Of a DNA stretch of 63,984 nucleotides, positions 1-63,984 are shown in pieces. The position numbers and the translations under genes were made by a program. The stretch comes from Octopus bimaculoides (lineage: Eukaryota): contig NC_068984.1 in the NCBI RefSeq assembly GCF_001194135.2, positions 14,727,932 to 14,791,915 on the forward strand. Direction: 5' to 3'. The notes below the pieces were generated by a model, which worked only from the letters and a program-made list of their open reading frames with translations, ran no database searches and was not told the origin of the DNA. Numbering within the stretch: position 1 is the stretch's first letter; each line of letters starts with the position of its first letter.

Positions 1-177
1 ATATAATACTGTATATATGTACGTATATTTATACATATACGTACATTTATACATACGTATATTTATACGTACATATCTATACACATATATATTTATATAT
101 ACATATTTTCAATCAATTAATCTTAATTAACTGATATTTCTGGACTTATTTATGCGTGTTTGAATGTGTATATATTT

Positions 178-216
<39 letters not shown>

Positions 217-1261
217 ACGTACATATGTAAATTTTACATGTATATATACATATATATGTGTGTGTGTGTATATATACAGAGAGGGGGAGAGGGAAAGAGA
301 GCCAGGGAAATTGGCAGGTAGGCAGATAGACTGACATAGATAGATAGATAGATAGATTTATTATATTTTCATTCCCATATAAGATCCATTATAAACTATT
401 TAATCGATCCAGCTCTTGGGTGGTACATTTTTCTATAATAACCAATAAGCTGGTAGTAAGGTTGGTAGGATTCGAACTCAGAATGTAAAAGTCTATACTT
501 AAATATATCGCAGGGATTTCATCCAACCTTCTAGCAATTTAATCAATCTGCCTCCTGCGATTGCTCTTATCGATTGATCAATCACTCAGATAAATTTAGA
601 TATTTGTTATTTTGTGTTCGGCTTGTATCAAACACTTACTTGGTCGTTTTACTGGTTGAACTTAACGAGCAGAAAGCTAAATGGGATGTTCAGTGTTATT
701 TTAATATACAGGAGTGTATAGATTAACTAAGTAAACATACTTGCAATTGTATGAGCAGAAACATGTTCATAGTCCTTTCGTTCAATATGTTAAAGCATTC
801 ATGCAAATCTTACTTAATATAAACACCTTATATCGCGTGTATTTCTTGTGAGTGAGTGGGAAGGTGTATGTATGCATGTTTGTGCGAATGTATGTGCACC
901 TGACAGTAGATCAAAACCATTTAATTCCAAGGTTTATTTATGTTTAACAACTGAATGAATTTAATAAAAGCATTTAAATATGAAACATCATGAAAGTTTG
1001 TTCAAACTGAAATCCTTCTTGAACGACATATTTTTCCATTCGAATCAATACAGAATTACGGATAGTATTTATGGAATTTTGATTTACTATCGAGTGACTT
1101 TTTGGCCAACCCTGTACATATATACACAGCCACTCCGAAATACAAGCATTCATAAGTCTGGTTAGAGGGCGTTTCGAACTTACTTGGTTTGTTTAGACTT
1201 ATTTGTCTACAGCAAGAAATTTTCTCCAATACAAAATACAGTCAATGACGTTCTTACGGGT

Positions 1262-1387
1262 TGGGTTCAGTCCCACTGTGTGGTACCTCGGGCAAGTTTT
1301 TTCTACTATAGCCTCGGGCCTACCAAAGCCTTGTGAGTGAATTTGGTAGACGGAAACTGAAAGAAGCCCGTCGTATATATGTATCTG

Positions 1388-1422
<35 letters not shown>

Positions 1423-1624
1423 TTGTGTCTGTGTTTGTCCCCCCAACATCGCTTGACAACCGATGCTGGTGTATTTACGTCCCCGTAAACTTAGCGGTTC
1501 GGCAAAAGAGACCGATAGACTAAGTCCTAGGCTTACAAAGAATAAGTCCTGGGGTCGATTTGCTCGACTAAAGGCGGTGCTCCAGCATGGCCGCAGTCAA
1601 ATGACTGAAACAAGTAAAGGAGTA
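1262..1624 (+). mobile_element. SINE family A (tRNA head, CORE-like segment, internal TA/TG microsatellite)
   Basis: B-box GGTTCAGTCCC, then CCTCGGGCAAG and tail GGCGGTGCTCCAGCATGGCCGCAGTCAAATGACTGAAACAAGTAAA, shared with many copies in the window. Confidence 0.85.
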
Positions 1625-2626
1625 TATATATATATATGAGTCTGTGTATTGTCTGTGTGTGCTTACGTATGTGAACTTCACCTTTGAATTTCAAGTATAC
1701 TCGACTTTCCGTCCCTCGTTTGACAAATCTAATCATCTAATCCAAAAGTGGAAGCTAATGTATTGCAACTAACTTTGGATATAGGGACAGTATATACAAG
1801 GTTTGTTAGGGTTTTTTTCCCTCTTTTCTTTTCTTAATAATCAAGAGGTTCTATGAAGTTGTTGGTCTTGAAACACCACTGAAATTATTGATATTCCCGT
1901 TGAGATCTTGACGGAAATTTTACCGGGGATGTTTACCCTTTTTCTCTCTCTATACACTATCGGTGTTGCTGTTGTGAGCGGCGTGTTGTTTCTAAATCGG
2001 TTTTGTACTTAGTTACTACTATGATAAAACTGGATATTGTAAACTTAGAAATTTTAATTAATTAAAAATTAATCAATTAGAAATTAAATAAAATTACACT
2101 TATTGAAGAGAAGAAATCATTATTTAAATGATTATTGATGATAAAAAGAAGAATAGACAAACCTGAAATTTTAATTAATAAAATTTAATTAAATGTAGAA
2201 TAAAGTATATACAAAATCTGATATTCAGTAGGGGTGGCAATTTTCACTTAATTAGACCGTCTCGGTGAATCGTAGTCTAAGGCTGAGTGGATCACTTGGA
2301 GCTTATGTATATCTTGTTGACAAACAAAACCTAGTAACATTCATGATAAATATATATGACCTGAACGAGGATTTTATGCTGTTTCCTTCACGTACTCGTT
2401 AGTAATCTAACATATGTTCTTATTTCCAATGAATTGGGAAGATGTAAGTAAAACAGTTTGAAGTGGGATGTCTACTGCACCATGGCGTTAGATATTGTGT
2501 AGAAAAACAAACACATACATGTAAACACACGTGTGTTTGTGTGTGTGTACAGGTATCTTTAATCATAAGATCTCGCTCATACATAAGCACTGATAGCTCG
2601 ACTATTAGTTTGAGAAACTAACAAGA

Positions 2627-2790
2627 AGCCTTGTAAGTGGATTTGGTAGACGGAAACTGAAAGAATCCCGTCGTATATGTATATATATATGTGTGTGTGT
2701 GTGTGTGTTTCTGTGTGTGCGCGCGTATGTATGTGTGTGCATATGTTTGTGTGTCTGTGTTTGCCCCCCCCCCCCAGCATCACTTGATTA
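2627..2790 (+). mobile_element. SINE family A fragment
   Basis: ggatttggtagacggaaactgaaagaa block plus microsatellite. Confidence 0.75.
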
Positions 2791-3318
2791 AGACCTATGG
2801 CTGAGTTTAAGTTCATCTCTTTTCATTTATGTCGTTGTTATTGAAGGTTGCCACTCTTCAATGTAAATCTACAGTGTAAACAAAAAAACTCCTGGTTCAC
2901 GTAGTGTGTCCACTAACTTCTCAGGGAAAGAGGCTTTGCAGTCAAGAGAGTGATGATGTTATTTTGAAGCGTACAGAGGCTGGGTTTTTTCGCATATATA
3001 TAAAAACCTTTGACTTCATTCTTATATTTTCAACGGCTCTGGCTTTTCTTTCTGCTCTCTTGTTTTTATAGAAGTTGTCTTAGTTACCGATCTCTGACAT
3101 GTTTTTTGCAAGTGAGACTTATCGCTGTTTTTAGGTTGTCCATTAAACGCTTTAAACTTTGTATCGTGAAGGCCTCTAGCCATAATATTTTTTGTGTATA
3201 TTGGCCTTCTTTAGAAGACTGATATATTATATGAGCTGCAATTTTAACATGAATTCTTTAAATCCTTATGTCATTGTCTTGCGCGTTCGGTTTCGGAATA
3301 CCTTTTTAGAATCAATAT

Positions 3319-3359
<41 letters not shown>

Positions 3360-3477
3360 GTGTGTCTATGTTTGTGTGCTTGTGTGTGTGTGCGCGCGTT
3401 CGTGACTGCGTGCGTATGTCTGTGTGTGTGTGTTTGCGTTTACAGTTACTTATATGTATGTATGTGTGCGTTTATGC

Positions 3478-3665
3478 ACCGAGTTAGCAGAATCGTTAGC
3501 ACGCCGGATAAAACGCTTAGAAGCATTTCGTCACTTTTTTTTCTTTTTACGTTCTGGGTTCAAATATCGCCAAGGTTGACTTTAATTTTTCATCCTTTCG
3601 GGCTCAATGAAATAAGTACCAGCTGAGCAGTGATTGGGGGAACCAATGTATTCGACTGGCCCCGT
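3478..3665 (+). mobile_element. SINE family B
   Basis: cgagttagcagaatcgttagcacgcc..ggttcaaat..tttcatcctttcggg. Confidence 0.8.
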
Positions 3666-3800
3666 CCTCCAGCATTTCAGGTCTTATGGCCAAAATTTAT
3701 TATTAATTTTTACCGTAAATAACCTAACACATCTTCACCAAACTTCTCTTGGGCGACTTTAACTTCCCAAACACCAAATGGCCCAAAGACAAGACACTTG

Positions 3801-3834
<34 letters not shown>

Positions 3835-3842
3835 CGCACACG

Positions 3843-3875
<33 letters not shown>

Positions 3876-3944
3876 ACNNNNNNNNNNNNNNNNNNNNNNN
3901 NNNNNNNNNNNNNNNNNNNAAATGGCCCAAAGACAAGACACTTG

Positions 3945-3981
<37 letters not shown>

Positions 3982-4655
3982 ACATACACACACATACACA
4001 CACGCACAAATACACACATATATTATATAAAAGCGTTATTATAAGTGGTCTTTCTTTATAACGGTTGGTTGCATCTTACATTACAGCTGAAATGATCCGG
4101 AAAGTGTTGTTCTGGATAATAGTAGAGAGGAGAGAGCGGGAAGTGATGTTTCGCCATTTTGCAAATATTGTCTCAATAACTGAGTTACTCCGCTATTTGC
4201 TAAACTGAACAAACAATGAAAAACCAATAACAAACCAACAGAGAGTAAATATAGGAGTACACACACACACACACACACACACAAATACACACACACACAA
4301 ATACACACACACACAAATACATACACACACACAAATAAACACGAGCACGCATCATGTACAAAAATACTACACATGGTGAAGTATTATATACACACATAAA
4401 TATGTGAGTGTGTGTGTGTGTGCTTGCACGTTATGTATATAATTTATGAAAATGTAAACGTTCGACTAAACCCTTCAAGGCGTTGCCCCGGCATGGCCGC
4501 AGTCCAATGATTGAAACAAGATAAAATATACGAACATGTTACATTAGGTCTATGATTTACAAATATTATGTATATATGTATTAATGTAATATTTATGCAC
4601 ATATATATACACAAACACAGACATGTATAAGCGTGTGTGTATGTTTGGGTGCACG

Positions 4656-4725
<70 letters not shown>

Positions 4726-4754
4726 ATTTATAAATATATATTATACATACATAG

Positions 4755-4801
<47 letters not shown>

Positions 4802-4802
4802 C

Positions 4803-4968
4803 ACGTTGGGCTTCTTTCAGTTTTCGTCTACCAAATCCACTCACAAGGCCTCGGTCGGCCCGAGGCTAGAGTAGAAGACACTTGTCCAAGGTGCCACGCA
4901 GTGGAACTGAACCCGGAACCATGTGGTTGGTAAGCAAGCCAGTTACCACACAGCAACTCCTGCGCCTA
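4803..4968 (-). mobile_element. SINE family A 5' half
   Basis: Full tRNA-like head (A- and B-box) on the minus strand. Confidence 0.85.
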
Positions 4969-5031
4969 TATATATTTATATATAAGTATCTATGTATTAT
5001 GTACATGTGCATATATATGTATGTTCGTATA

Positions 5032-5077
<46 letters not shown>

Positions 5078-6129
5078 TACATTTGTTTATATTTATGTTT
5101 TTAATAATACGCTTATAGTAAATACATACATACATACATACACGCATACATTCTCATAGACATATAGTGTCACACATAGGCAAATAAGTGTGTTTTCATT
5201 CATCTAGAAACCAAATCACTCAGAATTCGCGCTCGACCATCAAGTGATATCAAACAATAAACATACTTCCCGATACACAAAACAGAAAAACTGACGCGAC
5301 TACAACACCTTTCATCATAGATTAAAGCATTGAAAAAGCACATTGGAAATACAACCCCCTCGCTCGAGTAATTTACCCATCGCATGAAATAGTGGAGTTT
5401 ATGACAAAAGGCTTTTGAAAAAAATAGTAGTCACATTTTCCCTTAAATCATTTAATATGTTCTTTAAGTTGAAAAGGACGCACAGAAAATGTAGTGATAA
5501 TTCTACATATGAAAAAATATTCAGATTGCATGTGTGTATGTATATCATTTAATGCACACTGTATTAACGTAAGAGCTAATAGTTTCTTGATATTAAGACA
5601 GATGTTAAGCAGGATTTTATAATATGCCATGTGTCTTCAAACAATCCTCGGGCTCTCAGCACATGGTTTGTTCTGTTTGAAGATCAGGACGCGGGTGTAT
5701 GAGAAACGACAAGAAAAATTGTGTAAGTCGATGTTAAAAGTGGAATGAGAAAATAAAAGGTGAATAAAAACAGAAAAAGAAACGGGAGAAGGAAAATTAA
5801 TATTACCTTCATTTTGACCGTAAAAGTGATAATTAAATTAGTTGTTACGGAATAATTCAACGGAGAGGGGTCCAAATTCTGTGAGACAGCTGATCAATCC
5901 GGAGACGTTGGTGTCCCCACTGTTCGCCAAGAGAAATTTATCCAAAAGCTTACATTTCCTGAAATCTTCCAATCTGGAATGAAGTATTGTAGTAGATTAC
6001 TTACACAAGCTGCATTTCTTAGGTTCATTTATATATAGCATGGATTTCTCCACAATTCTCCACTTTATTGTATGTTGTGTGCAGTTGGTCTTCGAGCCCC
6101 ATAGGTGACTAACCAGCTTAGTGTCTTTT

Positions 6130-6213
6130 GCTCTCTCTCTCTATCTCTCTCTCTCTATCTCTCACTCTCTCTCTATCTCTCTCTCTCTCTCTTTTTTCTC
6201 TCTCTCTTTTTTT

Positions 6214-6302
<89 letters not shown>
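6130..6302. repeat. compound (CT)n-(TA)n microsatellite
   Basis: Direct reading. Confidence 0.95.
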
Positions 6303-6310
<8 letters not shown>

Positions 6311-6311
6311 T

Positions 6312-6415
6312 CTTTTATTTGATTTAGTCATTTGTCTGCGGCCATGCTAGAGTACCGGCTTTAGTCGGACAAACTGACCCTAGGACTTATTCTTTGTAAG
6401 CCTAGTGCTTATCCT
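6312..6415 (-). mobile_element. SINE family A 3' tail
   Basis: gcggccatgctagagtaccg..ggacttattctttgtaagcctagt. Confidence 0.75.
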
Positions 6416-6845
6416 ATGCTTATACCATTTATCACAATCTCCCTAAGTAACTCATACATACTTTTAGGAAAGGTACTGTAGTTGACCTATCATAAATAGC
6501 CACCAAATTTCCCGTAGATCAAACCACGCTATCTTACATTACATGAGAAAACTGTAGTCCTTTATTTCGGAGATCTACTCCCCTAAGAAGTGATCTGACC
6601 GTCTGTTGAAACGACAATAATTACTGCGTAGAAAACACATATTAGCCATTCAAAAACGCACAAAAATTGTTTAGTTTCCTTTAACACACACACACACACA
6701 CACAAATAAAACATATATTACACAAACATACAGAAAGCCCAGTAAACCGTCTTTCTGCTGGTCTGTGATATATGTCTGTGCGTTCGCGCGCTCGAGTATA
6801 TGTGTATATTGATAGATTCCTACATATGTATTCGTATGTGTGCGC

Positions 6846-6895
<50 letters not shown>

Positions 6896-6929
6896 TTGTA
6901 TATCAAATAATATTGAGTGTGTGCGCGCG

Positions 6930-6974
<45 letters not shown>

Positions 6975-7218
6975 TGGTCCTCTTCAGTTGTTCATCTAGA
7001 TGCTAGGAAAATGTCGGTGATATTATTGAGACATGTTGAAGTGTGTTTGCCAAATTCCCAAACTAGAATTAAATGAATCGGAGTGACAGCCATATTTTTG
7101 CTTCGCTGATTTCTAGATTTATGTTTCTCCTCCACATAAACACAGAAACACACAGATACCCAATAAACACCATTACCGCTATTACCGCCATTAATGTCAT
7201 TGCAAATACTACTACCAC

Positions 7219-7268
<50 letters not shown>
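7219..7268. repeat. (TAA)n microsatellite
   Basis: Direct reading. Confidence 0.95.
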
Positions 7269-7334
7269 GGAAGAAGAAGAAGAATGATAATAATCCTTTC
7301 TACTATAGGTATGGGGGTGGGCCTGAATGTTGTG

Positions 7335-7490
7335 GACAAAAAGGCAATCAATTACATTGACCTCTGTGCTCAAGTGAAACGATGAAAATCAATGTCGACC
7401 TCGGCAGAATTTGAACTCAAAACGTAAAGACAAACGAAATGCCGCTAAGCACTTTGTCCAGCGTAGTGACGAATCTCTCAACTCGTTGCC
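7335..7490 (-). mobile_element. SINE family B, diverged
   Basis: gtcgacctcggcagaatttgaactc..gccgctaagc. Confidence 0.7.
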
Positions 7491-7799
7491 TGATGAATAA
7501 TAATAATAATAATAATAATAAATTCACTCGATAAACTCACTCGAGGACAGCACTTTCCTCTCCACTCTCACTTTCCTTTTCAAGTGAAACTTGGAAAAGT
7601 CAACGAGAACTCTACCAAAGAGGAATGTATCTGTCCTCATGCCTTTCGGCCTTGTCCACCAAACAACCTCTTTCGCCACAGTCACCAGGCAAAGGAAAAC
7701 TGCCTTGCCTGTCCGATTAATAATAATAATAGAAATATCATTAACAGCTATCAACTTTTTTTTTGTTTCTTTTTGTCTGCTTTCTAGCTTTCTTTAAGG

Positions 7800-8400
7800 T
7801 GACAGTAATATTTAGATAATAACGAAAAACAAGAATAAAGGTTAACATACTGAAGAGTGGCGGGAAATTTGTCGGGGAAACAGGTTTTAATGGAGTGAAT
7901 ATATGTAAGAGACGTTAGGTACTGCATGTTTCAAAAGAAGGTCTCCAAAGAAATGATGGAAAGTGAAGGGTGTGCACTTACGGAATAGGAGTCCAAAGAA
8001 CAGGAAAGTTTCTGGTGTGCTGTGATGTAAAGATTTCTGAGTTTAAGAAATAGGACGAATGCGAGAAACCAAAAGATGAAAGATTAGAAGCTTGTAGAGT
8101 ATTTTAAGAAAGAACTTTGATAATTCTAACAGTTAGGATTAAGAGAGTAAAGTAGATTTTGGTCGAAAATAGGAAAGGTAATAGTAGATTAAAAAGTGGG
8201 GAATGAGATTAATAACAGGGAGATTAATGACTAGAGATAAGATAAGATTAAGAGATAAAACGAGATTAATGAACATGAGATTAAAGGATTAAAGAATGAT
8301 AATCTGAATCCGAGGAGATTAATTAAAGATCTTGTGCTTATGATGAATAATGAATGGTATAGAATAAAAGAGTGAAAGTAGAAGGTTAAAGGCGGAAGTA
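7800..8400 (-). mobile_element. possible degenerate LINE (CR1/L2-like) 3' region
   Basis: Strand-biased composition typical of decayed LINE 3' ends; no clear motif recovered. Confidence 0.25.
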
Positions 8401-9314
8401 GCTAAGCGTTATAGTAAAGTTACTAGATTCTATAATCAAGTTGGTAGACGCCATGATTTAACTGCTAGACGCCATGGAAATTGAAAGGGGGCCCGAGACT
8501 AAACTGCTTTGATTCTTATATACTAAGTTTAGACCTTAATAATTTGCTCACTGTAAAGTAGTTTAAATAGATAAACGTCTAATCATTATAACATGAATTG
8601 TGTCCTTTTCAGCTTCAAAGAAACATTAAAAATGAATGAACTCATTTCTAGTTTCAAACAAACGTTTTTGATAACTACAACAACTAACCAAAGGCCTCTC
8701 ATCGGTTAAGCCATTACATTTCTTTCTGTTGTTATTATCGCTGTCATTATCATTACCATTGTCATCGTTCATTAGAATGCTATTTCTCCCTACCTTCCGA
8801 TCGTCTCAGTTTTTCACTTTGATCTTTATGTACAATGATGTAAATGCTGTATAGCTCTAGGCTAGCTTTAAATTAACAGACTCAAGATCAAAGCTATTCT
8901 CGCGATAACCATCCCATCATATTTTTCAGACGTCTCATATATCTCCGACTCTATTATCCACTACAATGTCCTTCAGGTCTTAAGACAATAGACTCCTTAC
9001 AGATCGAACGAACAGGTAAAGGCTTCCCCATTGGCTTTTTGTGGTGGAACTGCTGTCAGACCAGGTTTCATTTTGTGCATCGAAAACGTTAACACCGATT
9101 TATAAAAGTTTAAATGAAGTTAACAGTTTTTGTGTGTGTTTTTAAAGGAAAAGCTGTTTTCTGAAATATGCGTTCCTAATAAAAATGGTACTTATCTCCA
9201 GTATTATGGATCATTAGGTAGATGAAAAGTACAACTCCCAACGACTAAGATGCTTTAGTAACGGAGCTAAACTTCGCAGAGTGAATTCACTTGGCACAGT
9301 TTGATCTTGAACTC

Positions 9315-9750
9315 TGTCATGTATGCACAGTTATAGCATTCTCACTCACCTCCGTTGTTTATAGCAGTGCTTGGAAGTAAAGTGTGTAGAGCGTGATCAT
9401 CTCACCAAAGCACAGAGGTTCCGTCAGTGACCATGGCAGAGAAAATATGTGTACGCGCACAAGCGTAGAAAGAGACACGGCTTGAAGGTTATTACGGCCA
9501 AGAATTTTTCCAAAAATTAAATCCTACTTGAAAGGAACAAGATTTCAAGACGTCAAGGACATGCAAGAGAATGCGACGAGACAACTACTTGCTCTCCCAA
9601 AAATGAGTTCCAGGAATGCTCCCACCAATAGAAACGACTTTGGATAAAGTGTGTGGCTCTAGAAAGGAACTACTTCAAAGGAGATTAAATACCGGATTGA
9701 TATGTGTCTCTTTTTATAACACCAGTCCCGATACTTTTGGATCAGACATA
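9315..9750 (+). mobile_element. mariner (Tc1/mariner) internally deleted relic
   Basis: 9507-9688 translates to FPKIKSYLKGTRFQDVKDMQENATRQLLALPK/EFQECSHQ*KRLWIKCVALERNYFKGD*, a mariner transposase C-terminus with one frameshift and one stop. A TIR-like cagtcccgatacttttggatcagac follows. Assignment of the 5' part is tentative. Confidence 0.7.
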
Positions 9751-11034
9751 TAGTTTTTGTTTTTAATTTCTAAGAATGACCATGCTTTATGGTTTATTTC
9801 TCTTTTTGGCCAACATTTATAATATCGATAGGTTCGTTTTGAATGGGAACAAAATCATTATAACTGGAAAATTGTGGAATATGGAATGCTCATGTCTTTT
9901 CTAAGAAAATTAATTCTTCAAAATAATCAAAGAAACTGACTCAAGGACTATCTGCGTCGAGAATATATTTCTGCCTCCATGAGATCCATAACTATTTGTC
10001 TTTATTAGTTGAGGTAAAGAGCAGTGTGCATGCGCATGACCTTTCTTCAAGGTTGAAGGACAAAGGCAAGTTATCCTCAGACCAACAGATCGGAGGCTGT
10101 TGAAGGTAACCAATGACCTGGTGTTAATATTAAACAGGGTGACGAATGAAGTCTGCCACCCGAAAACAAAAACCATCTCTTCAAACAACTTCCACGCAGT
10201 TTCTGTCTTCGAAATTTCACTCAGCAGACTCTCTTGTAAATCCGTATCTACGGTGGAAAACGCTTGCTAAGGAAATGCGTTTTAAGATCGAATAGGAACC
10301 AAGCAGCTACGAAACAAACTTTTCCACCACACGGTCATTATAGACGAAAATATAGGAAAATATAGACGAAATCAGGAAAATATAGACGAAAATATAGAGG
10401 AAAATATAGACGAAATTAAAGCATACATTTAGGTACGTATTTATTGTTTTGAAAAGGAAACTTGAATCATCCAACTGCATCGCTGAATGAATATGTTTAT
10501 GTATTTCGAGAAAATACGTTCGGCCGTGAGACTAGTTGAGTCACGATATTTTCTTAGTTACTGTTGTTAGTTGCTGCCACATTGTCTAATAGCAACAAGG
10601 TCAGAAGCTATATTTCTAATATTTTTTATTTTAACAATGACCTGTATCTTTTGTTCTTTTTTCGTTAAACATATTCAAGCAATTGTTTTGTTCCTATTAC
10701 TTTGTATTATTTATGACTCTGTATCTCACAAACCTCTCAACTATTCTCATAACTGTTCGTTTTATTTAATCTGAAGATAGGAATCACTTAGTTTTACTTA
10801 CATTACTTCGTCATTTCAGAAAAGAACGGAAGCCGTAGTTTATCATTTCACTGCCTCTCTAGAAACTAAGGACATTTACCTACGTTGAAACCAATAAATG
10901 GGTCGTGGATATGGACACTTTAAAAGGAAGATGTCTCAGCGTTTTTAACCCCTTTCATTTCGTATTAGTATGCATTTCTTTTTATAATTTGCAAACCAAA
11001 GGAACAGAGAATTGGCAAAATCGTTAGGGTTTCG

Positions 11035-11350
11035 CATCAACGCCTTACGGTATTTGTCCCAGTACCTTTCGTTCTGAGTTCAAATTGCGTCGAGGTCACC
11101 TTTGTATTTCATTTTTCTGGTATCGATAAAGTACCAGTCAAATCTTAGGGTTCTATATAGTCGACTATACCTCTCCCCACATTTGAATCTTCGTCCTGAA
11201 AATCATTATTCATATCTTCTGGCTGCAGTTATTTATCTAAGGTGGCAAATAGATTGAGCCGTTAGAGCGTCGGATAGAGTGCATTGCGATATTCATTCTG
11301 TTTATGGTTCTCTGCAATCCGAGTTCAAATCCCAACGAAATCAACTCCGC
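11035..11350 (+). mobile_element. two diverged SINE family B fragments
   Basis: gagttcaaattgcgtcgaggtcacc and gagttcaaatcccaacgaaatcaac. Confidence 0.55.
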
Positions 11351-12225
11351 TTTTCCTCCTCTCACTTACTGAGAGATCTATTCGTTTCTCTCTCCCCCTC
11401 TCTCTCTCTCGCCCGCATTCTCTCACTCTGTTTTGCCACTCTCCTCCTCCTCTTTCATTCTTTTCTGTCCCCTTCTCTTACAATCCTCTTTCTTGTCCCT
11501 CTGTTGCTCAATACCTGGACTGAGAGAAAAAGAGAGAGAGAGAGAGATGGGGAAATGTGCTTGTACTTTTGTATCTAAACCATATGTGTTTTGAAAGGAC
11601 TGGTCTTATCACGTTGTGTCGGCGTCAGAATCAAGTTAAGTTTACATATGTCTGTAGAATGCTCAACCACATACAAGTTCCACAAGTAAGATTTCATTTG
11701 ATCCACAAGCAACTGAAGGTTTATCGTCGAGACTGACGGAGAATTTGTCATTTAGTTATCAGTTTTACAAGGACGGAAGCAAAATGTAACCATCGGCAGG
11801 ATTTGAGATCCTGACGTTGAGGTAATGAACTCAAACACAAGAATTCTATCATTTTAGCCACCTTCACTGCTTTTACTGTCGTGCTAATAATAAAACGTAT
11901 GTTTTAGTTCATCTGATAGTTAGCTTTCAAGAGAGGTGGGGGAGAAACTGCAGTTTAATTTGGTAAAAGGAAACACTAAGCACCCCGCCAGTCACACACA
12001 CACACACACATAGCAACACAAACGCAAATGCATACATCCATTCGCATACATCCATATACATATGTATATATATATATATATATACATACGCACATATACA
12101 TACATATAGATACACATCTACATATAATTATATATATATAAATATATATATATGCACACGTACGTATATATGTCTCTCTGTGTGTATGTATACGCACACA
12201 TATATATAGGTATAAGCACACATGC

Positions 12226-12262
<37 letters not shown>

Positions 12263-13501
12263 CATATAGCCATTCAATACACGTATACAAACACATACTC
12301 GAGAGAATCGTATGGTTTCTATAAAAGACTCAGAAGAAGAGGAGAGAAAGAAAAAAAGGTGTTTGAAAAGGGAACTAGAATTGGATATTTGGTAATGGAA
12401 CCGGTTTGAAGAATAGAAATAGCGTTGCATTAGTGATATGTGAACAAGAAGGGAAAACAGCGGGATATGGGCAAGGTGAAGAGGAGAGGAAGGAACAAGC
12501 GGAATAACATCAGAGGTGAGGGAGAGAGAGAGAGTGGGGGTGGAGAGTAAAGCTGTCAGGTGATAACGGTTTCACCGACGCCATGTTACGTTATGTTAGT
12601 GTTGATGATGATGGAGGTGGTGGTGCTGGTGGTGCTGGTCTTTTTGGTGATCTGAAGGCAGTGGTTGTAGTGGTGGTAGATGGTTGATGGCAATGATGAT
12701 GATGATGATGGGGAGAAGGAAGAGAAGGAGGAGGAGAATCATGAGGGTTATCATCATCATCGCCAGCATCACATCACCGTCATCATTGCTGTTGCCATAA
12801 CACTCTCAAACTACTCCCATCGTCATCGTCGTCATCAGTACCATTCTACTTCCATCCTCCTCCTCCTCATCATCATCATCATCTTCAACATCGTCAGCAT
12901 CACCACCGCCATCACTGTCACTTATTTATTACTTTTACGCCATTTTTTTTTCTTTTTCCTTTTCCGGTTCCCTCTTCCTTTCACTCTTTCCTTTTTTTTC
13001 TTTTTCTTTCACGAAATAGTCATTACTCTCACTTCCACCCTCATTGTGTATTATGCCCACCACGTCTCCCTTTCTCACCAGTCCTTCTCTTTCTTCTTCC
13101 TCTTTCTATTTTCCGGTCGTACATATACATGCATGCACATACACACACACACACATATATATGTGTAAGTATGTATAATATGTATATATTTACGTATAAA
13201 TATACATATATATATATATATATATATANNNNNNNNNNNNNNNNNNNNNNNNNNNNNNNNNNNNNNNNNNNNNNNNNNNNNNNNNNNNNNNNNNNNNNNN
13301 NNNNNNNNNNNNNNNNNNNNNNNNNNNNNNNNNNNNNNNNNNNNNNNNNNNNNNNNNNATATGTGTGTATATATATACATATATACTTATGTATATAAAC
13401 GTATACTTGTGTGTGTGTGTATACACGCAAATATGTATTTCCGTGTGTGTGTGCGTATGTATACTCGCAAATATGTATATGTATCTGTGTGTGTTTGTAT
13501 G

Positions 13502-13552
<51 letters not shown>

Positions 13553-25650: not shown

Positions 25651-26268
25651 AGTACTGAGGTCAACCTTTTCGATATATGTACGCATGAGTGTGGTCGTTC
25701 GATACCGATGCGTGGAATCTTTAGCAAGAGACCTTAACATATTCAAGGTTCTCCTCATGCCTTTGTGAATGAAGACTGTGTAGAAGCCTGCGGATTGGAC
25801 TGTACTTGTAATTCAAAGGCCCAGCTCGTCAGTCTATGTTTCTGGAATACTCAGCCACATCGCATACTACTTTAATAAGTAGGTCATCAAGTTTATCGAA
25901 AAACTTATGTTCATACGTTGAAGTCGACGAGAATCCCCCATATATGTGTGTGAACGCGTGTGTATGTGTGTGTGTGTGTGTGTGTGGGCATAATGCAAGT
26001 GTTAACCGAAGCTACATAAGTCTAAACTAATAAACAGACGCATGTAAACAAATCTTTATTTTACAGTATTTCTCTGCAAAGAGAAAGAGTGCAGCTGACC
26101 TGATTTGTGTTTCGCCTCGAATTAGATCCTTCTTCAGAGACAACACTTCTTTCTGTCCGCTGGGAAATTCGCAGTTATATATAATTACTTTACGAGTCCA
26201 ATAGATATGACAGTATCAGCAAATTGGAGAGCCAATTTGCATATATATTAGTGTGTATAGAACTAGAT

Positions 26269-26850
26269 GTAGAGGCGCAATGGTCCAGTGGTTAGGGCAG
26301 CGGACTCGCGGTCGTAGAATCGCCGTTTCGATTCCCAGACCGGGCGTTGTTAATGTTTATTGAGCGAAAACACCTAAAGCTCCACGAGGCCTCCGGCAGG
26401 GAGTGATGGTGGACCCTTCTGTACTCTTTCACCACAACTTTCTCTCAAGTTTCTTCTTCTATAGCTCCGGGTCGACAAATTCGTTGTGAATAAATTGGAT
26501 AGACGGAAACTGTGTGAAAGCCCATTGTATATATATGTGTATTTGTGTGTGTGTCTGTGTCTGTGAGCGTGTGTGTGTGTGTGTGTATGCGTGTGCGTGT
26601 CTGTGTTTGTTCTCTGCGTGTGTGCGTGCGTGTGTGTATGTGCGTGTGTTTGTCCACCACTGCACCACCACTTGACCACCTATGCTGGTTTGTTTACATC
26701 CCTTAAGTTAGCAGTTCGGACAGTGAGATCGATAGATTAAGTATCGGATTTATAAAATAAATGCTGGCTGGAGAGCGATCTGTTTGATTAAATACCGAGG
26801 CAGTACACCAGCATGGCCGCAATTCAATGACGGAAACAAAATAAAGATAG
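26269..26850 (+). mobile_element. chimeric SINE: family C head fused to family A body and tail
   Basis: 26269-26450 matches the head of the 40390-40764 element; 26460-26850 matches family A. Confidence 0.65.
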
Positions 26851-29800
26851 AATATAATAACACTTACATATGAAAGTGAAAGTATATTTTAGTATGTAAA
26901 ATATTTTATATAAGAGTTACTATTTGTGTATTCATGTGTGTGTTTATCGGTGGAAACTGTTTGAACGCGAAAGACTAAGGAAGAAATTAATCCTCTTTTT
27001 TCATAATCAGCCATTTTGTTTGAAGGAAGCTTAAAAGCGTTGTTGTTGAGTAGCCCTAGGTCGGTCAACCTGATCTTCCAGACTTATAAGCAAAGCTATG
27101 CCGCTTGTGATTGTCCAACTTCCATATACAGCATCACATTATCCAATATAGTCTTGTTTTTGTCGTCATAATAAGAATTTATAAACTGAAAGAATGTGAA
27201 ATAATTCCGTTTTCGAACGATGTATCTCGAAGCAAAGACAGCTATATAAATAATAGTGTAGAACGTTTGTCATGTTTGCAAGAGATGTGGTTTCGTGTCC
27301 CACGGGTAGACTTCGTCTTTTTCTATCCAAAGGATTTTTAATCCAATATTTACACGTCATTATTTATACTTTTCTTTGCTTCGAGATACATCGTTCGTAT
27401 TCGTGTTTGTTTGTTTCTAGACGATAGGACATGATTTCAATGAGATTTGGCTGGTATTTCTTGCAGGTAGAAGCTCACGTGTGCAAGAGTTTGCGTATTT
27501 ACGAGTGTAATGCAAATCTGAAAATGAAGTCGCCATTCCGTCTACAAGTGGGTAAAGTTTAAAAGACATTGGTGAAATGGAATGCATTGGAATCATGGAA
27601 ATAATTAACCTTAGAGAATAGAAAAATGGCGACAAGATCAGCAACTGCAGCAGTAAAAGAAATCTGGTAAAACACAAGATGGATTTGAAAGAAAAATAAT
27701 ATCAAAAAACTCTGAGCTTGCGAAGGGAGAGAAAAATGATAAGGTGTGGAAGGAAAGCAAGTCACAGAGAGAATGAAAGAGATTAAGTGTTGTTGTTGTT
27801 GTTATGTGCGTGTGTTTGTGTGTGTGAGTGAGAGTGTGAGTGTGTGTGTGAGAGTGTGTGAGAATGTGTGTGTGTGTGTGTGAATCAGAGATAAAGAGAG
27901 ACAGAGAGAGATTAAAGCATAGTCGGTCTCTCAAATAGAGGGCATATTGAAAAGAGAGGAGCGACAGAGTGCATTTAGTAAGAGATAAGGAGAAGGACAG
28001 AGAGGAAGAATTAGATAGAATAACGAAAGAAAAAGAGAAAGAAATCTTGATAGAAAAAGAAGTGATTCAAAGAAAAACAGTAAATTAATGTTAAAAAAAC
28101 ACAAAGAGAAGAGACAAACAGATATGAGACAGTGAGAGAGAAAACGGGAGAAAGGAGAGAGAGAGAGAGAGAGAGAGAGAAATAAATGAAGAATACATGC
28201 GACAGATAGAGAAAGCTAGAGAGGAGAGAAAATGGATATTGATGGAATGAAGTAGAAAATATAAGAAGGATTTTTAAAATATAAGAAGTGCTGGAAATGA
28301 GAGAGATTGAAAGACAAAGGTGACAATCGAATAATTAGTGAGAGGAAGGGTGGAAGGAAAATATAGAAATGGAGAAGATAAAAACGATGTGGTGGGTGGG
28401 GGAGGGAGGAGAAAGGAAGATGCGTTTGCATAAAACTACATTGTTTGATCGAAGCAATGGGATATAGAAAAAAAAAGAGAGAGATGAAGAAATGGCGGTT
28501 GAAAGACGTTATTTTGAAGGATGCAAAAGATTGTGTATAATTTGAAGTGCAGAGAAAAAAATGGAGGGTTTAAAATGTTGAAAGAATGAAGAGGCCAACA
28601 GACAGAATCAGTCGATATTACAAATTTATGAAAGAATAAACTGAAAGGAAGAATTTGAAAAGTGAAAAAACTAGAAAAAAAAAATACTGAGAGAGAAATT
28701 TTATTTGTTGAAGAAAGGTAAACGAGAATGTGAAATGAGTTTCCGCGTTGATAGTATTGGAAATGTCAGAGCTAAGGTTGTGAAAAATGATTTAGTTATA
28801 CATTCTTAATCTTTTTACTTTACGCTTTTATTATTTATATTATTTCTTTATCTTTTTAATTTCGAACTATTGAAAAGCAGGAAAATAATGACAGAAGAAG
28901 CAGAAATGTGGATATATTGCTAAAATATTGCAAAGATATCAGATCTAGTCAATGAATTCTTTCTCGTAGGGTGGGTATGTTGGTAATTCTAGTTTGAATA
29001 ATGGCCGACATCGGTTTGTTCTGAAACGTCTCTGATAGTTTGCTTATAAATGGCTGAGTTTTTGGCTGTGTTTGAGTTTTAGAATCGACAGATGGAAGCA
29101 ATGGAAAGAAGATGGGAAAATAAAAAGAAACAGAAATCAAAAATGTTTCATCGTTTAATAATACTGGATATATTGAATGGAACATGTGCAAGTCGGAGAT
29201 TCTGCGAATTTATTAACAACGAAATGTGTAAAAAAAAAAAAAAAAGATGTATGCATTAAGACACATATACGCATGCAAAAATATATAAACACACACACAC
29301 ATATATAAATATATATNNNNNNNNNNNNNNNNNNNNNNNNNNNNNNNNNNNNNNNNNNNNNNNNNNNNNNNNNNNNNNNNNNNNNNNNNNNNNNNNNNNN
29401 NNNNNNNNNNNNNNNNNNNNNNNNNNNNNNNNNNNNNNNNNNNNNNNNNNNNNNNNNNNNNNNNNNNNNNNNNNNNNNNNNNNNNNNNNNNNNNNNNNNN
29501 NNNNNNNNNNNNNNNNNNNNNNNNNNNNNNNNNNNNNNNNNNNNNNNNNNNNNNNNNNNNNNNNNNNNNNNNNNNNNNNNNNNNNNNNNNNNNNNNNNNN
29601 NNNNNNNNNNNNNNNNNNNNNNNNNNNNNNNNNNNNNNNNNNNNNNNNNNNNNNNNNNNNNNNNNNNNNNNNNNNNNNNNNNNNNNNNNNNNNNNNNNNN
29701 NNNNNNNNNNNNNNNNNNNNNNNNNNNNNNNNNNNNNNNNNNNNNNNNNNNNNNNNNNNNNNNNNNNNNNNNNNNNNNNNNNNNNNNNNNNNNNNNNNNN

Positions 29801-30101
29801 NNNNNNNNNNNNNNNTTTTTTTTTTTTTTTTTTTTGTCTGTGGCATTTTTATTCAGACAAACCTGCAGCAGTAGTTTGACAGCAGACCTTACCTTGCAAC
29901 CTTTATCTTTATATTGTGTGTATATATGCTTTCATATATACCTAAGTGAGATTCGGAAAAAAAAAATTTGTAGAATGCTGTACAAAGCTCATCCACAGTC
30001 ATTGGCTAACTGATGTCATCATCCAGGATAAATGCACGTGCTACTGGATATACATCAGGAACTCCATAGTTTCCGTAGGGTGTGTATAAATAGACAAATG
30101 A

Positions 30102-30159
30102 CATAAAATGGAATTAACGATATCCATTATTTAAAGAATGTCGTTAATTCCATTTTATG
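30102..30159. other. perfect 22-bp hairpin with a 14-nt loop
   Basis: CATAAAATGGAATTAACGATAT / ATGTCGTTAATTCCATTTTATG (one G-T pair). Confidence 0.8.
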
Positions 30160-30237
30160 CTATTTCTTTATATGTGTGTGTGAGTGTATATATATATATA
30201 TATATGTATCTGTATATCTATGTATGTATATATTGTT

Positions 30238-30445
30238 CTTTTATTTTTTTACTTGTTTCAGTCACTCGACTGTGGTCTTGCTGGAGCACCGCCTTTAGTC
30301 GAACAAGTCGACCCCAGAACTTATTCTTTGCAAGCTTAATACTTATTCTATCGGTCTTTTTGCTGAAACGCTAAGTTACGGGGACGCAAACACACCAACA
30401 TCGATTGTCAAGCAATGGTGGGAGGACAAACACAGACACACCAAT
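30238..30445 (-). mobile_element. SINE family A 3' half
   Basis: gctggagcaccgcctttagtcgaacaagtcgacccc..ctaagttacgggg. Confidence 0.8.
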
Positions 30446-30801
30446 ACCAACATACATATATATATATATATATATATAGCTACACACAATTACACATTCT
30501 CACATACACAACGCACGCGCAATAGATAACAACAGGTAAATAGGTAACAACAAGTAAATATACACTTCCAATGTAACAGAGGCAATATGAACATTTTGTA
30601 GAAAACCAACTGTAACATAAAGGGAAAATAGTGTCTCGTAAATATCCAGGAAACGCTGATTGAAGTCTTTTACTCGTGTATGAATATACATCTCATGTAA
30701 TTAAAATATGATTATAAATAGCGACCGAGTGAAGTATACAAAGAACATCAAATACATACGAGTATATTTATACACAGAGACATATACGCATATAAACCAC
30801 C

Positions 30802-30838
<37 letters not shown>

Positions 30839-31399
30839 TATATTTATGTATATATATATATATATATATGNNNNNNNNNNNNNNNNNNNNNNNNNNNNNN
30901 NNNNNNNNNNNNNNNNNNNNNNNNNNNNNNNNNNNNNNNNNNNNNNNNNNNNNNNNNNNNNNNNNNNNNNNNNNNNNNNNNNNNNNNNNNNNNNNNNNNN
31001 NNNNNNNNNNNNNNNNNNNNNNNNNNNNNNNNNNNNNNNNNNNNNNNNNNNNNNNNNNNNNNNNNNNNNNNNNNNNNNNNNNNNNNNNNNNNNNNNNNNN
31101 NNNNNNNNNNNNNNNNNNNNNNNNNNNNNNNNNNNNNNNNNNNNNNNNNNNNNNNNNNNNNNNNNNNNNNNNNNNNNNNNNNNNNNNNNNNNNNNNNNNN
31201 NNNNNNNNNNNNNNNNNNNNNNNNNNNNNNNNNNNNNNNNNNNNNNNNNNNNNNNNNNNNNNNNNNNNNNNNNNNNNTATATATATATATATATAAATAT
31301 ATGTGTGTGACTAGTTTACTAAGCACCAACGCATGTAAATCTCAGTCCTCGGGTCATTCTCTTTTTTCTGCTAAATATTAAGATAGATAGATAGATATA

Positions 31400-31610
31400 G
31401 GCCGAGCTGGCAGAAACATTGGCACGCCGAGCGAAATGCTTAACGGTATTTCGTCTGTCTACGTTTTCAGTTCAAATTCCAGCGAGGTCAGCTTTGTCTT
31501 TCATCCTTTCGGAGTCGATAAATTAAGTACCAGTTGCGTACAGGGGTCGAGCTAATCGACTGGTCCCCTCCCCCAAAATTTCGGGCCTTGTGCCGAGAGT
31601 AGAAAAAGAT
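31400..31610 (+). mobile_element. SINE family B
   Basis: ccgagctggcagaaac..gcctttcatcc-like core..gggccttgtgcc tail variant. Confidence 0.85.
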
Positions 31611-32064
31611 ATGTGTGTGTGTATGCCTATTAAATGCGTGTGTGTAGTTATATATAAATACATGTATATGTTATAAATATATGTGAGTGTAACTTAAGTG
31701 TCGAAAATAATTATCAAATCAGAAAGTCTGTCTAACATCGAATGAGGTTTGAGTGATAGAAATGGACTTGCAATCAAGGCGTGTGTAAAATCCACACAAG
31801 AAGGTTAAGATTTACTGAACGAGCAGCATATTATTGATANNNNNNNNNNGCTTATATATGTATATGCATGTACATGCATACTTGTATAACTTTACGTAAC
31901 GTATATTTGTATGTGTGCCTCTGTGTATGTGTGTGTGTGCGTGTGTGGATGGAAAATATGCATGCATGAGTATATAATTTACATTATGGTTTGGAAATAT
32001 AAATGAAACATTTTTCATATATTTGTGAATATATTATAATTACACACACACATATATACACACA

Positions 32065-32110
<46 letters not shown>

Positions 32111-33435
32111 CATCCAGTTCGCTTAATCTCATTCGAAATAATGTGATTCCTTATTAACGCAAGCTATATTAGTAAGTAAAAGAAAATGTGGACATAAGAG
32201 AATTCAAAATAAGTGACAGCTCTAAAAGTAGTCATGTGACAATATCTAGCCTCGTTCTGTTTGAATAAATTCATCTAAAGAAAGTTGATGCCACGTCTAA
32301 GAATCTAGACTTATTTATTGACCAACCAGGCGTATTAAAAATCAGTTACATCGCCAAAATGATCGGTCTTTCATTTCATGCTTGATTTCTTCTGCTTAAC
32401 TCAGAAAATGTGTCTCATTCCATCGTGTTTCGACCACTTCAGTACACTTTGAAAGCATTATTGCTAAGAGCAACATTTCATACAAATATTTGCTTTTCAT
32501 TTATTCTGCACGGAACTATTGACGCTAACTTCTGTCCTAGTTTCAAAACTTTTCAATGCTAACTCTAAACGATTTTTGCGTATATAGCGTATTATGAATG
32601 TGTGGAAGCTGGTTTTCGTTGTACGCTATGATGAAGAGTGTCATATTGATGTGTTGATATATTTATCAAGTATTTCTATAATTTGAAGATACACAGGTTC
32701 TGAGACTTCAGTCTCCATCTACAGTCAATGTATAAAGTACATGGCGATTATGCAGCAATGTCAATACACAGATATTCATGAGTGTGTATTTTTGAGTATG
32801 CATATATGTATCTATATGTATGTAAGTATGCGAGTGTATGTATATGCGAGTGTATGTATATGCGCGCGTGTGCACGTCTACATATCTACAAGGTATACGC
32901 ATATACATACGTATATATATATATACTTAAGTGAGTATATATCCATATACATAGCTATACATATGCATGCATATACCTATATATATATGTATACAAACAT
33001 ATATATATATATATGTATAAATACATATACATAGTACACATGTATANNNNNNNNNNNNNNNNNNNNNNNNNNNNNNNNNNNNNNNNNNNNNNNNNNNNNN
33101 NNNNNNNNNNNNNNNNNNNNNNNNNNNNNNNNNNNNNNNNNNNNNNNNNNNNNNNNNNNNNNNNNNNNNNNNNNNNNNNNNNNNNNNNNNNNNNNNNNNN
33201 NNNNNNNNNNNNNNNNNNNNNNNNNNNNNNNNNNNNNNNNNNNNNNNNNNNNNNNNNNNNNNNNNNNNNNNNNNNNNNNNNNNNNNNNNNNNNNNNNNNN
33301 NNNNNNNNNNNNNNNNNNNNNNNNNNNNNNNNNNNNNNNNNNNNNNNNNNNNNNNNNNNNNNNNNNNNNNNNNNNNNNNNNNNNNNNNNNNNNNNNNNNN
33401 NNNNNNNNNNNNNNNNNNNNNNNNNNNNNNNNNNN

Positions 33436-33467
<32 letters not shown>

Positions 33468-33470
<3 letters not shown>

Positions 33471-33755
33471 AGAGCACTTCGTCGGTTACGACGACGAGGG
33501 TCCCAGCTGATACGATCAACGGAACAGCTTGCTCGTGAAATTAACGTCCAAGTTAACGTAGTTCTCAGGGAGATTCAGCGTGACACAGGGTGTGACAAGG
33601 TTCGCCCTTTAACATACAGGTACTACTCATTTTTGCCAGCTGAGTGGACTGGAGCATCGTGATATAAAGTGTCTTGCTCAAGGACACAACGCTTCGCCGG
33701 GAACTGAACTCACGACCTTACGATCGTGAGCCAAATGCCGTACCCACTAAGCCTC
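33468..33755 (-). mobile_element. SINE family D (different head and core, same 3' tail as family C)
   Basis: Tail gatcaacggaacagc..gctcgtgaaattaacgt shared with 40430-40470; core gttgtgtccttgagcaagacact..ccagtccactcagctgg. Confidence 0.8.
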
Positions 33756-33875
33756 GCTCTTTTCCATTTGTGTCTTTCTTTGTTCGAAAGAATAGTTCAT
33801 GTTCCATGTACTCGTGCTTCGCACTTTTTTGTTGTACACGTTTCGTGACGTCCTGTGCTCACATATGTGTATATA

Positions 33876-33917
<42 letters not shown>

Positions 33918-34365
33918 TATGTATGTATGTATATGTATATATATATATATATATAATAGATGTAAGTATGAGCATATACGTATGTATACATGTATATATA
34001 TATATATATAATATAATTATGATAATAATATTAGGGATAAAAATCCAAATTTACAGGGGATCTTCAGTTTAATTTAATTTATCAAAATTTAAATTAATTT
34101 GAATTTCACAATATATAATATATAATTTAGAGAAAAAAAACCACAATTATTGAATTCATCCATGAAAATCCACAATCACATATAGAAAAATTTAATAAGT
34201 AATATATATGTGTGTGTGTGTTATGTATGTATATGTGAGTGTGTGTGTTTTATTAAACCATATAACCATATATTACTATGTATTACTTTTTAATGCATTC
34301 TACTCATGCAATGAGTTCATGACTTGGTATTTTCAAATATTATATTTTTGTTTATTTTCATTTCA

Positions 34366-34500
34366 GGTTTTCCGAAAATTTTCGTGGGTTTACTATTGAA
34401 AGAATCCTCTGCTGTTTGATCCCGGACGACGGACGTGTATGAGGAAGAGACACTTAATGAATTAACCAAATTTTTTATTGTTGTACAGTAAAGTATAACG
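34366..34500 (+). other. candidate exon start (end undefined)
   Basis: Strong acceptor ttttgtttattttcatttcAG begins a non-repetitive block (34366-35160); all three frames stop within ~80 nt. Confidence 0.25.
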
Positions 34501-35870
34501 ATGATGACTGTAAGTACTGCTGTGCTCCATGTGTAATACTAAGCGGTACCATGGTCATACATTTGTACGAATTTTTGTCAGGAGTTGTGTAGTCTGAGAT
34601 CAATCCCGCCTCACTGCACCGTTATGGATTGATGTAGTCTGTTGCTATACAGAACACTTCAATGCTGCACACTATTATGGATTGTTATAACCAACTGCTG
34701 CATTAGGCAGAAACAGTCTGACCTTCACTGTATGGGCAGTTGTTAACTTCGATTAATTCCTGTTCGGCCCAGTATAGACTGTTGAAATCGATACAATTTT
34801 ATCTACCCCGTTAAAATTGGCCGCTGTAATAGATCGATACTGTCTCAACGAAAATAACTAGGTGCGCAACAAAAACATAACTTCATATTCGGAAATCAGA
34901 AATAGCTGCATTTACAGGAAAATCAGCCAATCTCACAAAAGTAGTTGCAAACACGTGGTAAAAATAGTAACGTAACACAATACAAGACAGTTATACGCAC
35001 GACATCAGAATCAGTTAAATATCCGACAACAAACTTCCATACTCAACAAAAGCTGCAACCACACACTCACACAGGCAGATAAGCACATAAGCACACACAA
35101 ACACACACAAAACCACCACCGACAACAACAACAAAACTAGTTACATGCTGAATAAAAAAAACGATTACTTTATGCAAGGTGGTAAAAATAGATTCATGGC
35201 AGTATGAAAAAGTATCGATAGAAATGAAAGCGTTTAGGGATAATAATGAAAAGCAAAAACTACATGTACAGGTTTTTGGTTAATAGAAGTAGTAACAGAA
35301 ACCAGATTTGTTAAGGTCAGTCCGGTTTATTTGTTTAAAAGATTAATTATAATTGAAAGTATTGTACGTCAGTGATTTCAGGTCCCAGCATTGGGTATAG
35401 TTCTTGATTTTTTTTATATATATATTTCAATAATTAATACAGAACTGAGTTTAAATTCCGTTAGATGAAAAATAATTATTCTTTTAATTATTATCGAAGT
35501 AATTACACATAGAAGTCGTTAGTCCAGCAGTGGGTATAGCTCTTGATTTTTTTATACAGAAATATTTCAACAATAACTATATAATTGAGTTTATATTCTG
35601 TTAGAATAGTTATTTTTCTTAGTCTTTTCTAATGTTTAACATGGTCTTCAGTCTTATCGTACATCAGTTTCAAAAAAGCATTGGAATAAAGGCTTAGTAA
35701 AGACCTATAAATTCTTCCGAAAACTTTAGCCTTCCTTCAGTGTAAGTTGACCATCTCTTATGTAGACACCCATAAAATACTGCTTAGTTTATAGAAACAA
35801 TTATTTGCACGATCGAATAGTATCTTTGGAATAGTCTTTAAATAATGATTGCTTCCTATATTACACGCAG

Positions 35871-36057
35871 CAACGTTCAGTGAGATCAAAAATATAATTC
35901 CTTCAACAAGAACAGTTCATACTGGCAAATGATACCGAAGAAATTTCTCCTTTATGATTTGATCGTTCGCAACAACAGACGGACCAAATGTGTGTGCACA
36001 CCAAGGACACGAACGGCTGACAATAGAAAATACCAACTGAATCTGCGCACGACAACG
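35871..36057 (+). other. candidate exon of the mir-981 host transcript
   Basis: Acceptor gcttcctatattacacgcAG (35869-70) and strong donor ACG|GTAAGC (GT at 36058-59) immediately 5' of the hairpin. Confidence 0.45.
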
Positions 36058-36061
36058 GTAA

Positions 36062-36139
36062 GCTATTTTGACGGGTTTCGTGACAGACGAGCATGAAATA
36101 TGTATTTGTTCGTTGTCGACGAAACCTGCCTGAAATAGC
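36062..36139 (+). ncRNA. mir-981: microRNA precursor mir-981 (Mir-76 family); mature 3p ~36109-36131
   Basis: TTCGTTGTCGACGAAACCTGCCT matches the protostome miR-981-3p mature sequence as I recall it. The 5p arm ACGGGTTTCGTGACAGACGAGC (36071-36092) pairs with it, and a basal stem GCTATTT/AAATAGC closes the hairpin. Confidence 0.93.
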
Positions 36140-36493
36140 CAACCAAGACACGATTAAAAACAAACCAAGAGACTGAATCTAAGAGCAGCCTAAGATCACC
36201 AATCGATGCCAACTAACGTTCAACTATTTTCACCTTTTGGAATAAAAAAGAAAAGAATTAAAAATTTAAATTTAAAAGTATTCAAATTTTAGTTTGATTT
36301 CTCACCACGTACAAATGAAACGTTAAAAATCTTTATTTTTTTTTTATGTGGTGAGCGCCATAAAACAAACGGCAACCTGAGTCGTTTCAGTTTCTGTCTT
36401 CGATTGAAGAATTATTTCATTCATGTTCTTATTACTATTGAAGAAAAACATGAACATCACAATTTCCCAATTCTCTTTTCCTTTGTATCTAAG

Positions 36494-36540
36494 CAAAATA
36501 AACCAAAACCTAACGCCAGTGTGTGTTAGTACAACATGAG
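36494..36540 (+). other. candidate downstream exon of the mir-981 host transcript
   Basis: Pyrimidine tract ttctcttttcctttgtatctaAG, then donor GAG|GTAAGC at 36541. Confidence 0.4.
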
Positions 36541-36714
36541 GTAAGCTCCTTGCAATTCGAGTCAGTCGCGCGTTTTCGATTCTTTGTTTTTAAAAAAAAG
36601 CCGTTTCTTTTGTTTTATACGGTGTGTGGTTATTTGCATGTGGGCTACAAGGGAAATATCAAGCATGTGACAAAATGTCTTGGTACTATGTTACTTCTGA
36701 GTTCAATTTCAACC

Positions 36715-37180
36715 AAGATTCACATTACCTTTCATCCCTTCAGGGTCAATAAAATAAGTACCAGTTGAACACTGGGGTCGATATAATTCACTTATCTCCC
36801 CTCCCCCACTAAAACTGATGACCTTGTGCCAAAATTTGAAATGATTATTATTGTGAAGAAAGCGGTGAACAGGTGTTAACGTGTCGAAAAAATGTCTGTT
36901 GGCCTTTCTTCCAGTTCTTTACATTCTGACCGCAAATTCTACCGAAGTCGACTTTGCCTTTCATACTTCTGGGGTCGATAAAACAAAGTACCAGTTTAGT
37001 TCTGAGGTAGAATGAATCGACTAACCTCTCCCACTAAAATTCATGATCTGGTTCTAAAATTTGAAATAACTAATATTTTGAAAAATTTTACGTTGGCAGA
37101 ATCGTTAGCGCATCGGATAAAATTCATTGAGGTATTTGTTCTGGATCGTTATGTTCTGAGCTCAAACACCGCTAAGAACA
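36715..37180 (+). mobile_element. cluster of three tandem SINE family B fragments
   Basis: Repeated cctttcatcc/gcctttcatac cores at ~36730 and ~36958; head ttggcagaatcgttagcg at ~37094. Confidence 0.7.
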
Positions 37181-37258
37181 ATTCTTCCCCATTAACACTG
37201 TCGGATTCTATAAAATACAGTATCAATCAAGTATTGGGTGGATGTAATCAAATTATGC

Positions 37259-38099
37259 NNNNNNNNNNNNNNNNNNNNNNNNNNNNNNNNNNNNNNNNNN
37301 NNNNNNNNNNNNNNNNNNNNNNNNNNNNNNNNNNNNNNNNNNNNNNNNNNNNNNNNNNNNNNNNNNNNNNNNNNNNNNNNNNNNNNNNNNNNNNNNNNNN
37401 NNNNNNNNNNNNNNNNNNNNNNNNNNNNNNNNNNNNNNNNNNNNNNNNNNNNNNNNNNNNNNNNNNNNNNNNNNNNNNNNNNNNNNNNNNNNNNNNNNNN
37501 NNNNNNNNNNNNNNNNNNNNNNNNNNNNNNNNNNNNNNNNNNNNNNNNNNNNNNNNNNNNNNNNNNNNNNNNNNNNNNNNNNNNNNNNNNNNNNNNNNNN
37601 NNNNNNNNNNNNNNNNNNNNNNNNNNNNNNNNNNNNNNNNNNNNNNNNNNNNNNNNNNNNNNNNNNNNNNNNNNNNNNNNNNNNNNNNNNNNNNNNNNNN
37701 NNNNNNNNNNNNNNNNNNNNNNNNNNNNNNNNNNNNNNNNNNNNNNNNNNNNNNNNNNNNNNNNNNNNNNNNNNNNNNNNNNNNNNNNNNNNNNNNNNNN
37801 NNNNNNNNNNNNNNNNNNNNNNNNNNNNNNNNNNNNNNNNNNNNNNNNNNNNNNNNNNNNNNNNNNNNNNNNNNNNNNNNNNNNNNNNNNNNNNNNNNNN
37901 NNNNNNNNNNNNNNNNNNNNNNNNNNNNNNNNNNNNNNNNNNNNNNNNNNNNNNNNNNNNNNNNNNNNNNNNNNNNNNNNNNNNNNNNNNNNNNNNNNNN
38001 NNNNNNNNNNNNNNNNNNNNNNNNNNNNNNNNNNNNNNNNNNNNNNNNNNNNNNNNNNNNNNNNNNNNNNNNNNNNNNNNNNNNNNNNNNNNNNNNNNN
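37259..38099. other. largest assembly gap (N run)
   Basis: Direct reading; most of the many gaps are flanked by microsatellites. Confidence 1.
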
Positions 38100-38109
38100 T
38101 ATATATACA

Positions 38110-38255
38110 CACGACGGGCTTCTTTCAGTTTCCGTCTACCAAATCTACTCACAAGGCTAAAAGACACTTACCCAAGGTGCCACGCAGTGGGACTGAACCC
38201 AGAACCATGTGGTTGGGATGCAAGCTTCTTACTACACAGCCATTCCTGTGCCTAT
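38110..38255 (-). mobile_element. SINE family A 5' half with internal deletion
   Basis: acgacgggcttctttcagtttccgtctacc..gtgccacgcagtgggactgaaccc. Confidence 0.8.
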
Positions 38256-38299
38256 TATATAAAAAAAAAGGGACAGAAAGCTAAGTTTATATACGTAAC

Positions 38300-38600
38300 A
38301 TGTGAAATCGCGTGGCCTAGGTGTTCACGATCGTCGGATTGTGGGCTCAATTTCCGAACGGAGCAGTGCGTTGTGTTCTTGAGCAAACCACTTCATTTCA
38401 TGTTGCTCCAGTCTACTCAGCTGTAAACGGGTCACCACCCTGCGACAGAATAGCCTTCCGACCAAGGGGTGGATTTGTCAACCTGCTTTCCTAGAGAGCG
38501 GGGTGGCATTATCCGAAAGCTACAGCAATGCGAAGTGCATTGTGACCGGCGATGTATAACAACATCTGGTCGTCTGGTCGTCGATTACGTGATCACGTGA
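38300..38600 (+). mobile_element. SINE family E (core shared with family D)
   Basis: gttgtgttcttgagcaaaccactt..gctccagtctactcagctg. Confidence 0.65.
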
Positions 38601-51828: not shown

Positions 51829-53429
51829 AGAATACGATTTAGCTGCAGATTGACCTTATGTGCCTCGAGTCATTAATCGGATACCTTATCTCCTCAGCCG
51901 TTTCGTCTCCCCTTTGCAGTAATCACTAAAGTCGGTTCTGAGATACTATAGTGAGCCAAAAAATGTTTTAATTGCAATTACAGACGTAATGAACAGAAAA
52001 TATCAGTGTTATTACTTCGATGATTCATTCTAGTCGAGAAAGGAAAGGAAGATAACCTTGAAATTTAAATCAAAATTAATTTAATATAGCATGCCAGCAA
52101 TACAGTGAGCAATGATTCTGATGTATGACTATAAATCAGTGTTTGAAACACACCCTCCCCCAAGTCAATAAATAAACATTAATGAATAAATGAGTATTTG
52201 TGGAATTGACTAATTCTTTGCTACGAATCACCGCCCTTGTACCAATATCAAACATTAATATATAGAGTTCTGTAGATAATTTCGAATTTTATTTCCTGAA
52301 ACTTTTACGCCTTTCGATCCCCCACCTCACCCCCACATATCTAAAATACTTCTGTTGTCTTCAGGATAATCCGGGCTTACATACTCATTGAGACCCCCAC
52401 CGATTTTATACCATTCTTAGTTACCTCGGCATTCGTCACCTGCTCCGTTCTGTGCATCAGAAGTCACAACGATCCAGGAACCAACGTCATTGCCAACACC
52501 TTTCAACGTTATCCTCGTAATTCGAAGTCCCATATATTACGCTGCTAGCTTATAACTCAGTGTATGATGCACCAGCTTAATCTGCTTTCTCACCGAGTCC
52601 ACAGCTTTCAAAATATAGACCTAGAGTCTTCTATGCTATGCACTACCCTCGATCGAAAGAGATGTCGCTCCATGCATGTCAGGGCTACCACAAATTGTTC
52701 ACTTGAAGTCAAAAGAAAACGTATTCAGTCCTTGCTGGTACACAAATACGTGATCTCTCTTCTCTCTCGTTCTTAAATAAAAGCCCCTAATAGCGACTCG
52801 CCTTCCCTAATCACATGACTCTGCTAAGTACAGTTTTTTCACACCCAGGTAATTCATAGTCATCCTCTCTCTCTCTCTCTCTAACAGTTGTGGCGCTAAC
52901 GAAAGGAAAACTGATATATCCATCTTTGACTCTCAACTGAGATTTCCTTTTCTTCATTTGTTAAAGCGTTCACGTACGCTTATTGTCGTTGCTAACAGCA
53001 ACGTTCGAATTTTTCGAATTAATATTATTTGTAATCATTGTTTTTCATGTGAAGTGTGTACGTCCTGTTGTGTGCGATTTAATTTGTTTCTCCTTGTTTT
53101 GGTTTCCCTGCTTCTACTGCTGCTGCGTTCATTCACAGTGTTGTCTTTCCAGCAAGCAGCCATCTAAAGTTGAAAATGTACACAAAATATTTTGTTCAAA
53201 AATTTCCAAAACTAACAGACCGTTTATGCTTCCTTGTATGGAAAGACGTCTAAAGTATTCGTGACTGACTATCTGAAAGGGGTCGTCAACAAATGTTTTT
53301 CTTCGGGTGTTTGGCAGTTAATCCAGAATTCATGAAGCAAGCAGAAGCCCATCCAGATAAATAAAACCACAACAATGATAATACTAGTGGTATCAGCAAC
53401 AACATTATTATTATTATTTGTAGTAGTCG

Positions 53430-53630
53430 TCCTTTCTACAATAGGCACAAACCCTAAAATTTTAGAGAGGGGATGGGACTAACCGAATACATTGATTCCA
53501 GTACCTGACTGGTATTTGTTCTATCAACCCGAAAGGATGAAAGGCAAGGTCGACCTAAGCAGAATTTGAACTCAGAACGTAAAAAGGCGCAAGTTTTTTA
53601 TCCGATGCGCTAACAATGCAGCCAGCTTCT
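53430..53630 (-). mobile_element. SINE family B
   Basis: cccgaaaggatgaaaggcaaggtcgacc..gaatttgaactcagaacg. Confidence 0.8.
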
Positions 53631-54004
53631 AATATAAATAACTGTTTCTGATGCTGGAGAAAGGTTAACTCTTCAGTGGAGGTGGATTAGCTGACACCAT
53701 CGCCTTCCGTAAGTCACTGGTAACTTTATTTTATCTAACCCGGAGGGGTTAAAGACAAAGTCTTCCTCAACGGGTACAAGGATACAATTTGAGAACAATT
53801 TAGGTACAAGACCTGGAATTTTTGAGGTGATGGGGTATTTGATTTCAAAGACGCAGCATTTGAGTCTTTCTTTATATTATCCACTCCAGAAAGATAAAAA
53901 GCAAAGTGGGTACCGGTGAGTATTGAACTCTGATTGTAAAGCGGCACAACTAAATAGGGTAAAGCGTTTTGCCCACAGTTCTACTAATTCTGAAACTAAA
54001 CTCC

Positions 54005-54165
54005 CTCTATTTCTCTCTCTCTCTCTCTTTCTCACTGTCTCTCTGTTTCTCTCTCTGTCTCTCTCGTTCTCTCTCTCTCATTGTCTATCTGTTTCTCTCT
54101 CTTTCTCTCTTTCTCTCTCTCACTGTCTCTCTGTTTCTTTCTCTCTCTCACTCTCTCTCTCTCTC

Positions 54166-54196
<31 letters not shown>

Positions 54197-54222
54197 CCCT
54201 CACTTTCTTTCTCTCTCCCTCT
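54005..54222. repeat. degenerate (CT)n tract
   Basis: Direct reading. Confidence 0.95.
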
Positions 54223-54914
54223 AAAAAATGATACTTTTGATAAATCATTAGTTTCATTCCGTTACATGTCTGTCCACTCTGTCATCTTGTTTTTCCTACG
54301 AACTTACGACTGTTATAGAAAGGAACTTGGCTTCGATTTTTGTTTCGAATTCCTTATCTTCATCTATGTCGCCAAAGTGTTTGCAAAACCAAGAACATCA
54401 CAACTATTTTCAGGTTTCGTACCTCTATACCAAATTCTTCATCTTTCAAAGAGTGAAGATGATCGAAACGTTATAGAGTTAGATTAAATTCCAAAGAACT
54501 TCATGGCTCTAAATCTGGTACTTCGTTACACCGAGATGGAATCTTGTATAAATGGAAGAAGGGAATATATTGTCGCTGTCGCTGACGTCACTGATGATGT
54601 CATCATAATTATCATTTAGTCCCAATTCCAGCCCTGAACAGAAGATCTATTATCAGAGATAGTCTTACAGTAACCATACCATCTTGTTTTCAGACATTGT
54701 AAAGTCTAGGGTTGCATCGTCTAATGCGTCCATTACTTTTTAACACGCTAAAGTGTGACTTGAGGGAGATATAAGTGCTATTTCTAATAAGGTTAGCGAT
54801 CGTGTAAAGATTCCTTCATTGGCTCGAAGTTACTATAGTATAGTGTGAAGGTGTGTACATATGTACTGTGTATATATTTATAGGTATGTATATGTCTTTG
54901 ATTAACAACGGTAA

Positions 54915-55285
54915 GCGCAGGCATAGCAATGCGGTTGAGAAGCTCGTTTCGCAAACACGTTGATTCGAGTTCGATCCCATCGAACAGCATCTTTGACAAA
55001 TGTTTTCGATAGCCCTAAGATGATCAATGCCTTGTGAGTGAATTTGATGGACAGAAACTGTATGGAAGCCTGTCGTATTTGTCTATGAGTGTGCCCATTT
55101 GTGCTTGTGCTTGTCTCCACCTCACAGCACGAAAACCATTGTTTGTATGTTTACGTCTCCGTAAATTAGCGTTTCAACAAAAGCGACCGATGAACTAGTA
55201 AGTGCTGATGTTCATCTGTTTGACTTAACACCACAAGGGAATGCTCCAGTACGACCAAAGTCTAATGACTAAAAGAAGCAAAAGG
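54915..55285 (+). mobile_element. SINE family A-related, old copy
   Basis: aagcgcaggcatagcaatgcggt..gccttgtgagtgaatttg..ggacagaaactg..aatgctccagta. Confidence 0.6.
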
Positions 55286-55651
55286 TGACACGTTAATCTA
55301 CACATAATGAAGTATGTTTAAAAACAATTATCATTGAAGGATGTTTAGGGTAGAAAATCACAGAAAACGCTGAGGAACACGAGGTACGAAATGATAAAAA
55401 CCAGGTAAGAATTTATTTGAATCATCCATTCATATTCTTGTTCGATATCCACTGGAATATCTTTGATACAGCCTCTCAGTAAATGGTAAGTATCGTTAAA
55501 TATTGTAACTTTTTGTTATAACTTTTAACAAATGTATCAAACGCGTCTCAATAAAGGACAACATTATTTAAACAAAACTACTTTCCTTGTATTTATTTAT
55601 TTATTCATTTATTTATTTATATGTGCCTCTGTGTGTATGCTTGCTTATATA

Positions 55652-55893
55652 CAGTAGAACCTCGGTTTTCGAACAACTCTGATCACGAATAAATCATGCT
55701 TTATATATATATATATATATCAATATATTACGGAGATGTACTTGCATAGCAAGTGACATGATCTGAGATCGTGTGCTGAAACAAAAACTATTGCAGCACT
55801 GCAATTGTTTATATCAATATAGATAGATAGATAGATAGATATAAAGCACGATTTATTCGTGAACAGAGTTGTTCGAAAACCGAGGTACTACTG
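55652..55893. mobile_element. pogo/Tigger-type MITE
   Basis: TIRs CAGTAGAACCTCGGTTTTCGAACAACTCTG.. / ..CAGAGTTGTTCGAAAACCGAGGTACTACTG (~55 bp), with TA on both flanks. Confidence 0.85.
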
Positions 55894-56315
55894 TATACTC
55901 TTTTACTCGTTTACTCTTTTACTCTTTTACTTGTTTCAGTCATTTTGACTGCGGCCATGCTGGAGCACCGCCTTTAGTCGAGAAAATTGACCCCGGGACT
56001 TATTCTTTGTAAGCCTAGTACTTATTCTATCGGTCTCTTTTTTCCGAACCGCTAAGTTACGGGAACGTAAACACACCAGCATCGGTTGTCAAGCGGTGGT
56101 GGGGGGACAAACACAGACACACAAACACACATACATATATACACATATATACGACGGGCTTCTTTCAGTTTCCGTCTACCAAATCCACTCACAAGGTTTT
56201 GGTCGGCCCGAGGCTATAGTAGAAGACACTTGCCCAAGGTGCCACGCAGTGGGACTGAACCCAGAACCATGTGGTTAGTAAGCAAGCTACTTACCACACA
56301 GCCACTCCTGCGCCT
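55894..56315 (-). mobile_element. SINE family A, full length, closest to consensus
   Basis: Head AGGCGCAGGAGTGGCTGTGTGG..GGTTCAGTCCC..ACCTTGGGCAAG; tail ends in repeated TAAAAGAG. Confidence 0.92.
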
Positions 56316-56326
56316 ATATATATACA

Positions 56327-56678
56327 CAAAAACAATTGCAGCGTGGAAGGTGTTTGTAAGCCATTTAAGAACACACAAAAACCGTTCGTTTTACTTCAAT
56401 ATTTAAATTTAACTTGTGTCAAAATATTTTCGTAGCTTTGAAACCGCGACCTGTTCACTGACAAAACTTTATGATGCAGCACGAAGTTTTGAAGTTTTTG
56501 TCAGTGAACAGGTCGCGGTTTCAAAACGACGAAAATATTTTGACACAAGTTGAATTTAAATGTTAAAGTTAAATTAACGGTGTTCTTAAATGGCTTACAA
56601 ACGTCTTCCACGTTGCAATTGTTTTTGTTTCAGCACACGATCTCAGATCAAGTTACTCGCTATGCAATTACATCTCCC
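56327..56678. mobile_element. palindromic (fold-back) MITE
   Basis: The ~145-bp arm at 56327-56470 pairs with 56483-56625; the right arm extends a further ~55 bp; flanked by (TA)n. Confidence 0.75.
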
Positions 56679-56712
<34 letters not shown>

Positions 56713-56925
56713 CATACATATATATGTGAAAGGGTGTTGAAACGTACCTTTAAGGGTATCTCGAAAGGCCCGGCTGGAGGCCTAACCTTCCAACTTCTTT
56801 TATAAGGCTTAGAAAACTAAAGGACTGCTGCAATAAGTGTGTGCATCTGAGAGGGGAATAATCAACTGATCTTCCTGTATTCTCTTTTACCCGAAGCCAA
56901 GAACTTTTCAGCACCCTCCCTTGTG

Positions 56926-56966
<41 letters not shown>

Positions 56967-56984
56967 AAAAATTACTTTCAACTA

Positions 56985-57170
56985 TAGACACAAAGCCTGA
57001 AATTTTGAGAAAGGGGAACAGTCGATTAAGTCGACCCCAGCGCTCGAATGAAACTTATTTTCTTGAAAGGAGAAAAAGGAAAGACGACCTCAGGAGAATT
57101 TGAACTAGGAGCGCAAAGACGGACGAAACACCGCTAATATTTTATCAATCGTGCTAACGGTTCTGCCATC
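56985..57170 (-). mobile_element. SINE family B, diverged
   Basis: gtcgaccccagc..gaatttgaact..gtgctaacggttctgcca. Confidence 0.7.
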
Positions 57171-57513
57171 AATGGTTTGAATGGCCGAAACTTCGATATC
57201 ACTGTCAATAGTATTTTGTTTAAAAATAATAAATATTATATAATATACGTTAATGTTAAAGTTCGTTTTTATGCCATTGATATAAAAAATCAAACTAAAG
57301 AATTACTCAAAACTTCTTGTAGAATACATACCAATGTACATTCACAAGAAGAGTGACAGCGATTTCAAAGTTTCAGCCTGCTACCTGACGAAGGCGACCA
57401 AACTGAAACACACACACACTCACACACACATACACACTCACACACATATACACACATACACATACACATATACACACATACACACACACACACACACACG
57501 CATACACATATAT

Positions 57514-58000
57514 ATTCTTTTATTTGTTTCAGTCATCTGACTCCGGCCATGCTGGAGCACCGCCTTTAGTCGAGCAAATCGGCCCCAGGACTTATTCTTT
57601 GTAAGCCTAGTACTTATTCTATCGGTCTCTTTTGCCGATCCACTAAGTTACATATAAATACGACGGGCTTCTTTCAGTTTCCTATTTCTTTATTGTCCAC
57701 AAGGGGCTAAATATAGAGGGGACAAACAAGGACAAATGGATAAAGTCGATTACATCGACTCCAGTGCGTAACTGGTACTTAATGTATCGACCCCGAAAGG
57801 ATGAAAGGCAAAGTTGACCTCGGCGCAGTTTGAACTCAGAACGTAACGGCATACGAAATACCGCTAAGCATTTCACCCGACGCACTAACGTTTCTGCCAA
57901 CTCGCCGCATTCTTTCAGTTTCCGTCTACCAAATCCATTCACAAGGCTTTGGTCCGCTAGAGGCTATAGTAGGAGACACTTGCCCAAGGTGCCACGCAAT
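57514..58000 (-). mobile_element. SINE family A interrupted by a family B insertion
   Basis: Tail half at 57514-57682 and head half at 57910-58000. Confidence 0.85.
57683..57909 (-). mobile_element. SINE family B, full length, nested, 14-bp TSD
   Basis: TSD ttctttcagtttcc at 57669-57682 and 57910-57923. Head GGCGAGTTGGCAGAAACGTTAG, B-box GAGTTCAAA, central GCCTTTCATCCTTTCGGGGTCGAT. Confidence 0.92.
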
Positions 58001-59247
58001 ACAGCGAGAGGCAGAGTAAACAAATGAGCTTCAAACTTGGAGTTTCGAAAGAAGCGGAAGAATTGAGTAGGGGATGAGTAGGATGAAGTGAAGCTGCGGT
58101 AAAGATGGAAGTCAATGGATTTTTATAAGACGGAGTTAAGGAGTTTGAGGAATGGAATGGCTGTAGCACTCATCATTTCTCAGTATTTCTTTCTGTTAAC
58201 TAATAACAAAGACAATAAAATTGTAGGGAATGGGAAATAGGATATTATTATATATAAGCCTTTTCTAAAGATATTTGTGTTATAAAGTTAATGAGAAAGT
58301 TTTAAACAATGAATTCTGATTAACAAACAAAATATTCGTGTAAAAATAGACGAAAAATAGCGACATAGCGAGATTGATATTTTCATTTTAACTTTTGTAG
58401 TTGTGTTGATAGGGCTTTTGTGAGGAAGGTTGTCTATGGTCAGAAAGTGAATTGAAGTTCTGAGAAAAAAACTTGAGAAATGGTGCTACCAGTGGAACCT
58501 TTCTCTCACCAAGAGTATTTATACAAAATCACTTCTGTACACATTCAAGGTGCAAGCACTGTCTGGATATATAAATGTCTTGCTTGTTCTCGAGAGGAAA
58601 CATGTCTTAGAATGGTCTGTGCTGCGCAATTTAAACCGGTACAATTCTTGAATTGATCTTTCTAGGCTGAGAATAAAATTTTGTCCAAATTCCAATGAAT
58701 TATTCCTTTATATTGTAATACTTTCATGTCGTATGAATAAATATATATTTTTTTGATGTTTAAACGAGTCCTGTCCCTCTTGCATTTACATCAGCTTAGA
58801 GTGTAATTGTTGCTGACACAAAGCTTTAGGTGAAGAGAAAAACATACTTCTGGATATTAAAAGAACTTTTAGAGGTTACAAGATAATTATTTTTCCGTGT
58901 CAGAGATTATATAATAGCTTCTTTCGAACGACTACATAAGAACTTCAAAAATGAAAAAAATAGAAATGTATTAAAGAATGAAATCAAGATATAAATAACT
59001 AAAAGCATATGCAAAAATCATCTACTAAAATATTATATTAACTTGTTTCAATGTAAAAAAAATAGAATATTGTTATCATTCACTCTTTCAAAAACTATTC
59101 TTATGATTTTATAGATATTGATTGAAAATATTCTTTCAGAATCACGCAATAAATATCTGACAGTTATAGCAAGCCGTAGTAGTATTTGTATCATACAGTG
59201 AACTTCTTAGAATAGATTTGTAAGTTTAATTATTGTGAAGAGTGAAG

Positions 59248-59285
59248 AATTTAACGTTTCAGGGCCTTTCCTTTCGTCAGAGATT
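59248..59285 (-). ncRNA. minimal type I hammerhead ribozyme-like motif
   Basis: AATCT CTGACGA AAGGAAAGGCCCT GAAAC GTT AAATT: intact core boxes and palindromic stem III (AACGTT), with one mismatch each in stems I and II. Confidence 0.5.
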
Positions 59286-59739
59286 GGGGAAGGAATAGAA
59301 AAGAAGAAACTAGTGTCATCAGTGTCATCGTTTTGACGTCAAGCCAGTAAATGTATTTAATATTATAATAACAAGATATGAGAATATCAATATTTTATAT
59401 ATTATAACTTTATAAATATCGTGAATGTTACACAATCATCTGCTTAAAGAGATAATAAGGATAAGAAAAGATATATCCAGAAGATAACGGTATCAAAATA
59501 AATATATTTATAATATTATATTCACTCTATATAATTAACATTTGAAATGAATTAATTTACCTTGTCATCTGAATAAGAAAACCGACAAATGTGATAGAAA
59601 TCAAATTAAAAAAGATTATATTTTTTATGAATGTAATCGTCTGAACTGAAACAATTTGACCTCATTTTCATAAGTAAATCTTTATGATCATATTATTATA
59701 ATGATCTTTATATGACCCCCCACCACCACCACCACCATC

Positions 59740-60000
59740 TATGAATTTCAACATATACTTGCGTCGGTGAAAAATCACAGACACCACATAACACGTTCCA
59801 TCATCAATGTCCTATGATCGTAGTAGTCGCGGCAGCACTATCCTCCATCAGAGTCTTGAAGGACGCTATCGGTTCATATTCCACTGAGTTCGTTCTCTTA
59901 TCATGACTTGGTTAGCAAGTACGTCTGTTGGAATAAGATTCAGTCTAGCTAGCAAGTCTTTTAAAGTAACATCAAGACTTATTTTCATTTCACCCTCGTA
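59740..60000 (-). mobile_element. possible mariner 5' end relic
   Basis: The minus strand begins TACGAGGGTG (typical mariner TIR start) and later encodes a degenerate VEIHR motif. Confidence 0.35.
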
Positions 60001-62078
60001 GCAAGAATACATATATTTCTATAATTAAAGATTTAGTATATTCTTTTATGGTCATACGACTCTCAGTCTGCATAAAGCATGATGATATCTTTATCCTGTA
60101 TCCTAATTCAGCGTGAGAATAACAAATATCATAAATTTTTAAAATGTTGGTGGATGTCTCAAATATCATAGCACTGTGCAATTCTTTGGCTATATTTGTT
60201 GTTTCTTTTGCGTTCTGATTCCCAATAGCGAGGTGGGATACAACATTGTCTTTCATCTTTCCAATGTCGATAAAGAGAATAAAGAGAATATCAGTCAAAT
60301 TTTGGTGTCGGTTTTAAATAAATACAATCCAAACACTATGCTCGATTTAACCGACTGTAACATCAACCACCCATAGTATACAGTCTAGTGTCAATTCAGA
60401 AACGAACATTGATAGTATACTCAGACATGGAATACCACACTTGGAGGGAAAGAGCATAGTCGTTTAATATTGACCCCAGTTTGTGAGTGACACTTTATTT
60501 TGTCGATCTCGAAAGAATGGAAGTAGAGTTGGCCTTGGTAGAATTTGAAATCAGCATGAAAAGGAATGTAACTAAATAGCACAAGGTTACATTTCAAAAC
60601 TATTCAATCATACATCAATTACAATTAAAGAAGAACAAAAACACTCTACCGGACGATACAACCAAGTAAGTGCAATCCACAACCATCGAAATTCAATTCA
60701 TTACATCTCAAACACATCCCATTCGAAACCCGTTCAAATCCAAGAGAGTCCCTCGTCACCACAACATACTATTTAGAACTACAACAAAAATATATAAACA
60801 ATTACATCTTCAATAAAACAACTCTTCCATTTATTGATATAAAAAAATTATTGTTTAAATTAACTAATAATAATCTTCTATATTTATTGTTTATCGGAGA
60901 GATAATTCTGTAGTAGATATGAATAAAAACCTAATAAAAGTTTTTTCCTTGTTTACTTAATTTATCATAGGGAGAATTCCGTAATAGACTTTAATATAGA
61001 CTTAAGGCTGTAAATGCGATAACCAAAGTACGCTATAGATATATATTTAGGCTATAGTAATTGGAAATCAAATTTACTAATTTTTTTTAGAGGTAACCAG
61101 ATTTGAAGTTACTTAAATAATGATTGTTATTCGTATATTATGGAAGGGAGGATTTGGTAAATCGATAGAAATCACTAATATAAACCAAACAAATAATAAG
61201 GATTGTTCTCCATGAACTAATCAATATTATTATTTACAAAATGAGGGATCATACATAGTGCATATCCAAACTCTATCAATACTTTCAGTAGTAACAAACA
61301 ACATTGTTGCAATAAGAATACAATTTATAAACTCTACAATACTATGATAATTATTATTCTGATTATCAAATTTATTTAGTAAGTCAAATGAAACTACTTA
61401 TTATTATCATCATTATTTTAATTATCATCAATTAATTAATAAATTAAATAAGTGTATTTATACACATATTCATTTAGTATAATGAAGACATCTCATTTGT
61501 GATATGTAATTAATATTAAGTACTAATATAATGGTAAATTTAACAGTAACTACAAGAATGTTCACTAAAATGAAGCAATTCAGAATTGGTCCACTAATAA
61601 CCAATTTTCGAAATTAAGTTGTGTAGATTAAGATGACAAAACTCAAATATATACATATCTGCACACACATACATACACACACATACATACATACATNNNN
61701 NNNNNNNNNNNNNNNNNNNNNNNNNNNNNNNNNNNNNNNNNNNNNNNNNNNNNNNNNNNNNNNNNNNNNNNNNNNNNNNNNNNNNNNNNNNNNNNNNNNN
61801 NNNNNNNNNNNNNNNNNNNNNNNNNNNNNNNNNNNNNNNNNNNNNNNNNNNNNNNNNNNNNNNNNNNNNNNNNNNNNNNNNNNNNNNNNNNNNNNNNNNN
61901 NNNNNNNNNNNNNNNNNNNNNNNNNNNNNNNNNNNNNNNNNNNNNNNNNNNNNNNNNNNNNNNNNNNNNNNNNNNNNNNNNNNNNNNNNNNNNNNNNNNN
62001 NNNNNNNNNNATATATATATACATACATACATACATACATACATACATGATATGGTTGTTTACGCACCTTATTCATAG

Positions 62079-62116
62079 TTCCTGCTAAGAAAAGTAACGA
62101 GTTTCGTAGACAAGAG
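62079..62116 (+). other. candidate 38-nt microexon
   Basis: ccttattcatAG | TTCCTGCTAAGAAAAGTAACGAGTTTCGTAGACAAGAG | GTAAGT; one frame is open (xPAKKSNEFRRQE). Confidence 0.3.
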
Positions 62117-62493
62117 GTAAGTTCCTAGCGAACCAATGCGAAGACGACCAAGTGGACTCGATTCAGACGTGATACATATTCGCCTCCTTTCACTTAAACA
62201 TCTAATGTTGTGAGAGAACGTATGAAATTACCTCTGCTAACGTACAAAGTAAGTCTCTAATGTTTGTGTTTTAATCCAACACAATTCGGTTGCAGTTCAA
62301 ACCCTAATCCTCCTTTATTTAAAAGAAAATCCTCAAATATCACAACGTGTCATTTCCAATTATTCTAAATGGTTGTGGATTTCTAACAAATCCCCTTCCA
62401 CATCTAGAATCACTTTTATATAATTAATCTACAGACTCAGAGCGAAGCTTTATCTTTCTTTACATGCAAGGTCACAGCTATGGAGATGTTTCT

Positions 62494-62731
62494 TATTTCT
62501 GTATTGCCCACAAGGGGCTACACACAAAGGGGACAAACAAGGACAGACAAACGGTTTAAGTCGATTATATCGACCCCAGTGCGTAACTGGTACTTATTTA
62601 ATCGACCCCGAAAGGATGAAAGGCAAAGTTGACCTCGGCGGAATTTGATCTGAGAACGTAGCGGCAGACGAAATACCGCTAAGCATTTCGCCCAGCGTGC
62701 TAACGTTTCTGCCAGCTCGCCGCCTTTAGAG
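62494..62731 (-). mobile_element. SINE family B, full length, 18-bp TSD
   Basis: TSD agctatggagatgtttct at 62476-62493 and 62732-62749. Confidence 0.93.
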
Positions 62732-63204
62732 AGCTATGGAGATGTTTCTGTGTATTAGCTCTCATCAGTTCATTGTAGCCTGATTAGGTTTGCTTTAATC
62801 AACTAACTGTAGCTTTTACATGCACAATGATAGATTTTTGGTTGATTAAATGTAATTGTTTATGCCTTGTTCCTTGAGAGTCGTTAAATCTACTGTTAGC
62901 TTTTTGTTGTCTTTCTTCAACTTATTTCACGTTTCCCCCATCCACAAAACGCTCCGCTTTTTATCTGTTTTCATTCTCTAATCTTAGTACATCTGAAAAT
63001 GTGTAACAGAAGCTTAGTTTCAAAGACTTAAAACCACATGGGAGAAATATTCTTTTATGTCTTTCTCTGTGTAGATAGCGAACGGAAATAAGGATGTAAT
63101 AAAAATTAATTAGATTAAATTACATTGATTAATTATTTGAATAATTAAAGAAAGATAAGAAGAAAACTGGTGGAAAATAGCAGAGGTGTCAATATACAAG
63201 TCAG

Positions 63205-63410
63205 CAAGCTGGCAGAATTGTTAGGACGCTGAACAAAATGCCTAGCGGTATTTCGTCCGGTATTTCTGAGTTCAAATTCTGCGTAAGTCGGCTTTACCTT
63301 TCATCCTTTCAGGGTTGATAAAATAAGTATCAGTTGAACACTGGAGTCGACGTAATTGATTTAACACCTCCTCCCGGACTTGCTGGCTTTGTGCCAACAT
63401 TTGAAACCAA
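63205..63410 (+). mobile_element. SINE family B
   Basis: aagctggcagaattgttagg..gagttcaaatt..cctttcatcctttcagggttgataa. Confidence 0.8.
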
Positions 63411-63984
63411 TATACGCAGTATTGTAAACGAGCGTGAAAATATCTAACGATGACCGATTAGTGACCGATGGTATGGGGTCAATGCAAAAGAGCAAAAAAA
63501 AATTAATGGAAATTGAAAAATGATGACCGACTGGTGACCGATGGCGTGGTGTCAAAATCAATCTACATCAATACAACAATCACGTGTGTCTCTCAGATCA
63601 ACAAGAAACGAGAGAAATGAAATAAAAATACAAAACAGAAGAAAAAATCAATAAAACTAAGGTGTACAATAATTGTCTTATTGACAGATTTCCAAGCTGG
63701 GCTGTGTTAGTGACCAGGTCGCAGTTGAGAGACGGACATTTTGACACCTTATGAATAATAGTTTATTTTAAAGAGAATTTGACTCCCCGTGTTATAAAAC
63801 GGTTCGTCTGCAGTGTAGTTGCTTTCAGTTTTACCATATGGTCTTAGATCGAATCAGCTGCTCGACACTAAAGCTCGGCCATATAAACGTATTTCTACGT
63901 GGTGAATTGTAAAAAAAATAAGAAGGAAAATGCACAGAAAATTTAATGTTCGAAAGAATATATATATATATATATATATATATA

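What the first reader, a model, noticed from the sequence alone, without database searches (positions are those of the whole stretch)
36058..36139. mir-981 hairpin directly abutting a 5' splice site
The donor ACG|GTAAGC overlaps the start of the basal stem (GCTATTT begins at intron position +5). U1 binding and Microprocessor cropping would therefore compete or couple on the same nucleotides. A matching acceptor and a short exon follow at 36494-36540. Splice-site-adjacent miRNAs are known in other animals, but I know of no such description for this family in cephalopods.
Basis: partly seen in the sequence, partly recalled or inferred. Interest (0 to 1): 0.72.

Follow-up and report, generated by a model that had tools for sequence, protein, structure and literature searches.

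The report
mir-981 hairpin next to a splice-donor motif
A genuine, ancient microRNA gene (mir-981/Mir-76) has a strong splice-donor-like motif right at the foot of its hairpin; this matches a known arrangement (splice-site-overlapping microRNA), but no data here show that the site is actually spliced.

Summary
Window 36061-36140 (+) is a bona fide mir-981/Mir-76 hairpin (Rfam 63.3 bits against a cut-off of 51). ACG|GTAAGC sits at 36055-36063, so intron positions +5 and +6 are the first two pairs of the lower stem.

The motif is unlikely to be pure noise:
- On a crude donor matrix it ranks about 13th of 3937 plus-strand GTs.
- The 8-mer GGTAAGCT occurs only twice in 64 kb, at 36057 and 36540, both on the microRNA strand.
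- The 500 nt starting at 36051 hold more strong sense-strand donor-like sites (three) than any other 500-nt stretch of the window.

In the folded RNA, five of the six bases that would pair with U1 are themselves paired. U1 binding and the hairpin would therefore exclude each other.

Use of the site is unproven. None of 18 other mir-981 loci has a donor there, including two with the same lower stem. The acceptor is mediocre (AAG). The proposed 47-nt "exon" is closed in all three frames and contains a textbook poly(A) signal. I could reach no transcript or cephalopod orthologue.

If real, this is a 5' splice-site-overlapping microRNA, a class already described in mammals. I put the chance that the donor is spliced at about 45% and rate interest as modest.

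The parts
36061..36140 (+). mir-981 / Mir-76 pri-miRNA hairpin, lower stem to lower stem
   Evidence: Rfam RF01926 at 63.3 bits against a gathering score of 51. MFE -39.7 kcal/mol, z -4.98. Blastn conservation to locus L022 spans 36061-36139 and stops there.
36109..36131 (+). mature miR-981-3p (seed UCGUUGU)
   Evidence: The first 21 nt are identical to the arthropod-type loci. It matches the read-supported bgl-miR-981-3p at 22 of 23 bases (PMC12261956). Ovu-Mir-76 target seed ACAACGAA (PMC9699675 supplement).
36071..36092 (+). predicted 5p (star) arm; the Drosha 5' cut is inferred at 36070|36071
   Evidence: Inferred from the 2-nt 3' overhang rule applied to the MFE structure. No small-RNA reads were available.
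36062..36070 (+). 5' strand of the lower stem (GCUAUUUUG), pairing with 36130 and 36132-36139
   Evidence: The same GCTATTT/AAATAGC stem is present in L022 and L005. Every mir-981 locus folded has a 7-12 bp lower stem, each of different sequence.
36055..36063 (+). 5' splice-site-like motif ACG|GUAAGC (GU = 36058-59). It has six contiguous bases complementary to the U1 5' end (-1 to +5). Positions +5/+6 lie in the lower stem.
   Evidence: Sequence read directly. Rank about 13 of 3937 on a crude donor matrix. P(unpaired) <= 0.03 for five of the six U1-pairing bases. Usage is not shown.
36142..36144 (+). ACC, predicted to pair with G36057-G36058-U36059. This extends the stem beyond a 2x2 internal loop and sequesters the donor GU.
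   Evidence: MFE and ensemble folds.
35893..35923 (+). TATA-like TATAAT (35893-98) and Inr-like TCATACT (A at 35919). If used, the first exon would be 35919-36057 (139 nt).
   Evidence: Read from the sequence only. This is a consensus-level inference, and such motifs are common in AT-rich DNA. An alternative upstream acceptor, CAG|C at 35871, ranks 163 of 3301.
36348..36356 (+). third strong sense-strand donor-like site, GUG|GUGAGC (GU at 36351)
   Evidence: Rank about 14 of 3937. At the same threshold the island has no site on the minus strand.
36470..36493 (+). pyrimidine tract plus AG: the candidate 3' splice site (UCUAAG|C)
   Evidence: Rank 77 of 3301 on a crude acceptor matrix; the -3 base is A.
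36494..36540 (+). candidate 47-nt exon, non-coding
   Evidence: Stop codons in all three frames, and an ATG at 36535 five nt before the next donor (read).
36497..36527 (+). composite poly(A)-signal-like element: AAUAAA (36497-502), CA (36517-18), UGUGUGUU (36520-27)
   Evidence: The only match to AATAAA-N8-28-CA-N0-6-TGTGTG on either strand of the window.
36538..36546 (+). second strong donor-like site, GAG|GUAAGC
   Evidence: Rank 6 of 3937. It shares the 8-mer GGTAAGCT with the 36057 site.
35606..36689 (.). 1.08-kb island, single-copy within the window, that carries all of the above. It is bounded by a local duplication upstream and by SINE-like copies downstream.
   Evidence: Self-blast of the window.

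Best explanation
This is a canonical, Drosha- and Dicer-processed Mir-76/mir-981 gene on the plus strand (shown).

A strong 5' splice-site consensus sits 4 nt below its lower stem (shown). I infer that it is most likely the donor of an upstream, non-coding or 5'-UTR exon of a Pol II host transcript. That would place the hairpin at the extreme 5' end of an intron, in the 5' splice-site-overlapping (SO) miRNA configuration.

Mechanism (inferred):
1. The donor is transcribed about 80 nt before the 3' arm of the hairpin, so U1 snRNP can engage it first.
2. Once the hairpin forms, G36057, G36058, U36059, G36062 and C36063 are base-paired. The GU then lies 12-13 nt below the Drosha cut, at the single-strand/double-strand junction that Microprocessor reads.
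3. A given transcript can therefore either keep U1 bound and be spliced, or fold and be cropped.
4. Cropping at 36070|36071 would leave the upstream exon with a 13-nt intron stub.
5. miRNA output and spliced host RNA would thus be alternative fates. U1 may also help recruit Microprocessor or favour elongation past the nearby poly(A) signal.
For: - Hairpin identity.
- Conserved mature sequence.
- The lower stem is a conserved structural feature. All 12 folded loci have one, with different sequences, and L022 and L005 have the same stem as the window.
- Donor strength and rarity: rank about 13 of 3937. GGTAAGCT occurs only at 36057 and 36540, both on the miRNA strand.
- Sense-strand bias: three sites scoring >= 9.4 bits on the plus strand within 36058-36541, against none on the minus strand of the island. 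This is the densest 500-nt stretch of the window for such sites.
- The whole arrangement lies in a single-copy island.
- Donor bases are paired in the ensemble, P(unpaired) <= 0.03.
- Precedent: 5' SO miRNAs, with splice sites at the single-strand/double-strand junction or in the stem, compete with Microprocessor (PMC3794580; PMC6097652). In humans, 57 of 1263 intragenic miRNAs sit at exon-intron junctions (PMC7566567).
Against: - No transcript, junction or small-RNA evidence was obtainable. Ten local ORFs, plus a hypothetical spliced ORF, are absent from the protein collection. A six-frame query of the locus found nothing.
- The donor is absent from all 18 other mir-981 loci. In the two loci with the same lower stem, the bases upstream are CATAGA and ATGTT. 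Sequence conservation ends exactly at 36061/62.
- The only nearby acceptor is mediocre and of AAG type.
- The proposed exon carries a strong poly(A)-like signal.
- Chance donor-like motifs do occur. L022 has ACAGTAAGT in its terminal loop. The 12-mer ACAACGGTAAGC recurs at 54905 in unrelated sequence. A second cluster of donor-like sites lies at 54.85-55.49 kb.
- CpG enrichment is only modest, so there is no clear promoter signature.
- The splice-site matrices are crude and were written from memory.
Confidence: 0.45

Rival explanations
1. The donor-like motif is a coincidence. The miRNA is cropped from an unspliced, short pri-miRNA that ends at the poly(A) signal near 36497-36527, or from the interior of a long intron or intergenic transcript. 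GTAAGC arose by chance next to the fixed GC of the lower stem. The GGU at 36057-59 matters, if at all, only as a 3-bp extension of the stem that pairs with ACC 36142-44.
For: - The donor is not conserved in any of the 18 other mir-981 loci, including the two with an identical lower stem.
- A textbook poly(A) composite lies 360 nt downstream on the same strand and is unique in the window.
- The acceptor is weak at position -3.
- Biomphalaria miR-981 is annotated as intergenic (PMC12261956).
- Chance strong donor motifs are seen elsewhere, in the L022 loop and at 54905.
- With a per-hairpin chance of about 1-2% and well over 100 miRNA genes per genome, a few such coincidences per genome are expected (inference).
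Against: - The exact placement has a chance of about 0.2%.
- The same rare 8-mer recurs 483 nt downstream on the same strand.
- Three top-ranked donor-like sites lie on the sense strand against none on the antisense strand of the island.
Confidence: 0.4
2. The motif is a functional U1 snRNP binding site that is not, or only rarely, used for splicing. It acts in the U1/poly(A) axis (telescripting): it suppresses premature cleavage at the nearby poly(A) signal and promotes elongation or Microprocessor recruitment on the sense transcript.
For: - Three strong U1-type sites are clustered on the sense strand, at 36058, 36351 and 36541, and they flank a strong poly(A)-like signal at 36497.
- The literature reports a positive effect of a 5' splice site and U1 on Drosha recruitment for intronic miRNAs (discussed in PMC3794580).
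Against: - This is purely motif-based.
- The donor bases are sequestered once the hairpin folds.
- The motif is not conserved outside this lineage.
Confidence: 0.1
3. This is a mirtron or 5'-defined tailed mirtron: splicing rather than Drosha defines the 5' end of the pre-miRNA.
For: The hairpin lies at the very start of the putative intron.
Against: - The predicted 5p arm starts at intron position +14, not +1.
- A 9-bp lower stem lies between the splice site and the cut. Relatives that lack any donor have an equivalent lower stem.
- The family is an ancient canonical miRNA family.
Confidence: 0.02

Closest known systems
5' splice-site-overlapping (SO) miRNAs of mammals, e.g. miR-1204/PVT1, miR-638/DNM2 and miR-555/ASH1L (Mattioli et al. 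2013, PMC3794580); also miR-412, miR-202 and miR-222/MIR222HG (Melamed et al. 2013; PMC7566567)
   Same: A splice-site consensus lies at the single-strand/double-strand junction or lower stem of a pri-miRNA hairpin, so the spliceosome and Microprocessor act on the same nucleotides. The host is probably non-coding. A very short exon lies nearby (MIR222HG has a 44-bp mini-exon).
   Different: Use of the splice site is undocumented here, whereas the definition of the class rests on spliced ESTs or RNA-seq. The miRNA is an ancient protostome family in a presumed mollusc. The hairpin is entirely intronic apart from its foot. The donor is absent from relatives, so it would be a lineage-specific gain.
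Canonical intronic miRNAs whose processing is enhanced by the flanking 5' splice site and U1 (miR-211 in melastatin; plant intronic miRNAs), as discussed in PMC3794580
   Same: The donor lies upstream of an intronic hairpin, and coupling between U1 and Microprocessor is possible.
   Different: In those cases the donor is separated from the hairpin and does not base-pair into it. Here five of the six U1-pairing bases are sequestered by the fold.
Mirtrons and tailed mirtrons
   Same: The hairpin is at the end of an intron.
   Different: The pre-miRNA end does not coincide with the splice site (+14). A conserved lower stem is present, which implies Drosha dependence.
mir-981 (Rfam RF01926) / Mir-76 (MirGeneDB) genes of other protostomes
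   Same: The same mature sequence, hairpin architecture and lower stem, and 3p-arm dominance in the snail (PMC12261956).
   Different: None of the 18 loci examined has a donor motif at the hairpin base. The window carries A at mature position 11, as arthropods do, but has the lophotrochozoan-type ...CCUGCCU 3' end.

Membership tests
mir-981 / Mir-76 microRNA family | Covariance-model match above the curated threshold | tested here: met
   RF01926 at 63.3 bits against a gathering score of 51, full-length match. RF03966 (mir-76) hits the same place at 35.6 bits, below its threshold of 75.
mir-981 / Mir-76 microRNA family | Conserved mature 3p sequence and seed | tested here: met
   21 of 21 bases identical to the arthropod-type loci. 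22 of 23 to bgl-miR-981-3p. The seed matches the Ovu-Mir-76 target site ACAACGAA.
mir-981 / Mir-76 microRNA family | Stable imperfect hairpin with a lower stem of about one helical turn | tested here: met
   MFE -39.7 kcal/mol, z -4.98. A 9-bp lower stem; relatives have comparable stems.
mir-981 / Mir-76 microRNA family | Small-RNA reads from both arms with 2-nt offsets | not testable with these tools
   No small-RNA data for the source organism were available.
Splice-site-overlapping (SO) miRNA | Splice-site consensus inside the hairpin or at its single-strand/double-strand junction | tested here: met
   ACG|GUAAGC at 36055-63; positions +5/+6 are the first lower-stem pairs. Rank about 13 of 3937.
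Splice-site-overlapping (SO) miRNA | The splice site is used in real transcripts (spliced ESTs or RNA-seq junctions) | not testable with these tools
   Indirect routes through the protein collection gave nothing. No transcriptome was accessible.
Splice-site-overlapping (SO) miRNA | Reciprocal dependence of splicing and cropping | not testable with these tools
   This needs a minigene or knock-down experiment. Only the thermodynamic exclusivity was computed.
Splice-site-overlapping (SO) miRNA | Splice site conserved in orthologous loci (supportive, not defining) | tested here: inconclusive
   Absent in 18 non-orthologous-lineage mir-981 loci. Orthologues from close relatives could not be obtained.
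Mirtron / tailed mirtron | The pre-miRNA 5' end coincides with intron position +1, with no lower stem | tested here: not met
   The predicted 5p start is 36071, intron position +14. A 9-bp lower stem lies between the two.

The most novel reading that the evidence does not exclude
An ancient protostome miRNA (Mir-76/mir-981) has, in this lineage only, acquired a functional 5' splice site at its basal junction. Its output would then be set by a kinetic choice between U1/spliceosome engagement and Microprocessor cropping, with a nearby poly(A) signal as a third possible fate. That would be a conserved-miRNA, invertebrate example of a 5' SO-miRNA, and a dated evolutionary gain of splice-coupled miRNA regulation.
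Probability: 0.35. Interest if true: 0.45.

Novelty: new member of a known kind. Interest (0 to 1): 0.3.

Why it matters
If the donor is used, this locus would give a clean natural experiment. The hairpin and lower stem are the same as in relatives, but the donor is present only here. That would allow a direct test of how a splice site at the basal junction changes miRNA yield. It would also extend SO-miRNAs beyond mammals to a deeply conserved invertebrate miRNA.

If the donor is not used, the finding is an ordinary conserved miRNA gene with a coincidental motif. Either way the concept (spliceosome versus Microprocessor competition) is already established, so the gain is incremental.

Tried and rejected
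1. Transcripts and orthologues through the protein collection.
- Exact look-up of 9 local ORFs plus a hypothetical exon1-exon2 spliced ORF found none in the collection.
- A 936-aa concatenation of all six-frame open segments across 35.76-36.69 kb, run in the search for homologous proteins, gave no hit at E <= 0.01.

2. Collection scans with the mature-miRNA pattern.
- Metagenome contigs gave 22 loci. About 18 are real mir-981 hairpins, and none is a close relative of the window.
- Bacterial and archaeal genomes gave one chance hit.
- Viral contigs gave none.

3. Literature and supplements searched for cephalopod Mir-76 flanking sequence or a host gene.
- The Zolotarov et al. supplements list only Ovu-Mir-76 target sites.
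- The MirGeneDB papers hold no sequences.

4. Host-gene search.
- I inspected all non-repeat open segments of at least 40 aa by eye. None looked coding apart from degenerate reverse-transcriptase remnants.
- I ran no further search on this.

5. Organism identity.
- Homologues of a transposon ORF occur only in unnamed ENA assemblies, so 'cephalopod' is unconfirmed.

6. Promoter signature from CpG content: only modest enrichment, comparable to the SINE copies.

7. A consensus fold of 12 loci recovered only the upper stem, because the lower stems are not alignable. I replaced it with individual folds.

8. The mirtron reading was rejected on geometry.

9. I checked whether the donor belongs to a repeat. 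It does not. Two of the five plus-strand GGTAAGC sites are SINE-internal, and a 12-mer recurs at 54905 without any flanking similarity.

Full report
**1. What is in the sequence**

Rfam's mir-981 model (RF01926) matches window 36061-36140 on the plus strand. The match scores 63.3 bits against a gathering score of 51 (E 3.5e-17) and covers the whole model. The related mir-76 model hits the same place below its threshold.

The 121-nt context folds to -39.7 kcal/mol. The z-score against 200 dinucleotide shuffles is -4.98, and no shuffle folds as well.

The 3p arm at 36109-36131 reads UUCGUUGUCGACGAAACCUGCCU.
- Its first 21 nt are identical to the termite- and ant-type loci found in metagenomes.
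- It differs at one base from the read-supported 23-nt bgl-miR-981-3p of Biomphalaria (PMC12261956).
- Octopus vulgaris is reported to have a Mir-76 with the matching seed site ACAACGAA (PMC9699675 supplement).

The hairpin is therefore a real, canonical Mir-76/mir-981 gene on the plus strand.

**2. The donor motif**

Read directly...CGACAACG ends at 36057 and GTAAGC occupies 36058-36063. G36062 and C36063 (intron +5/+6) are the first two pairs of a 9-bp lower stem, in which 36062-36070 pairs with 36130 and 36132-36139.

I used the snail mature 3' end to place the Drosha 3' cut at 36131|36132, and the 2-nt overhang rule then puts the 5' cut at 36070|36071. On that geometry the donor GU lies 12-13 nt below the cut. 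That is the single-strand/double-strand junction Microprocessor measures from. This step is inference from established Microprocessor geometry, not a measurement.

The motif offers six contiguous bases of U1 complementarity (-1 to +5).

**3. Is it more than chance?**

GGTAAGCT occurs only twice in 64 kb, at 36057 and 36540. Both are on the plus strand, and there is none on the minus strand.

On a crude donor matrix, with frequencies written from memory, 36058 ranks about 13th and 36541 ranks 6th of 3937 plus-strand GTs. A third site, 36351 (GUG|GUGAGC), ranks about 14th.

The 500 nt starting at 36051 is the densest stretch of the window for such sites. It holds three on the plus strand, against none on the minus strand of the island at the same threshold.

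All of this lies in a 1.08-kb single-copy island (35606-36689) between repeats.

A site of this rank falling within +/-5 nt of the basal junction has a chance of about 0.2%. Allowing either side of the hairpin and either type of splice site raises that to about 1-2%.

Several points temper this:
- A second cluster of donor-like sites lies at 54.85-55.49 kb.
- The 12-mer ACAACGGTAAGC recurs at 54905 in unrelated sequence.
- L022 carries ACAGTAAGT in its terminal loop.
- With more than 100 miRNA genes per genome, a few coincidences of this kind are expected.

**4. Comparison with other mir-981 loci**

A scan of metagenome contigs with the mature pattern returned 22 loci. Thirteen pass the Rfam gathering score, and about 18 look like real hairpins. 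They include arthropod-type and lophotrochozoan-type sequences.

Two loci, L022 and L005, have the same lower stem as the window (GCTATTT...AAATAGC). Upstream of it they read CATAGA and ATGTT rather than GGTAA. Blastn similarity between the window and L022 spans exactly 36061-36139.

No locus has a donor-like site scoring 5.5 bits or more at the hairpin base. Folded one at a time, every locus has a 7-12 bp lower stem made of different sequence.

Two conclusions follow:
- The lower stem is a selected structural feature, so the donor's +5/+6 bases are fixed by the stem.
- The GUAA in front of them is not a property of the family. It is at most a lineage-specific gain.

I could not reach orthologues from close relatives, which would be the informative comparison.

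**5. Structural consequence**

Partition-function folding in three contexts (200, 382 and 670 nt) gives P(unpaired) <= 0.03 for G36057, G36058, U36059, G36062 and C36063. Only A36060 and A36061 are free. GGU pairs with ACC 36142-44 beyond a 2x2 internal loop.

If the site is a donor, U1 pairing and the Microprocessor substrate exclude each other on one RNA molecule.

**6. The proposed acceptor and short exon**

A good pyrimidine tract precedes AG at 36492-93. However, the -3 base is A, and the site ranks 77th of 3301. A site of that quality is expected about every 800 nt.

The 47-nt segment 36494-36540 has stops in all three frames. An ATG lies five nt before the next donor.

The segment also contains AAUAAA (36497-502), CA (36517-18) and UGUGUGUU (36520-27). 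This is the only such composite on either strand of the window.

The region can therefore be read equally well in two ways: as the 3' end of a short pri-miRNA of about 600 nt, or as a choice point between polyadenylation and use of the 36541 donor.

Upstream, TATAAT (35893) and an Inr-like TCATACT (A at 35919) would give a 139-nt first exon. This is consensus-level inference only. CpG content offers no clear promoter signature.

**7. Transcript and orthologue evidence**

None could be obtained.
- Ten local ORFs, including a hypothetical spliced product, are not in the protein collection.
- A six-frame query of the locus found nothing.
- No coding exon of a host gene was evident among the non-repeat open segments.
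- The only protein signal is a degenerate non-LTR retrotransposon on the minus strand at 40.7-46.9 kb.
- Relatives of that element sit in unnamed ENA assemblies, so I could not confirm that the organism is a cephalopod.

The miRNA's ...CCUGCCU 3' end, and the lower stem it shares with L005 and L022, fit a lophotrochozoan.

**8. Interpretation**

The best-supported reading, at about 45%, is a 5' splice-site-overlapping miRNA. The hairpin would sit at the start of an intron of a non-coding or 5'-UTR host transcript, and splicing and cropping would be alternative fates.

The rivals are:
- A coincidental motif next to an unspliced or deep-intronic pri-miRNA, about 40%.
- A U1 site acting without splicing to suppress the nearby poly(A) signal or aid Microprocessor recruitment, about 10%.
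- A mirtron-like pathway, effectively excluded by the +14 offset and the conserved lower stem.

**9. Comparison with what is known**

SO-miRNAs are an established class. Mattioli et al. list 5' SO miRNAs with splice sites at the single-strand/double-strand junction or in the stem, and they show mutual antagonism for miR-34b (PMC3794580). Pianigiani et al. count 52 in humans (PMC6097652). Sun et al. find 57 of 1263 intragenic human miRNAs at exon-intron junctions, and describe a 44-bp mini-exon overlapping pri-miR-222 (PMC7566567).

The present case meets the sequence-level criterion for the class. The defining criterion, documented use of the splice site, is untestable here.

**10. Verdict**

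If real, this is a new member of a known kind, in a new clade and for an ancient miRNA. Interest is modest. RNA-seq junctions and alignment of cephalopod orthologues would settle it.

Noticed in passing
window 36497-36527 (+): A textbook-looking poly(A) site, AAUAAA-N15-CA-UGUGUGUU, lies inside the proposed 47-nt exon, 360 nt downstream of the hairpin. It is the only composite of this form on either strand of the window.
   Followed up: partly
window 36535-36541 (+): An ATG lies five nt upstream of the second strong donor (ACAACAUGAG|GUAAGC). It could be a start codon split by an intron. No downstream coding exon was identified.
   Followed up: no
window 36302-36309 and 36348-36355: An 8-bp inverted repeat, CTCACCAC...GTGGTGAG, lies within the putative intron. 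Its 3' arm is the third donor-like site (36351), and its complement scores as a minus-strand donor-like site (36305).
   Followed up: no
window 21062-21153 (-): Rfam reports a tRNA match (35.5 bits) with a 20-nt insertion after the anticodon loop. ARAGORN finds no tRNA anywhere in the window. The match lies next to SINE-like copies at 21249-21354, so it may be an intron-containing tRNA, a pseudogene or a tRNA-derived SINE head.
   Followed up: partly
window 40764-46900 (-): Degenerate non-LTR retrotransposon remnants, with weak sub-threshold RVT_1 and zf-RVT Pfam hits (both below the curated cut-offs). The closest ORF relatives (60-70% aa identity) are on Mb-scale contigs of the unnamed ENA assemblies ERZ25066843 and ERZ25066847.
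   Followed up: partly
window 36690-36860, 36916-37085, 63261-63406, 62557-62656, 57743-57847, 51666-51765, 23300-23432, 21249-21354 and others: A SINE-like repeat family of about 100-170 bp has at least 10 copies in both orientations. Two copies directly bound the miRNA island downstream. Another SINE type (4890-4990, 39550-39650) carries an internal GGTAAGC.
   Followed up: partly
window 35385-35465 and 35524-35605: A local direct duplication of about 82 bp at 83% identity lies immediately upstream of the single-copy island.
   Followed up: no
window 54905-54916 vs 36052-36063: The 12-mer ACAACGGTAAGC is shared with the donor site, with no similarity in the flanks. It lies at the edge of a tRNA-like or SINE-like segment (GGTTCGAGTTCGATCCC-type box at about 54960-54980).
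   Followed up: partly
window 36119; alignment A1 column 83: Mature position 11 is A, as in the arthropod-type loci, whereas all other lophotrochozoan-type loci have U. The opposing 5p base is G in the window (a G.A mismatch) and A in L022 and L005 (an A-U pair).
   Followed up: no
window 38270-38900: A single-copy block with about 50% GC and the highest CpG count in the window (21 per 300 bp). It has open frames on both strands, and neither Pfam nor Rfam matches it.
   Followed up: partly
L013 and L020 (both from WGS set JAAUYG01): One metagenome assembly holds two different lophotrochozoan-type mir-981 hairpins. They come from either two paralogues or two host species.
   Followed up: no
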